Part shown: in pieces, positions 1-64,000 of the stretch
How the letters are laid out: each line of letters starts with the position of its first letter
How positions within the stretch are numbered: position 1 is the stretch's first letter
DNA from: a virus
Strand: one strand, 5' to 3'
Length of the DNA stretch: 64,000 nucleotides
Virus record (IMG/VR): IMGVR_UViG_3300035665_003403
Coordinates: 84,825 to 148,824 of that record
Notes under the pieces: generated by a model
Seen by the model: the letters and a program-made list of their open reading frames with translations, nothing else
Databases searched by the model: none
Told to the model about the DNA's origin: nothing
Program-made: the position numbers and the translations under genes

Positions 1-1
1 T

Positions 2-616
2 AGTGTTGCAATAGCTGAGTCATTCGTTAATACTGAAGTTATTCCTTTTTCATCAAACAATGAATTTCATGATGGTATCCATATTAATTTAAAAAATAAC
101 GTTTGGCGTTCAAGTGTAGGTGAGGCTGATTTTGTTATATTAGGTGATGCTGATGAGTTTTTATACCATGAAAATATGGTTGATTTTTTAATTGAAGCTA
201 AAAAAAATGGTATATCATTTTTCATACCAGAAGGTTACCACATGGTTGCTGATTTGGAGTTAGATTTAAAAAAAGATGATAACATTTTAGATTTAATAAA
301 ATATGGTGTTAGAACACAAGTCCTAGATAAACCAATGATGTTTGATTGCAATAAGATAACAAACATAAATTATGGTTTTGGTTGTCACTCAGCTAACCCA
401 GAGGGTAATATCCTAGTCTTACAAGACCCAAAACTAAAAATGTTACATTATAAATTTATTGGTATTAAGGATTACATCTATAAAAATCAAATAAGACGTG
501 AAAGATTGAGTCAATTTAATAAAAAAAACAATTTCGGTACTTATTATTTATTTGATGATAATGAACATACTATTGACTATAAAAGATATTTTGATAAAAG
601 AAGTAAAGTAATATGA
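2..616 (+). CDS. Glycosyltransferase (GT-A fold, GT2/GT92-like), 5'-truncated by window
   Basis: Frame is open from base 2 (SVAIAESF...DFVILGDADEFLYHENM), giving a DADE (DxD) motif upstream of the listed Met 176; C-terminal LHYK motif. Confidence 0.7.
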   Translation, partial: SVAIAESFVNTEVIPFSSNNEFHDGIHINLKNNVWRSSVGEADFVILGDADEFLYHENMVDFLIEAKKNGISFFIPEGYHMVADLELDLKKDDNILDLIKYGVRTQVLDKPMMFDCNKITNINYGFGCHSANPEGNILVLQDPKLKMLHYKFIGIKDYIYKNQIRRERLSQFNKKNNFGTYYLFDDNEHTIDYKRYFDKRSKVI

Positions 617-1341
617 AACTAATAATATTAACTGGTTTTTATAACGCAGAAAACTATATTGAAAGATGCTTAGCATCGATAATGGCTCAATCACATTCCG
701 ATTTCACCTGCTACATAACTCACGATTTATCAACAGATAATTCTGTTAATTTGGTTAAAGAAATGATTGAAGGTGATGATAGATTCATATTGGTACCCGA
801 TAACGATAAAAAATTATATCAAGCTGGTAATTTTGATACCGTTATTAGAAATAACCCAAACATTGATGATAATGATGTTATTATTGAAGTGGATGGTGAT
901 GATGTATTACCACATTCAAATGTATTTTCGTATTTACATGATGTTTATCTAAACGATAATATTTGGATTACAAATGGTTCATTTAAGTACACCAATGGAC
1001 AACCAGGGTTCTCTTCAAAACAAGTTATAGATGATAAATTAAGGTATGCTGAAATGACTTGTTCACATATTAGAACCTGGCGAGCTTTTTTATGGAGAGC
1101 AATCAAAGAAGAAGACTTAAAAGATGAAAATGGTGATTATTGGCAATGGAGTGGTGATTTATGTTTCATGTTTCCTATGTTAGAAATGGCCACTGATGAA
1201 CACTATAGGTTTATTGATGAAACACTTTACCTATATAATGGTGATAACCCAATAAACGAACATAAAGTTGATATTGGTATGGTAATCAACCACGCTGAAC
1301 GAATAAGAGCTAAAAACCCATACCAAAAATTAATTAGATGA
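613..1341 (+). CDS. GT2 family glycosyltransferase
   Basis: N-terminal FYNAENYIERCLASI...DLSTDNS and EVDGDD (DxD) motifs. Confidence 0.85.
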   Translation: MKLIILTGFYNAENYIERCLASIMAQSHSDFTCYITHDLSTDNSVNLVKEMIEGDDRFILVPDNDKKLYQAGNFDTVIRNNPNIDDNDVIIEVDGDDVLPHSNVFSYLHDVYLNDNIWITNGSFKYTNGQPGFSSKQVIDDKLRYAEMTCSHIRTWRAFLWRAIKEEDLKDENGDYWQWSGDLCFMFPMLEMATDEHYRFIDETLYLYNGDNPINEHKVDIGMVINHAERIRAKNPYQKLIR

Positions 1342-2105
1342 TATCATGTGAACTACAGGGTGGCTTATCTAATCAATTATTTCAAATAGCCACAACACAT
1401 GCGTTAGCTGAAACTAATAATGACATTGCTGGATTTGATTTAAACGCATGTTACACCCCAAATCAAGGTAACCCATCAAAAAACTACACCAACAGCATCT
1501 TAAGTAAGATTAATCATGTTGACAACCCATATTATAGGGTAGCTTATAATGAACCATATTTTTCGTACAATGAAATACCATATGTTACTGACTTAAAACT
1601 ACGTGGTTATTTTCAATCGTATAAATATTTCAAAGATATTGACGTGCATGATTTATTCCCATTCGATTTAGATACAAAGAATAAAATATTCAATTACTTA
1701 GAAAATAATTTTGGGGTTAACCCAGTAACTTCAGTTCATGTTAGAAGAGGTGATTACTTAAAAAATCCAGATTTTCACACTAATTTACCTATAGAATATT
1801 ATAAAGAAGCTATGGATATTATTGGTGATAGTTTCTTTATTTTCGTATCTGATGACATAAATTGGGTTAAAGAAAACTTTGTTGGTGATAATATATTTTA
1901 CTCACCATTTAATACTGATGTTGAAGACTTATTTCTAATGAGTCAATGTGATAACAATATAATTGCCAACAGTAGCTTTAGTTGGTGGGGTGCTTATTTA
2001 AATAAAAATATTGGCAATAAAGTCGTTTCACCAAAGAATTGGTTTGGTAAATTAGGACCAAAAGATACTCAAGATTTGATTCCAGATAATTGGATAACGA
2101 TTTAA
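1338..2105 (+). CDS. GT11 alpha-1,2-fucosyltransferase-like
   Basis: GGLSNQLFQ, GYFQS, VHVRRGDY, SDD, NSSFSWWGAYL motifs. Confidence 0.92.
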   Translation: MISCELQGGLSNQLFQIATTHALAETNNDIAGFDLNACYTPNQGNPSKNYTNSILSKINHVDNPYYRVAYNEPYFSYNEIPYVTDLKLRGYFQSYKYFKDIDVHDLFPFDLDTKNKIFNYLENNFGVNPVTSVHVRRGDYLKNPDFHTNLPIEYYKEAMDIIGDSFFIFVSDDINWVKENFVGDNIFYSPFNTDVEDLFLMSQCDNNIIANSSFSWWGAYLNKNIGNKVVSPKNWFGKLGPKDTQDLIPDNWITI

Positions 2106-2156
2106 ATATTTACTTATTAAATTTTATTTAGTAAATTTATTTAAAACTAACAAATT

Positions 2157-2867
2157 ATGAATAAACCATTTTTTACAATAGCTATACCGACTTATGAAAT
2201 GGGTGATGTTGGTGTTAATTTTTTAGCGAATAGTTTTAATCTTATAAAAAAACAAACTTTTACCGATTTTGAAGTTGTTATTTCTGACCATTCAAAAAAT
2301 GATGATATTAAAAATTTATGTGAAGAATATATTAATTTTTTTAAAATAAATTACATTAAAAACGAAAACAATCTAGGTTCATCATCTGCAAATTTGAATA
2401 ATGCTATATTAAACGCTAAAGGACAAGTTATTAAAATTTTATTTCAAGATGACTTTTTTTTTGATGAATTTTCATTAGAAAATACCGCATCAAACTTTGA
2501 TATTAAAGTAGATAAATGGTTAGTTAGTCGTTGTGAACACACATTTGATGGCTCAACATTTATTAGAGATTTTACACCTAGATATAACGAAATGATTTAT
2601 ACTGGAAATAATACAATAAGTTCACCATCTGTTTTATCTATTTTAAATGATAACCCCATTTTATTTGATGAAAATTTAATAAACTTAATGGATTGTGAAT
2701 ATTATAAACGTTGTTATGATAAATTTGGTTTACCAAAAATTTTAGACAAAATAACAATTGTAAACAGAATGGGTGAACACCAAATAACCAATTCAAAATT
2801 GACTGATGAGATAAGACAAAAAGAATTAAATTACGTAACAAAAAAAATATATGATAAAACTTCCTAA
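2157..2867 (+). CDS. GT2 family glycosyltransferase
   Basis: IAIPTY...QTFTDFEVVISDHS...NLNNAI...LFQDD. Confidence 0.88.
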   Translation: MNKPFFTIAIPTYEMGDVGVNFLANSFNLIKKQTFTDFEVVISDHSKNDDIKNLCEEYINFFKINYIKNENNLGSSSANLNNAILNAKGQVIKILFQDDFFFDEFSLENTASNFDIKVDKWLVSRCEHTFDGSTFIRDFTPRYNEMIYTGNNTISSPSVLSILNDNPILFDENLINLMDCEYYKRCYDKFGLPKILDKITIVNRMGEHQITNSKLTDEIRQKELNYVTKKIYDKTS

Positions 2868-3474
2868 TGTAACTTTGGTATCTGTTAGTTCTGTTAAAAT
2901 TACTGAAACTATCGAAGCCATTAATAAATCTATGGAAAATATTGAATTTTACGATACAATATTAATAAGCCATGAAAAACCAAATTATTTACCTAATAAT
3001 ATTAATTTTATTCAATGCGCTAAAATAAATAATATTGACGAGTATAGTAAATTTATGCTTTTTGATTTGACTAATCACATAAAATCAGATTTTGTTTTAG
3101 TCGTTCAATATGATGGTTATGTATTAAGACCAAATAAATGGTCTAATGAATTTTTTAAATACGATTACATAGGTGCCCCTTGGCCAAAAAATGTTCATTA
3201 TAATGGTGATTTAAATATTAGAGTAGGTAATGGTGGGTTTAGTTTTAGAAGTAAAAAGTTATTAGATGTTATGAATACCAATAACTTACCATTTACCGAT
3301 AATGGAACTGGGTTTTTTAATGAGGATGGTGTTATTTGTAATTACCACAGAAAAACATTAGAAAATATCGGGATAAAATTTGCAACACCAGAAATAGCTT
3401 CTATGTTTAGTTATGAATCACAATGTGATGAAAGTGTACAAGAACCTTTTGGTTTTCATAAATATAAAAAATAA
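2851..3474 (+). CDS. DUF5672-like glycosyltransferase-related protein
   Basis: VQYDG...YDYIGAPW...VGNGGFSFRSKKL...ED...FGFH motif set. Confidence 0.8.
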   Translation: MIKLPNVTLVSVSSVKITETIEAINKSMENIEFYDTILISHEKPNYLPNNINFIQCAKINNIDEYSKFMLFDLTNHIKSDFVLVVQYDGYVLRPNKWSNEFFKYDYIGAPWPKNVHYNGDLNIRVGNGGFSFRSKKLLDVMNTNNLPFTDNGTGFFNEDGVICNYHRKTLENIGIKFATPEIASMFSYESQCDESVQEPFGFHKYKK

Positions 3475-3479
3475 ATAAT

Positions 3480-4100
3480 ATGAATAAATTAGAAATTAAA
3501 AAATTAATAAATAAAGAAAACCCCATGATTTTTGAAATAGGTTGTGCGGATGGTGGTGATACATTAGAATTCATAAATACATTTAACGATTTAGAAATCT
3601 ATTGTTTTGAACCAGAACCAAAAAATATAAAACTAGTCAAAGAAAAAATTAATTATCCAAAACATCATTTATTTGAAGGTGTTATTTCGGATGTTAATGG
3701 TGAACTAATATTTAATCGTTCCAGAACTGATAACCCAAATGACTTATCTTATTCTGGTAGTATTAAAAAACCAAAAGAACATTTAAACGAATGGTCTTTT
3801 ATTAAATTTGATGAGCAAATTACCGTTAAATCAATTACTTTAGATAAATTTTGTGAAGATAAAAAAATAAACTTAATTGATTTTATTTGGGCTGACGTAC
3901 AAGGGGCTGAGGAAAATTTAATAATTGGTGGGTTAAATACATTAAACAGAAATGTTAGATATTTTTACACTGAATATTCTAATAAAGAATATTATGAAGG
4001 TCAATTAAAATTAGAATCTTTATTAAAATTAATGGGTAATAATTGGGAATTAATAAAAGATTTTGGTTCTGATGTTTTGTTAAAAAATAAAACTTTATGA
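3480..4100 (+). CDS. FkbM family SAM methyltransferase
   Basis: FEIGCADG, FEPEP, TLDKF, IDFIWADVQGAE. Confidence 0.9.
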   Translation: MNKLEIKKLINKENPMIFEIGCADGGDTLEFINTFNDLEIYCFEPEPKNIKLVKEKINYPKHHLFEGVISDVNGELIFNRSRTDNPNDLSYSGSIKKPKEHLNEWSFIKFDEQITVKSITLDKFCEDKKINLIDFIWADVQGAEENLIIGGLNTLNRNVRYFYTEYSNKEYYEGQLKLESLLKLMGNNWELIKDFGSDVLLKNKTL

Positions 4101-5086
4101 TACACATTTTTACTTATGCACATAAAAGACCAGATTTTATAAAAATACAATATGAATCCATTAAAAAATATGTTATAGGGGAATACGAATATGTGGTGTT
4201 TAATAATGCAATTGATTCAATGCAACAACATAATGACATAAAAAAAATATGTGATGAACTAAATATTAAATGCGTTGATATCATTATCGACAATGACATT
4301 ACATCTAAATTAATTATGGGTCATATATATAACAACACCTATAGTAATGCAAATGTAGGTACTTCTTACCCTATTATGTATACATTTAAAAATTATTTAA
4401 CCAGCGAATCAAAAATTTGTATAATAGATTCAGACATGTTTTTCATTAATAATATTAATTTTAATGAAGTAATGAAAAACAAAGACGCATTATATATACC
4501 TCAATATAGGGATAATAATAATTTAAAATATATGTGGAATGCGTTTGTATGTTTAAATTTTGAACGAAACGAATTATTGAAAAATTTAGATTGGAATTGT
4601 GATTATGTTGGTAATATCGGTTTAGATGTTGGTGGTAAAACCAGACATTTTTTGGTTGAAAATAAATTAGATATTTCAATAATGGAAGAATATAGTATTT
4701 ATGATTACATAGATGACGGCTCAACCAAAAAAATACATTTTATATTAAACGGTAATATAAATTATAATTTAGTTTTAGACCAAAATAATAATTTATTATC
4801 ATTTACACACATAGGTGGTGATAAACTTTTTGATAATAAATCATTTCCACACGAACCAGAATTTTCAAATTATTCGTCATATATACTAAACAAAACACTT
4901 AAAATATTAGAAATTTTCGATAATTATGGTGTCAATTTACCTAACCCAAAACACATAGGATTTATTGGTTTTATGGGTAGTGATGATTATTTTATAATTC
5001 ATTATAAATCTGGTTCAAACTATTTAGGGTTCAGCACTAACGAATACAATATTAAAAAAACAAACGAAATAAAAAAAATATTATGA
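4097..5086 (+). CDS. Putative glycosyltransferase (GT-A, DSD motif)
   Basis: IIDSDMF DxD motif, DVGG, HYKSGSNY; lies within the glycan island. Confidence 0.6.
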   Translation: MIHIFTYAHKRPDFIKIQYESIKKYVIGEYEYVVFNNAIDSMQQHNDIKKICDELNIKCVDIIIDNDITSKLIMGHIYNNTYSNANVGTSYPIMYTFKNYLTSESKICIIDSDMFFINNINFNEVMKNKDALYIPQYRDNNNLKYMWNAFVCLNFERNELLKNLDWNCDYVGNIGLDVGGKTRHFLVENKLDISIMEEYSIYDYIDDGSTKKIHFILNGNINYNLVLDQNNNLLSFTHIGGDKLFDNKSFPHEPEFSNYSSYILNKTLKILEIFDNYGVNLPNPKHIGFIGFMGSDDYFIIHYKSGSNYLGFSTNEYNIKKTNEIKKIL

Positions 5087-6024
5087 TAGTAACAGAATTA
5101 TATAATGGTCAAGGATTAGGAAATCAATTATGGTGTTACGTTGTTACTAGGTTAATTGCTGACACTAATGGTTATGATTTTGGTATAATGTCTTTAGATA
5201 AATTTAAAGGTAAAGAATTTATGGATTTAGATTTTGGTAAAACGGTTACAGGTGGTTCTGGCCCAGAAGGTGGCCCACCAACAACTTTACCAGATGGAAT
5301 ATTAAATTACTATAAAGAGAATCTAGTAAGACATCCATTTAGCGGTTTAGATATTTCACCTAAAGATAACTTATTATTAACAATTTCAGATGACACAAAA
5401 GTTGATGGAACTATGCAATCTTTTGAGTATGTTAAAAATTATAAAGATAAAATAGTTGGGTATTTAAAAATAAAAAAAGATAAACAAATTTTAGATTATA
5501 GTTATGATAACATTTGTGTTATACATATTAGGGGTGGTGATTTTAAAAATAGTTCGGCAATGTTATATTCTAATTATTATACCAATGCAATGAATTATTT
5601 TAAAATGAAAAATAATGATATGGTATTTTATATTGTAACAGATGATTTTAATACAGCTAAACAAATATTACCAAACGTTGAAATAATAGGTTCTTCTACA
5701 ACTAATTATACTGATTCTAATAAAGCCAATCACCATTTAGGCGGTCCAATTTGGATTGATTATTCAATATTAAACAACGCAAAAAATATAATTATATCAG
5801 CATCAAGCTTTAGTTGGTGGCCAGTATGGACAAACCGTAATAACCCTAATGTTATAGCACCAAAATATTGGGCGGCACATAAAACTAATGCTGGATATTG
5901 GTCTTGTGGTGAGTCATTAGTTGAAGGGTGGAATTATTTGGATACTGAGGGTAAACTATTTACACACGATGAATGTTTATTAGAATATAACAAATATAAA
6001 AAAGAAAATGAATATGGATATTAA
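5083..6024 (+). CDS. Second GT11-like glycosyltransferase
   Basis: GQGLGNQL, IHIRGGDF, VTDD, SSFSWWP. Confidence 0.85.
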   Translation: MIVTELYNGQGLGNQLWCYVVTRLIADTNGYDFGIMSLDKFKGKEFMDLDFGKTVTGGSGPEGGPPTTLPDGILNYYKENLVRHPFSGLDISPKDNLLLTISDDTKVDGTMQSFEYVKNYKDKIVGYLKIKKDKQILDYSYDNICVIHIRGGDFKNSSAMLYSNYYTNAMNYFKMKNNDMVFYIVTDDFNTAKQILPNVEIIGSSTTNYTDSNKANHHLGGPIWIDYSILNNAKNIIISASSFSWWPVWTNRNNPNVIAPKYWAAHKTNAGYWSCGESLVEGWNYLDTEGKLFTHDECLLEYNKYKKENEYGY

Positions 6025-6652
6025 TGAAATATGTTTAAAATATAAAACTGATAAGTCGTCTAATTTTCATAATTATTCTGAAAAATATGAACAATATTTT
6101 TCAAAATTAAAAAATGAAAAAATAAAAATATTAGAAATCGGTATACAAAATGGATATTCATTAAAAACTTGGTGTGAATATTTTCCAAATGCTGAAGTTT
6201 ATGGTGTTGATATTGTTAATTGTTCTCACTTAGATAATGATAGGATAAAAACTTTTATTTGTAATCAGACAGATTTAGATATGCTTAACACAATAAATGA
6301 AAATTATGGTCCATTTGATATAATAATTGATGATGGTTCTCATGTTAGTAACCATATGGTTACAACTTTTAATCATTTATTTCCATTATTAAAACCTAAT
6401 GGTTTATATATAGTTGAAGATTTACATTGTTGTTATTGGTCTAATTTTAGTAGTGAAACTAAATTTATGGACAGAATGAAAGAACTATTAGATGTTGTGA
6501 ATGGAAATGGTAAATGTGGTCTGGCTGAAATTAAAAATTTAGATTCAGACAATTACTATCAAAATAAAACTAGAGGTGAAATGGATTGGTGGGAAATGAA
6601 TATTGAATTCCTCCATCTATATAGAAGCATAGTGTTTATTAAAAAAAGATAA
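6008..6652 (+). CDS. Class I SAM-dependent (sugar O-)methyltransferase
   Basis: TDK...H.Y, ILEIGI..G.S, FDIIIDDGSH, GLYIVEDL. Confidence 0.88.
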   Translation: MNMDINEICLKYKTDKSSNFHNYSEKYEQYFSKLKNEKIKILEIGIQNGYSLKTWCEYFPNAEVYGVDIVNCSHLDNDRIKTFICNQTDLDMLNTINENYGPFDIIIDDGSHVSNHMVTTFNHLFPLLKPNGLYIVEDLHCCYWSNFSSETKFMDRMKELLDVVNGNGKCGLAEIKNLDSDNYYQNKTRGEMDWWEMNIEFLHLYRSIVFIKKR

Positions 6653-6653
6653 T

Positions 6654-7490
6654 ATGAAAATTTACGATACTTTCATCTTTTTTAATGAATTAGATTTATT
6701 AGAAATTAGATTAAATATACTTAACGATTATGTTGATTATTTTGTTTTAGTTGAGGCTACTAAAACATTTACTGGTAAGGATAAATCATTATATTACCTA
6801 GAAAATAAAGCTAGGTTTGAAAAATTTAATGATAAAATAATACACATTATAGTTAATGATATACCAGATTCTTTTAATGAACTAACTTTAAGGGGTGGTG
6901 ATGAATTAGAAAAATCTATTCATCATGATTGTTTAACTACACCTAATGTACCAAAAAATGAGGTTCATTGGTTAAGGGAATTTTACCAAAAAGAACAAAT
7001 AAAACAAGGGTTAAGAAACGCTTCAGATGATGATTTTATTTACATTTCAGATTTAGATGAGATTTGGTTACCAGACATTAATATAGATTATAATTCAGAT
7101 AAAATTTTTAGATTAAATCAAAAAGTCTACACTTACTTTTTAAATATTAGGTCATCCGAAGATTGGTTCGGAACTGTTTCAACCAAATACATTAATCTGA
7201 AAAATTATAGTGTTAATCATATTAGAACCCCCAATAGAAATAATTACGAACATGTTTATAACGCTGGTTGGCATTTTACATTTCAAGGTGGTGAATTAAT
7301 GATAAAAAATAAAATAGAATCATATGGTCATCAAGAACTAAATAGAGAAGATATTAAAAATATGATTTCAAATAGGTTGGTAAACTCTATTGACATTTTT
7401 GGTAGAGGTTATGTATTAACAATGGATAATGAAAATTTACCAGAATATGTAAAAAATAATTTAAAAAAATACAAACATTTAATTAAATGA
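6654..7490 (+). CDS. GT17-like (beta-1,4-GlcNAc transferase-like) protein
   Basis: IYDTFIFFNELDLLEIRL...FVLVEA, SDLDEI, GWHF, KIESYGHQE. Confidence 0.88.
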   Translation: MKIYDTFIFFNELDLLEIRLNILNDYVDYFVLVEATKTFTGKDKSLYYLENKARFEKFNDKIIHIIVNDIPDSFNELTLRGGDELEKSIHHDCLTTPNVPKNEVHWLREFYQKEQIKQGLRNASDDDFIYISDLDEIWLPDINIDYNSDKIFRLNQKVYTYFLNIRSSEDWFGTVSTKYINLKNYSVNHIRTPNRNNYEHVYNAGWHFTFQGGELMIKNKIESYGHQELNREDIKNMISNRLVNSIDIFGRGYVLTMDNENLPEYVKNNLKKYKHLIK

Positions 7491-8080
7491 CAAGAACAGA
7501 AATAATTAATGGGTTAATTAAAAAAAATAATTATACATCTTATTTAGAAATTGGTGTTAATACACCAGCACAACCTGGATATAATTGGGTTGGTGTTAAC
7601 ATACCATTAAAACATGGTGTTGACCCTAATGTTGATACAACATACAAAATGACTTCTGATGAGTTTTTTGAAAAACACATAACACAAAAATATGATATAG
7701 TTTTCGTTGATGGATTACATTTACATGAACAAGTTTATAGAGATATTATTAACTCACTTAATAATTTGAATGAAAATGGAGTTATTGTTGTACATGATTG
7801 CAATCCAGTTACTGAAATAACACAAAGAAGAGAACGTGCCAGTGATTCGTGGCATGGTGATGTATGGAAAGCTATTGTACAGTTACGCATGGAAAATTTA
7901 GAATTAGAAATTTACACAGTTAATACTGATGAAGGTTGTGGTATTATAAAAAAAGGTAAACAAGAATTATTAATTGTTAACGAAAATGAAAATTACAATG
8001 AATATAGTTTCTTAGAAAAAAATAGAGAAAAAGCTATTAATTTAATTTCTATAGAAACATTTAAAGAAAAATATTTATAA
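7487..8080 (+). CDS. Class I SAM methyltransferase (Methyltransf_24-like)
   Basis: YLEIGV, YDIVFVDGLH, IVVHDC, GDVWKA. Confidence 0.85.
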   Translation: MTRTEIINGLIKKNNYTSYLEIGVNTPAQPGYNWVGVNIPLKHGVDPNVDTTYKMTSDEFFEKHITQKYDIVFVDGLHLHEQVYRDIINSLNNLNENGVIVVHDCNPVTEITQRRERASDSWHGDVWKAIVQLRMENLELEIYTVNTDEGCGIIKKGKQELLIVNENENYNEYSFLEKNREKAINLISIETFKEKYL

Positions 8081-8111
8081 TAAAAAAATAATATCTTATT
8101 TAGTTTTTTAA

Positions 8112-8225
8112 AAGATTAATAATGACCCATTTTTTAGGGGTTGGTTAACATTGGTAAATGTAGATAACTCATACCCAGAATATTTACTCAACAATATCGA
8201 AAAGTATGGACATATGATAAAGTAA
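8112..8225 (+). pseudogene. Orphan 3' remnant of a GT17-like gene
   Basis: Translates KINNDPFFRGWLTLVNVDNSYPEYLLNNIEKYGHMIK*, which resembles the C-terminus of 6654..7490 (DIFGRGYVLTMDNENLPEYVKNNLKKYKHLIK*); in-frame stop at 8109-8111. Confidence 0.65.
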
Positions 8226-8251
8226 CCATATATTTATCATAAAAAGACTTC

Positions 8252-9004
8252 ATGCCAAGAAAAAAAGCAGCAGTAAAAAAACAAACAGCAAAAACTAGAA
8301 CCAACACAGATTGGAATCTAGAAAAACAACCAAACACAGTTGAAGATATTATTAAAAATATCAGGTTATCAATAAAACCACAAAGTCAAAACCAAAAAAA
8401 ATTATTAGATAGTATAAGAGATAAAGAAATAACCATATGCTCTGGTTCTCCAGGTGTTGGTAAAACATTCTTATCTTGTGCTGAAGCACTTAATATCCTA
8501 AAAACATCCGATACAATAGATAAGATTGTAATTATTAAATCAGTTACCACATTACCCTCTGAACAAATTGGCTATGTTAAAGGCTCTGTTGAGGACAAAA
8601 TGGAGGGAATAATTTATTCATTTACAAATAATTTTGAAAAATTAATTGGTAAAGATAAAACATCTAAATTAATGGAATTAGGTGTCATTCAAACTTTACC
8701 AATAGCCTTTCTTCGTGGAATTAATATAGATTCAGCTATAGTGATTTGTGATGAGGTTCAGAACATAACGATACCAAATATTAGAACAATCATGACTCGT
8801 TTAGGTAAGAACAGCAAGATGGTTTTCTTGGGTGATGTGAACCAAATTGATATCAAAGATAAAAAAGAATCAGCTTTACAATTCCTAATTAATAACTTCA
8901 ATGATATTGATGAGATTGGTATAGTTGAATTAACAGTAGATGATATCGTTAGAAATCCATTGATTAAAAAAATTGAAGATAAATTTAATTCATTAAAAAA
9001 ATAA
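8252..9004 (+). CDS. phoH: PhoH family ATPase
   Basis: GSPGVGKT Walker A, AFLRG, DEVQN, TRLG, GDVNQID, DIVRNPLI. Confidence 0.95.
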   Translation: MPRKKAAVKKQTAKTRTNTDWNLEKQPNTVEDIIKNIRLSIKPQSQNQKKLLDSIRDKEITICSGSPGVGKTFLSCAEALNILKTSDTIDKIVIIKSVTTLPSEQIGYVKGSVEDKMEGIIYSFTNNFEKLIGKDKTSKLMELGVIQTLPIAFLRGINIDSAIVICDEVQNITIPNIRTIMTRLGKNSKMVFLGDVNQIDIKDKKESALQFLINNFNDIDEIGIVELTVDDIVRNPLIKKIEDKFNSLKK

Positions 9005-9053
9005 CTTTACTTTAAAATAAACAATATTATGTTTGTTTTAAATTATTGTATTA

Positions 9054-9674
9054 ATGAATAAAAAACAAATTTCTATTGGTATTAGTATTAATGAGGTCGT
9101 TCGTGATTTCATTGGTCAATTAACCTATACCTATAACAAGTATTACCCAGATTTCAAAATTGAAGAAACTGAGTTAACAAACTTTGATTTTCTGAATTCA
9201 TTGTCGGCATTCAAAGATGCTAAAGAAATGAATACTTTTATCTACTCAGAATCAGCAATGGAAATATTCGCTCATGCTGACGTAAAATCGGAAGCCTTAA
9301 AAATACACTTAAATTCATTTATAAGAGATTTAAAAGATTTCTATGATATCGATTTAACTGTTGTAACAAGAGAAGTGGATAAGAGTATCCCAAGCACATT
9401 ATTTTTCCTTTCCAAGCTTGGTTGTAGAGCAACCAATATCAAATTTGTACCAGGTAACGTGGACGAATGGGATGGTATTGATATCTTGATTACGGCAAAC
9501 CCAATAGCCTTGGATAATAAACCAGATGGTAAAATAAGTGTCAAGGTAAAAAGCCCATATAACTCAGAATCAACTGGAACCTATGAGGTTAATGATATCA
9601 TGGAATTAATAACAAACGATGATTTAATTAAAAAAGTAATAACAACAGAACTAACACAATATGAAGAACTTTAA
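9054..9674 (+). CDS. HAD/5'(3')-deoxyribonucleotidase-like protein, possibly inactive
   Basis: ISIGISINEVVRD matches HAD motif I but lacks the Asp; C-terminal PYN. Confidence 0.5.
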   Translation: MNKKQISIGISINEVVRDFIGQLTYTYNKYYPDFKIEETELTNFDFLNSLSAFKDAKEMNTFIYSESAMEIFAHADVKSEALKIHLNSFIRDLKDFYDIDLTVVTREVDKSIPSTLFFLSKLGCRATNIKFVPGNVDEWDGIDILITANPIALDNKPDGKISVKVKSPYNSESTGTYEVNDIMELITNDDLIKKVITTELTQYEEL

Positions 9675-10023
9675 TATGCTAGAATTCGGAAACAAAACAT
9701 TTTTCATTGACATAGATGCCTTGGAAAAATATGTAACAATGAACCCAGACCCAACTGACGTAGAAACTACAATTTTTGAAAGTTATGATAGTAGTGGTAA
9801 TTTAGTTAGTAGAAATATGACCACAATATCCCCATCAAAAGATAAAACAATAAATTTACCTAAATATGAAACAATACGATATTTTATAGATGTATTGACT
9901 GAAGTTTTTAGTGTTGAAATGGATGAAACTTTGGGTGCTGACAGAGCATTAGATGGGTTAAGCTTCTCACATAAATTGGTAATTAACACCTTACTAAAAA
10001 ACGGAATTATTAAATACAAATAA
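9661..10023 (+). CDS. Hypothetical phage protein
   Basis: Overlaps the upstream gene in the operon; normal codon usage. Confidence 0.7.
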   Translation: MKNFNMLEFGNKTFFIDIDALEKYVTMNPDPTDVETTIFESYDSSGNLVSRNMTTISPSKDKTINLPKYETIRYFIDVLTEVFSVEMDETLGADRALDGLSFSHKLVINTLLKNGIIKYK

Positions 10024-10025
10024 CA

Positions 10026-11135
10026 ATGAAAAACCAATTACTAAACTTAATTGAAAAATTAGAGAATAAAAATTTTAACATTTATTTTTTTACTCTAGAC
10101 ACTAAAGGTGTTGCAACAGCAAGTGTTGCCAACATTTATGAAAATGTTAAAATCCTAAATGAATTAGGGTATAAAGCAAATATATTACACGAAAAAAATG
10201 ACTATAAATTTACTGCTGATGAAAATGGTGGTGGTTTATCAGATTGGTTAGGTGAAGAATATTGCTCACTCCCACACGCATCTATTGAGGGTAAAAATAT
10301 CAATATCAACGCTGAAGACTTTATTATCATCCCAGAAATATTCTTTGGTTTGATGGACCAATTAAAGGGGTTCCAATGTAAGAAGATTGTTTTCTCACAA
10401 GCTTATGATTATATATTAGATATGATTCCACCAGGTAAATCTTGGAATGTGGATTGTGGTTTTAATGATGCTATTACAACATCAGATAAACAAGCCGATT
10501 ACATCAAATCATTGTTTCCATCAGTTAGAACACACATCATTCAACCATCAATCCCAAGTTATTTTAAATCTAGTGATAAACCTAAGAAACCAATCATCTC
10601 TATTGTGTCTAGGAATCAATCTGATATAACTAAGATTGTTAAATCCTTCTATTTACAACACCCAATGTATAAATGGGTTACATTTAGGGAATTACGTGGG
10701 TTAAGTAGAACTGATTTTGCCAAGGCATTAGGTGAGTCTTGCTTGGCTGTTTGGTTGGATACAGCATCTGGTTTTGGTACATTCCCATTGGAAGCAATGG
10801 AGTGTGAAACACCAGTTATTGGCTTACTTCCAACTATGATACCAGAATGGTTAGAAACAACAAATACTGATGGCGAGGTTACTATCGCTAACAATGGGAT
10901 TTGGACAAACACAACATTAATTATTCCAGAATTGATTGCTAAGTTTATGAAAGCTTGGTTAGAAGATTCTGTACCAGCATATCTTACAGATAATATGAAA
11001 CTAACAACAGGGATTTATACCTTGGATAAACAAAAATCTGAGGTTGAAAGAGTTTTCAATACTCTAGTTACAAATAGAGTTAATGAATTAAAACACTTAC
11101 TTCCTGTTGAAGAACCTAACGAAACATCAATTTAA
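10026..11135 (+). CDS. GT-B (GT4-like) glycosyltransferase
   Basis: SGFGTFPLEAMECETPVIG (GT4-type nucleotide-sugar binding region); IIIPE motif. Confidence 0.78.
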   Translation: MKNQLLNLIEKLENKNFNIYFFTLDTKGVATASVANIYENVKILNELGYKANILHEKNDYKFTADENGGGLSDWLGEEYCSLPHASIEGKNININAEDFIIIPEIFFGLMDQLKGFQCKKIVFSQAYDYILDMIPPGKSWNVDCGFNDAITTSDKQADYIKSLFPSVRTHIIQPSIPSYFKSSDKPKKPIISIVSRNQSDITKIVKSFYLQHPMYKWVTFRELRGLSRTDFAKALGESCLAVWLDTASGFGTFPLEAMECETPVIGLLPTMIPEWLETTNTDGEVTIANNGIWTNTTLIIPELIAKFMKAWLEDSVPAYLTDNMKLTTGIYTLDKQKSEVERVFNTLVTNRVNELKHLLPVEEPNETSI

Positions 11136-11138
11136 AAT

Positions 11139-11669
11139 ATGTTTTCATTTATAAAAAACTATATTAGTAAAATAACTAATAAGATTAAGTTATTTTTTAA
11201 ACCTAAAAAAATTGATGTAAAACCTAAAACTAAAGAACAAATTTTTAACGAAAGGGTAATAAGATTAATTAACGAAGGTAGGGGATATGAATTTGATGGT
11301 AATAGAATTCATTTTGATGAAATTTTTTTAAAAGATTTGAAGATATCCGCAAACAAATATAACTCCTATATCAGGCTTAGACCCAAATTAACTAATTTCG
11401 ATGTAATAATAAATCATAATTCTGAATTAAATCCAGATAATCCAACCAATGAATTATTGGTTTACAGAGATAAATTAAATTCAGATTTAATGCTTAAAGC
11501 AAATTATCGTAACAAAATGAAATACGATAAAATAATAAAAGATATGAATAATGATAGTATAAATAGTAATAGGATAATTAATGAGATAAATAGTAATGAG
11601 ATAAATATCAATAGGTACTATAATCATCCATTTCTAAATCTAAATAATGAAAATAAAAAAGAAGAATAA
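11139..11669 (+). CDS. Hypothetical protein with Asn/Ile-rich low-complexity tail
   Basis: ORF fills the gap between two GT genes; short DNA repeats (ATAAATAGTAAT) near the 3' end. Confidence 0.55.
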   Translation: MFSFIKNYISKITNKIKLFFKPKKIDVKPKTKEQIFNERVIRLINEGRGYEFDGNRIHFDEIFLKDLKISANKYNSYIRLRPKLTNFDVIINHNSELNPDNPTNELLVYRDKLNSDLMLKANYRNKMKYDKIIKDMNNDSINSNRIINEINSNEININRYYNHPFLNLNNENKKEE

Positions 11670-12466
11670 TGAAAAAAGAATTTACAATATCTATAGTAAT
11701 CCCAGTACATGAATTAACTGATATTACAAAAAAAACGCTTGAATTAGCTTTAAAAAGTGTTGAAGCACAACAAGTACAACCTAATGAATTAATTATTGTG
11801 GCACCCAAAGATTCTGAAGTCATAACATACTTAAATTCATTACCAGAGTCACCCCTATCAACTATTACTAAGATTATTGAGAATGATGGTAATACTGATT
11901 TTGCCTCACAAATTAACCTAGGTGTTAAATCAGCAACATCTGATTGGGTTAATATCTTAGAATTTGATGATGAACTAGCTAACATCTGGATTAAGAATGT
12001 AAAACAATACGCAACAGCATATGAGGATTGTGATATATACTTACCAATAGTAATAGATGTTAACACCAATAATGAATTCCAGGCTTTAGCCAATGAAGTT
12101 GTTTGGGCTAATAGCTTCTCAGATGAACTAGGTATTCTAGACCACAATGCATTATTAGCTTATCAAAACTTTAAAACGGATGGTATGGCGATTAAAAAAT
12201 CAGTTTTTGAAGAGTTAGGTGGACTTAAGAGTAACGTAAAATTAATGTTTATGTATGAGTTTTTGTTAAGGGCTACATTTTTTTCAAAAAAAGTTATGGT
12301 TATACCAAAATTTGGTTATAAACACATTAATATGAGGGATGGTTCATTGTTTCATACTTACAAACAAACTATTGACCCAGCAGAGGCTAGATGGCTTTTA
12401 TCTATGGCTAAGAAAGAATTTTACTTTAAAAAAGATAGAGATATAACGTATATCACAACTGCTTAA
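11669..12466 (+). CDS. GT2 family glycosyltransferase
   Basis: ISIVIPVH, NLGVKSATSDWVNILEFDD. Confidence 0.8.
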   Translation: MKKEFTISIVIPVHELTDITKKTLELALKSVEAQQVQPNELIIVAPKDSEVITYLNSLPESPLSTITKIIENDGNTDFASQINLGVKSATSDWVNILEFDDELANIWIKNVKQYATAYEDCDIYLPIVIDVNTNNEFQALANEVVWANSFSDELGILDHNALLAYQNFKTDGMAIKKSVFEELGGLKSNVKLMFMYEFLLRATFFSKKVMVIPKFGYKHINMRDGSLFHTYKQTIDPAEARWLLSMAKKEFYFKKDRDITYITTA

Positions 12467-12467
12467 T

Positions 12468-13181
12468 ATGCCACCAAAAAAGAAACCAACAAGTTCTGGA
12501 AATTATTTTGGTGAAAAGGAAGAATTGGCTGTAATTAAACTATTAAGTAGTACAGAAATTAACGAAAGAAGTAAAATTTATAGTGAAGAATTAGTGTTAC
12601 CTATCAATAAAATGATTGAATCCATTATTAGAAAATATAAACTATATAGTAAATTTGATTCATTTGAGGATGTACATGCTGATACAGTATCTTTCTTGAT
12701 TACCAAAGCACATATGTTTGACCACAATAAAGGACATAAAGCATACTCGTATTTAGGTACGATATGTAAAAACCACTTATTAGGTATGGTTGATTCAGAA
12801 AACAAAAAAATAAAAAGAAATATTTCATATGAAGATATTTCTGAATCAATAGAGGATGATGAAAAATTCTCATACACCATTGATTCAAATGGTAAAACAA
12901 TATCGGAAACTATAAATAATTTAATCAAACAAATTGAAATAGAAATCGATAAGGATAGTGGTAAGAAAAAATTAAGTGAAAATGAAATAAAAGTTGGTTT
13001 TGCATTGATTGATATCCTTAAAAATTGGGATAACATATTTTCAACACCTAAACCAGACCACAAATATAATAGATTATCGGCACTTGAAACAATGAGGGAT
13101 TATACTAACTTATCAACAAAAGATATTAGAGTTGCAATGAAAAGATTTAAAAATATTTACCAATTATTGAAGTTTTCTTAG
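12468..13181 (+). CDS. Phage late-transcription sigma factor (T4 gp55-like)
   Basis: NYF...KMIESII..Y.....ED...D....L.....FD......AYSYLGTICKN pattern of gp55-like sigma region 2. Confidence 0.7.
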   Translation: MPPKKKPTSSGNYFGEKEELAVIKLLSSTEINERSKIYSEELVLPINKMIESIIRKYKLYSKFDSFEDVHADTVSFLITKAHMFDHNKGHKAYSYLGTICKNHLLGMVDSENKKIKRNISYEDISESIEDDEKFSYTIDSNGKTISETINNLIKQIEIEIDKDSGKKKLSENEIKVGFALIDILKNWDNIFSTPKPDHKYNRLSALETMRDYTNLSTKDIRVAMKRFKNIYQLLKFS

Positions 13182-13220
13182 TAAAATCAATATTCTTGGA
13201 TATTTATAAATAAAAATACT

Positions 13221-13604
13221 ATGCCAAGGAGAGTAAAACAAAAAATAGAATTAAATAAACTTGATAGCCTAGGTGGGTTAGCACAAGAAATATATAATGA
13301 TGCATGTTTACAAATAAAAGATGCACAAGGTGGTATTGATGTACTAACCACTTCAACACTACCAACAGATGTAATTGACCACACAAATATAGCCAAGGAA
13401 AAAGCAAATTTCCTTAAGGTTAAAGATTCAGCTATAAAAATAAAATTAGAAGTAGCTAAATTACAACGAGATATCATACAAAATAATGGTGATACTGATA
13501 AGGTTATAACAGAAAAAACTGGTGGGGCAACTGCCGATGATTTTTCTGAAATTAGAGAAATGTTGAAAAATGGTGGTATGAATAAAAATTTAATTGAAGA
13601 CTAA
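13221..13604 (+). CDS. Hypothetical late protein (coiled)
   Basis: Preceded by TATTTAT at 13201-13207. Confidence 0.7.
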   Translation: MPRRVKQKIELNKLDSLGGLAQEIYNDACLQIKDAQGGIDVLTTSTLPTDVIDHTNIAKEKANFLKVKDSAIKIKLEVAKLQRDIIQNNGDTDKVITEKTGGATADDFSEIREMLKNGGMNKNLIED

Positions 13605-15013
13605 TGGCAATTATTGACAAAAAAAAGAAAATTTTTGGTGACATTGCAGCCGCTAAAACAATTGTGGATGGGTTACCAAAGTTAAAATTATCTTCATCAT
13701 TTGCTTCAATAACTAATGGTGGTGATTCAATTTCTTTTTTGAGTGATTTATTAAAATCGTTAGTTGGTTATGAAAAACTTAATGATATTATAGTTGATTT
13801 ATTAACTTACTCAATAAATGAGTTAGATTTAACCCTAAAACAATCTATAAAAAATGAATTAAAGTCAATTGTAAATTGTGGTTTAAACCCAAGTATACCA
13901 AGCTATATGTTGTATGGGTCAACTGGAGTTATTACCCCAGTAAAAAAAATAGATTATTTTAATAAGATGTTAACCTCACCAAATAGTTTGGTTGGTTCAT
14001 TAATTTATAAAGATATATCCAATGGATTATCTAGTTCTGATTTCAACACTTTTTTATATTATACAATACAAAATAATGGTACACCACAAAACTGGGGATT
14101 AACCAATAATGGTTTTGATTTATTATCGATTCAATTTAATCAAATATCAACACCAAATAACTCATTAAAAATAACAACATCACAAAATTATGTTGGGTCG
14201 TTAACCGATTTAAATAACTCATATGTTGATAGCTTAAAATTAATCAACACTGAAGGATTATTATTCAATATCCTAGATAATATATTTGGTACCATGTCTA
14301 ACACAATAAATAAAAGTGTTATACAAATAGAAAATGAATTAAGATTAAAAAATATCGTATCGAATATTATTGATAATGATGATGAGGATGAGTCGAAATC
14401 AATATTCGATATAAACACACAAAATATCGAATCTAAAGCCAATTCAATTAAGAATGGTACAAACACATTAAATCTTAATACAAACGTAACCACAAGCATA
14501 CCAATAGACTTATTATCTGATTTAAATTCGTCATTGAATTCAGTTACACAATTAAATGATAAAAAGAATGTATTAACAAGCGGAATAAACTCAATAGGTA
14601 ACACACTAAATAATTTTACTAATAAACCAAATGATGATAAAGCAATAAAATTGAATTTTATTCAAGATATGATTAACCAAATAACCAAATCTTTAACAAA
14701 TGTTATTCTATCACCACCAGTTGTTACAATATTTTTAATAAATTATAAGATAATGTATGGTCAAAATGCCGAATATGTTGATGGGGTTGATTTTTTAAAA
14801 CAAAATAAAACTCTAATTTCAACAATAATCGATAACATTAGAGATTCAATTAGTAAAAAATTATTATCGATTGTTTTAAAAGAAGTAACTAGATTAGCCG
14901 CTGAATCAGCTTTTAATATAGAAACTGAAAAAATAAAAAATAGGTCTGGTCAAATACTTAGTTTAGTTGGTGTACCACAAGATATCATAAGACAAATTAG
15001 TGGATTAATATAA
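13604..15013 (+). CDS. Hypothetical virion/baseplate-region protein
   Basis: Long ORF in late operon, S/N/I-rich. Confidence 0.6.
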   Translation: MAIIDKKKKIFGDIAAAKTIVDGLPKLKLSSSFASITNGGDSISFLSDLLKSLVGYEKLNDIIVDLLTYSINELDLTLKQSIKNELKSIVNCGLNPSIPSYMLYGSTGVITPVKKIDYFNKMLTSPNSLVGSLIYKDISNGLSSSDFNTFLYYTIQNNGTPQNWGLTNNGFDLLSIQFNQISTPNNSLKITTSQNYVGSLTDLNNSYVDSLKLINTEGLLFNILDNIFGTMSNTINKSVIQIENELRLKNIVSNIIDNDDEDESKSIFDINTQNIESKANSIKNGTNTLNLNTNVTTSIPIDLLSDLNSSLNSVTQLNDKKNVLTSGINSIGNTLNNFTNKPNDDKAIKLNFIQDMINQITKSLTNVILSPPVVTIFLINYKIMYGQNAEYVDGVDFLKQNKTLISTIIDNIRDSISKKLLSIVLKEVTRLAAESAFNIETEKIKNRSGQILSLVGVPQDIIRQISGLI

Positions 15014-15441
15014 TGAGTGAAAAAATTATTTCAAAAAATAAAGGTATTGGTTCTATAAATAATATTATAAAAACCATTTCAGCTGCATTCAAAACACAAG
15101 AAAAACCAATAGCACCACTACCACCACCATTAATATTAAGTGGTGCTAATTTACGTGTTGGATTAAGTTCAAAAGCTATTGCTGGTAGAGTTATATCCAG
15201 GCTATCTGAAGCTGGATTACCAGTTGGTGATGTATATGCTGATGGACCAAATACATTTGAAGCAGCACTAACAATAACAATTGAAGAAATAATATCAGCC
15301 ATGTTGACTGAAGCTAAAGTTGAACTTGTTATACCACCTGGAACCAATGTAACAACAGTTGGATTAGGAAATTTAGGTATACCAGTAATATCTCAAGGAG
15401 CAACAACAAATATGGGTGTTGGTAATGGAGTTATAAGATAA
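15013..15441 (+). CDS. Hypothetical virion protein (possible spike-tip-like C-terminus)
   Basis: Translationally coupled; Gly-rich beta C-terminus ending GNGVIR. Confidence 0.55.
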   Translation: MSEKIISKNKGIGSINNIIKTISAAFKTQEKPIAPLPPPLILSGANLRVGLSSKAIAGRVISRLSEAGLPVGDVYADGPNTFEAALTITIEEIISAMLTEAKVELVIPPGTNVTTVGLGNLGIPVISQGATTNMGVGNGVIR

Positions 15442-15444
15442 GTT

Positions 15445-15633
15445 ATGAATAAATTTGAATCTAAAAACAACAACGAAATACTATTCGAAATTAAGAAAAT
15501 GGAAATCGAACATGAAAGTATTAAACAAAAAATGCTTAAAGACCATGATAGATTAATTGAGGTTGAAAAAGATTTTATTGAAGCTAATATCATTTTAATG
15601 AGTAGACTTAAAGCTAATGGACGGAAAATTTAA
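15445..15633 (+). CDS. Small coiled-coil protein
   Basis: In operon, overlaps next gene. Confidence 0.6.
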   Translation: MNKFESKNNNEILFEIKKMEIEHESIKQKMLKDHDRLIEVEKDFIEANIILMSRLKANGRKI

Positions 15634-16579
15634 TATAAACAAACCAAACCCATATCAGTCACATGGTATCCCAAATATATTAGATATAGGTGAAGTTATT
15701 TCCATTGATGACCCAGATGGTACTGGTAGAATAAAAGTTAGAGTAAAGGGGTCAGCTAATTTAGGTGGGAATGATTCGCAATCAACTGATAACATAAATT
15801 TTGCATTCCCATTACTACCCAAATTCTTTCACTCACCAATAAAAAAGGGTGAGGCTGTATTTGTCATGTCATTATCAATCGATGATAAACATACAAATAA
15901 ATTTTATATTGGACCAATTATTTCTCAACTTCAGAAATTACCAAATGACCCATATAATTTTTCAGCTTTTGCTGGTCTTGAGAATAAATTCCAAGGCCCA
16001 GACTCTAATGTTAATACTATACCAGAATTAAATGGTGTTTTCCCAGAAACTCAAGACGTTATTGTTCAAGGAAGAAAAAACGCTGACATTTTATTTAAAG
16101 ATAGTGAAATATTAATAAGAGCTGGTAAGTATTTGAAGAAAATAAAAGATGACAATAACCCATTTGATTTTTCTTTCAATAATAAAACACAAGCCTTTAT
16201 TCAATTAAAGGATAATGTTAAAGTAGATGTTGATAAAGATAATACCCCTATCATGGGTTCTATAGTCAACATAGTTTCAAATAAAATTAACCTATTATCA
16301 TACTCAAAATCACAAATATTTAATATTCCAGTACCAGATGGTATGATTTCAAATGAAACTATGGAACAAATATTAGAAGAAGCTTATAGAGTCCCAAAGG
16401 GTGAAATATTAATAGAGTATCTTGAATTAGCTGAAGCAGCATTGTTATACCATTACCATAATGGTACAACACCAACAGACCTTAAAGGGGATGGAAACCA
16501 AAGCCCAGTTGAAAATTTCAAAAAATTAGGACCAAAATTAAGACAAATTATGTTATCGGATAACGTAAGGATAAATTAA
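15617..16579 (+). CDS. Baseplate hub/spike protein (gp5/VgrG N-terminal OB-fold)
   Basis: GEVISIDDPDGTGRIKVRV...P..GEAVFV; HYHNG near C-terminus. Confidence 0.75.
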   Translation: MDGKFNINKPNPYQSHGIPNILDIGEVISIDDPDGTGRIKVRVKGSANLGGNDSQSTDNINFAFPLLPKFFHSPIKKGEAVFVMSLSIDDKHTNKFYIGPIISQLQKLPNDPYNFSAFAGLENKFQGPDSNVNTIPELNGVFPETQDVIVQGRKNADILFKDSEILIRAGKYLKKIKDDNNPFDFSFNNKTQAFIQLKDNVKVDVDKDNTPIMGSIVNIVSNKINLLSYSKSQIFNIPVPDGMISNETMEQILEEAYRVPKGEILIEYLELAEAALLYHYHNGTTPTDLKGDGNQSPVENFKKLGPKLRQIMLSDNVRIN

Positions 16580-16584
16580 ATATT

Positions 16585-17322
16585 TTATTTACCTCTATTT
16601 AAATTACCCTCATATATAACACCATTTATTTCTCTTGTTGTTGCCCATAGGGGTCTTAAGTTAGATAATGCGTTTACAACAGATGGTAAACTATCTTTAT
16701 CAAATTCACAAACTTTCTTGATGTGGTCAACATGCCATTCACCATGATTATCCCAACTCATACCTTCAGTAAATAAAGATGATATATGATTTTTAAGTTC
16801 TAAAGCTGAATAACCTAGTAAATCAATAGTTTTACCGTTTTTACTCATGCCGATTCTCCTTAAAGCTGACCTCAAAACTTCTCTCCAAGCAAACACATGT
16901 GGGTTCATTTTTTTTATTTTTACCATAGATTTCCTACGAGTTTCTTTTAATTTTTCTGGATTTAATTCACAATATTTTTTTTGATAATCCTTTATTTTTT
17001 CTGGATTTGATTCACGATATTCTTTTTGTTTTAATAAAATAGTTTCTTTGTTTTCGTTATATTGTTTAATCCCATTTTCTTTAATCTTTTTTGAGTTAGC
17101 TTCACGATATTTTTTACTATATTCACGTATTTTCTCTTTATTTTTAATTTTATGTTTATGATAAGCATTATTTCTACTTTCTTTTACTTTTTCTGGATTA
17201 TTTATACAATATTCTTTACGTTTTAATAAAGTTTTTTGTTTATTTTTTTCGTAACTTTTTTTACTTTTTTTACGCTGAGCTTCTTTCTTCTCTTCTTCTG
17301 TAAAATACTTTTTTACACTCAT
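16585..17322 (-). CDS. HNH/EndoVII-like homing endonuclease with Lys/Glu-rich repeats
   Basis: GMSWDNHGEWHVDHI...ALSNLRPLW; N-terminal Y(R/C)E.NPEK repeats. Confidence 0.85.
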   Translation of the reverse strand: MSVKKYFTEEEKKEAQRKKSKKSYEKNKQKTLLKRKEYCINNPEKVKESRNNAYHKHKIKNKEKIREYSKKYREANSKKIKENGIKQYNENKETILLKQKEYRESNPEKIKDYQKKYCELNPEKLKETRRKSMVKIKKMNPHVFAWREVLRSALRRIGMSKNGKTIDLLGYSALELKNHISSLFTEGMSWDNHGEWHVDHIKKVCEFDKDSLPSVVNALSNLRPLWATTREINGVIYEGNLNRGK

Positions 17323-17324
17323 GA

Positions 17325-17486
17325 TTATTTACTTGTCATATCTTCTTTCATTATTAATCTTATACGTTTACTCATTGAGTACCCATTTTTATCGCAAAAA
17401 AGTTTAAACTCATCTTTAAATTCTTTTGTCATTCTTATAGGAAATATTTCATCCATTTCATTTTTATAAATTCTTGGTCTTGCCAT
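17325..17486 (-). CDS. Small ribbon-helix-helix-like DNA-binding protein (53 aa, not in ORF track)
   Basis: MARPRIYKNEMDEIFPIRMTKEFKDEFKLFCDKNGYSMSKRIRLIMKEDMTSK*; TATTTAT at 17503-17509 (-) upstream; abuts the HNH start. Confidence 0.7.
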   Translation of the reverse strand: MARPRIYKNEMDEIFPIRMTKEFKDEFKLFCDKNGYSMSKRIRLIMKEDMTSK

Positions 17487-17588
17487 ACTATTTTGTTTAT
17501 ACATAAATATACAAAATATTTTGAAAAAATAAAGTTAATGAATAATTTATTTATAAGTTTATAGATATTTATAGATAAATCAATAATC

Positions 17589-18989
17589 ATGGTAATAAGA
17601 ACATTCTTCAGTAAGAATAACACTATAATTAATAACAGAAACATCAATACTGGAAGAAATCCGATAGTTGAATTATATTTTGGAGGTACTGATGCTACAA
17701 ACACATTTAGTAGATTCATATTTAATTTTGACGTAGAGCGACTTAAATCACTTTATACTGGTAATACATTCACTGACCTAACTAAATTAACACACACACT
17801 TAAATTAACCAATACGGGTTCTTTTGATACAGGTCTTTTAAATGGTAATTTCCAAGAAAAAAATAGAGCATCGTCTTTTGATTTAATTCTATTTAAGATA
17901 CAACAAGATTGGGATGAAGGTGTTGGTTATGATTATGGGACATCAACACCAATATTAGGTGAAAACCCAACTTCAGTTATCCCATCAAATTGGGAACAAG
18001 CACAAACAGGTGTGTTTTGGTCTGGTGGTACGGGTGTTTATTCTGGCTCACCAAGTGGAATTACAATAACAACACAACACTTCGATTTAGGTAATGAAAA
18101 TATTAATATGGATATCACTGACTATATCAATGGTGTTATTACTGGAAATACACATCATGGTTTAGGAATTGCATTTCCTAGAGGTACTGAATTAACTCAA
18201 ACTTCATCACCTAATTATGTTGGATTCTTCACCAGACATACCCAAACATTTTATGAACCGTATATTGAAACAATTTATTCTAATCACATAACGGATGACA
18301 GAGATGATTTCTATTTAGATAAAAGAAATAAATTATACCTATACGTCAATTTATTGGGTACACCAACTAATTTAGATTCATTACCAACAGTTTCAATATA
18401 TGATAATAACGATACATTACTTATTTCAGGAAACACCGTAACTCACATTACCAAGGGTGTATACGCAACAGAATTAACAATATATAGCTCAGCTTCAACA
18501 ATAAATGATATCTATACTGATAGATGGAGCAACATAGTCATCAACGGCATTCAAAGACCATCAATTGATTTATCTTTTTCTTTAAAAGATAGCTTAGGTT
18601 ATTATAATATTGGTGATAACAACATGCTTCCAAAAGAAGTATCTATTATTGTGTCTGGAATAAAAAGTAACGAAAGAATAAAACGTGGTGACACTAGAAA
18701 AGTAATCCTATTAACTAAGATACCATACACTGTAAACCAAACTCAGAAAATAGATTCTATAGAATATAGACTTTTCGTTAAAGAAGGTAACAATGAAATA
18801 ACTGTAATAGATTATCAACCAGTTGAATTGGCTAATAATCACTATTATTTCTTATTGGATACACAAAGTTTAATTCCTAATACTTATTACATTGAATTTA
18901 AAGTGGAAACCAATCTTGTGGTTAAGACATTGAATAATGTGTTTCAATTTGAAATAACAAGCCAATCATTATCCAGAAACTCACAATGA
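17589..18989 (+). CDS. Virion structural protein (DNRLRE/CBM-like plus Ig-like domains)
   Basis: SRFIFNFD, QDWDEGVG, MDITDYI; T/G-rich; TATTTAT at 17566-17572. Confidence 0.6.
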   Translation: MVIRTFFSKNNTIINNRNINTGRNPIVELYFGGTDATNTFSRFIFNFDVERLKSLYTGNTFTDLTKLTHTLKLTNTGSFDTGLLNGNFQEKNRASSFDLILFKIQQDWDEGVGYDYGTSTPILGENPTSVIPSNWEQAQTGVFWSGGTGVYSGSPSGITITTQHFDLGNENINMDITDYINGVITGNTHHGLGIAFPRGTELTQTSSPNYVGFFTRHTQTFYEPYIETIYSNHITDDRDDFYLDKRNKLYLYVNLLGTPTNLDSLPTVSIYDNNDTLLISGNTVTHITKGVYATELTIYSSASTINDIYTDRWSNIVINGIQRPSIDLSFSLKDSLGYYNIGDNNMLPKEVSIIVSGIKSNERIKRGDTRKVILLTKIPYTVNQTQKIDSIEYRLFVKEGNNEITVIDYQPVELANNHYYFLLDTQSLIPNTYYIEFKVETNLVVKTLNNVFQFEITSQSLSRNSQ

Positions 18990-19165
18990 TAAACTCAATT
19001 AAAATTCTATTCATACTAACAATTCTATTATTTACACCATCATATTGTGGTAAGAAAAAACAAGAAAGAAAAGTCAAAAAAAATTATGAATATGATATCA
19101 AAAAACAAATCAAGAAGCATAATCAACCAAAAAGAAAAGTTATTGAGAAAAAAATAACTATTTGA
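18986..19165 (+). CDS. Small secreted/lipoprotein-like basic protein (59 aa, not in ORF track)
   Basis: MINSIKILFILTILLFTPSYCGKKKQERK...; ATGA overlap with the upstream stop. Confidence 0.5.
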   Translation: MINSIKILFILTILLFTPSYCGKKKQERKVKKNYEYDIKKQIKKHNQPKRKVIEKKITI

Positions 19166-19201
19166 TGTTGACTATTTTTTAAATTAGTTTATATTTATTT
19201 C

Positions 19202-19281
19202 TGTACATTAACAAATACCCTATCGGTTTTGAGCCTTAATAAGCTTTAGAAATGTGATTTATTGCATTGAAGAAATCGGTA
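19202..19281 (+). ncRNA. Structured 5' leader (three-way junction) plus 5' arm of a long-range stem
   Basis: P1 19221-19230/19272-19281 (10 bp, 3 G-U), P2 19231-19246, P3 19251-19257/19262-19268; 19202-19216 pairs with 20076-20090. Confidence 0.6.
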
Positions 19282-19309
19282 AAATAACAAAAAATTAAAA
19301 ACGTTAAAA

Positions 19310-20068
19310 ATGTATTACAACAAAACAATTGAGCTTAACCAAGCTCCAAGTGTTAATCTATGTATTAACAAATCTAGATTAAAAATCTACAACAAAAATA
19401 ATTATTACCTTAAAGATGGTACCGAATTCAGCATTGAATTATTCAACCCTCTACGAGAATCGATTCTATGTAAGATTTACTTAAACGGTAAATCAATATC
19501 ATATAGCGGTCTTGTCCTTAAACCAGGACAAAGAGTTTTTCTAGAAAGATTCATTGATTCACCTAAGAAATTCTTATTTGAAACTTACGAAGTGGATAAT
19601 AACTCAACAACCAAAAATGCTATTGCTGAAAATGGTGATTTAAGTGTTGAGTTTTATTTGGAATCTAAACCAATCGTAGATAAGTGGTATTCTTATTCAT
19701 CATATATTGACCTGTCGAACTACAATTCTGGAACCCCATTTAATTTATATAATTCTAATATTGGAACTGGTAGTTTAAATTCTGGTTCTTATGGTAGTGT
19801 CGTATCAACCAATTACTGTTCAAACGTAAACTCAAATAAAATAGAAACTGGTAGAATTGAAGAAGGTTCTAACTCTAATCAAAAATTTGTTTCATCAAAT
19901 CAAAGTTTTGATATACTTCCATTCAATCTTCAATCATTTAAATTACTTCCATTAGAATCAAAATTTGTTACTTTGAAAGACACATTTGTTAAGCAATATT
20001 GTGTAAATTGTGGACATAAATTGAAACACACATATAAGTTTTGCCCATCATGCTCAACTAAAGTATAA
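19310..20068 (+). CDS. Beta-rich domain plus C-terminal zinc-ribbon protein
   Basis: YCVNCG...FCPSC at the C-terminus; FSIELFNP..., GLVLKPGQRVFLERF, IETGRIEEGS. Confidence 0.8.
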   Translation: MYYNKTIELNQAPSVNLCINKSRLKIYNKNNYYLKDGTEFSIELFNPLRESILCKIYLNGKSISYSGLVLKPGQRVFLERFIDSPKKFLFETYEVDNNSTTKNAIAENGDLSVEFYLESKPIVDKWYSYSSYIDLSNYNSGTPFNLYNSNIGTGSLNSGSYGSVVSTNYCSNVNSNKIETGRIEEGSNSNQKFVSSNQSFDILPFNLQSFKLLPLESKFVTLKDTFVKQYCVNCGHKLKHTYKFCPSCSTKV

Positions 20069-20091
20069 TCATAAAATTTGTTAATGTATAT

Positions 20092-20129
20092 AAAAAAAGC
20101 GTAGAAAAACTCTACGCTTTTTTTATTTT
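20092..20129 (+). terminator. Intrinsic terminator (bidirectional-looking)
   Basis: AAAAAAAGCGTAGA-AAAAC-TCTACGCTTTTTTT. Confidence 0.85.
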
Positions 20130-20154
20130 TAGTAAGTTTGTTAAAAAAATTATT

Positions 20155-20319
20155 ATGTTATTAGCCCAAACTCAAGATACAATCGATTCTACATTAGAAA
20201 CCCTTGTTAATTCAAATTATTTAGAAATTATCAAAAACTTAGTTAACGATATTCACAATGATACCGACTTAGGTTTCGAAGTTAGAAAATTAATAAGTGA
20301 TTTGACTAGTGGGTCTTAA
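20155..20319 (+). CDS. Small hypothetical protein (54 aa, not in ORF track)
   Basis: MLLAQTQ...HNDTDLGFEVRKLISDLTSGS*; TAAGTTTG box at 20133-20140. Confidence 0.5.
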   Translation: MLLAQTQDTIDSTLETLVNSNYLEIIKNLVNDIHNDTDLGFEVRKLISDLTSGS

Positions 20320-20637
20320 CAATAATTTATAGCAGTTATTACCTAAGCTATCTATATCGTTTTTCCACTTGAATCCCAAGTCCATTTCTCCTTCGCTAGG
20401 TAACATAAAATTAGCGTTACCATATTCAGTTATGGTTCTATTTACGAAATCATCTAGCTTTGCTATATCTTCTTGTTCTAATCCACTATCATCTCCATTT
20501 ATTAATGAAGATATAGCCCATTCTGGGATAGTAAACTCAAGGATGTCATCCATTTCTTCACCTCTTTCTTTAAGGTAAGTATTTTCAGCTATTATATTAG
20601 CTTTTTTCATTGTTTTAAATCTGTCTTTGCTTCTCAT
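20290..20637 (-). CDS. Hypothetical late protein (start revised to 20637)
   Basis: TATTTAT (20642-20648, -) lies 4 nt before ATG of MRSKDRF; IPEWA...LINGDDSGL domain. Confidence 0.65.
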   Translation of the reverse strand: MRSKDRFKTMKKANIIAENTYLKERGEEMDDILEFTIPEWAISSLINGDDSGLEQEDIAKLDDFVNRTITEYGNANFMLPSEGEMDLGFKWKNDIDSLGNNCYKLLLRPTSQITY

Positions 20638-20650
20638 ATTAATAAATATA

Positions 20651-21796
20651 TCAATCAATCTCATTAGTCTTGGAAAAATGAGTCAATGACTCCTTTCCAT
20701 CATCAGTCTTAAGCCATTCTTTATAGTTTTTCTTATCTTCCTTAGATAATTTGCTAACTAATCTCTTTCTATCATCGTCATCACCAATTGGTGATAATTC
20801 ACCCTTTGGACTATCATAATGTTGAAATAGACCTGTACGTAACATTTCTAAATATCTTTTTCCTCTAGCTGATTTTGATTTTAATTCTTCTTCTATCATT
20901 TTTTTATGCTTCATTTCATCAACAATATCTTGAGCCTGAGAATCCCACTTAACTATTATTTCAGTACCAAAAAACTCATCTTTCTGTTTATGGTCTGATA
21001 CTCTTATTTTGGGTTCAATAATATAAAATGAATTTGTACTATTAGAATATCTTATTTTAAAACCTTTTTCACTTAACCATTTAGCTATATATTTTATTTT
21101 TACACCAGTTAATATGTTTACAAAAGAACCTATAGAGTGTGAACCCTTATTTTTTGGATAATTTTGAAAGGCTCTTAAATTTAGCTTTTTACCACCAGAT
21201 AACGTTGTAAATTCAAACTTTAAATTAGGGAAGAACTTTTTACCCTCATCAAATAATTTTTTCATAAATTCTTCATCAGGAATACCATCAGTCTCTTCAT
21301 TTAAACTTGTATTTTTAACCTGGTTAAATACACATCTATGGAAATCATCATAACTTAAATCACCACCCAATACTATAATTGGATTTTGTTTTATTGTTAG
21401 TTCCACATTAAGTGGCTTATTAAGCGTTTTCGCTGCGTAATAGCGATGATGTCCATCTTCAATGTAAAAAGCCCCATTCTCATATGTAACCTCTATAGGT
21501 TCGCTTAAATCAACCTTTTTTGACCATGTTTTCTTAGCGGTACCTAAACCCAATCCTGTTTTCTTTGCAAAATGTTCGATTTCGTGAAGAACATTAAGAT
21601 AATCATCCTTCCATTTAACCTTTAATTTATCTGGTGTAATGGTCTTTATGTCATCAAATGAAAAACCATAAGCTGCTCTATCCAAAGCTTCAATAGATAT
21701 ACCACCAGAACGTAATAATTCTTCAGATGTATTAAATTTATATACCTCATCAATTATTTCTTGTGTTATTTTTATTGGGTTACATTTATTAATCAT
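20651..21796 (-). CDS. Multidomain protein with ParB/Srx-like domain
   Basis: PIEVTYENGAFYIEDGHHRYYAA; later IRVSDH module; SLNE and MIEE junctions. Confidence 0.7.
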   Translation of the reverse strand: MINKCNPIKITQEIIDEVYKFNTSEELLRSGGISIEALDRAAYGFSFDDIKTITPDKLKVKWKDDYLNVLHEIEHFAKKTGLGLGTAKKTWSKKVDLSEPIEVTYENGAFYIEDGHHRYYAAKTLNKPLNVELTIKQNPIIVLGGDLSYDDFHRCVFNQVKNTSLNEETDGIPDEEFMKKLFDEGKKFFPNLKFEFTTLSGGKKLNLRAFQNYPKNKGSHSIGSFVNILTGVKIKYIAKWLSEKGFKIRYSNSTNSFYIIEPKIRVSDHKQKDEFFGTEIIVKWDSQAQDIVDEMKHKKMIEEELKSKSARGKRYLEMLRTGLFQHYDSPKGELSPIGDDDDRKRLVSKLSKEDKKNYKEWLKTDDGKESLTHFSKTNEID

Positions 21797-22344
21797 AACT
21801 TATAAACTTTTATCACCTTACAACCAACACCTTTATTTTTAACAACTATTTCATGCTCATTTGGAAAAGCTAAGTTTTGAACAATAGTTCTTACCGCATT
21901 AATCTCACTCAATGGACATGAAACTTCCATCACATATGGTTTAACCCCATCTTCCCAATTTTCATAACCTATTGACATCAATAAATCACCATTCAATAAC
22001 CATTTGTAAGGTGTGAAAGATTCACCCTTATTATTTAAATCAATTAATTTCTTATTCTTAACTCCAACAATCCTGTAAAGAGTTATTGGGTCACCCATAT
22101 CATTATATTCAACAATTTTATCATTAAGATATTCTTCAGCATCTTCTGAGGTATTAAACCCCTCATGACCCAAATAATCAATAATTTCTGGAGTATCATC
22201 AACAGATATATCTTTAAATGAATTCAAACCATCAATGAATTTATTTTTACGAACATTATATGGTAACTTACTCATGTAAGTAGAATAGTTATCCAATGCC
22301 TCATTTAATAACTTTTTTATTGTATTTTTATAATCAGTAATCAT
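21793..22344 (-). CDS. Putative ADP-ribosyltransferase-fold protein
   Basis: ITLYRI...GESFT...NEHEIVV (R-S-ExE-like spacing); N-terminal IKKLLNE. Confidence 0.45.
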   Translation of the reverse strand: MITDYKNTIKKLLNEALDNYSTYMSKLPYNVRKNKFIDGLNSFKDISVDDTPEIIDYLGHEGFNTSEDAEEYLNDKIVEYNDMGDPITLYRIVGVKNKKLIDLNNKGESFTPYKWLLNGDLLMSIGYENWEDGVKPYVMEVSCPLSEINAVRTIVQNLAFPNEHEIVVKNKGVGCKVIKVYKL

Positions 22345-22397
22345 TTACCATAAGTTTACCTAACAACCCTTCTATATGCATTCTAGTTTTTAAATCT

Positions 22398-23129
22398 CTA
22401 ACCTTGTTTTTTTCTTTTGATAGAGGCTTTTAAATTATTAGCATATTTCATTGGGTTTGATTTCATATATAACAAAGCTGCACCTAAATTATCAAAATGA
22501 TTATCAATTCCCAATATCAATGCATTCAAATCAATCCCATCTGGAAATACGTCATTAACCCACGAAGAATCCGATGTCATCAAGTTAACAATATCTTGTA
22601 ATATCATCATCTGATTTTCATCCAACCTTAATGAATTTAAAAATGCATTTTTACCCATAGGATTACCATTATGGTTTCCATTAAACTGACTTACCAAATC
22701 ATAGTTAGTTTCACTTATTGATTCCGATTCACCAATAACCCTATCATACATACTATGAACAATACCATCCATTTCATCCTTTAATTCTTCTGGAGTAATT
22801 TCTGGTTTTAACCAATAATAAACTTGTCCTTCATCATCATCTGAAAATAGTAATCCGTAACCTTCTAAATTATGTAGTATTTTTTTCTCGTATGGTGAAT
22901 TAGAACTATAATACCCATCATCCATATTTTTAGTTAATCCATTAAATACATTCTCACCAGATTGAATCAAAAATTTATATTCATCCCTGGTAATATGTGT
23001 TCCACTATTATGGTCACTATAATAACCACCATCAGATGCCACTCTTTCATTCTCATTTAATTTCTTGGTCACTTTCCAGAAATTTTCAATAATTAATTTA
23101 TCCCTTTCTTTTATACTTATCTTTTTCAT
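22398..23129 (-). CDS. Hypothetical late protein
   Basis: TATTTAT at 23145-23151 (-); KLIIE/KKLNE leader. Confidence 0.65.
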   Translation of the reverse strand: MKKISIKERDKLIIENFWKVTKKLNENERVASDGGYYSDHNSGTHITRDEYKFLIQSGENVFNGLTKNMDDGYYSSNSPYEKKILHNLEGYGLLFSDDDEGQVYYWLKPEITPEELKDEMDGIVHSMYDRVIGESESISETNYDLVSQFNGNHNGNPMGKNAFLNSLRLDENQMMILQDIVNLMTSDSSWVNDVFPDGIDLNALILGIDNHFDNLGAALLYMKSNPMKYANNLKASIKRKKQG

Positions 23130-23156
23130 AAAATTGATTTATATATAAATATCCCA

Positions 23157-24851
23157 TTAATCAACAATAAACTCATATTTAAATAATCCACAATCCCATA
23201 TCCTATCATAACCTAATTCGGTCATCAATTGCTTCTCAGACTTACTAAAATCCAAATGAGGAAACTTCTTTTTTAAAGAATTCTTCCCAAATCCAAATTT
23301 ATGTAGTCTCTTGGTTCTAGATATACTAGAATTGAAATACCTATAATCTGGACCTAATATTTTAACACATTTAAACCCAATCGATAAATACATGTTTTTA
23401 TTTCCATCAATCCAACGCACATCACCAAATGATATAATTTTTTCTGGTTGATATAGTTTTATGAAATGCTTCATTAATTTATTAGCTATACCAGTAATCT
23501 TATATTCATTCGTTGTAGCGAATCTACTCAAATCATAAACACCATCTACCTTACCAGAATTCATTCCTCTAACACCATTAAATGTCATAATAGCAACTAA
23601 TTTATTATCAAAGAAAGCACCTAAACATATATTGGTCGCATCATTACCCTGGATATGGTATTTCTTTAAAAATTCCTTCTTAGATTCTAAATCAACTTCC
23701 CTAATATCACATTTCCTAGCACCTATATTTTTATTCTTATTCACCCCAAGTATATAGTCTATTTTATTAAGCACCAACTCTCTATTATTAACCCATTCAT
23801 CTTCAAATATATGAATTAATCGATACCCAATACTATTCATTAGCTTTGTTTTTGTTAGATGAAATTGCCTATCCTTACCAAATTTTTCACTATGATAATA
23901 CAATCCATTATATTCTATACCTAATTTTAGGTCATCTATTAATATATCAATCTCAACCCCTGATAATAATTTTTTATCATTCATCTTAACAGTAAATCCC
24001 AATTCGGCAATATGATTATAAATTTCTATTTGAGCTTTACTGGAAAATACGTTTTCATGTAATCTTAACCCATTATCATATCTAACCCTTAACTCATCTT
24101 TGTATCTATTTGAAAGAATCTTATCATTAGGATACTTTATCCTATATTCAAATAATGTAATACCATGTTTATTCAAATGCTTAGCACCCAAATATCTAAG
24201 TTTTTTACCACAAATATTACAAATAACGTGATTATCCTCTAACAACAAATCCTTATTCTTTATATAATTCTTATGAAATACAATATCCTCTGGGAACCTA
24301 ACCAAATAATCATTTAAACCAATCTCATGTTTAATTAAATGATTCTCAAAACACCCAGTCCTATTATCAACATCACTCGTAACCCAATTACATAATTTAC
24401 ATTTCCTAGTCAAGGTCTCTTCAACTTCAATTATATCAAAATATTCCTCAAACCATTTTTTACCATACTCTAACTCATACTTCTTTCGTTGATATGTGTT
24501 GTTTGGTATGGGTACATCACCATATGTCTTTATAATATGATTAGTTAAAACCCCAGATAAATTATTTGGGTCGTCAAACTCTAATTTTGTTTGCTTACAA
24601 ACTGCAATGAATTTTTTACCATCACTACCAATATATTTGTTGGTCTTACTTTTTTCTATAATAACACTATTACCATCCTTGACTTGACCACCACGCTTTT
24701 TAATTGATATAAGGTTATCATTTAATATTTTGGTTATCTTCTTATGCCCCACACTAAATCTCTTTCCTAACTCATGTGTGCTGATATTTTCTGATTGATA
24801 TAATTTAATGATGGTATTTTCATCGTCCTTGGTTAATATTGTTTTACTCAT
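23157..24851 (-). CDS. Hef-like homing endonuclease (Zn fingers + PD-(D/E)xK + GNAT-like domain)
   Basis: CKLC..H..H and CNIC..H..H; EIDI...IEYNGLYYH...IHIFEDEW; FL..YHIQG, SRFAT, SFGDVRW, RIWDCG. Confidence 0.8.
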   Translation of the reverse strand: MSKTILTKDDENTIIKLYQSENISTHELGKRFSVGHKKITKILNDNLISIKKRGGQVKDGNSVIIEKSKTNKYIGSDGKKFIAVCKQTKLEFDDPNNLSGVLTNHIIKTYGDVPIPNNTYQRKKYELEYGKKWFEEYFDIIEVEETLTRKCKLCNWVTSDVDNRTGCFENHLIKHEIGLNDYLVRFPEDIVFHKNYIKNKDLLLEDNHVICNICGKKLRYLGAKHLNKHGITLFEYRIKYPNDKILSNRYKDELRVRYDNGLRLHENVFSSKAQIEIYNHIAELGFTVKMNDKKLLSGVEIDILIDDLKLGIEYNGLYYHSEKFGKDRQFHLTKTKLMNSIGYRLIHIFEDEWVNNRELVLNKIDYILGVNKNKNIGARKCDIREVDLESKKEFLKKYHIQGNDATNICLGAFFDNKLVAIMTFNGVRGMNSGKVDGVYDLSRFATTNEYKITGIANKLMKHFIKLYQPEKIISFGDVRWIDGNKNMYLSIGFKCVKILGPDYRYFNSSISRTKRLHKFGFGKNSLKKKFPHLDFSKSEKQLMTELGYDRIWDCGLFKYEFIVD

Positions 24852-24935
24852 AATTTTTATTCAAACTTACTAAATTATTTTCATATAAATACACTTATAA
24901 CCAATTTATTTTTATTCCATTTAAATTTACACCAA

Positions 24936-24970
24936 AAAAAAAGTCCAGCATTTCTGCCAGACTTTTTTTT
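24936..24970 (-). terminator. Terminator after the major capsid gene
   Basis: AAAAAAGTC...GCA-TTTC-TGC...GACTTTTTT imperfect hairpin with U-tract. Confidence 0.7.
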
Positions 24971-24987
24971 CAAATATTTCTTAGTGA

Positions 24988-26850
24988 TTATCTAAGTTCG
25001 TTGATGTTGAATGTTGGTACACCATCTACTCTAACATGTCCATAGAACCTGTTATTTACAAGCTTCTTCGCGTAACGTGTCATGATTCCTTTTACAGGTG
25101 CGAAGTTAAATGGATTATACATTGTTGGAGTCAATTGCATTGGTACGTAAGGAGCATAGATATATCCTGTATCCAATAATGATTTTCCTTTATGACCAAT
25201 GATAATTGAGTAAGCTGGAGCATAAGGGTCACGATACACTTGGTAACGTCCACTTAAAGAACCAATTCTTTCAATACCCATGTTATAAGTATCTTGTTCT
25301 GGAGATGCATCAGATACGTGGAAATATTCCAAGTTATCGAATATCGCAGAGATTTCAGAAGAAACTACGATGAAGTTAGCACCACCTCTAAGAGTTGCTT
25401 TATGGATTTGAGCAGAAACTTGGTTTACACGAGTAATAAGTTCTTGGTTCCAGTCCTTTTGAGTATATGGGTTAGCAGCACTTGAAGATTTTCTCCAACC
25501 GTTATAATCCCATCTCAACTGCCATGCAGCACCTTTACGTAAATCTCTAAGGATTTCACGGTCAATTTCAGCAGCTACTTGTTCTGATAACATTGCAGTT
25601 AATTCAGCTTCAGCATCGATGTTGTGGAATGCACTAACGTCTTGAGCCAATTCTGGTGACCATGTTGCACGTAATTTTCTTTCTTCAACAGAAACAGTTA
25701 CTTCATCCAATGAGAATGATACTTCACCCATTTCAGTTTCAAGTTCTAATGATGCGTATTGTGCCCAAGCAACAGTAAACGATGCTCCAGATACACCAGC
25801 AGAAGCTGTAGCTAAATTAGCAGGTGCAGAACTATTGTTTACAAAGAATGCAGTAGTTCGTCCAGTTGCACCAACATAACCATCAAATGTAGCAGTACCA
25901 TTAGCAGGTACTGGACCACTTAAGTCAAGACCTAAGTACAAAGTACCAGTTGCGTCAGTTAAGTTAGAATAGTTAACAATACCTTTACCATATTGTTGAG
26001 TTACAACTCTAAAAGGAATTTCCTTATTAGCATCAATAATTGTGTTATTATTCGGGTCACGAATAACACCATTAGAGATTACGTGCAATGAAGCCAAGAA
26101 AGATTCAGTATCCATTTGGTTACCATCAGCACCAGTCAAAACTGATTTGTTAGTTGCACCTGGAGTAAATCCCGTTACACCAATAACAACTTGTCTAACT
26201 GTACCATCAGTTGCAAGTGGTTGTGTACCACCGTTAGCAATAGCCGTATAAGTACCATTTGAATCTAAAGTCCAGCTGTTATATCCACCAGTAACGATTG
26301 TAAGAGTACCTTTTGAGTTATCAAACAAACCATCATTGTAGAATGCATCATACAAGTTTTTAGCTTGCATTTGAGTTATAGCACAATTAGCAGTGTTAAC
26401 ACAACTTGGAATACCTGTTGAGGCAAAACTAGTGTGAGCTGAATATGTTGTACCATAAACATCAGAAGATGATGTGGTTGTATAATCATTACCAGCAACA
26501 CCAGCACCGTCTACACGAGAAGATGTTTGTGGTATGAAATAAAACAATTTACCAATTGGTAAGTTCATAGCTTGAACTGAAACTAAGTCATTAGCCAAAA
26601 GCTTAGAGAATACTCTACGTACAATTGGGAAAACAACAGTTTCGAATGAACCTGAATTAGTTGCTGTAGTTGTTTCTTTCAACAACGATGTTGCTTGGTT
26701 TTCAAAAAGAATCGCAACGTTTTCTCTGATGTGTCCTTTAAGACCATCTAGGAACCCTATTGATTCCCATTTTTCTTGTGTTTCTTTACGGACAGCTTTC
26801 ATATGGTCTAAACCAATATTTCCAACTAATCCTGAATTTAATATCGACAT
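24988..26850 (-). CDS. Major capsid protein (T4 gp23-like)
   Basis: LFENQ, PIVRRVF..L.ANDLVSVQAM..P.G, RKLRATWSPELAQD, EIDREI, YAPYVP, GIMTRY. Confidence 0.97.
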   Translation of the reverse strand: MSILNSGLVGNIGLDHMKAVRKETQEKWESIGFLDGLKGHIRENVAILFENQATSLLKETTTATNSGSFETVVFPIVRRVFSKLLANDLVSVQAMNLPIGKLFYFIPQTSSRVDGAGVAGNDYTTTSSSDVYGTTYSAHTSFASTGIPSCVNTANCAITQMQAKNLYDAFYNDGLFDNSKGTLTIVTGGYNSWTLDSNGTYTAIANGGTQPLATDGTVRQVVIGVTGFTPGATNKSVLTGADGNQMDTESFLASLHVISNGVIRDPNNNTIIDANKEIPFRVVTQQYGKGIVNYSNLTDATGTLYLGLDLSGPVPANGTATFDGYVGATGRTTAFFVNNSSAPANLATASAGVSGASFTVAWAQYASLELETEMGEVSFSLDEVTVSVEERKLRATWSPELAQDVSAFHNIDAEAELTAMLSEQVAAEIDREILRDLRKGAAWQLRWDYNGWRKSSSAANPYTQKDWNQELITRVNQVSAQIHKATLRGGANFIVVSSEISAIFDNLEYFHVSDASPEQDTYNMGIERIGSLSGRYQVYRDPYAPAYSIIIGHKGKSLLDTGYIYAPYVPMQLTPTMYNPFNFAPVKGIMTRYAKKLVNNRFYGHVRVDGVPTFNINELR

Positions 26851-26896
26851 TTTTTATTTATTTTTGTCTTTTGTTATTTTTTTTTTTATCTGAGAA

Positions 26897-28108
26897 TTAA
26901 CCTTTAATTCCCATTAACTGTCTTACCTTTAAAATTTGTGGGTCAACGTAAGCGGTTTTTTCAGTCAACAAAGTTGAACTACCACTAGACATACCTTTTG
27001 TAATCTTATTATCGATTGATTCAGTTATTTTCTTAGAATTCAATTCACCAAGAATTGTCTTATACAATTTCTTAGATTCAATCAAATTACTAACTCCTTC
27101 GTCAAATCTTTTGATGATATCAGCTTTTTCCTGTTTAGTTGTTGTGTTTTCCATAAACAACTTAGTTACATATGTTAAGTTAGTGTTGAAAACAACAGTT
27201 TCGATAAGCTTATCTTTGAATTGCTTCAAAGCTTTCTTTACGTCATCATTTTCGCTCTTTAACTTAGCAACTTCACTTAATAATTGTTTGTTCTTAGCAA
27301 CAGCTTCAGTTAATAGTTTTTGGTTTTTTGCAACGCTTTCAGTTCTAACTCCAGCACCTTTTATATCAGTTAAATCACTATAAGCTTTTCCTGATTGTGC
27401 AGTTCCTTTTGTGATAAGTTCATTGATTGGCTCTTCGATTTCTTCCTCTTCTTCACCAGATTCAGCATCTGATGGGGTTGGAACATCTTCTAAATCATCA
27501 ACAGAATCTTCACCACCAAATTCAGAACCAGCGTCATCATCCATTTCTATCTCATACTCAACATCATCATCTCCACCTAAATCAGCACCTAATTCCCCGC
27601 CCAAGTCAATTTCACTTGAACCACCTAAATCAGCTGCTGGGGTTTCGTTTTGTTTTATAACATATTCACCAGGTTCAGATACTGTCAAATGAATGTCAGT
27701 TCCAACTACTTTGATTTCATCCTCACCACTAAGTTTTTTGTAAACTGCGATAATATCATCATCTGATGCAGCTGTCATATCAAGTTCTTCACCACCCAAC
27801 GCATCAGCGTCCATTCCTAATTCTTGACCTGGAGTATCCACATCAACTATATCGGTGCTTGTTATGTCTGTTACATCTGTAGTTGTATCTACACTATCCA
27901 TAGGTGTTGTTTCCATTTCTGTATCATCACCCATTTCTGTTTCGATATCTTCTTCCTCGAAATCACTTTCTAAAAGTGATTCCTTAACAACAGCATTAAT
28001 TTCTTCTCGTGCTACGTCTCGAAGTATTTCTTTAGCATTGTTGTTTAACGCTTCTTTAATTTTTTGGATATCTAACATAGAATCCTCAAATACCGTTTTT
28101 TTACTCAT
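26897..28108 (-). CDS. Prohead core/scaffold protein (gp22-like)
   Basis: Acidic disordered middle, coiled-coil C-terminus, many L/I-x-E sites; sits between protease and capsid. Confidence 0.8.
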   Translation of the reverse strand: MSKKTVFEDSMLDIQKIKEALNNNAKEILRDVAREEINAVVKESLLESDFEEEDIETEMGDDTEMETTPMDSVDTTTDVTDITSTDIVDVDTPGQELGMDADALGGEELDMTAASDDDIIAVYKKLSGEDEIKVVGTDIHLTVSEPGEYVIKQNETPAADLGGSSEIDLGGELGADLGGDDDVEYEIEMDDDAGSEFGGEDSVDDLEDVPTPSDAESGEEEEEIEEPINELITKGTAQSGKAYSDLTDIKGAGVRTESVAKNQKLLTEAVAKNKQLLSEVAKLKSENDDVKKALKQFKDKLIETVVFNTNLTYVTKLFMENTTTKQEKADIIKRFDEGVSNLIESKKLYKTILGELNSKKITESIDNKITKGMSSGSSTLLTEKTAYVDPQILKVRQLMGIKG

Positions 28109-28222
28109 AATTTTATTTTTTTTATTTAAAAAAAATTTAACTTATTTAGATGATAAACACCTCATTTCACAATAAATACATATGTGTTATTCAAAAAAAC
28201 AAATTAATACTAAAAAATATTT

Positions 28223-30049
28223 TTATTTTAGTAAAAATTTATTTAAATTTTCTATTAGTACTTTGTTTTTATTATCACTAACATCTTCTCTAATGCTTGA
28301 ATTCATTGGCTTTTCATTAAATATATAAGCTCCTGGAGTACTAGGTGTGCTTACTATATCCCAACAAATAATTTCGAAGTCATCTTGAACAATATTTTGT
28401 CCTTTAACCTCTTTAAGACTACCAATCCCTCTAGATGATACTCCAATCTTAATTTTATTTCTTAATAAATTTGCTATATCATCACCCTTTGTTGATACAA
28501 TACCATAATTAATAAATCCTGGTGTCATCAGTATTTCCATCTTACCCATCAATGCGTTACCTTCCCACCATGTTTCAATGATGTTATGTGATACTCTATC
28601 TAACGAAATAACAGAGTCCTCTGGGTGATTACAATTGTGTGTCCAAACTATCTTATTATTTTGTTTCATTAACCAAGTTTTATTTGGAACGGAAACACAA
28701 TAAACAAAATCATTGTGTGGTATTAACTCAACTTTTGTAAATCTATTATCCAAATAAATACCCTTACCTGTTCTTTCTCTGATAATATTTAATTCTTTAC
28801 TATTCGAAGCTTTAATCAATCTAGGAACTCTTTTATTTACCTTAGTCAAAACTAATTCACCATCAACTTCAGTTTCAATAAATTCTCTTTTAATATCATA
28901 TATTAATCTATCTTTTGGTATAATCTTATTACATGTAGCACCACTACCAATTTTCAACATTACTTCTAAAACATCATCTTTTAATTTAGTTGATGTTGTA
29001 CAATATTCTTTGATAAGAATTCCTTTACTACTTGAACTATTCTTCCCATCACCAATTAATAACCATTTTAGTAATATGTTTAATAATCTAGGTGACCAAT
29101 TTTTAGCGTACTCTGGTATAAATTTATTGTGTGAATCACCCAAAACCTTTAAATGGTTATGTAGTTTTTCATTAGTCACTGTAAATTGTCTATCACCATA
29201 TAATTTAAAATTAAACGGTAATTTCTCTAACAATTCCTTAATTAAATTTTGTTGTTTACTTTTTACTTGGGTAATTGTAACTCTATTTTTATTTTTACCA
29301 CCCTTACTACCATCAGTATGCCCTTCAGATATGAATATACCTAAAAATGCAGCCCAATCTTCAGTTTTTATAGTGATATCAGTATCTGGTATAGTGAAAA
29401 ACTCACTATCATCCCCATCCCAAACCCCAGAGTGTTTAATATGAGAATGTGACACTCTAGAATCCCCATTCAATATTTTATTGTATAACTCTTCACCAGT
29501 TAAAATATATGGTTTATTGGTTCTATCCCATAAAATAACTTTATGATTTTTAGTTATAGTCATATCCAAACCACTTTCATTATAAACCCTAATTAAATCG
29601 TCATCATAATGTTTTTTTATAGTTTTACTAATTGGTTGTACTTCTAATTTATTCGACTCTAAATTAAATGTGAATATCTCATCACCCTCAATTACTGTAT
29701 CAATATCAACCCAACCATTCTTAGTGAATATTTGAGTTTCTTTTGGGACACACTCTCCTATTGCATTTCTATCCTTGATTGCTTGTTGATAAACTAAATT
29801 TTGTTGCTTAAGAATTTGTTCTGGGTATATTCTACCATTTCTATTTAATACACCATATTTTTGTAATAAGACATAAACAATCAATGGGTCTGACATTGAA
29901 CCCAAGCTGACACCTGATTCCAATTTTTTTATTTCATTAATGAAACCCTGATTTCTTGGTTCTAATGGATTAATAAATCCAGAATCGGATTCAATCAAAT
30001 AACCCCATCCTGTTTCACCCTTCTTAAGAATTTTTGCTTCTTTTATCAT
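28223..30049 (-). CDS. Prohead protease (T4 gp21-like) with intein
   Basis: NRNGRIYP, GE|intein|CNHPE, VSHNI, IGVSSRGIG, DIVSTPSTPGA. Confidence 0.92.
   Translation of the reverse strand: MIKEAKILKKGETGWGYLIESDSGFINPLEPRNQGFINEIKKLESGVSLGSMSDPLIVYVLLQKYGVLNRNGRIYPEQILKQQNLVYQQAIKDRNAIGECVPKETQIFTKNGWVDIDTVIEGDEIFTFNLESNKLEVQPISKTIKKHYDDDLIRVYNESGLDMTITKNHKVILWDRTNKPYILTGEELYNKILNGDSRVSHSHIKHSGVWDGDDSEFFTIPDTDITIKTEDWAAFLGIFISEGHTDGSKGGKNKNRVTITQVKSKQQNLIKELLEKLPFNFKLYGDRQFTVTNEKLHNHLKVLGDSHNKFIPEYAKNWSPRLLNILLKWLLIGDGKNSSSSKGILIKEYCTTSTKLKDDVLEVMLKIGSGATCNKIIPKDRLIYDIKREFIETEVDGELVLTKVNKRVPRLIKASNSKELNIIRERTGKGIYLDNRFTKVELIPHNDFVYCVSVPNKTWLMKQNNKIVWTHNCNHPEDSVISLDRVSHNIIETWWEGNALMGKMEILMTPGFINYGIVSTKGDDIANLLRNKIKIGVSSRGIGSLKEVKGQNIVQDDFEIICWDIVSTPSTPGAYIFNEKPMNSSIREDVSDNKNKVLIENLNKFLLK
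28634..29752 (-). mobile_element. Intein (373 aa) with LAGLIDADG endonuclease in the prohead protease
   Basis: Starts CVPKETQIFTKNGW; TKNHK block B; FLGIFISEG / WLLIGDG; ends VYCVSVP...WTHN|C. Confidence 0.92.
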
Positions 30050-30073
30050 ATTAATAAATATGGTTATTAAAAC

Positions 30074-30109
30074 AAAAAAACCCTGTTAGTTTTACTTAAC
30101 AGGGTTTTT
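30074..30109 (-). terminator. Intrinsic terminator
   Basis: AAAAACCCTGTTA...TAACAGGGTTTTT inverted repeat. Confidence 0.8.
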
Positions 30110-30110
30110 A

Positions 30111-30560
30111 TTAATCTTTTTTACTTTTATAAAAGTTAAAGTATCGATAATTATCGAATACATCATCCATAATCAAATTAATGTATTCATCCAATATGTT
30201 GTTTATATCATTAATTTTTATTGACTCCATTTTGTTCTTTAAGAATAAATTTATTTCGCAATTCATAAAGCTTTTTTTTCCTAATCTAACACCAGAATCC
30301 CTTACATCTAAATCAACTATGGTTCTTTGTTTATCAAACAAACAATTATCTTTAATCAACATATAATCATATAATGATTGTTTTATTTGTTTATTTAGAT
30401 TTCTAATAACCCTATTATAATCATAATATGAATTATCAGTTGGCTCACACCAAGTTTTTATAATAATATAAAATGACTTAGGGTTTTTTATATCGGTAGT
30501 TCCGACTTTTATTTTAATGTTCTTTCGTTTGTTTACGTCAAGTTCTTTACATGTTTTCAT
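30111..30560 (-). CDS. Hypothetical phage protein
   Basis: IVDLDVRDSGVRLGKKSFMNCEI; has its own promoter and terminator. Confidence 0.7.
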   Translation of the reverse strand: MKTCKELDVNKRKNIKIKVGTTDIKNPKSFYIIIKTWCEPTDNSYYDYNRVIRNLNKQIKQSLYDYMLIKDNCLFDKQRTIVDLDVRDSGVRLGKKSFMNCEINLFLKNKMESIKINDINNILDEYINLIMDDVFDNYRYFNFYKSKKD

Positions 30561-30603
30561 TCATTTAAAAGTTAATGATTAAATGTAATCATTTTAAATG
30601 AAT
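30559..30603. promoter_or_regulatory. Interrupted palindrome (operator or translation-blocking hairpin)
   Basis: ATTCATTTAAAA 30559-30570 / TTTTAAATGAAT 30592-30603, with inner TGATTA/TAATCA. Confidence 0.5.
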
Positions 30604-30624
30604 AAGTCAAATGTTTATTTCTTC

Positions 30625-30897
30625 TTATAACGTATCATTTGTATTTCTATCTTGAGTTTTCTTAGTGTTAGTCCAGAATTTTATAAAGATACCAACTAAA
30701 GCTAATATTTTTGGTAAATAAAATGCTTGATGTTCTGTTAACCCAGGTATATCCCCAGCCCATGTCATAATAAAATCAATAACCAGTAATAAGAATGATA
30801 TCAATAATGATATATCACCTCTCTTTCTCCATTTTGGTGGTGTTGGCTTTTTATAGTTATTCCACTCTTTGTTTATATTGTCTTTTAATTTTACCAT
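30625..30897 (-). CDS. Two-TM holin-like membrane protein
   Basis: KPTPPKWRKRGD followed by two hydrophobic helices and a charged tail. Confidence 0.55.
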   Translation of the reverse strand: MVKLKDNINKEWNNYKKPTPPKWRKRGDISLLISFLLLVIDFIMTWAGDIPGLTEHQAFYLPKILALVGIFIKFWTNTKKTQDRNTNDTL

Positions 30898-30908
30898 GTT
30901 ATCTCATA

Positions 30909-31025
30909 TTAGTATCCATTATGGTACCCAACACATTTTGTTGTATTGTATTTTTTTGGTTTATATTTAGTTGTTTTACAACCTAATAAACTAAATGCTA
31001 TCATTATTATCATTATCTTTTTCAT
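30909..31025 (-). CDS. 38-aa lipoprotein (not in ORF track)
   Basis: MKKIMIIMIAFSLLG-CKTTKYKPKKYNTTKCVGYHNGY*; lipobox LLGC; start overlaps the upstream gene. Confidence 0.65.
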   Translation of the reverse strand: MKKIMIIMIAFSLLGCKTTKYKPKKYNTTKCVGYHNGY

Positions 31026-31203
31026 TTTTTCCAAATAACCAATTGAAACTAATGAATGCAATAACAATTTTTAAAGCATCATCAAATATTTTATTGATAC
31101 TTCTTACAGTATCTTTTTCCCATTTTTTAAAAAGTATATTTTCAATCACACCACTAATAATGATTAAAAATAATATTATTGTTATAACCCAAGTAATGTC
31201 CAT
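30991..31203 (-). CDS. Small two-TM membrane protein
   Basis: Two hydrophobic segments. Confidence 0.55.
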   Translation of the reverse strand: MDITWVITIILFLIIISGVIENILFKKWEKDTVRSINKIFDDALKIVIAFISFNWLFGKNEKDNDNNDSI

Positions 31204-31796
31204 GATTTTAAATCCTTAGTAGCTAATCTAATCCCAACAATCTGAGTTTTGACGTAAGTTATTTGCTCTGGACTTAAACTTCTGTTAGGTTCTGTAAAAA
31301 CCAACGATAACATTCCTTCACTAACTTCTTCACCTAATAAAAAGTTATAAGCTTTGTTTATACCGTAAAATTTAGCTGTGTGTGAACTTTCATTATCACC
31401 ATCAGAACTATGTATCACATACCCAGAATTTGACCTATTTAATTCAACTAACATATCAATAGTTGTTGATACTGGTATCGATTGATATTTAGTTATTATT
31501 TTATCTATATTTCTAATTTTACTCAAACTCTCAAATCTCATACTAGAATTATTAAACCCAATTCCATGAAAATCTTTATTTCCATTATGATAATTAATAA
31601 TACTAGCTCGACACAAATCCAAACGTTCAACCATATTATCTAATATATGTTGAACCTTTTTTTCTGCCTCAAGTCTTTTTTTATTAGTTTTAGGTGAATA
31701 ATTAATTTTCTTTTCAATAAACCCTTTTATCCCCCTAGCAAATATGGCAACTAATAAAATAACAATTTGTGATGTGTCTTTATCTAAACCAACCAT
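31182..31796 (-). CDS. Holin T-like protein (N-terminal TM + GAF-like domain)
   Basis: Single N-terminal TM then RASIINYHNG...SSMRFE; architecture recalls T4 gpT. Confidence 0.45.
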   Translation of the reverse strand: MVGLDKDTSQIVILLVAIFARGIKGFIEKKINYSPKTNKKRLEAEKKVQHILDNMVERLDLCRASIINYHNGNKDFHGIGFNNSSMRFESLSKIRNIDKIITKYQSIPVSTTIDMLVELNRSNSGYVIHSSDGDNESSHTAKFYGINKAYNFLLGEEVSEGMLSLVFTEPNRSLSPEQITYVKTQIVGIRLATKDLKSWTLLGL

Positions 31797-31798
31797 TT

Positions 31799-32581
31799 TT
31801 AATTACCCTCCAAAGTGTTTTTAAAGTTCATTATGTTAGAAACCTTATTTATAAATTCCTCATCCGATGAAAATGTGTGAGTCTCATTTAAAACTTTATG
31901 CTTAGTCTTTAATAAAACGTTCTTTAATTCCAAATCATCTTCTTTATCATACCTATCATCAACCATAGTCAATACTTCATTAATCAACGATTTTAAAACT
32001 TCTTCTTTACCTGAGTTATCAATAAGAGCCTTAACAACTTTTTTCTCATTCTCACTTAATTCTGAATATTTTTCATTATAGTTATCAACCATAATACTAG
32101 TCATTAAACTAGTTGGAACATACCCACCATCAATAACAGATTCTTTTACAGTGTTTTTCACCATATAATCAATAACATAATTTTTAGCTTCTAATAACTC
32201 ATCAATATTTTTACCAGATTTTTTAGTTGTAATAAGCTTATTAAGACATTCATGTAACTTTTTTTTAGAATAATCAATTTCTTTACCCTTTAATAATCTA
32301 CCAAGCTTTTCATTTTCAGATATGATATCCGATTTATTAAACTTACTAAGCAAGTTTAAATTCTCATCTAAAAACTGTAAAGCTAAATATTCTTTCGGTT
32401 CACATTTATTCTCTATGTTATCATAAATAAAAAATTGAGTTCTAAGTATCTTGTTTTCTTTTAAAACCTTTAAATACTTTGAGAACTCAGCTTTTTTTTT
32501 GTCGTTTTTTTGTGTAATACCCTCAACTAATAATTCGTTAAAGTTTGTTTTTATATTTCCGAAATTAATCATATAAATCAT
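31799..32581 (-). CDS. Hypothetical head-assembly-region protein
   Basis: Directly after portal; TATTTAT 32589-32595 (-). Confidence 0.65.
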   Translation of the reverse strand: MIYMINFGNIKTNFNELLVEGITQKNDKKKAEFSKYLKVLKENKILRTQFFIYDNIENKCEPKEYLALQFLDENLNLLSKFNKSDIISENEKLGRLLKGKEIDYSKKKLHECLNKLITTKKSGKNIDELLEAKNYVIDYMVKNTVKESVIDGGYVPTSLMTSIMVDNYNEKYSELSENEKKVVKALIDNSGKEEVLKSLINEVLTMVDDRYDKEDDLELKNVLLKTKHKVLNETHTFSSDEEFINKVSNIMNFKNTLEGN

Positions 32582-32623
32582 TTTTAAAATAAATACTCCA
32601 ATTTAACTCAAAAGTGGTTTATT

Positions 32624-35600
32624 TTATAAAATATCGTTAATCTTATTAATCATATCACTCACATTTTCATTAATCAAATTATTCTTTTCACTTACATCAA
32701 AACTATCATTAAGATTTTTGCTAGTTAAATCAAACTTTTTTAGTTTATCATAATTCTCTAATACCAATCGTTCAGTTAGTTGTTCATCATTTCCACTTTC
32801 AACTGTCTCTAAATCACTTTCAGCTGTTTCTAAATCATCAATTGGTTCTTCACCACCTTCGGTACCACCTTCAGTTTCTTCACCCTCATCACCAAAATCT
32901 AAATCACCACTACCTAAGCCTCCACCACCGAAACCACCACCTAAGCCTCCACCACCACCAGAACTTCCACCATCTTCTCCACCTTCACCCCCTGCTGAAC
33001 CACCTTCTAACGCTTTAGTCATATCACCATAAACTCTATCAACCACATCATATAATCCAGTGTGCTTAATAACACTTGGGGTGTTAGCTAATTCAGTCTT
33101 AGCAGCAAATTCCATTCTTTGTTCCAATAAATCTTGCTTGATATCATCATCAGACCAACCTAATATTTCTCTTTTAGCTCTTGTCATAGACATTACACCA
33201 AAACCATTTCCAGCATCAGATACACTATCCTTATACAACGTAACTTTCTTTTGTTCATTATCAACCCTAAGCATTTCTGATTGTGTTGATGGGTTATTCA
33301 ATGTCAAAGTGAAATTATCCATCTCATCCTCAAATCCTAATAACACCAAATGAATCAAAGCTATCTTATTCAACTCTTGTAACATACATTGTTGAATCCT
33401 ATTAATTGTTCTAGCAAATCTGATATCCTGTAACGCCAAATTCTTACCCTCACCAGTCGTTTCATCAAACCCCAAGAATGACTTGGGTACCCTAATAGCT
33501 GTAAATAAATTTGACCTTAGATACTCAATATCTGAAATTTCTCCAAGATTAGAAGCCCCAGCTAATGTATCAATTGGGTTTGGTGCATCCTCACTTCTTA
33601 CGGGAATAAAGAAATCTTGGTCGTTACTTAACATGTTCATTCTCAGGTCCATTTGCCCAGTCGCTGGGTCATAAGATGGTGTTCTTTTGAACCTATTGGC
33701 TATAGCATCAACATACGCTGGTACGTCTGCCTCATCAATATTACCAACAAATATCTTAAATACTCTTCTCTCAGGTGCCCTTGTAACACGATAGGTTAAC
33801 ATAGCATCTTCAGCTAAACAATTATGTACAACACACCCATTAGCTATAAAATTATGTAAATCAGATTCTACTTCCAAATCCCAAACAGATTCATAATCCA
33901 ATTCAGTTACATCAATAATTTTCTCCAATCTAACATCATCAATTTTATTATTAAAATTAATATATAATTTAAACGAGTCAACCCTAGTTTCAATTTTACC
34001 AGTTTTTACATTAAGTTTTTTACTACCATCTCTTTTTGATATTATACCACAACCAATTCCAGATTGTAAACATAAATGTTTTAAATCGGTTATTAATTTT
34101 TTATTAGCTAAACATATTGTACCATATCTATCAGAACCATCAGCATCAAACAAACCATATATTAATTGTCTTTTGTATTCTAAACTCATATTAAACACCC
34201 ATTTAGGTATTCTTTTTTTAGCAAACCCAGTTTTAAAACCAAGTTTTAAAAAAATATTTTTCAACTCTTTATTTGCAATAGTAACTGATTTACTAAATTC
34301 ACTATGTTTACTAGTTCTTATACTTAAATGTGAATTAAATTTATTTTTAGCGTAATTAATATAAAATTCATTTTGCTCTTCATAAACACCTAAAGCAAAC
34401 CCAATTGTATTGTTATTAATCCAACCATCACCTAACATAAATCCAATAAATCTAGACATTCCAGAATCAATATCATATGTCAAATCAATATTAACTAAAG
34501 ATTTAGTATTATGATAGTATAAATCAAAATCACCAGAATTAAAATTAAACAATTCTATTAACTTATTTAAATATTCATATTTTATTTTACCATTACCTTG
34601 AATAAACCTATGTATGTTTTTATAATCGGATTCATTAATATCTTTTAATTTTTTAACAATCCCAACCCTATCCAATAATTTAGATTTAACCAACCCACTA
34701 TCATTTAGTTTTAAATAATAATCATCACTATCTAATTTTATTGTTTTAACTTTATTTTCATTAGATATTGTTGGTATCACTACTCTATCACTTCCAATTT
34801 TAATTTCGTCAATATTTTTATAAGTAAAATCAATCCCATTATAAACTAAAATTGGGTGATTATCGGTTACATTAATAGAATTATATCTACTCCTTACTTT
34901 GTGAGTTTTTTTAATACCACTCTCCCAAACATCCTTAATTTTTGTAGTAACAATTTTTTTATTTTCGTAATCATATGAAAATATGGAGTCACCAGGTTTA
35001 AGATTTTTTATTTTTTCATATCCATCAGTTGTCCAAATATGTGTGTTTTCGCTAACACATAATTGTCTCCATATACGTCTTGCTTTTTCGAGCATTGACG
35101 TACCATAGGGAAGTTTTCTATCATCTGAAAGCATTCTAAAGTGGGCCATTTGCCAAGAAGTAAACTCAATATTCTGTGTTCTCCAAAGGAATTTTATATT
35201 TTCACTATTAGTAGAATTAAACACTCCATTCAACACACCTTCTCTTCTTTCCATTTCGAAATTAGGCATTTGCTTTGCACCCATAATTCCCTTGTCTTTA
35301 TCGATATTAAGAGCAACAAAATTATCACCATATTTTACAACATTTCTAGTCCACATTGGCAACGATGTATGTAAATCTAATCTATTAAAAAATAAATCCT
35401 CCAAAACTGTCTTTACTCTTTTGCTTTCAGAATATATATTCATCATTTTTCCTTGATGATTTAGTGTAACACATTCTTCAGCCATGATATCCATAGCTGC
35501 ACCAATAATTGGAAAGTTCTCCATAGCTTCGAAATCACTATAGGCACCAATTCTTGTTGTTTCGTAAGAAATAGATTGTTGGAATAAACCATTATCTACT

Positions 35601-35797
35601 TTCTTCCAAAGATTATTTAGGTATTTGTTTTGTTGATTGGCTAATAAAGCGGTATCATATTCAGCTTTATTATCAGTCTTTAATAATTGACCTTTAGATA
35701 AATTAAATGTTTGTTGTTTAGGTTCATAAGCTCTAGGCCCATCAGCAGTAAAGACACGACCAAGCTTTTGAAAAACTGTTAATTTTTTATTTTCCAT
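32624..35797 (-). CDS. Portal protein (T4 gp20-like) with intein
   Basis: YG.SMLEKARRIWRQL|intein|CLAEDAML.YRVTRAPERRVFKI.VGN, DFFIPVR, L.GA.NL.EI.DIEY. Confidence 0.95.
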   Translation of the reverse strand: MENKKLTVFQKLGRVFTADGPRAYEPKQQTFNLSKGQLLKTDNKAEYDTALLANQQNKYLNNLWKKVDNGLFQQSISYETTRIGAYSDFEAMENFPIIGAAMDIMAEECVTLNHQGKMMNIYSESKRVKTVLEDLFFNRLDLHTSLPMWTRNVVKYGDNFVALNIDKDKGIMGAKQMPNFEMERREGVLNGVFNSTNSENIKFLWRTQNIEFTSWQMAHFRMLSDDRKLPYGTSMLEKARRIWRQLCVSENTHIWTTDGYEKIKNLKPGDSIFSYDYENKKIVTTKIKDVWESGIKKTHKVRSRYNSINVTDNHPILVYNGIDFTYKNIDEIKIGSDRVVIPTISNENKVKTIKLDSDDYYLKLNDSGLVKSKLLDRVGIVKKLKDINESDYKNIHRFIQGNGKIKYEYLNKLIELFNFNSGDFDLYYHNTKSLVNIDLTYDIDSGMSRFIGFMLGDGWINNNTIGFALGVYEEQNEFYINYAKNKFNSHLSIRTSKHSEFSKSVTIANKELKNIFLKLGFKTGFAKKRIPKWVFNMSLEYKRQLIYGLFDADGSDRYGTICLANKKLITDLKHLCLQSGIGCGIISKRDGSKKLNVKTGKIETRVDSFKLYINFNNKIDDVRLEKIIDVTELDYESVWDLEVESDLHNFIANGCVVHNCLAEDAMLTYRVTRAPERRVFKIFVGNIDEADVPAYVDAIANRFKRTPSYDPATGQMDLRMNMLSNDQDFFIPVRSEDAPNPIDTLAGASNLGEISDIEYLRSNLFTAIRVPKSFLGFDETTGEGKNLALQDIRFARTINRIQQCMLQELNKIALIHLVLLGFEDEMDNFTLTLNNPSTQSEMLRVDNEQKKVTLYKDSVSDAGNGFGVMSMTRAKREILGWSDDDIKQDLLEQRMEFAAKTELANTPSVIKHTGLYDVVDRVYGDMTKALEGGSAGGEGGEDGGSSGGGGGLGGGFGGGGLGSGDLDFGDEGEETEGGTEGGEEPIDDLETAESDLETVESGNDEQLTERLVLENYDKLKKFDLTSKNLNDSFDVSEKNNLINENVSDMINKINDIL
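33821..35059 (-). mobile_element. Intein (413 aa) with LAGLIDADG endonuclease in portal
   Basis: Starts CVSENTHIWTTDG; VTDNHP block B; FIGFMLGDG / GLFDADG; ends VWDLEV...HNFIANGCVVHN|C. Confidence 0.93.
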
Positions 35798-35840
35798 AAA
35801 TTAAATATAATTTTTTATTACTATAAATAAATAGATTGAA

Positions 35841-37619
35841 TTACTTAAAACCACTAAATAACCACATATATTCACCATTTGGGTCTTGCATATTTTTCTT
35901 TACTATTGGTGAAAAATTTGGTTTATTGGTCTTAACTTTTTGACCATTTTGAATTGTAACGAATCCACTTTTTTTATTATCTTCTATAGTTATTTCATTT
36001 CTATTGTGTGTTAACCAAGCTTCCAACATTGCTTTGGATTTGCTTTCCAATTTTTGTAGATTCTTAAATGAGTGTTCATAAATCCATAGACCCATAGCGA
36101 TTACCATCAAACAGTCATCATGTTGACCATCACGATGGTCAGCTCTACCATTTTTATAGATAAAACTTTTCATTTCATTTGTAACTCTAACTGACCTAAC
36201 ATTAAATAAACGTTCTCTTATAACAAACTCTAAATGGGCAATCATTGGTGTTCTAACATTATTAAATGTGAACCCTGGAGTTTTATTCTCTTTATTAAAA
36301 CTGGATAGTGTTTTATGATAATCCAATACTTTACCTGATTGAACATCATAATGTAATCTAGGGTATTTTAATTCTAATAATCTAAGCACTGTTGCAACCC
36401 CCATACCACCAGTTATATCAACAATAACATATCCACCATACAAGCGTCCAAATTCATCAGCTAAGTCACCTAATTTATCGGGTGGTATTCTACCTCTATA
36501 TTCCATAACTTGTTCCATTGTTGTCATATCAAGAACTGAAAAAGCGGAATAATCTTCACTATCTCCACGACTAACATCCACAGGAATCAAATATTGATGT
36601 CCTTCTTTAGGTAATTCCCAAATCCATATTTCCTCACCCCTGGTCATCAATGGTTCTTTCACATTGAATTTTTCTTGATATTCAATATCTTCTTCAGCGA
36701 TAACGTTACCACCAGAACCCAAGAATGATACATCTAATTCTTGTGCGATAGCCTTAGGGTCATTATTCAATGTTTGACACATTGCTCTATACCATGTTGA
36801 TGTTGGTTTATACCCACTATCAATCATAACTTTATATGATTCTAACGTAAATTCAACCTCATTAATTATTTCATCACCCTTTTTCCATTGTAAATCTTTG
36901 TTGTATCTAAGGTCTTCATACCATTTCATTTCAACAATATTATAACCGTTCTTCTTTTTATCTTTGGCTTGTTTATAAGTTTCATAATAAAGTGGGTCTT
37001 GACCATTAGGTGTACTAATAAGAATTACAGCACCACCAGTACCTAAGCTAGTCATAGCTGCACCATACACTTCTTTACCATTATCAATAAATGCTGCCTC
37101 ATCCATTACTAAGTATGTTGGTGTAAATCCCCTTAAAGCATCTTTAGATGTCGCTACAGCCTTTATTCTGCTACCATTGGGTAACATAATCTCTTTTTTA
37201 GATTCAGTGCTGTAAATGGCTTTTTTTTCATTTTCTTCACTACCATAAAATTCTGGTCCCCATAACCATCTTGGTAATTGAGATACAAATGCTTTTATTT
37301 TAGACAAGAACTCAAAAGCCAATTCTTGTTTATTGGCAATGATTAGAATAGCTTCTGGGTTTTCTTTTGGGGCGAAGCCAGCTTTTATAGCTAAATAAGC
37401 AGCTGTGGTTGTACTAACCCCTGCTTGTCTTGGTTTGGTAACCAAGTTTCTATTGTGTGATTCATATGCGTAAATTATTTCCTTTTGTCTTGGGAATAAT
37501 TTAAACGGAACAATACCTTCTCTCGTTTTATCGAAAGTGGAAAAATAAGTTTCTATTACATAAATTGGGTTTACTAAGCACTTAGCAAATTCTGTTAATT
37601 GTTCTTTCCTAGTTAACAT
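35841..37619 (-). CDS. Terminase large subunit (gp17-like)
   Basis: KPRQAGVST, LVMDEAAF, ISTPNG, AQEL, VDVSRG, HDD. Confidence 0.95.
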   Translation of the reverse strand: MLTRKEQLTEFAKCLVNPIYVIETYFSTFDKTREGIVPFKLFPRQKEIIYAYESHNRNLVTKPRQAGVSTTTAAYLAIKAGFAPKENPEAILIIANKQELAFEFLSKIKAFVSQLPRWLWGPEFYGSEENEKKAIYSTESKKEIMLPNGSRIKAVATSKDALRGFTPTYLVMDEAAFIDNGKEVYGAAMTSLGTGGAVILISTPNGQDPLYYETYKQAKDKKKNGYNIVEMKWYEDLRYNKDLQWKKGDEIINEVEFTLESYKVMIDSGYKPTSTWYRAMCQTLNNDPKAIAQELDVSFLGSGGNVIAEEDIEYQEKFNVKEPLMTRGEEIWIWELPKEGHQYLIPVDVSRGDSEDYSAFSVLDMTTMEQVMEYRGRIPPDKLGDLADEFGRLYGGYVIVDITGGMGVATVLRLLELKYPRLHYDVQSGKVLDYHKTLSSFNKENKTPGFTFNNVRTPMIAHLEFVIRERLFNVRSVRVTNEMKSFIYKNGRADHRDGQHDDCLMVIAMGLWIYEHSFKNLQKLESKSKAMLEAWLTHNRNEITIEDNKKSGFVTIQNGQKVKTNKPNFSPIVKKNMQDPNGEYMWLFSGFK

Positions 37620-37653
37620 ATATTCATAAATATATCAAAAAGGGTTAAAAACA

Positions 37654-37680
37654 AAAAAACCGCCATTGTTGGCGGTTTTC
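37654..37680 (-). terminator. Intrinsic terminator
   Basis: AAAACCGCCA-TTGT-TGGCGGTTTT. Confidence 0.85.
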
Positions 37681-37698
37681 AGTTGTGAATAACCATTG

Positions 37699-37779
37699 GT
37701 TAAAGACTAATAGATTTCTAAGTATCACGCACAGGTTATTACCTCACGTTGAGATGTGTGATATTTATTTACCTTTAAC
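37699..37779. ncRNA. Candidate structured RNA element
   Basis: Outer GTTAAAG/CTTTAAC; inner 37719-37731/37755-37767 (13 bp with G-U on +); small apical hairpins. Confidence 0.4.
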
Positions 37780-37780
37780 A

Positions 37781-38353
37781 TTAAAATGGTCCGTCAATGA
37801 ATTTTATGTTTTTTATATTATACAACCCATAACAAGTTCCATAATCACCTTTTTGATTTATGAAATCAGTATGGTAATCACCAAAATACTTAAAGGAGTT
37901 ATATCCAAGTTGTTTAATAAATTTCTGGTAATATTTGTTGTAATCCCAATTATATGTGTCAGAAATTTCTCCAAACAAATCACCAAACTGAACATTTGGA
38001 TAAAGTTTATCGTCAATATCTGATTCAATATTCATATTAAACATTTTGTTAAACAAATCCAAAAGTTTTTGTTGTTCATCACCACTTATTCTTTTATTCA
38101 TATCTAAAATTGGTTCATCTAATTTAATTGAGAATTTACATATATATTTACCTAATTGTTGAGATATGTTTGGTGATTCGGAAAAATATATGGCGTGACC
38201 AAATAGAGCAACATCATTAGCTTGCTCTAAACTAAAATCTGAGTTCATCATGTGTTCCAAACTATTACTTCTGTGATAACATATAATTTCACCAGAGCCA
38301 ATTTTTGATAGACCTTCTTTAATTACTTGCCTTATATAATTTTTTAAATCCAC
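37781..38353 (-). CDS. Putative ADP-ribosyltransferase-fold protein
   Basis: CYHRS...FGHAIYFSESPNIS..LG..I (H-Y-type ART-like); N-terminal IRQVIKE. Confidence 0.5.
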   Translation of the reverse strand: MDLKNYIRQVIKEGLSKIGSGEIICYHRSNSLEHMMNSDFSLEQANDVALFGHAIYFSESPNISQQLGKYICKFSIKLDEPILDMNKRISGDEQQKLLDLFNKMFNMNIESDIDDKLYPNVQFGDLFGEISDTYNWDYNKYYQKFIKQLGYNSFKYFGDYHTDFINQKGDYGTCYGLYNIKNIKFIDGPF

Positions 38354-38366
38354 AAATCACTCCAAA

Positions 38367-39563
38367 TTATAAACTATTCATCAAATCATCCCAATCATAT
38401 CCTTCATCATCAGATTTATTACTATCAAAACCTAAATCTTCAGATAAATCATCACCCTCACTCATATCTTTTTTTATTTCTTCAATAATTTGGTTGATTA
38501 TTTTTTCACCAGCTTTTGTGTTTGCTAAAATTTCTTTCATTTTATAGTTGAAATCATCCACTGGTAAGCTAACCAAATCAGAAAATATATGGTGCTTCAA
38601 ATGAAAATCATCCGCTGGAATCATTTCTGTGATGCAACCCCATAATGCTGGTCCCAATCTCATATCCCAAATTTCAGCTTTAACAAAATCAGCCTTGTTT
38701 ATAACATAATTTGCAATTGATTTTTTCTTTGGTAACCCATTAGCACCAATGATTTCCATAACCCCTTTTACCATTTCATGAATCAATACAGGAAAACTTG
38801 TTGCTTCAACACGAACAACGTTAGGTGCTGTTTCTTCTTCTGTAAATTCAACCTCAACCACTCCACCAGTCATAGCTTCATCTAAATTATTCATAATAAA
38901 ATAAACGTAATCAGCGGTAGACATCAATTTTGCGTATAACCCTGGTAATCTAGGATTTAAAGATGTCAACTCATCATCAACCATATGAAACATATGGTTA
39001 CATTTTTTTGCTGAACCTTGAATCAATGCGTTAACAAAACGTCTTTTGTAGACTTCTTTGTTTGCAACCACCATTTCGTCATGATTTTTGAATTTCATTC
39101 CTTCAACTTCGGTTGGTTCCATATTCATATCCATACCACTTAAGCTAATCTTATCAATCAACTTAACATCAAATTTAATAATTGATTTATCAATATCAAA
39201 TTCTTCATTAATCATATCAATGGCTAACTTAACCAATTCTTTATGATGTGGTTTCTCCAATTCGATTGTTTCAATCAATAATGGTATTACCATCTTAACA
39301 ACATTCGTTGCATCAACATTTTCAATATCAAATGCTCTTTTGTATCGTTTAACAACATCAATAAATCTTTCGTTTACAATCTTTTCATCGAAATTGATTT
39401 CATTTGATTCTGGAAACGCTGGGTGATTTCCCAATGAATGCTTTCGCTCCCTTAATTGTTTTTGAATTTCTGGGTGCATTCTTTCACGCATATTATCTGG
39501 GTATTTATAACCCTCAGTTAGATTTTTTTTTAAGGCCATCTTAGCCATAGATTTGTAATCCAT
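38367..39563 (-). CDS. Hypothetical head-region protein
   Basis: KRRFVNALIQG, FPVLIHEMVKG, EIWDMRLGP; leader KKNLTE. Confidence 0.7.
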   Translation of the reverse strand: MDYKSMAKMALKKNLTEGYKYPDNMRERMHPEIQKQLRERKHSLGNHPAFPESNEINFDEKIVNERFIDVVKRYKRAFDIENVDATNVVKMVIPLLIETIELEKPHHKELVKLAIDMINEEFDIDKSIIKFDVKLIDKISLSGMDMNMEPTEVEGMKFKNHDEMVVANKEVYKRRFVNALIQGSAKKCNHMFHMVDDELTSLNPRLPGLYAKLMSTADYVYFIMNNLDEAMTGGVVEVEFTEEETAPNVVRVEATSFPVLIHEMVKGVMEIIGANGLPKKKSIANYVINKADFVKAEIWDMRLGPALWGCITEMIPADDFHLKHHIFSDLVSLPVDDFNYKMKEILANTKAGEKIINQIIEEIKKDMSEGDDLSEDLGFDSNKSDDEGYDWDDLMNSL

Positions 39564-40510
39564 TATTTCCTTAAGTCTTTAATTTTAATTACTCTTTTCA
39601 CCAAATTGTTTGTTATTTCCTTATCCAAAGTGTTTTTTTTGATTATAACACCTTCAGCTATACCTGTACTATCTGTTTTAGCAACGTCTTTAAATTGAGT
39701 AATGATACCACTTAATTTTTGTAATGGAACACCAATTTCATTTGCCATTGTAGTTAAAAATTGGGCTTGTTCCAAAGGTTTATCTAATTTTGCTAAGTAA
39801 CTACCAAATTTATTCTTAATCAAAGTTACTAATTTTTTAGTGTCACTTTGCAACTTGTTAACATTAACACCATCAACTTCAACATCAGCTTCATTTAATT
39901 CATCAGTTTTGAAATAATCACCTACTCTGAATCTTTTTAACTCTTTGATACCCATATAATCCTCTTCACCAGGTACCAATTTAATACCAGATTTAATCAT
40001 TTCTTTTAAATTTCTAAATTTGGATGTAACCTCACCAGTTTTTATATTGACAAAAAAATGTCTGAATCCAACTAAGTCTTTTAAGTTTACAAAATCACTA
40101 AAATTTTGTTTATCGAAATGTTTTAATTCTTCACCATTATAATCATAATCATCAGTTATTTCTTCCTTCTTGCCAACACCATTTTGAAATGTATCAATAT
40201 CGTAGATTATGTTGTTTCCATCATCTTCATAAGACATAACACCTAATACAACCTCACCTTGATTATTTGTTGCTCTAACGACTCTATATCGTTTTCCATT
40301 TAATTCAAATGGTTCTTTAACTTTACCTGTTGAGTTATCAATTACATTTGACAAATATGTTAACCCACTATCAACTCCAATTGGTGTTGATTCGTCAACA
40401 ACATTAATCTTAACTCCTTTTAATTGAGTAAAATCCCCCTTCATAGATTGAAAGTCTTGTTTTTTGACGTTGATGATTGTTTTATCTTTATCTTGGTTAT
40501 CTGTTTGCAT
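39563..40510 (-). CDS. Hypothetical late protein
   Basis: Coupled ORF in the late operon. Confidence 0.65.
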   Translation of the reverse strand: MQTDNQDKDKTIINVKKQDFQSMKGDFTQLKGVKINVVDESTPIGVDSGLTYLSNVIDNSTGKVKEPFELNGKRYRVVRATNNQGEVVLGVMSYEDDGNNIIYDIDTFQNGVGKKEEITDDYDYNGEELKHFDKQNFSDFVNLKDLVGFRHFFVNIKTGEVTSKFRNLKEMIKSGIKLVPGEEDYMGIKELKRFRVGDYFKTDELNEADVEVDGVNVNKLQSDTKKLVTLIKNKFGSYLAKLDKPLEQAQFLTTMANEIGVPLQKLSGIITQFKDVAKTDSTGIAEGVIIKKNTLDKEITNNLVKRVIKIKDLRK

Positions 40511-40934
40511 CGTACTTTAATTCTTTATGTTTTTCCTTATAATCATAAATATAGTTAAGCTTGAACTCTCTTGAATATAATTTAGCTTCAACACTTTCTA
40601 ATGTCTCACCAAATGCAAATATAACCCTATTTTCAGGGTACTCAATATATTCATCTAAGTTCTCCCATGCTAATGAAATAACTCCATCAACAGCATCCCA
40701 CACAGAAAAATTCGTGCTTTCTTGGATTACATCCAATACTAAATCACCTTCAAATTTACCAACTTTTTTTATGAATCTATTTTTAGGTGGTAACGGTCTT
40801 CCAGCGGCTGGATATGAATCCCAATCTGGACCATCAATATCTTTTATAGTATCAGAAAATATAAACTCATAGATGTTCTTATTATTAAAATCAGAACCCA
40901 ATGAATTAACATATATTAGAAATAATTTGTCCAT
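40497..40934 (-). CDS. Hypothetical phage protein
   Basis: LIYVN.LG...YEFIFS, DAVDGVISLAWE. Confidence 0.7.
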   Translation of the reverse strand: MDKLFLIYVNSLGSDFNNKNIYEFIFSDTIKDIDGPDWDSYPAAGRPLPPKNRFIKKVGKFEGDLVLDVIQESTNFSVWDAVDGVISLAWENLDEYIEYPENRVIFAFGETLESVEAKLYSREFKLNYIYDYKEKHKELKYDANR

Positions 40935-42927
40935 TAAGCAATGTACATATTTAACTCATACTTTGTAGGCATACCATAAACTTGAATATTCAATTTTTGT
41001 TTAACTACTTTACCATTTTTGTACAAATCTAAAGAGTATTTGTTTGTAACACCTTCATTAGGTTTAGCTGGGCCTGTGGAAATTTGTCTAAACCAATCCC
41101 CCTCATCAATAGTGTAACCTTTAGATGTTGCATATTTTTCAGCTTCATGAACCGCACTAGTGAAACTATCATGGTAAATCTCATATGATGACTCTTTAGG
41201 TGTTTCAGAAACAGCTTTAGGTTTTGGCGCAACAGATGGGTTAACCTTAAAAGGACGTTCTCTCCTTTTAATTTTACCTGGAACTTTGGTTCCTGGGTCA
41301 GTTTTAGGCTTTGTTGTTGGTATTACCTCAGTTTCAGTATTATCTGTACTAAATGTTTCTTTTAATATTTGCATAATATGGTTTTTATCAAAGATACTAT
41401 TTTTTTCTTTAATTTCAAAATCCTCATTTAAATTAACTGATTCCACATTCCCATGTTCATCTGAATAACCACCTTCAGTATCACCATCATACCCAAATTG
41501 ACCCTCCAAGAAATGATACACTTCTTCCATATCATCAGCAGATGTCGATATGTGGTCCACAGCCCAAGCGTGTCCGTTAGCTATCAATGAATCAATTTTT
41601 TCTTTATTCATTGATAATAATTCATTAGTAACGTGATTTATGTTTTTTATATTTTGCCAAAACATATAATTATTGGATTCACGATTATCATCCTCATTAA
41701 TTGGAACACAATTAGGTACTTCTTTCCCATTCTTTTCTTTCATTCCCAATTGTTTATACCCACTCCAACAAGGATTTTGTTCATCCAAGATATCATTTGA
41801 ACCAGGTTGAAACATATTATTACGTTTAGGTTCACCAAAAATACTATTTTCATTTACAGCATCATCACCAAAATCTAACCCATCACCATCTGGTTCTGAC
41901 CCATCCTTTGAATTAGATTCGTCACCCTCTGGTTCTGATTCATCTTTAGAGCCAGATTTTTTAACTTTTTTTATGATATCATTTTGGTCTTCCTCATCCA
42001 TTTCGGATGTATGTGTTGCCGATAAAACTGAGTTTATAGCAAATTTTTCCAATTCAAGATTTGGTGAACCTTGGTCTTGTGTATATTGACGTATTGATTG
42101 ACCTAATTTCCCAGATAATTGTTGAATGTATTTATCTGGCTCTGATGCTTCATCAGCTTCAACACCAGCGTCAAATGGTTCTTTTTCAAATGAAAAATCA
42201 TCACCCGAATTATCAGGTGATGAGGTTGTGGTATTTGTAGGTTGTGGTGCAGCAGCTGGTTGAGCTGGTGCTGGATTAGGGTTTGGAACCTTAAGAGTGA
42301 ATTTTTCCTCTTTGATTACTTCACCGAATAGACTTTTTTTTTTACTTTTGGAGTCAAATCATCTATAATTGTATCGATGTTACCCATTACTTTTGCTATT
42401 GATAAGCCTTTGTGTTCTTTGATAGTTACGGGTTCTTTTCCGTATTCTTTATCTCTCATTTCTTCAATCATAGCTTCATTTTCAGTCAACTCGATATCAG
42501 CTTCTTCCATTTCAATTTCCGATACTATATTTTCAATAATTTCATCATCGTTTTCCAAGATGTTCGTTGATACATTTGTATCCAATGCTTCATTCAATGA
42601 AATAAATTTGAAATTTAATTCTTTGACAGCCTTAGCGTATGAAGGATAAGCTTGGTCTTTTTTGTTTTGTAGACCACCAATGTATTGGAAATCCTCAACA
42701 ACCAAATTTTTCTTTTTGTTTGCTGTCTTGATAAAATACTCGTGGTTTTCTCTAACGATACCATAAATTTTACCATCTGGTCCAATTTTTTGTAGTTCTA
42801 AGACGTAACGACTATTGTTAGTGTTTTCTGGAACTACATTCATTAATTCCATTATTCTATTTTTAACTTCATTACCTTTAAGTGTTAAAGGGTTTACATT
42901 TAATTTGTTTTTCATAATTTTAATCAT
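40934..42927 (-). CDS. Modular late protein; about 664 aa via a -1 frameshift at 42334-42343 (203 aa without the shift)
   Basis: The -1 frame is open from 42358 through 40934, with no ATG/GTG/TTG before 42052; junction GTA AAA AAA AAA GTC. Confidence 0.65.
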
Positions 42928-43190
42928 TAACCTAAAATAACACCAGACCCTAAAGCATAATTACCAGGGGTCATCACATTAATTGGTTCACCTAAGACAT
43001 ACACGTTTGCTGTTGAACTAATACTTCTAACATTAATATATAACGAACTACCAGCATTCATTGTTACAGCAACACCATTTATTGTTGGTGTTGCATTAGC
43101 ACCAGCATAAACCTGAGTATATGTGTGAGCCGTAAAATTAGCGTTTGTTGATAATACTATTATAGAATTTATTTGATTACTAATGGGCAT
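42927..43190 (-). CDS. Small virion protein (beta-rich)
   Basis: TATTTAT 43208-43214 (-); T/A/N/G-rich. Confidence 0.65.
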   Translation of the reverse strand: MPISNQINSIIVLSTNANFTAHTYTQVYAGANATPTINGVAVTMNAGSSLYINVRSISSTANVYVLGEPINVMTPGNYALGSGVILG

Positions 43191-43254
43191 TGTGTTATTA
43201 TTTCTCTATAAATATAACAAAACACCCAAAAAATAAAATACATGAAAATAAAAT

Positions 43255-45078
43255 TTATCGATATAGGGTTAAATTACCTACTAATCTTTTAGAATGATTG
43301 TTAATATCCTTATAAACAATTTCATAAAAATAAATACCCTGTGGTGATTTAACCCCATTATATGTTCCATCCCACCCACTTAAATCATTTGACTCATATA
43401 TTTTTTCACCCCATCTATTAAACAATGATATTGTCAAATCTTTAAAATAAATTCCTTTAGGTTGGAATAAATCATTTAACCCATCATCATTAGGTGAAAA
43501 ACTATTAGGTACAAAGAACGTAGTATATTTACAAGGTTCAACTGTTATAACTAAAGAAACATCTGATAAACACCCATCCTTCTCAGTTATTACCGTTAAT
43601 TCATAAACTCCTATCTTATCAAAATCATATTGAAATATTGGTTGTGAGCCACGCTTAATAACACTACCATTTTTAAATAAAGCCCATGTATAATTAACTT
43701 CTTCATCACCAACAATGGTGTAGTTAAATTTAGTTTTATTATTATCACACAATTCAATAGTTTGATTACTCATGTCTGATATTGATAATAACAATGGGTT
43801 ATCCTTAACTAATATAGATGTTATCCCATTATATGAGCATGTATCCACATTGATAACGTAATCTAATATGTAATTACCACTTCTTGGTGGTGTTAAAATA
43901 TCATTATTAACGTATTGTCCAGACCAATTTATTGTATCCTCACCCGATAATTTTAATTGAGTCGGAAACCCAAAACATATTGGGTCTAGAGTTAATTGTG
44001 TTGGTGGTGTTTTCACCAATATACTAACCGAAGTATCTACTGAACAATTCATATTATCACCTATTAATGTGATAGCATTATAACCATAAGTCAGCAAATC
44101 AATATTAACTGAATCCACGTTACCAACTAATTGACTTCCTAAATACCAAGTAAATGAGTATAATGAATCTGGTGTGGTTACATAATACAATTGATTATAT
44201 GTTGTATCACAAAATTCTGTTGGCCCAATTATATTTGAAATGTTAGGTAGAAATAATAAATCAACATCAATGGTATCTGAATTACAATCATTAGTGTCGG
44301 TAGCGAATACTGATAAGTTAGATGTCAAGATGTTTTGGTACGGAATTGTTATTGAATCACCAATATAAACCGTACCTGGAGGTGTTAGAGTCCATGTAAA
44401 AACTAAGTTACTTGTATCTAACATAGTGAACATTTGATTTTCATTATAACAAATTAATGAATCAGTTATTGGTTGTAAATTATATGTTGGACATGGTTGA
44501 CCTATAATAATATTAGGGAAAAGAACCACAGAATCTGGTGGACATGGAAAATTACCAGTGTAACTTCCAGCAACATTATCAGCCAATGGTATTACATTAA
44601 AATTAAGTAACCCACCAATATTATTTCCGACTGTTGCATTTATACAAAAAGTCCAAACACAATTTCCTTGGTCACCAAAATCATCACCAGGGTTAAGTGG
44701 GTCATTAATTCCATTTATCATCCCAATTCCAGATTCAAAGAAAAATCCTGGACCAAAACTTTGAAATGGAAATACAGTCGATGTAGTTTGATTAACCCAA
44801 ACCCAATTCCCAACACCACCATTACAATTAACTGGAAATGATAATGGGGTTACACTATTCCAATTATTTGATAAATTAAAATCAAACCCCTCAAACCAAT
44901 TAATACCCACCATTGTAAAAGAATTTAATGTTACACATATTTGAACATTTGTGTTTGGTAAGTAATAATTATTATTAATTGGTGGTGGGGTTATCGTGTA
45001 TGTTATTGGTCCAAAACAAGGTTGAGATATTACCGAATTTGATATTAACAATAACAAGATAAAAATTATTTTTTTCAT
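43255..45078 (-). CDS. Secreted protein with T9SS type B (gliding-motility-associated) C-terminal domain
   Basis: Signal peptide ending ISQ; PKD/Ig-like repeats; FVPNSFSPNDDGLNDLF...IFNRWGE-like (LFNRWGE)...WDG...G.YFY...G.LTLYR. Confidence 0.88.
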   Translation of the reverse strand: MKKIIFILLLLISNSVISQPCFGPITYTITPPPINNNYYLPNTNVQICVTLNSFTMVGINWFEGFDFNLSNNWNSVTPLSFPVNCNGGVGNWVWVNQTTSTVFPFQSFGPGFFFESGIGMINGINDPLNPGDDFGDQGNCVWTFCINATVGNNIGGLLNFNVIPLADNVAGSYTGNFPCPPDSVVLFPNIIIGQPCPTYNLQPITDSLICYNENQMFTMLDTSNLVFTWTLTPPGTVYIGDSITIPYQNILTSNLSVFATDTNDCNSDTIDVDLLFLPNISNIIGPTEFCDTTYNQLYYVTTPDSLYSFTWYLGSQLVGNVDSVNIDLLTYGYNAITLIGDNMNCSVDTSVSILVKTPPTQLTLDPICFGFPTQLKLSGEDTINWSGQYVNNDILTPPRSGNYILDYVINVDTCSYNGITSILVKDNPLLLSISDMSNQTIELCDNNKTKFNYTIVGDEEVNYTWALFKNGSVIKRGSQPIFQYDFDKIGVYELTVITEKDGCLSDVSLVITVEPCKYTTFFVPNSFSPNDDGLNDLFQPKGIYFKDLTISLFNRWGEKIYESNDLSGWDGTYNGVKSPQGIYFYEIVYKDINNHSKRLVGNLTLYR

Positions 45079-45102
45079 AGTTGTAATTTTATTATAAATA
45101 CA

Positions 45103-45543
45103 TTAAGCCACATCATCTAAATTTATTCTCGTTTGTTTATAACTTCTATATTTGTACATAGCAATTTCTAAGATATCCAAAGATTCCAATAATCCAGACC
45201 TATCACAAAGATTAATGTTATAGAAAATCTTCCTATAACCATCACCACCATAAGGTAACTCAATTGGATTCTCGTTGATTGAATCAATATTCAATCCAAT
45301 TCTATTACAGTAATCTCTTATTGATGGAAATCTATCTTCTTTAGATGTGGTAAAGACCACAACATAAGCACCAGTTTCCTTGGCTATCTTAAGAATAGAT
45401 ATAACTCTAGCTATATCTGATTCATTATCTATTGTTTCGTTAGGTAGCAATGTTGAATCATAATCAACAGATATTATTATCTTACCATGTCTAACCCATT
45501 CGTTGAATAATCTATCCACATAAATATCCGTTCTTGAAATCAT
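45103..45543 (-). CDS. HAD-superfamily hydrolase-like
   Basis: ISVDYDSTL, VFTT, INENP, K...NINLCDR. Confidence 0.7.
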   Translation of the reverse strand: MISRTDIYVDRLFNEWVRHGKIIISVDYDSTLLPNETIDNESDIARVISILKIAKETGAYVVVFTTSKEDRFPSIRDYCNRIGLNIDSINENPIELPYGGDGYRKIFYNINLCDRSGLLESLDILEIAMYKYRSYKQTRINLDDVA

Positions 45544-45722
45544 AATTCGTGTATAAAATAATCATTATTTGGTTCGTGGTCATTATCAGCTAAAAAATCC
45601 CTACATAAATCAGCAACCCATTTTTCTTGAAAACAACCTAGTGGTTTTTCTTCAGATACCTCACCAGTATCTGGATTAGTATATGTCTTAGTTAAAACTA
45701 ATTTAATTTCAAAGTCTTTCAT
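45540..45722 (-). CDS. Small hypothetical protein
   Basis: ATGA overlaps on both sides. Confidence 0.55.
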   Translation of the reverse strand: MKDFEIKLVLTKTYTNPDTGEVSEEKPLGCFQEKWVADLCRDFLADNDHEPNNDYFIHEL

Positions 45723-46549
45723 ATAGCAATTTCTAATTTGGTACTCAATGGTTGAATCCCATTAATACCTGTTATTGTAAAATCATCGATAGTATAATCA
45801 TAAAAGTTTTTATTTTCATTTAAGATTAACTTAGGTTGAATATCTAATGGTGTTCTACTTAATAGTTCATCTAATGCATCCATATGTCTATCATATACAT
45901 GTAAATTTTGAGTCAAGTGAACAAATGTACCAACCTTATAACCACAATGCCCAGCAATCATCATAAGCAACGCAACATATTGGATTTTATTGATTGCGCC
46001 AGCTGTCACATAATCATTACTTCTTTGAAGTAAAGTCATATCCAAATACAATTCATCACCAATTGACCTAACTGACCATAGTGTTTCGTAAGCACATGGA
46101 TTCAACCCTTTGCTTAGATTAAGGTCAAATTGTTGATACATGTTCAAGATATGTCTTCTACCAAATGGGTCATTAACCAAGCCATCTAGTAGGGTGTTCA
46201 TTAAATCCCATCTTCTAACAGTTTCACCATATCTACTCCCTATGGTTCCATCACCAATATCCCATTCATCCCACCAATTAATACCTAATTCTCTAGCAAC
46301 TTCTAAGCTATTAGATTGCTTTTGATAAATCCAAAACATTTCTCTAATTCCAGTCTTTACTGCTGTGTTTCTAAGTGTTGGAATTGGGAATTCCCCATTC
46401 TTTATATTATAAGTTTCAAATACCTGAGTAATGAATTTACTATGGGCTGGAGTTCCATCACTCCATTTAGGTCTTGGGTCTTGGTCCCAACAACCATATT
46501 CTTTAATTGTGGCAAGATTATTTAAATAATACCAATCTGCTTTGTTCAT
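45719..46549 (-). CDS. thyA: Thymidylate synthase
   Basis: FPIPTLR, GRRH, LNPCAY, QRSND, N..QY, NLHVYDRH. Confidence 0.95.
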   Translation of the reverse strand: MNKADWYYLNNLATIKEYGCWDQDPRPKWSDGTPAHSKFITQVFETYNIKNGEFPIPTLRNTAVKTGIREMFWIYQKQSNSLEVARELGINWWDEWDIGDGTIGSRYGETVRRWDLMNTLLDGLVNDPFGRRHILNMYQQFDLNLSKGLNPCAYETLWSVRSIGDELYLDMTLLQRSNDYVTAGAINKIQYVALLMMIAGHCGYKVGTFVHLTQNLHVYDRHMDALDELLSRTPLDIQPKLILNENKNFYDYTIDDFTITGINGIQPLSTKLEIAI

Positions 46550-46617
46550 GTTTTAATAAATTTTGTTTCCTATGTATTTTGTTATGTGATTTAATAATAA
46601 CCAAATTATTCTCATAA

Positions 46618-47061
46618 TTAAATGTTAACTAATTTGTGGTATTTGTCTAAGTAATTTACGATGGCATCTCTACAATCAATCAACGAAGTTGGATTAGGTG
46701 TACTCTGTGTTAGTATATCGTTACATAAATCAATTATTTTACAATAACTTTCTTTTTTCTCATTTTCCTTAAGAGCATTATATGTTTCTTCAATTTCTTG
46801 ATTAATTGGTTGTGTATCAACATTATCTAATTTTTTAAATGGATACTTTTTGATATGTGAGTTCAAGACTTTACCTTGACTCTCATCGATTTCGAATCTG
46901 GTATAATCTGTTACTGATACACCTTCATATAGATATTGACCACCAGTTTTAAATACCACGATTAATTCATTGTTAGATTGGTCATAAGTTGATGATGCGA
47001 TGTTTGATGACTTGTATAAGGATACAATCTTATCATCTTTGATTTCTTTTTTTAAAAGCAT
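46618..47061 (-). CDS. KTSC domain protein
   Basis: SSNIAS..YD....L.V.F..G..Y.Y.GV...S.GK..N..IK. Confidence 0.85.
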   Translation of the reverse strand: MLLKKEIKDDKIVSLYKSSNIASSTYDQSNNELIVVFKTGGQYLYEGVSVTDYTRFEIDESQGKVLNSHIKKYPFKKLDNVDTQPINQEIEETYNALKENEKKESYCKIIDLCNDILTQSTPNPTSLIDCRDAIVNYLDKYHKLVNI

Positions 47062-47195
47062 TTGTTTGTTTTAAATGATTATGTTATGTGCGTTAAAATT
47101 AATTTCACTACAAAGTTACTAATATTTATCTAATAATAACCACGAACTATGTTTTTTTATATAAAAATTAGTAAGTTTGAAGAAAAATTACACAA

Positions 47196-49727
47196 ATGAG
47201 CATGGCAAAAAATAAAGCATCACAAAAAGTTAGTGATATCATGAAAGGGGCAATAAACGAAGCCAAGAATTTTTCAGATAATAAATTAAAACCAGAACAC
47301 ATCATGTTATCATTATTATATGATACAAATAATCAAGGGGTTCAACTATTGGAAAACATAAATGTTAATATTGATAATTTAATCGATAATTTAACAGAAC
47401 ATCTAAAAGCAACTCAAACAACTCCAAGATTATTTAGTTATAATAGAATTCCATTTTCACCAGAAACAACTAAATTAATGTCAAATATTGATAGAGAGTG
47501 TACTGGTGTATCTGATTCAATTATTGAACCAGTACATTTAATCTTAGCTATACTGATGATTAAGACACCAGTTACTAATATGCTATTTGATATGGGTGTT
47601 ACACACACTTCATTTAAAAACTTCTATATGACAACAAAAGAATCTCAAGGTTTTACGAATAAAGCATTTGAGGATGATGAATTTGGTGATATGAAATCAG
47701 ATAAATTCCAAAATAAACAAGGTATGAAAAAAGATTCTAAGACTCCAGCATTGGATGGATTTTGTCGTGACTTAACAAAAGCTGCTGAGAAAAAAGAATT
47801 AGACCCAGTTATTGGTCGTGAGAAAGAAATCAAAAGAGCATGTCAAATATTAAGTAGACGCAAAAAATCAAATGTGATTATTATTGGTCAACCTGGTACT
47901 GGAAAAAGTGCAATCGTAGATGGTTTAGCTCAATTAATCAAGGATGGAAAGGCACCTAGACCATTGATGAATAAAAAAATCTATTCATTAGATTTAGCAT
48001 CGGTTGTTGCTGGAACCAAATTCAGAGGACAATTCGAAGAACGAATGAAAGCCATATTAGAGGAATGCAAAGCCAATAAAGACATATTATTATTTATTGA
48101 TGAAATCCATACTATTGTTGGTGCTGGTAATTCATCAGGTTCATTAGATGCTTCAAATATTTTCAAGCCAGCTTTATCACGAGGTGAAATTCAAATTATT
48201 GGTGCAACAACACTAGATGAATACAGGGAAAATATTGAAAAAGATGCTGCGTTAACAAGACGCTTTCAATCTTTAATGGTTGAAGAACCAACCTTGGAAG
48301 AATGTAAAACAATTCTGATGAATATCAAGGATAAATATGAACAACACCATAAAGTAAAGTATACTGATGAAGCTATTGAAGAATGTGTTAAATTGTCGAA
48401 TAGATACATTATGGATAGAGGTATGCCTGATAAAGCTATTGATGTTATGGATGAATCTGGAGCTATCACAAATGTTAGTATTGAAAAACCAGAAAATATT
48501 AAACATCTAGAGAAGTTAAAAGCGGATATAATCTTAAAAAAATTATCTGTTGTTAATCAACAACGTTATGAAGATGCGGCTAAATTAAGAGATGAGGAAA
48601 AACTCATAAATGAAAATTTAACCAAAGCAATGGATGAATGGAATAAACTATTATCTGAAAATGTAACTATTGTTGATGTTGATATGGTTTCTGAAGTTGT
48701 ATCCATGATGAGTGGTGTTCCAGTTACTAAGTTATCAATCCAAGAAAATAAAAAATTAGCTAATATTGATAAAGAATTAATTGGAAAAATTATTGGTCAA
48801 AATGATGCTGTTATTAAAATTTGTAATGCTATCAAAAGAAGTAGAATTGGAATCAAGAATAAACAAGCCCCAAGTAGCTTTTTATGCTTAGGCCCAACAG
48901 GTACAGGTAAATCACTTTTAGCTAAGTTGTTAGCTGAATACATTTATGGTGATGGTGAATCTTTGATTAGAGTTGATATGTCTGAGTATGGTGAGAAACA
49001 TAATGTTGCTAGATTAATCGGTGCGCCTCCAGGATATATTGGTCATGAGCAAGGTGGTCAATTAACTGAAAAAGTTAGAAGAAAGCCTTATTGTGTTTTA
49101 TTGTTGGATGAAATAGAGAAAGCACATGACGATGTATTCAACATTCTATTACAGGTATTAGATGAAGGTCACTTGACTGATGGGTTAGGTCGTAAAATTA
49201 ACTTCAAAAATTGTTTGATTATAATGACATCAAATATTGGGGTTAAGGAATTAAATGAGTTTGGCCCTTCAGTCGGATTTAAGACTACAAGTAATATTCT
49301 TTCAGAAGAAACTAGAGTTACCGATGTAATTCATAAAGCCTTAAAGAAGAAATTCAAACCAGAATTCTTAAATAGAATTAGTGAAACAATTATATTCAAT
49401 CCATTATCGGAAGAAAATATCAATTCAATTATTTATAATGAGTTAGCTAAATTACAATCTAGGTTGGTTGAAATGGGTTATAAGTTAAATGTTGAACCAG
49501 AAGCTGTTAAATATGTTGCACATGAAGGTTATGACCAAGTATATGGTGCTAGACCATTAAATAGAGCTATTGAACATTTGATTGAAGACCCAATCGCTGA
49601 TGAAATTCTAAATGGCAATATCAAAGATGGTTCAACAATAACGGTTAAATTAAAGGATGGGGTTATATTTATAACTAACGATAACCCAAAACCTAAGAAG
49701 AAACCAACTAAAAAAGATGTCATCTAA
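47196..49727 (+). CDS. clpC: ClpC/ClpB-type AAA+ chaperone
   Basis: Clp-N repeats, LDPVIGRE, GQPGTGKS, FIDEIH, UVR motif QRYEDAAKLRDEE, GPTGTGKS, LLDEIEKAH, GARPL. Confidence 0.93.
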   Translation: MSMAKNKASQKVSDIMKGAINEAKNFSDNKLKPEHIMLSLLYDTNNQGVQLLENINVNIDNLIDNLTEHLKATQTTPRLFSYNRIPFSPETTKLMSNIDRECTGVSDSIIEPVHLILAILMIKTPVTNMLFDMGVTHTSFKNFYMTTKESQGFTNKAFEDDEFGDMKSDKFQNKQGMKKDSKTPALDGFCRDLTKAAEKKELDPVIGREKEIKRACQILSRRKKSNVIIIGQPGTGKSAIVDGLAQLIKDGKAPRPLMNKKIYSLDLASVVAGTKFRGQFEERMKAILEECKANKDILLFIDEIHTIVGAGNSSGSLDASNIFKPALSRGEIQIIGATTLDEYRENIEKDAALTRRFQSLMVEEPTLEECKTILMNIKDKYEQHHKVKYTDEAIEECVKLSNRYIMDRGMPDKAIDVMDESGAITNVSIEKPENIKHLEKLKADIILKKLSVVNQQRYEDAAKLRDEEKLINENLTKAMDEWNKLLSENVTIVDVDMVSEVVSMMSGVPVTKLSIQENKKLANIDKELIGKIIGQNDAVIKICNAIKRSRIGIKNKQAPSSFLCLGPTGTGKSLLAKLLAEYIYGDGESLIRVDMSEYGEKHNVARLIGAPPGYIGHEQGGQLTEKVRRKPYCVLLLDEIEKAHDDVFNILLQVLDEGHLTDGLGRKINFKNCLIIMTSNIGVKELNEFGPSVGFKTTSNILSEETRVTDVIHKALKKKFKPEFLNRISETIIFNPLSEENINSIIYNELAKLQSRLVEMGYKLNVEPEAVKYVAHEGYDQVYGARPLNRAIEHLIEDPIADEILNGNIKDGSTITVKLKDGVIFITNDNPKPKKKPTKKDVI

Positions 49728-50211
49728 AACTCTAATAAAAAATCAGTTAAGAGAATTATTTTCATCAATAAGTGATTCAGAGTGGATTAGTGCTTACACT
49801 AATAAAATTAATAATTTAAGACATAATCTATTATCTAATGTAAAAGATAATCCAGATTATGTCTTTTTATTAGGTAAAAATGTAATAAAATTAAATTACG
49901 GTGAATTTAATAAATGCGAAACCAACACTTATAAGTTTATAAAAGAAAAACTACTTAGTGGTGAGGATTTTTATTACCCAGTTGGTGGCTTTGGGTTTGA
50001 GGGTAAAGAATTAGTCCCAATTGAACACTGGTGGTGTTATAACGCTCAAACAAAACAATTTTTAGATGTTACACCATGTGTTGGTGAAGATTTTAGATGT
50101 TATGCTGGTATTATTAACTATGAATTAAATAATGATATTAAAATGACAAATAATGTTTTTGATGTGGATTTTTTTAAAGGTGGTAATGTATATCATAAAT
50201 ATTTTAAATGA
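49717..50211 (+). CDS. Putative papain/transglutaminase-like (C-H-D) enzyme
   Basis: CETN...EHWW...LDVTP; N-terminal IKNQLRE; TATTTAT at 49666-49672 inside clpC. Confidence 0.5.
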   Translation: MSSKTLIKNQLRELFSSISDSEWISAYTNKINNLRHNLLSNVKDNPDYVFLLGKNVIKLNYGEFNKCETNTYKFIKEKLLSGEDFYYPVGGFGFEGKELVPIEHWWCYNAQTKQFLDVTPCVGEDFRCYAGIINYELNNDIKMTNNVFDVDFFKGGNVYHKYFK

Positions 50212-50305
50212 TTACACGTAAAAATTACATAAAATACCCCACGATAAATGGATTGATGTTTAAAACAGTGGTTTCTAATTATATTTATATTAATATTATT
50301 CCATA

Positions 50306-51307
50306 ATGAAAAACAAAATAAAGGGTGGTAAAGCCGATAATCTTTCCGCTACATCAATAGCTAAAAAGTTTGGGGTTCCAGTTTCTAAGATAGAAAAGGA
50401 ATTAAAAACTGGTAAAAAGATTGAGATGGAACATACCAATGATTCATCCAAGGCTGAAGAAATAGCGTTAGACCATTTATCTGAAATTCCAGATTACTAT
50501 ACTAGATTAAATAAGATGGAGAAAGAAGGTGATAAAAAATGGAAGTTAAATGAAAATATCACATACACAAAACAACTGTTGCGTGAAAGACTGATGACAA
50601 AAGCTGATGATGATTTGTTGGAGATAAGTGATTTTGTTAACTTCGCTAAAGAATATTTAGGTATTACAGATGATATAAAAGTATTATTGGCATTCGAAAG
50701 AACACCAGATTTACAAACCACAGCTTATTATGATTTAAGTGGTATTATCAAAGTATATGTTAAAGATAGAGCTTGTATTGATATAATCCGCAGTTTGGGG
50801 CATGAATTAACGCATCACAAACAAAATTTGGATGGTAGACTCACTAATGTGGAGAAAGATGGTTCTGATGGCTCCGAAATCGAAAATGAGGCCAATGCTG
50901 TTGCTGGAAAACTTATAAGATTATGGGGTAAACAAAGACCTGAGATTTATGAGTCACTAAAAAGAAAATCAATTATAAAAGAAAACACTGAATTATTTTT
51001 CGAATCTGAAAAAGATAAAAGAATTAAATTATCAATATACGATGAAGATAAAAAATTGGGAACAATAGTCTTAGCTAGACCATTAAACCTAAATGATAAT
51101 GAAACTCTTGAGATTATTGATATCTACTTCAACAAGGGTACAATCCCAATGTTGGTTTGTAAAGAAGTTATTGTTGAGGTATTCAAATTGTTTCCAGATA
51201 CCTATAAATTATCTATTCACCCACCACAAGAATCAGTTGATTTTTGGATGAAAATGGGTGCCCATCAAGTTATGAACGGTCATTTAATGTTAATGCGAGG
51301 ACATTAA
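50306..51307 (+). CDS. Polyvalent protein: DUF5661-like + zincin (HELTH) + GNAT-like
   Basis: G.KIEMEH...A.EIALDHL.E.PDYYTRL; SLGHELTHHKQ...ENEANA.AG; FWMKMG. Confidence 0.7.
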   Translation: MKNKIKGGKADNLSATSIAKKFGVPVSKIEKELKTGKKIEMEHTNDSSKAEEIALDHLSEIPDYYTRLNKMEKEGDKKWKLNENITYTKQLLRERLMTKADDDLLEISDFVNFAKEYLGITDDIKVLLAFERTPDLQTTAYYDLSGIIKVYVKDRACIDIIRSLGHELTHHKQNLDGRLTNVEKDGSDGSEIENEANAVAGKLIRLWGKQRPEIYESLKRKSIIKENTELFFESEKDKRIKLSIYDEDKKLGTIVLARPLNLNDNETLEIIDIYFNKGTIPMLVCKEVIVEVFKLFPDTYKLSIHPPQESVDFWMKMGAHQVMNGHLMLMRGH

Positions 51308-51959
51308 TCTTGTTAACATAAGGGTGCTTATTAGGTTCACCACCTTTCTTAAGGTATTTCTGTAACCCACCAACTCCAGCATTATAAGCTATAAGAGTTT
51401 TTTCGATATCAAAATTATAATAAAAGGTATTGCTCATAATACCACCCCATAATGCTATATTATTTTTTTCGTTAGATAACCACTTTTTAGCTAGGTTTAA
51501 CCGTTCAGAGTAAGGAATACTATCATCAGTAAAGTTAATCGGTGTAACACCAAATTTAACCACTTTATTCCTAATCTTAGACGAGCTGGACAATACCCCA
51601 ACTGCGGTTGATGGTAGAATTTGACAAACTCCTATAGCACCACCACCGTTCAAAATATCCTTGCTTCTTTTATCGTAATGATTACCACCAGATTCAGTTA
51701 GAATTTGTGCAACGCACATAGTAATAACTTTCTCATTGGTATCCAAATTAAAATAAGATATAGCTTTAGTTATTTTATTTATTGTTGATGGGTTAATGTT
51801 TTTATCAAACTTTGTTGTCATGTTCCTGACTAGTTCATCAACACCAAGTATTGTCTCAATTTTACTCTCTAATCTATTTATTTTTGTTGAGAAAATAAAT
51901 GTAGTGGATAGCTGCATTAATAACAATAAAATAATCCCAATTTGTGTTTTATTTTTCAT
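51270..51959 (-). CDS. Lytic transglycosylase (SLT) with N-terminal TM
   Basis: LTESGG, AIGVCQI, AYNAG; start revised because a TATATTTG box lies at 51977-51984 (-). Confidence 0.85.
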   Translation of the reverse strand: MKNKTQIGIILLLLMQLSTTFIFSTKINRLESKIETILGVDELVRNMTTKFDKNINPSTINKITKAISYFNLDTNEKVITMCVAQILTESGGNHYDKRSKDILNGGGAIGVCQILPSTAVGVLSSSSKIRNKVVKFGVTPINFTDDSIPYSERLNLAKKWLSNEKNNIALWGGIMSNTFYYNFDIEKTLIAYNAGVGGLQKYLKKGGEPNKHPYVNKINVLALTLNDRS

Positions 51960-52013
51960 TGTGTTATTTATTTCCACAAATATACTAAATAAAATTCAAA
52001 TATTTTTAATAAA

Positions 52014-52712
52014 CTAATTAACACTTCTCCAAATATCACTCAATTTAGTGTATTTCGATACATCATTTACAACAAATTCATCACTACCACCATAATCACT
52101 ACCCCAAAATGATATTATATTTATACCTTTACTTTTAGCATAATACATTAATATTGGAATTAAAAAATCATTTTGTTTATTCATCGAATATTTTTTATAA
52201 TCATCACTAGAGTTAACAATAAAATCATACACAAAATTTATAATTTTTTTTTCAGAATAACCTAACCCATGCATTGCATCACTTAATTTATCCTCATTGA
52301 AATATGGGGAATAAATTTGTATTAATTTCTTTTTGAATAATCTTTCGTATTCATCATAATCAAAATATTTAGAAATTGAAGGAATTAATAATTTAGCAAA
52401 ATCTTCCCTTAATTTGTTAAATGTTGTATTATCAAAATACATCACCTTTTCATTTATTATAATCCCATCAACATAGTCACCATATTCTCTTGCGTGTCCT
52501 ATATAATCAGTCATAAACGAGTTATTAGTTAAATTATCACTTTCCGACATACCCCTATAAAGTATATTGTATGTCGATGTTAAAGAATCGCTTTTTGATA
52601 AAAAAGTATCATAATCATATTGTTTTGCCAAATCAACTAACTTAGAATAAGTATTTAATTTTCCATTTAAAGATTCTCTTAGTCTATTTGCTATAAATTT
52701 TCTTAATTCCAT
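52014..52712 (-). CDS. Putative ADP-ribosyltransferase-fold protein
   Basis: ILYRG...FMTDYIGHAREYG...DEFVV; N-terminal IANRLRE. Confidence 0.5.
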   Translation of the reverse strand: MELRKFIANRLRESLNGKLNTYSKLVDLAKQYDYDTFLSKSDSLTSTYNILYRGMSESDNLTNNSFMTDYIGHAREYGDYVDGIIINEKVMYFDNTTFNKLREDFAKLLIPSISKYFDYDEYERLFKKKLIQIYSPYFNEDKLSDAMHGLGYSEKKIINFVYDFIVNSSDDYKKYSMNKQNDFLIPILMYYAKSKGINIISFWGSDYGGSDEFVVNDVSKYTKLSDIWRSVN

Positions 52713-52731
52713 GTTGTTAAATAGTAAAAAA

Positions 52732-52767
52732 AAAATGATTAACCAGGTAATACCAGTTAATCATTTT
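52732..52767 (-). terminator. Hairpin/terminator
   Basis: AAAATGATTAAC...GTTAATCATTTT with adjacent A-run. Confidence 0.55.
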
Positions 52768-52790
52768 AACATTCTTAAAATCAGATTAAA

Positions 52791-52979
52791 TTACTTTTTG
52801 TTCTTTTTTTCTTCTAGTTCAATGATTCTACGTTCCAAAAGTGCTAATTTATCACCCTTGTTCGCTTGCTCATTTAACCATTCTTTCTTCTTTAAACCAA
52901 TTGATTTTTCAACTATTGAGTCGATTAAATCAACCAAAGCACTTTCTTTGATTTTAACTACTTTTTTTGTGTTTGACAT
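52791..52979 (-). CDS. Small late protein
   Basis: KKVVKIKESALVDLIDSIVE; TATTTAT 53013-53019 (-). Confidence 0.7.
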   Translation of the reverse strand: MSNTKKVVKIKESALVDLIDSIVEKSIGLKKKEWLNEQANKGDKLALLERRIIELEEKKNKK

Positions 52980-53038
52980 GTCTTTTATTTTTATTAGCTA
53001 ATTATCTTATTAATAAATATAAGGCATATCATCAAAAG

Positions 53039-53182
53039 TTAATCAACATCATAAATTTTTAACAAATCCCATTCTGATATTTGTTTCATAGCAGCAAAAA
53101 AGCTTATGGCCTCATCTAACGAATTTAATTTCTTAGATGAGATTACCTCACCATCCTTTGTTTTTAAATAGAATGTTTTCAT
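53039..53182 (-). CDS. 47-aa hypothetical protein (not in ORF track)
   Basis: MKTFYLKTKDGEVISSKKLNSLDEAISFFAAMKQISEWDLLKIYDVD*. Confidence 0.6.
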   Translation of the reverse strand: MKTFYLKTKDGEVISSKKLNSLDEAISFFAAMKQISEWDLLKIYDVD

Positions 53183-53197
53183 TTTTAATAGTTTTAA

Positions 53198-53707
53198 TTA
53201 ACATAATTTATCCGCTGAAGACATTGCTGCCAAGCTATTTGGTTTTACTTCAAAATCATAACCCATACCCAATATATAACCAACAGCTTGATTCATTGCT
53301 GAATTGCTACCTTCTTTTGGGTCTGGATTAATATCCGCATGTATTGACATCTTAAAACCATATTGGTCCATAACGTCAGATAGTTCATATGCTGCTTCAA
53401 TTGATTTAGTAACCTCAACCAACATTCTTTCATTAACATTTTCAGCTTTTGTTTTATAAAAGGATTGTTTACTTTTTCTATGAATTACCATAGCACCTCT
53501 ACCAACAATAACACCACCACCTAAATCCTCACAGGTGGTTATCATTATTACTGTGGCAAATTGATAAGTTTTCATACCACATTTAGCTGAATCAGTACCA
53601 ACAGCCACTTTTAAAAAGTAACCCTTATCCATTTCCTCATCAAATAACTTTGATAAGTATTCATTTATAGGTTCTTTAATTTCTTTATCATTTCTATACC
53701 AATTCAT
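53198..53707 (-). CDS. RNase H-like YkuK family protein
   Basis: VGTDS, FATVI, ERMLVEV..S, IHADIN, KP.S.AA.S.AD. Confidence 0.88.
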   Translation of the reverse strand: MNWYRNDKEIKEPINEYLSKLFDEEMDKGYFLKVAVGTDSAKCGMKTYQFATVIMITTCEDLGGGVIVGRGAMVIHRKSKQSFYKTKAENVNERMLVEVTKSIEAAYELSDVMDQYGFKMSIHADINPDPKEGSNSAMNQAVGYILGMGYDFEVKPNSLAAMSSADKLC

Positions 53708-53718
53708 ATTTTATTGTT

Positions 53719-55230
53719 TTAGATTATTTTTAAATTAACATTTGGTAGTTTATTTTTCAATTCATTAATTAAATTTTGTGGTGTATTATCAGATAAAATT
53801 AAATTTTCCAATGAACCACCGTTTGATTTATCTAATAAATGTATATCACTAGGCATTGAAGTTATCTTATTATTATATAAATTCAAAAAAAATAATTTTT
53901 TAAGTTTACCAATACCATCTGGAAGTTCACTAATCTTATTTTCAACAAGAGAAATTAATTCCAACTCATCACATTCATATAATTTTTTACTTATTTTATT
54001 GATGCTATTTTTTATACAAACTAATTGTTGAATGTTTTTGAATCTAGAAATATTATCTGGTATTGATGATAAAGGTATATTATCATCTAATAAAAGTAAT
54101 TCTGTGGAATCTGTATTTAAAGTTTCGAAAAATAAATCAGCTCTACCAAATTTAACTAAGTATTTTAAATAGTTGTTATTTGATGGACTTTTCGAATTAT
54201 GTAATTTAGCCAACCCAATTAAGGTGTTCTCAAAAAATAACCTTAAATTGGTATTATCAGTCAATACCGTTTTATAAAAATCAACACTAACGTTATCTTT
54301 ATTATGTAATTGATTAGTTTCGAAGTGTAATTGATATAACTCATTTGAGTTAATCTCATTTAAATAATCATATGAAACTACAATAAATAATTTACTAGAT
54401 GTGTTGTTTGATAACCTATTATTTTCAGTATAGGTATTAAAATTACTATTCCCAGGTTTAGCTGTACACCAATCAACATGACCAAAAAATATAACACTAG
54501 CATTAATGGTTAAAGGTACATATACAACCCATTTCCCATCATCAAATAAAATTTCAGCATCACCTTTTAACGCAAATGATTCCATTTGTAATTGTAATTT
54601 ATTTTTACTCTTAACAACAAATGGTAAAACAGCTATAAATAATTCACTCAAAGATTTATATTGATTGATATCACTAGGGTGTTTTATATGCTTAAGTTTT
54701 GGGTCTTTTTTAACTAATTCAGAAAACCTATCTTTGTATTTATTTTGTTCAAATAGTTTTAAATTATCACTAACGAAAATAACATCTTCTTCGATAAACC
54801 TAAAAGCTTCTTCATAAGTATGCTCTTTAGACTCATCTGGTTTAGAATGTCTATTATTAGGCTTAATAATATTAATATATAACCCAGTTAACCACTGAAC
54901 AAATTCTTTATTTTGAGTTGGGTCAGATGATACGATAATTTTAAATATCTCTAATGGAATACCATATTTAGTTTTGCCGTTATCGGTATACTTAATAGCG
55001 TATATTTTGTTATCTTCCTCACCAATATCCTTTTTACCTAAAAAATCACCAAACGAAATATCAACCATATCACCATAATGAAATGAATTTACTGTAAGTT
55101 TAAACTTAAAAGGTTTCCATCTTCCACAACACAGTTCTTCAACATCATTATAAAGTACTTTATAATCCAAAGATTCATCGTAAACATTAAATTTTTCTGC
55201 AATATATGCGATTCTATCCTCAACAGCCAT
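53719..55230 (-). CDS. Protein with WCT-motif domain and C-terminal leucine-rich repeats
   Basis: DPT.NK.FVQW, DINQY, WCTA, YQLHFET; LRRs (N.ISELPDGIGKLKKL..L.L.NN.I..MP); start revised by TACATTTG box at 55246-55253 (-). Confidence 0.75.
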   Translation of the reverse strand: MAVEDRIAYIAEKFNVYDESLDYKVLYNDVEELCCGRWKPFKFKLTVNSFHYGDMVDISFGDFLGKKDIGEEDNKIYAIKYTDNGKTKYGIPLEIFKIIVSSDPTQNKEFVQWLTGLYINIIKPNNRHSKPDESKEHTYEEAFRFIEEDVIFVSDNLKLFEQNKYKDRFSELVKKDPKLKHIKHPSDINQYKSLSELFIAVLPFVVKSKNKLQLQMESFALKGDAEILFDDGKWVVYVPLTINASVIFFGHVDWCTAKPGNSNFNTYTENNRLSNNTSSKLFIVVSYDYLNEINSNELYQLHFETNQLHNKDNVSVDFYKTVLTDNTNLRLFFENTLIGLAKLHNSKSPSNNNYLKYLVKFGRADLFFETLNTDSTELLLLDDNIPLSSIPDNISRFKNIQQLVCIKNSINKISKKLYECDELELISLVENKISELPDGIGKLKKLFFLNLYNNKITSMPSDIHLLDKSNGGSLENLILSDNTPQNLINELKNKLPNVNLKII

Positions 55231-55316
55231 AGTGTAATTTTTGTACAAATGTACTAATTATTTTAAAGAAAAAACACATTTTATTTAAATTTTCTAATTT
55301 TTCTATATATTTATAT

Positions 55317-56471
55317 ATGATGCTAAAGACTTTTAAATATAAACTTAACCCTAATAAGGAACAAATTGTTCTTATTAATAAGCATATTGGTGCTTGTAGA
55401 TTTATTTATAATTTGGCTTTGGAAACAAAGCAAATGGCTTATACTGGAAACAAAACAAATATATCTTGTTTTGAGTTACATTCACAATTAACTGATTTGA
55501 AAGGTGAACTACCTTGGTTAAAAGAACTTAATTCACAATCATTACAACAAGCGATTACTAACTTAGATAAAGGATATACGGCTTTTTTTAAAGGTCAAAA
55601 TTCATTTCCAAAATTCAAAAAGAAATCAAACTGTGGTAGCTTTAATATACCACAAAGGGTTGTGGTGGAAAATGGTAAACTTTTTATACCTAAATTCACA
55701 AAGAAAAATGGTATAGATATCATATTACATAGACCACTTAAGGGTGAAATAAGACAAGCCACAATAAGTAGAACATCCACTGGTAAATACTTTGTAAGTA
55801 TTCTTTGTGAGACTGGTGAACAAAACAAATCTAAACCTAAAGTAAAAGAAGAAACAACAATTGGTATAGATTTAGGACTTAAGACATTTATTGTTTCATC
55901 TGATGGGAAAGAGTATGATAACCCTAAATTTTTTCGAAAAGCACAATCCAAACTAAAATACATACAAAGTAAATATTCAAAACATAAAGGAAAGAGAACT
56001 AAACATAAGTTAGTAAAATTACATGAAAAAGTAGCCAACCAACGAAAAGACTTTTTAAATAAAGTTTCTACTGAATTGATAAGAGATAACCAATCTATCG
56101 CAATAGAAACATTACAAGTATCTAATATCTTAAAAAATCACAAATTAGCCCAAGCAATACAAGATGCTGGTTGGGGTATGTTTATAACCATGTTGGAATA
56201 CAAAGCAGAATGGTATGGAACAAATATACTTAAAATTGGTACATTTGAACCATCAAGCAAGACTTGTTCATGTTGTGGAAAAATTAATAAAGAACTGACT
56301 CTATCAGATAGAGAATGGACTTGTGTTAAATGTAATACAAAGCATGATAGAGATATCAACGCTGCCATTAATATAAAGAATTTCAGTTTAAGAAATATCT
56401 TGTCAGGAACTGACAGGAAAAATCATGACGAACTACCCACGTTAGTGGGAGTGTTGACTCATGAAGCCTAA
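55317..56471 (+). CDS. tnpB: TnpB RNA-guided endonuclease (IS200/IS605 family)
   Basis: N-terminal HTH, IGIDLGL, IAIETL, SSKTCSCCG...CVKC, HDRDINAA; RuvC D-E-D intact. Confidence 0.95.
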   Translation: MMLKTFKYKLNPNKEQIVLINKHIGACRFIYNLALETKQMAYTGNKTNISCFELHSQLTDLKGELPWLKELNSQSLQQAITNLDKGYTAFFKGQNSFPKFKKKSNCGSFNIPQRVVVENGKLFIPKFTKKNGIDIILHRPLKGEIRQATISRTSTGKYFVSILCETGEQNKSKPKVKEETTIGIDLGLKTFIVSSDGKEYDNPKFFRKAQSKLKYIQSKYSKHKGKRTKHKLVKLHEKVANQRKDFLNKVSTELIRDNQSIAIETLQVSNILKNHKLAQAIQDAGWGMFITMLEYKAEWYGTNILKIGTFEPSSKTCSCCGKINKELTLSDREWTCVKCNTKHDRDINAAINIKNFSLRNILSGTDRKNHDELPTLVGVLTHEA

Positions 56472-56503
56472 CTCATTGCCTTTGGCGATGGTGGGTAGTT
56501 CAC
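56400..56503 (+). ncRNA. TnpB omega-RNA scaffold / IS right end
   Basis: TGTCAG-GAA-CTGACA hairpin; GAACTACCCAC 56430-56440 pairs with GTGGGTAGTTC 56491-56501; CATTGCC-TTT-GGCGATG; ends TTCAC 56499-56503. Confidence 0.75.
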
Positions 56504-56835
56504 TAAAAAAAACGGTCATAAAAATCTTCTTCTATAAATTCTTTTAAACGATTGTTAAAAAGTGTTAAAAAATGACTTACATCATCTCTATTTGTTATAT
56601 CCAATAATACATGATTAATATCCTCCCCATCAGTTATCCTATATTTTAATTCAGTAAAATAATTACCCAAACCAAGGGTCAATAATTCTTCAATAATGAT
56701 ATTATAAACTTCCCACCTATCTTTTTTTTCTTCACTGACGTTCTGTAACATATCTTTTATTAGTTTTATATAATGCCTATCAAGTGTTTTAGTTCTACCT
56801 GGGCCTGATTTAAAAACAAAATTATAAGTTTCCAC
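56503..56835 (-). CDS. Hypothetical protein
   Basis: ELKYRITDGED; TATTTAT 56866-56872 (-). Confidence 0.65.
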   Translation of the reverse strand: METYNFVFKSGPGRTKTLDRHYIKLIKDMLQNVSEEKKDRWEVYNIIIEELLTLGLGNYFTELKYRITDGEDINHVLLDITNRDDVSHFLTLFNNRLKEFIEEDFYDRFF

Positions 56836-56872
56836 ATCATATCTATTATCTTACGTTATTTTATAATAAATA

Positions 56873-57922
56873 TCAAGTCATACATATAGATTGTATAGCT
56901 TTTATAACATCATTTACACTAGTTTGATTGTCAGGTGAGTAATTTACACTAGATAAATTATTCGCATTTAGTCTAGTCACATTGGTTGTAAATTCATGCC
57001 AATTAGGTGTTACATCACTAATCAATACCACATGTGTATCAAGACTCCAAGCTAACCAAGATAAACCACTACTAACACCAATATGAAACTTAGCATCCCT
57101 TAATAATAAAGCCCTATTCTCTAATGACTTATCACCACACATATTAATCACATTATTTAGTTGAGTTGGTTCCTTTGATATTGTCACCACTTTTAAACCA
57201 ATTAAATTTAAATAATCCACAATTTTTTGCCATTCAGATAGTTGACCCCATTGTTTTATTGGTGAACTAGCAAATTCAGAAATTGTAACATAATCATATT
57301 CTAATAATCTATTAATGTGTGAGAATTGAGGTTTAAGATTAACCTTAAGTTCACGCTTATCCAAACCTAATATTGAATAACCAAAAGCCTGTAAAGGATA
57401 ATACTTGGCATTTATTTGACAATAATATGGATTATCATCGTAGGTCGCACCAATATAATATTGACCAGAAATATTATCAATAAAGGTATTTGGCTTTACA
57501 AATAATATATTAGGATAAACCTTAATAAATAAATCATTAAAAAAAGTTGAACAAATCAAAGTACATTTATGTTTCAATCTGAATTCCTCAACATATGGAA
57601 TCCATGCTAAGGTATCCCCTAAAGCAACACTATCTATTTTTATAAAGAAAACTCCATTTGCTGTGTGATATTTAAAATCATTAATGTAAACCATAACACC
57701 TCTTGAATCATAAATTCTCACAATCCATTCAATATACCATTGAGGTAAGTTAGGTATTAATGTCTCATTAGTTTTACATTTATAATTTTCATTGTAAACC
57801 ATATCCCTGCTTTGTATATTCACAATATACTCATCAATGGTTTTACCAAATATTCTAACCCTAGGCGCATTACCAACTGTGGGTAACGTAGTTACATAAT
57901 CAACCTCAAATTTATTTTCCAT
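56873..57922 (-). CDS. Aah/TibC-like protein O-heptosyltransferase (GT9-related)
   Basis: DSVALGDTLAWIPYVEEFRLKHKC...STF; K.W....WQ.IVD; IGVSSGLSWLAW. Confidence 0.8.
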   Translation of the reverse strand: MENKFEVDYVTTLPTVGNAPRVRIFGKTIDEYIVNIQSRDMVYNENYKCKTNETLIPNLPQWYIEWIVRIYDSRGVMVYINDFKYHTANGVFFIKIDSVALGDTLAWIPYVEEFRLKHKCTLICSTFFNDLFIKVYPNILFVKPNTFIDNISGQYYIGATYDDNPYYCQINAKYYPLQAFGYSILGLDKRELKVNLKPQFSHINRLLEYDYVTISEFASSPIKQWGQLSEWQKIVDYLNLIGLKVVTISKEPTQLNNVINMCGDKSLENRALLLRDAKFHIGVSSGLSWLAWSLDTHVVLISDVTPNWHEFTTNVTRLNANNLSSVNYSPDNQTSVNDVIKAIQSICMT

Positions 57923-58258
57923 TTATGTCAATGAGACATTCCTAGTTAACATATCGTTTTTAATATCGCCATTAATCCAATCAATAATGACCTGTTTAAT
58001 GAAGTCTTTGTTTAACTTAAATTTATAAACCAAATACTCATATAACGCTTTTGGTGTTATCATTTCCCCATCAATCTTAACTTTAAGCATTGGTGATTCA
58101 AAATATTCACCACCATGTCTAACTAAACTCATCGTTGGTTCATAACTCTTATCCAAAAATTCTTTTAGTTGCTTGATTATAAAAGTTTGTGATTTACTTT
58201 CCAATAAAGTATTATTTAAATTCTCATACTGAGCTTCAGTAATCTTAATTCTAACCAT
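57923..58258 (-). CDS. Hypothetical late protein
   Basis: RIKITEAQY leader. Confidence 0.65.
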   Translation of the reverse strand: MVRIKITEAQYENLNNTLLESKSQTFIIKQLKEFLDKSYEPTMSLVRHGGEYFESPMLKVKIDGEMITPKALYEYLVYKFKLNKDFIKQVIIDWINGDIKNDMLTRNVSLT

Positions 58259-58569
58259 TATTTCAAATTATCAATTATGTCAATTAGTTGTGATTTACTT
58301 ATAAACCCATTTTTCCTCAATACCTCAATACCTTTGTTGTAAAAAATAGTTGTTGGAACACTTCTAATTCCCTTCTTAACACTAATTTCAGCCTCTTCAT
58401 CAACGTTTACACCACCAATAGCTATATCAACCATTTCATTAGATAACTCAGCTAATATAGGAGTTAATTGTTTACAAGGGCCACACCATTCTGCTTTAAA
58501 GGTAATTAATGTTACCGAATTATTATTTACTACATCATAGTAATTATTTTTTGTTATCTCTTTAATCAT
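58258..58569 (-). CDS. trxA: Thioredoxin
   Basis: WCGPCK, VNVD, IRSVPT. Confidence 0.93.
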   Translation of the reverse strand: MIKEITKNNYYDVVNNNSVTLITFKAEWCGPCKQLTPILAELSNEMVDIAIGGVNVDEEAEISVKKGIRSVPTTIFYNKGIEVLRKNGFISKSQLIDIIDNLK

Positions 58570-58609
58570 CAGTTTATTATTATTATACTTATAAATATTA
58601 AATATTAAT

Positions 58610-58819
58610 ATGGAAAATGAATTTAAACTTTTAAATTACATATACAATATTGATTCACCGACTTTTAAATTATTTTGTCAGGATAGAATTAGTTTAGATA
58701 TGTTTAAACATCAAGTTTTGATGTATGAAAATAGAACTGGATTTCAACCAGAAGATTTATTTATTTCTATGCTTATCAACTATAAAAATGCTCTAAATAT
58801 GAAGTCATTACCTCAATAG
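58610..58819 (+). CDS. Hypothetical protein
   Basis: ATG with A/T-rich leader. Confidence 0.45.
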   Translation: MENEFKLLNYIYNIDSPTFKLFCQDRISLDMFKHQVLMYENRTGFQPEDLFISMLINYKNALNMKSLPQ

Positions 58820-59013
58820 CTTCTTCAGTTTTTATGGCGAAAACATTTTCTAAAATAGTTACAATTTCAGTTAATAAAGGCAAATTAATGAAATTAGCAT
58901 TACGCTTTAATAAACCCTGTTTCATTAATTTCATTTGAATTACAAATTGCTCATCATGTTTATATTTTGATAAATGATTATGGATAATTAAAAAATAATA
59001 CTTAAAAATCATA

Positions 59014-59238
59014 TTGGAAAAACTAATATTAAAATTCATAAAATCTGTTTACCCTATAAAAAAAGTTAGAATTGGTAAGCATTTCGCTAGATGTATATTA
59101 ATTAATAATATACCAACTAAATTGACGGAAGATAAAGAGTTATACAATACCTTATACACAATTATAAATAAAAAATGTGAAATAGTATTTTGTAAAAACG
59201 ATGCAATACATAATGCAATAAAAACCCATTTAAAATAA
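59014..59238 (+). CDS. Hypothetical protein
   Basis: TTG start; YPIKKVR...F.R. Confidence 0.45.
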   Translation: MEKLILKFIKSVYPIKKVRIGKHFARCILINNIPTKLTEDKELYNTLYTIINKKCEIVFCKNDAIHNAIKTHLK

Positions 59239-59805
59239 TTACCAACTTTCTATTTTTTTAATTATTACTATGTTGAAGAATTTATAATTGTGACCCAACC
59301 CAGAACAAAATCCCTCATTTAATCTTAGTTCAACCACATCATTCTCATAATCAACAGTTCTACCAATTAATGGGACAGCACTACCACCAATGTATTGAGT
59401 ATTACCAAATGGATTCTCAATTATGGTAATGTGGTTAGCTGTAGTATTTAATCCGTAAATTCGAGTTGTATCATCATTTAATATAAACGTTCCGTAACCA
59501 GTTTGTTTCGGATAAAAAGAATAAGTTGTTTTATTTATTTCAATAATTTGTAAATCATAGTCAGCCACACCACAATAGTTCAAATCCGAACTATCTTTGT
59601 CAAGACCAAAATGGTTATAATATACAAAAGTACCTAATTCTAAATCTCGAACATACATTAACCCACCAATCACAACCCATTTACCTGAAATTGGTATTCC
59701 TGGTTTTTCATCATATTTTTCAAACTTATAATCATTTGATGGATATGGGTACTCCTTTTGACAAGCAACTGTCAGAATAACCAATAAAAACATTAAAATT
59801 CTCAT
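59239..59805 (-). CDS. Lipoprotein (lipocalin-like beta barrel)
   Basis: Signal MRILMFLLVILTVA-C; ISGKW motif; TATATTTG box 59837-59844 (-). Confidence 0.7.
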   Translation of the reverse strand: MRILMFLLVILTVACQKEYPYPSNDYKFEKYDEKPGIPISGKWVVIGGLMYVRDLELGTFVYYNHFGLDKDSSDLNYCGVADYDLQIIEINKTTYSFYPKQTGYGTFILNDDTTRIYGLNTTANHITIIENPFGNTQYIGGSAVPLIGRTVDYENDVVELRLNEGFCSGLGHNYKFFNIVIIKKIESW

Positions 59806-59848
59806 GTTAATTAATTTAAATTGTGATTAACAACCACAAATATACGAA

Positions 59849-60223
59849 TTAATTATCAATTAACTTTTGCAAATTCAATATTATTATCATTAATTTATTG
59901 ATTTTATCACTCAATATATCGTAAATTCTATCTATTTCTGGTACAGTATCCTTATAAGCATCTAAACCCATAGACCTATATAACATTTCATTATTACCCA
60001 TCAATTTCCTTTCAATACCATTAAGCATATTTTCATACTTATCTAAATCAAATGTTTTATTTAATATTTCACTTATTGTTGTTGACATAACCAAATTATT
60101 GATTCTATCCACAAATACAATTGATTCATTACAAAAATTTTTAAATTCAGTAAATTGCTCAGTATTTTCCATTATTGGTTGCAAATTATTTAATTGCTCT
60201 TCAGTTATAATAAGTTTTCTCAT
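59849..60223 (-). CDS. Hypothetical late protein (start revised)
   Basis: MRKLIITEEQL; TATTTAT 60228-60234 (-) lies 4 nt upstream. Confidence 0.65.
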   Translation of the reverse strand: MRKLIITEEQLNNLQPIMENTEQFTEFKNFCNESIVFVDRINNLVMSTTISEILNKTFDLDKYENMLNGIERKLMGNNEMLYRSMGLDAYKDTVPEIDRIYDILSDKINKLMIIILNLQKLIDN

Positions 60224-60233
60224 ACTTATAAAT

Positions 60234-60785
60234 ATGATTACACCCAATAAACAACCTAAATTAACAATTGAATTGGTCCCTAAAACTTGTCACTATTCTT
60301 CAGCTAGAACTATACTAACCAAAAAACAATGGGATATAGTTAGATTTATGGCTTATGAAGAAGCCAATAATAAATGTAAGATATGCAAACAACTTGGAAA
60401 AGAACAAGGTTTTAGACACAATCTAGAAGCTCATGAAATATGGGAATATGATGATGTTAATAATATTCAATCATTAATCGGATTAATCGCTTTATGCCCA
60501 AAATGTCATTTAACTAAACATATCGGTAGAGCCAATGCTATGGGAAAACAAGCATTAATATTTGAACATATTGAGAAAGTTAATAAATGGTCCCATTTAG
60601 ATGTGTTAAATCATCTGGTTGAATCGTTTGAATTATACAAGGTAAGGTCAACCCATGAATGGAAATTAGACCTAACTATACTAACACAAGAACCATATAA
60701 TTTAAAATTAAATACCCCAACCAAAAGAAAATTTGATAAGAAAAAAGTTTATAAAAAAAGAAAACGTAGGAAGGTTCGTAAATAA
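60234..60785 (+). CDS. HNH endonuclease (start revised)
   Basis: LTIELVP, W..VR, CKIC, LEAHE.W, LCPKCH..KH.G. Confidence 0.85.
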   Translation: MITPNKQPKLTIELVPKTCHYSSARTILTKKQWDIVRFMAYEEANNKCKICKQLGKEQGFRHNLEAHEIWEYDDVNNIQSLIGLIALCPKCHLTKHIGRANAMGKQALIFEHIEKVNKWSHLDVLNHLVESFELYKVRSTHEWKLDLTILTQEPYNLKLNTPTKRKFDKKKVYKKRKRRKVRK

Positions 60786-60802
60786 ACCAATATTTATAAA
60801 TT

Positions 60803-61660
60803 ATGAGTGAGTTAAGTAAAAAACTTCTAAGAGAACAACTTGAAAATAAAATTATACCAAATCTAAGATTAGATGAAACGGATGAACTGTGTGTTGCCTT
60901 TGATGAAAATATAAAAATACTTAGTAAATTACCAAAAAATGTAATAGATAGTTTTAAAATAAAAAACACACTAAACACTAAAATTTGGTCCGATGACAAA
61001 CTAATTCCAGAAATAAAAACTAAGTTACAAGAAATTGCCGATGAATTTTATAAGACATTAGAATTACCTTCAAATATAAAAATAAAAGATATCATATTTA
61101 CTGGTAGTTTAGCTAATTTTAATTGGTCAGAATTTTCTGATGTTGATTTACACTTGGTATTGGATTTCGAAGAAATAAATGATGACCTGGACTTTACTCA
61201 AAATTACTTCATGGCTCAAAAAAATCTATGGAATGAAACTCATAATATCACCATAAATGATTATCCAGTCGAATTATATGTCCAAGATGTGGATGACGAA
61301 CTAGAAGCTACAGCAATCTATTCAATCAAAAAAGATAAGTGGTTATTAAAACCAGAAAAAGAAAGTTTTAAATTAGATGTTAAAAATCTTAAATTAAAAG
61401 CTGAAAAAATAATGTATCAAATTAGAGATATCAGAGATAAATTCAAAGCCAAAGATTATCAATATGTTATCGATAAATCAACCGCATTAAAAGATAAAAT
61501 TAAAAAAATGAGGAAAAGTGGTCTTGAAAAAGGAGGTGAGTTTTCAATGGAAAATTTGGTTTTTAAAGCTCTAAGAAGAACCGATTTTATGGAAATAATC
61601 GCTAACTTTAAAAACCAAGCTACAGATATGTTATTATCATTAAATGAATCTAACCCTTAG
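60803..61660 (+). CDS. Pol-beta-family nucleotidyltransferase
   Basis: TGSLANFNWSEFSDVDLH...VELYVQD; R..GL...GEFS.ENLVFK.LR; leader SKKLLRE. Confidence 0.82.
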   Translation: MSELSKKLLREQLENKIIPNLRLDETDELCVAFDENIKILSKLPKNVIDSFKIKNTLNTKIWSDDKLIPEIKTKLQEIADEFYKTLELPSNIKIKDIIFTGSLANFNWSEFSDVDLHLVLDFEEINDDLDFTQNYFMAQKNLWNETHNITINDYPVELYVQDVDDELEATAIYSIKKDKWLLKPEKESFKLDVKNLKLKAEKIMYQIRDIRDKFKAKDYQYVIDKSTALKDKIKKMRKSGLEKGGEFSMENLVFKALRRTDFMEIIANFKNQATDMLLSLNESNP

Positions 61661-62102
61661 GTTTTCCATAATGCTTTATATAACTCATTAAGCATTCACC
61701 CTTGAATTTAACCCATCTGGTCATGTTTATCTTAATGTCTAATTTCTTAGCTAACTTTAATCCGTATTCCCAAGCTTTAAATTCCTCTTCAATTACATCA
61801 ATACAATATGATTGTGTTCTACTGTAATTATTAACTTTACTATTCATGATATTTTCTTCCATTAAAGCTAATGTGGGGAATTCTTTCTTAAATTTCACAT
61901 AATTCTTTCTCATCTCAACATGACCCAATTCATGCAATAGTAAAAATAATTTAGATTCATCACTAACCCCAGATTCAATACTAATTTTTTTATTATCTGC
62001 ATTGAATCTAATATATGAGGCACTCCCATTCAACTCAACAGGAAACCCTAACTTATTTGAATAAGCAACTAATTTTCCAATATTTGATTGAATTACCCCC
62101 AT
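61650..62102 (-). CDS. ImmA/IrrE-like zinc metallopeptidase
   Basis: LLHELGH...EEFKAW. Confidence 0.7.
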   Translation of the reverse strand: MGVIQSNIGKLVAYSNKLGFPVELNGSASYIRFNADNKKISIESGVSDESKLFLLLHELGHVEMRKNYVKFKKEFPTLALMEENIMNSKVNNYSRTQSYCIDVIEEEFKAWEYGLKLAKKLDIKINMTRWVKFKGECLMSYIKHYGKPKG

Positions 62103-62169
62103 ATGTTATAAATATAACTTCCTACTTTAAATAAAAATTTAAATCACTAACACTATGATTTCTAAATGT

Positions 62170-63261
62170 TTATATTATTTTATCCATAAAAGATACGAAT
62201 CTATCGTGTGGTACTGAAACACATATTCTAGATAAATGCGAGTAATCATATGATAATTCATCTGTGACAAATTTACTCATAGAAACTGACCCAATCCTAT
62301 GCTCCATTAGAAATTCCTGTCTATAATTGATTACAGCAAATATTCCGCTAGGTAATATTTCATACCCATAACCATTACCGTTATAAATCTCTGTACTTAA
62401 AAGAAGATTGTTGTTTAAGAAATCAATATTTTCTTTTATATTTGAAACTGTTATTTCCCTAAATTCATTAATGTGATTATAATGATTACTGATTAAATCA
62501 CCTAATATTATTTGAGGCAAAGTGCTAACACTATTCAAACTATAAAGTAATCTAATTTTTAATTCTTTATTAAAATTAATATTGTTAGAATATATGAACC
62601 CAATCCTAAATCCAGGTAAACCAACCCATTTGGAAAAAGACTCACAAATAATTACATTATCAAATAAACATACATTTTTAAACAAATCATCAACGAACAA
62701 TTTTTGATATGGACAATCTAAAATAATAGTAACATTTTTTAACCTACTTATTTCTTCCAATAAGATATCATTTCCAACCATAATACCAGTTGGATTATTT
62801 GGGTCACAAATAATAACAACATCACGATTACTTAAATTATTTAAATTAGATAATGAATTATACCATCTGATTTTTTTATTTCTAATTTGTGCTATTTTTC
62901 TATACGACCCCCAATGAAATTTAGGTAACCAAATAGTTTCAAATTCCAAAGTTTGAAAAACTAAATCTAATGATGACATACCACCAGGTGTTATGCTTAT
63001 CTTATCCAATTCATCATCACCGTAAAAGTATTCGTTATCAATGGCTTTTTTTAATGATAAGACACCATCGTTGGGTGCATAATGTTGAATGCTAATATCC
63101 CTGTAATTTAAATCGACCCAATCTAAATTTATTTTTGTAACATTATTTATACCTCGATTTAATTCTAAATAATCTAAACCAGTTTCATTCTTCATTTTTT
63201 TAATATCTAACCCAATAGACACAATACTTGAAAAATCAGCACCACTCTTATTTATTTCCAT
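62170..63261 (-). CDS. PLP-dependent aminotransferase class I/II
   Basis: PNNPTG, ILDCPY, SFSKWVGLPGFRIG. Confidence 0.9.
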   Translation of the reverse strand: MEINKSGADFSSIVSIGLDIKKMKNETGLDYLELNRGINNVTKINLDWVDLNYRDISIQHYAPNDGVLSLKKAIDNEYFYGDDELDKISITPGGMSSLDLVFQTLEFETIWLPKFHWGSYRKIAQIRNKKIRWYNSLSNLNNLSNRDVVIICDPNNPTGIMVGNDILLEEISRLKNVTIILDCPYQKLFVDDLFKNVCLFDNVIICESFSKWVGLPGFRIGFIYSNNINFNKELKIRLLYSLNSVSTLPQIILGDLISNHYNHINEFREITVSNIKENIDFLNNNLLLSTEIYNGNGYGYEILPSGIFAVINYRQEFLMEHRIGSVSMSKFVTDELSYDYSHLSRICVSVPHDRFVSFMDKII

Positions 63262-63288
63262 AATATACTATTTTAGTTTTTAATTCCA

Positions 63289-63723
63289 CTATTTATCACC
63301 CATCTTATGTATTAAATCATCTAAGGTTATTGGTTTCCTATAATACTTTAAATTTTTCATACCTTTTAAGCGTTCTACGATTCGTTCTTTAACAATTAAC
63401 CTATCAGTATTACTTTCGATATAATCATTCCATAATGAAGAATTTATACCATTAAATGAGTCTGAAAAATCCGTAACCTCAAACCCTCTTGAAATACACT
63501 CATTGGTTAATTCCAAATAACGTTTATTTAAATAACTTATTTTATCATAAAAAAATATTACATGACCTTTACCTAAGGTGAATTGCTTTGGAATCTTACT
63601 AAGATTTATCTTGGCTTTCCCAGATTTAATCATATTAGGTATCCTAAGTATTTCAATCCTTTCTTTTATTAAATGAGCATCACATAATTCAATTGCTCTA
63701 ATTGCTGATGATATTCTAGTCAT
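63289..63723 (-). CDS. denV: Pyrimidine-dimer DNA glycosylase (endonuclease V)
   Basis: MTRI...LCDAHL..E..EI.RI; FTLGKGHVIFFYDK..YL.KRY..L..EC..RG. Confidence 0.92.
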   Translation of the reverse strand: MTRISSAIRAIELCDAHLIKERIEILRIPNMIKSGKAKINLSKIPKQFTLGKGHVIFFYDKISYLNKRYLELTNECISRGFEVTDFSDSFNGINSSLWNDYIESNTDRLIVKERIVERLKGMKNLKYYRKPITLDDLIHKMGDK

Positions 63724-64000
63724 TTCTTATGCTTTTTAATGTTAATTTAATTGCTTTACCAATATCTATTTTAATAAAATATTCATCAAATATGACTTCG
63801 ATATACCAATTAATTAAATTCCTGAATGTAAAATCAATCGAGAATACATCAAATACCCTCTCTATATTAATAGATTTAGATAATTTGACTAATCCACTTA
63901 ATATTTTATCAATATCTTTAATATGTGGTGAATAATGAAATAATTCCATTAATATGGTGTGATAAACCGCATCATTAGGTGCCATATTCAAATCATAAAA
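63716..64000 (-). CDS. Hypothetical protein, possibly 5'-truncated
   Basis: Frame is open to the window edge; overlaps the denV start. Confidence 0.45.
   Translation of the reverse strand, partial: FYDLNMAPNDAVYHTILMELFHYSPHIKDIDKILSGLVKLSKSINIERVFDVFSIDFTFRNLINWYIEVIFDEYFIKIDIGKAIKLTLKSIRND

Follow-up and report, generated by a model that had tools for sequence, protein, structure and literature searches.

Does a gene of an uncultured huge phage give rise to a messenger RNA whose extreme ends pair with each other, and what would such closure achieve? The question is raised by one transcription unit in a window of 64,000 nucleotides, which comprises bases 84825–148824 of a 148.8-kb IMG/VR virus record (IMGVR_UViG_3300035665_003403); all positions below are those of the window. 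The record has a G+C content of 29%, contains terminase, portal and major head genes and is 44% complete by CheckV, which probably puts the complete phage well above 300 kb. Lake-water metagenomes contain the phage sequence, none of the listed runs in which it occurs being recorded as RNA, and contigs from four lake metagenome runs over the region carry the arms without variation and are uninformative at the joints. To our knowledge, few bacterial mRNAs (hbs, hok/aapA-type toxins and icaR) have been shown to pair their 5′ and 3′ untranslated regions (UTRs) over a long range, and each has been studied in one or a few species. Literature searches for an end-paired element in megaphages found no description, and none is present in Rfam. 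A first-pass annotation of this DNA had stated that no function was described for such an arrangement; this was too strong, as 5′/3′-UTR pairing is documented for hbs (PMC5737220) and for hok (PMC9841398).

Within the window, TGTACATTAACAAAT (19202–19216) is complementary to ATTTGTTAATGTATA (20076–20090), as the first-pass annotation had observed, with 13 perfect pairs, or 15 including one G-U. The perfect core joins 19204–19216 to 20076–20088, and G19203–U20089 together with one further A-U completes the 15 bp; the 13-mer of the core, TACATTAACAAAT, occurs exactly twice in the 64 kb, at 19204–19216 on the plus strand and at 20076–20088 on the minus strand. The arms are embedded in a compact plus-strand unit. 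A consensus scan places its promoter at 19168–19198, with a −35-like TTGACT (19168–19173), a 16-nt spacer and a TATATTTAT box (19190–19198); TATTTAT is seen by inspection at 19192–19198, and the promoter-like site TTGACT-N16-TATATT is matched at 19168–19195. This is the only TTGAC-N16-18-TATWTT site adjoining a TATATTTAT box within the window, the remaining TATATTTAT boxes lying 7–25 nt ahead of their start codons. The 5′ arm (19202–19216) follows the promoter box by 3 nt, at approximately the predicted first transcribed base. It is succeeded by a three-way-junction leader RNA (19221–19281, from a fold of the leader alone and covariation), an A-rich linker and translation start region (19282–19312, where GTTAA at 19303–19307 and the start codon at 19310–19312 could offer the 5′ arm another pairing partner), and a coding sequence of 252 aa (19310–20068, from the list of open reading frames), hereafter the panhandle gene. 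The 3′ arm (20076–20090) begins 7 nt past the stop codon and leads into an intrinsic terminator (20090–20133) made of an A-tract, a stem of GCGTAGA (20099–20105) with TCTACGC (20111–20117) and a T-run, recovered by a terminator scan as a hairpin at 20090–20126; its symmetry means that it is probably bidirectional. When the full-length RNA (19202–20129) is folded with RNAfold, both the minimum-free-energy and the centroid structures close it by the end-to-end helix, with the terminator hairpin directly 3′ (z-score of −5.0 against shuffles).

A 13-bp inverted repeat is, by itself, no more than chance in a genome of 29% GC. Perfect 13-mer inverted matches at a spacing of 200–2,000 nt number 39 in the 148.8-kb record, corresponding to about 25 distinct pairs, and roughly 27 are expected from base composition by an arithmetic estimate. 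It is the placement of the repeat, not the repeat itself, that is exceptional: when 125 nt upstream were scored against 40 nt downstream for all 161 open reading frames of at least 80 aa in the record, the panhandle gene ranked top with a match score of 15.5, compared with 11.5 for the runner-up and a median of 7.

The helix is kept in homologs. Loci were taken as 80 viral, 80 metagenomic, L003 and six GenBank phage loci; in 90–93 of 117 non-redundant loci the flanks form a helix of at least 9 bp in the corresponding places, and the arms covary. The helices are ungapped and 9–17 bp in length (most often 10–12 bp), have a median duplex energy of −15.6 kcal/mol and represent 72 distinct arm pairs. 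The commonest 5′ arm is ACGTTAACTC, with its 3′ complement GAGTTAACGT; unrelated arms are met by an exact complement, as in ATCGTGATTGA/TCAATCACGAT, TGTATGATTAACATT/AATGTTAATCATACA, AGAGCCTGAC/GTCAGGCTCT, GACCTTGTGGTT/AACCACAAGGTC and AGAGCCCTTC/GAAGGGCTCT, and at the LR745206 locus, at 33% identity, GCTGTTCG pairs with CGAACAGC. One helix column switches between A-U (22) and G-C (21), another among C-G (27), U-A (14) and A-U (2). The mean flank score is 10.85 for cognate flanks versus 7.60 for mismatched ones, a value that none of 10,000 permutations reached. On a FastTree protein tree, the state of the 5′ arm changes at least 32 times among helix-keeping loci, an approximate count that is inflated by tree error and recombination. 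Because matching mutations preserve the pairing in about 90 related loci, we regard the helix as very probably a real, selected RNA structure. Chance complementarity in an AT-rich genome, for which the abundance of 13-bp inverted repeats within 2 kb could be cited, is hardly credible given the rank of this gene among the 161 for UTR-to-UTR pairing and is refuted by the recurrence of the pairing, with covariation, in roughly 90 independent loci.

The layout of the flanks is near-universal, with a TATATTTAT box, the 5′ arm 3–4 nt on and its complement between the stop codon and the terminator. A promoter consensus of CTTGACA-N16-TATATTTAT is kept in 87 homolog loci; the stop codon usually precedes the 3′ arm by 8–13 nt, the 3′ arm is separated by 0–5 nt from the next (terminator) stem, and the 5′ arm ends 3–5 nt ahead of stem P1 of the leader. 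With TATATT as the −10 hexamer, transcription usually starts about 5 nt past the 8-nt box (TATATTTA), so that, with the arm beginning 3–4 nt past the box, the 5′-terminal base would itself be paired. The unit proposed by the first-pass annotation, a self-contained one-gene transcript with its two extremities joined by RNA pairing, is supported in this form, with ends that are predicted and pairing that is kept in homologs; a lack of such pairing in homolog flanks, which that annotation had named as grounds for rejection, is not what the comparison shows. Conservation is incomplete. About 20–27 of the 117 loci are without the helix; 27 have none of at least 9 bp, some of these having shorter or bulged versions, and one clade has neither arm. 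At least six helix-less loci (L007, L017, L026, L055, L030 and L031) retain a TTAAC 5′ element beside an unrelated 3′ flank, indicating either that the pairing is dispensable or that the 5′ element has another role. Inspection by eye of the Prevotella Lak phages gave no convincing panhandle. The nearest relative (L170, 85% identical) has a 3′ arm identical to that of the window; it lies on a short contig that departs from the window sequence over the initial ~55 nt, and its 5′ arm is unreadable.

Whether the arms act as RNA or as DNA is not decided by the G-U extension, which had been taken as a sign of RNA. In a strand-symmetric test, the helix came out longer with G-U allowed in 10 arm pairs and longer with A-C allowed in 20, with 41 ties; internal mismatches comprise three G-U versus one A-C, and the helix is almost purely Watson–Crick. 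The RNA reading is instead supported by the position of the arms just inside the promoter and terminator and beside a strand-specific structured leader, by covariation far too free for a protein-binding site, and by the lack of inversion and of any transposase, recombinase or reverse transcriptase in the neighbouring open reading frames. Wherever a conserved upstream gene of 466 aa was observed (63 loci), it is co-oriented with the panhandle gene, which argues against inversion. Pfam searches covering the panhandle gene together with seven open reading frames around it gave no reverse transcriptase, transposase or recombinase family. The neighbourhood downstream of the panhandle gene is variable among loci. 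DNA-level inverted repeats, whether they bound a mobile cassette, serve a recombinase that inverts the segment or act as a pair of operators, are on balance very unlikely: this variability, the absence of a G-U excess from nearly perfect Watson–Crick arms and a common core, GTTAAC, that is a DNA palindrome would suit them, but the arms lie inside the promoter–terminator pair and not around it, orientation to the upstream gene is constant, many arms are not palindromic, arms of 10–12 bp are probably too short to be homogenized by gene conversion, and at least 32 changes of arm state with complementarity kept are unlike a protein-binding site. A transposon, a MITE and an invertible segment were each rejected, given the lack of such genes nearby, the constant orientation and the location of the arms. 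Retrons depend on a reverse transcriptase encoded next to them and on an msr/msd RNA that is non-coding; retron a1/a2-like arms, another earlier suggestion, resemble the present ones in being inverted repeats at both transcript ends, but the phage repeats enclose a protein-coding gene, and with no reverse transcriptase family in the Pfam scan of the neighbouring frames the suggestion was dropped.

The leader that follows the 5′ arm is itself a conserved structure. In the leader-only fold it comprises P1 (19221–19230 with 19272–19281), P2 (19231–19234 with 19243–19246) and P3 (19251–19257 with 19262–19268). Across 61 aligned sequences, 96.1% of cells pair, 18 of the 21 pairs change on both sides and none of 500 shuffles matches this; slid controls are only 32–46% paired. 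Its G-U pairs are near-invariant (51–60 of the 61 sequences) and workable only on the plus strand, which identifies the leader as plus-strand RNA. The unpaired bases of the junction, UUUAGAG and AAAG, are highly conserved. A covariance model finds a single copy in the 148.8-kb record, at the panhandle gene, and further copies ahead of homologs in LR7565xx phages; the model (R1) had no match at E ≤ 1 in the Prevotella Lak phages, where the junction is visible by eye. Searches of Rfam 15 with the leader returned nothing even at E up to 10, and those with the whole unit only sub-threshold matches, at the terminator.

What might closure do? We lean towards a reading in which the helix is an RNA-level closure of a complete monocistronic mRNA, with end protection and an hbs-like function that also has some traits of hok, and hold that statement as a whole with slightly better than even confidence. 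The first transcribed bases would pair with the stretch of 3′ UTR that follows the stop codon and precedes the intrinsic terminator, and in the finished transcript the 5′-terminal nucleotide would form the flush end of a duplex adjoining the terminator hairpin. A flush 5′ end and a duplex set against that hairpin would shield both ends from end-dependent ribonucleases, while the 5′ arm would be kept off weaker alternatives, namely the start-codon region and a local hairpin that shares bases with P1. With its ends shielded and its 5′ arm sequestered, the complete message would be stable and translatable, and incomplete or 3′-trimmed copies would not. Of these effects, end protection with stabilization is favoured by the predicted flush 5′ end and by analogy with the hbs mRNA of Bacillus subtilis, in which a 14-bp 5′/3′-UTR interaction modulates cleavage by RNase Y (Braun, Durand and Condon 2017, PMC5737220); sequestering of the 5′ arm would be a second effect. 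The two systems share a 5′/3′-UTR helix of around 14 bp, an mRNA that is short, monocistronic and of bacterial type, and a structured leader; in hbs the helix alters endonuclease access and with it mRNA stability (PMC5737220). They differ in having no homology of sequence or gene, hbs encoding a histone-like protein of a Firmicute and the present gene belonging to a huge phage, and also in that the phage 5′ arm comprises the predicted first transcribed bases, the phage 3′ arm abuts the terminator and the phage leader is a distinct three-way junction. We suggest that the phage helix is an hbs-like 5′/3′-UTR interaction in the sense of a functional class and not of a homologous family, and that it may likewise act on nuclease access and mRNA stability.

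The main rival to closure for stability is a three-partner switch resembling that of hok, in which the 5′ arm masks the start site on nascent or 3′-truncated RNA and the 3′ arm acts as the more strongly pairing decoy, releasing the start once the message is whole. Several observations speak for it. In the leader-only fold of the window, 19203–19209 pairs with 19309–19315, the AUG included, and the 3′ arm (GTTAATGTAT) is similar in sequence to the start region (GTTAAAAATGTAT). Duplex energies between arm and start region are −4.2 kcal/mol for TTAAC, −7.0 for CCTGAC and −6.3 for CCTTGTGG, whereas non-cognate classes range from −0.1 to −4.9; three of five arm classes prefer their cognate start region (0 of 10,000 permutations), and in the GATTGA clade C31–G140 becomes U-A in the same register. 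A local hairpin is a further option for the 5′ arm, with GUA at 19203–19205 and UAC at 19216–19218; it is 88.6% paired versus 82.8% in shuffles, its 3′ strand overlaps the first two P1 pairs, and columns 23–24 show transitions only, which keep wobble pairing with fixed P1 bases. There is also precedent, as the very start of a full-length hok/Sok-type mRNA pairs with its 3′ end (tac/fbi), and a metastable 5′ hairpin and a tac/ucb pairing provide local and start-region partners for the 5′ element (PMC9841398). The phage unit is like hok in the end pairing and in having that pairing established by phylogenetic covariation, and may be like it in the local and start-region partners; it is unlike hok in that hok encodes a small toxic peptide accompanied by an antisense RNA, whereas the product here is a soluble-looking protein of 252 aa with no homology, and in that end-pairing keeps the hok mRNA untranslatable, whereas the phage energetics suggest the opposite sign. 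Against the switch, the alternative pairing is weak (median −5.0 kcal/mol for 5′ arm with start region, versus −15.6 kcal/mol for the panhandle), the start region falls in the best 25% of mRNA windows for the 5′ arm in only 45 of 93 loci (about two-fold enriched), two arm classes have no cognate preference for it, and short matches are cheap where TTAA is palindromic and the context AT-rich. Moreover, the loci that have lost the 3′ arm retain the 5′ element and the start-region motif, and under strict licensing they would be permanently repressed. Start-region pairing of the 5′ arm is thus suggestive at the level of sequence, and completion-licensed translation, although the leading competitor, is doubtful in our estimation. 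Its fullest form, an integrity checkpoint in which the 5′ end masks the start site until the 3′ UTR is transcribed and again after 3′ decay, so that only complete mRNAs are translated, we consider rather unlikely; if true, prokaryotic viruses would have a counterpart of the eukaryotic closed loop, linked to a three-way-junction sensor in the leader that is new to description. A toxin mRNA of the hok/Sok type as such was rejected: the reading frame, at 252 aa, does not encode a small peptide, and no conserved antisense promoter box of the TATWTTTR type was found on the minus strand of the leader and early coding sequence in the 117 loci.

Closure for stability must also be weighed against processing and protein binding. 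RNase III usually needs roughly two helical turns of double-stranded RNA. A duplex stacked on the terminator hairpin could be a substrate of this enzyme, maturing or destroying the message in the manner of rRNA precursor stems, whose 5′ and 3′ flanks likewise pair, or of phage T7 sites, and here the helix does abut the terminator stem with a gap of 0–5 nt; at 9–17 bp, mostly 10–12, it nevertheless falls below that requirement and contains no conserved internal loop or cleavage motif, which leaves the earlier proposal of an RNase III site very improbable. Alternatively, the panhandle and three-way junction may form a composite protein-binding site, possibly for the encoded protein in autoregulation or RNA recruitment. 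The conserved unpaired junction bases are typical of a ligand or protein site, the leader occurs at one gene only in the record, and the 3–5 nt between the 5′ arm and P1 could allow the two helices to stack. The protein itself is predicted to be an Ig-like β-sandwich with a disordered, N/S/T/G-rich insert (residues ~123–192) and a C-terminal zinc ribbon, the sandwich in the AlphaFold model being formed by residues 14–118 and a strand at 206–214. Pfam matched only zinc ribbons, below curated cut-offs, PHROGs and NCBIfam searches gave nothing meaningful, Foldseek of the model against the PDB had no match at E ≤ 0.001, and VIA-align recovered only generic Ig-like sandwiches (Z up to 7.2). With so generic a fold, with RNA binding by the protein putative, with SHOCT replacing the ribbon in related clusters and with free variation of arm sequence that fits pairing alone and not sequence-specific recognition, a protein platform seems to us improbable.

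A parallel outside hbs and hok is icaR of Staphylococcus aureus, in which the 3′ UTR pairs with the Shine–Dalgarno region of the same mRNA, recruits RNase III and affects translation and decay; the aapA mRNAs of Helicobacter pylori are similar to the hok/Sok type. The phage mRNA shares with icaR a pairing between part of its 3′ UTR and its own 5′ UTR, but this pairing is made with the 5′ terminus, ahead of a structured leader, and not with the Shine–Dalgarno region. The same architecture is preserved by compensatory evolution in about 90 distinct uncultured huge-phage loci, within a gene family of more than 1,000 members that is accompanied by an undescribed structured leader, and this constitutes a rich set of natural mutants for asking what closure of a bacterial-type mRNA achieves. 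An end-paired mRNA may also mark out the zinc-ribbon protein as one whose production these phages control tightly. Homologs of the protein number 1,384 at E ≤ 0.001, are 245–356 aa long and lie in many cases on contigs of 200–370 kb, with relatives at about 33–38% identity in Prevotella Lak megaphages and the LR7565xx huge-phage assemblies. Fold searches also match uncharacterized proteins from phages and from large DNA viruses of eukaryotes, and the look-alike clusters in the ESM Atlas, some of which have SHOCT instead of a zinc ribbon, have 96–100% viral members, the exception being a single bacterial cluster that is matched weakly by structure.

Within the leader of about 110 nt, between the 5′ arm and the start codon of the zinc-ribbon gene (19310–20068, + strand), a conserved RNA is found at 19221–19281 that forms a three-way junction, the bases of which at the junction itself are strongly conserved. 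The element occurs as a single copy in the 148.8-kb record, has no match in Rfam and also precedes the homologous genes in the LR7565xx huge-phage assemblies. We consider it a candidate riboswitch or protein-binding site in its own right. Separately, the contig of the nearest relative (L170, 85% identical) is wholly different in sequence from the window ahead of the loop of stem P2 (L170 positions 1–55); the contig could be a chimeric assembly, or recombination could have had its breakpoint within the leader.

The gene has a full sigma-70-like promoter, TTGACT-N16-TATATTTAT (19168–19198), and 87 loci conserve it. Elsewhere in the window there are 13 further TATATTTAT boxes, none with a TTGAC −35 element, which hints that the zinc-ribbon gene might belong to a different expression class, or be expressed with different timing, from the genes served by those boxes.

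A fold search in BFVD links the predicted structure of the 252-aa product to uncharacterised proteins from large DNA viruses of eukaryotes (E values of 1e-8 to 1e-4), among them ranavirus ICP-18 and WSSV wsv390-like, nudivirus and mimivirus-like proteins, with high rmsd values owing to the flexibility of the insert. Two homologs from Prevotella Lak phages (L084 and L085) carry TAG codons in frame and have complete open reading frames (ORFs) only with TAG read-through, which fits the alternative coding previously described in these phages.

Directly upstream on the same strand lies a 466-aa ORF (17589–18989) that is shared by 63 related loci at 51–63% identity with synteny retained, and for which Pfam, PHROG and NCBIfam gave no match; it is an uncharacterised core gene in this phage group. 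Its end is overlapped by a 59-aa ORF (18986–19165) in which, by eye, a signal-peptide-like start is followed by a lipobox-like SYCG and a lysine-rich tail, features suggesting that the product may be a small lipoprotein. Downstream, a 564-aa ORF (23157–24851) matching homing/HNH endonuclease PHROGs directly adjoins the major head protein gene (24988–26850).

The 3 kb or so around the zinc-ribbon gene (18587–21353) also contain a cluster of three additional perfect 13-bp inverted pairs (18587/20341, 18938/20018 and 19633/21353), possibly by chance. In one contig from a single lake-metagenome sequencing run (X8), position 19177 is joined to 19937, skipping 759 nt, with five mismatches that all fall on one side of the joint; this may represent a relative in which the gene is largely missing, or a misassembly.
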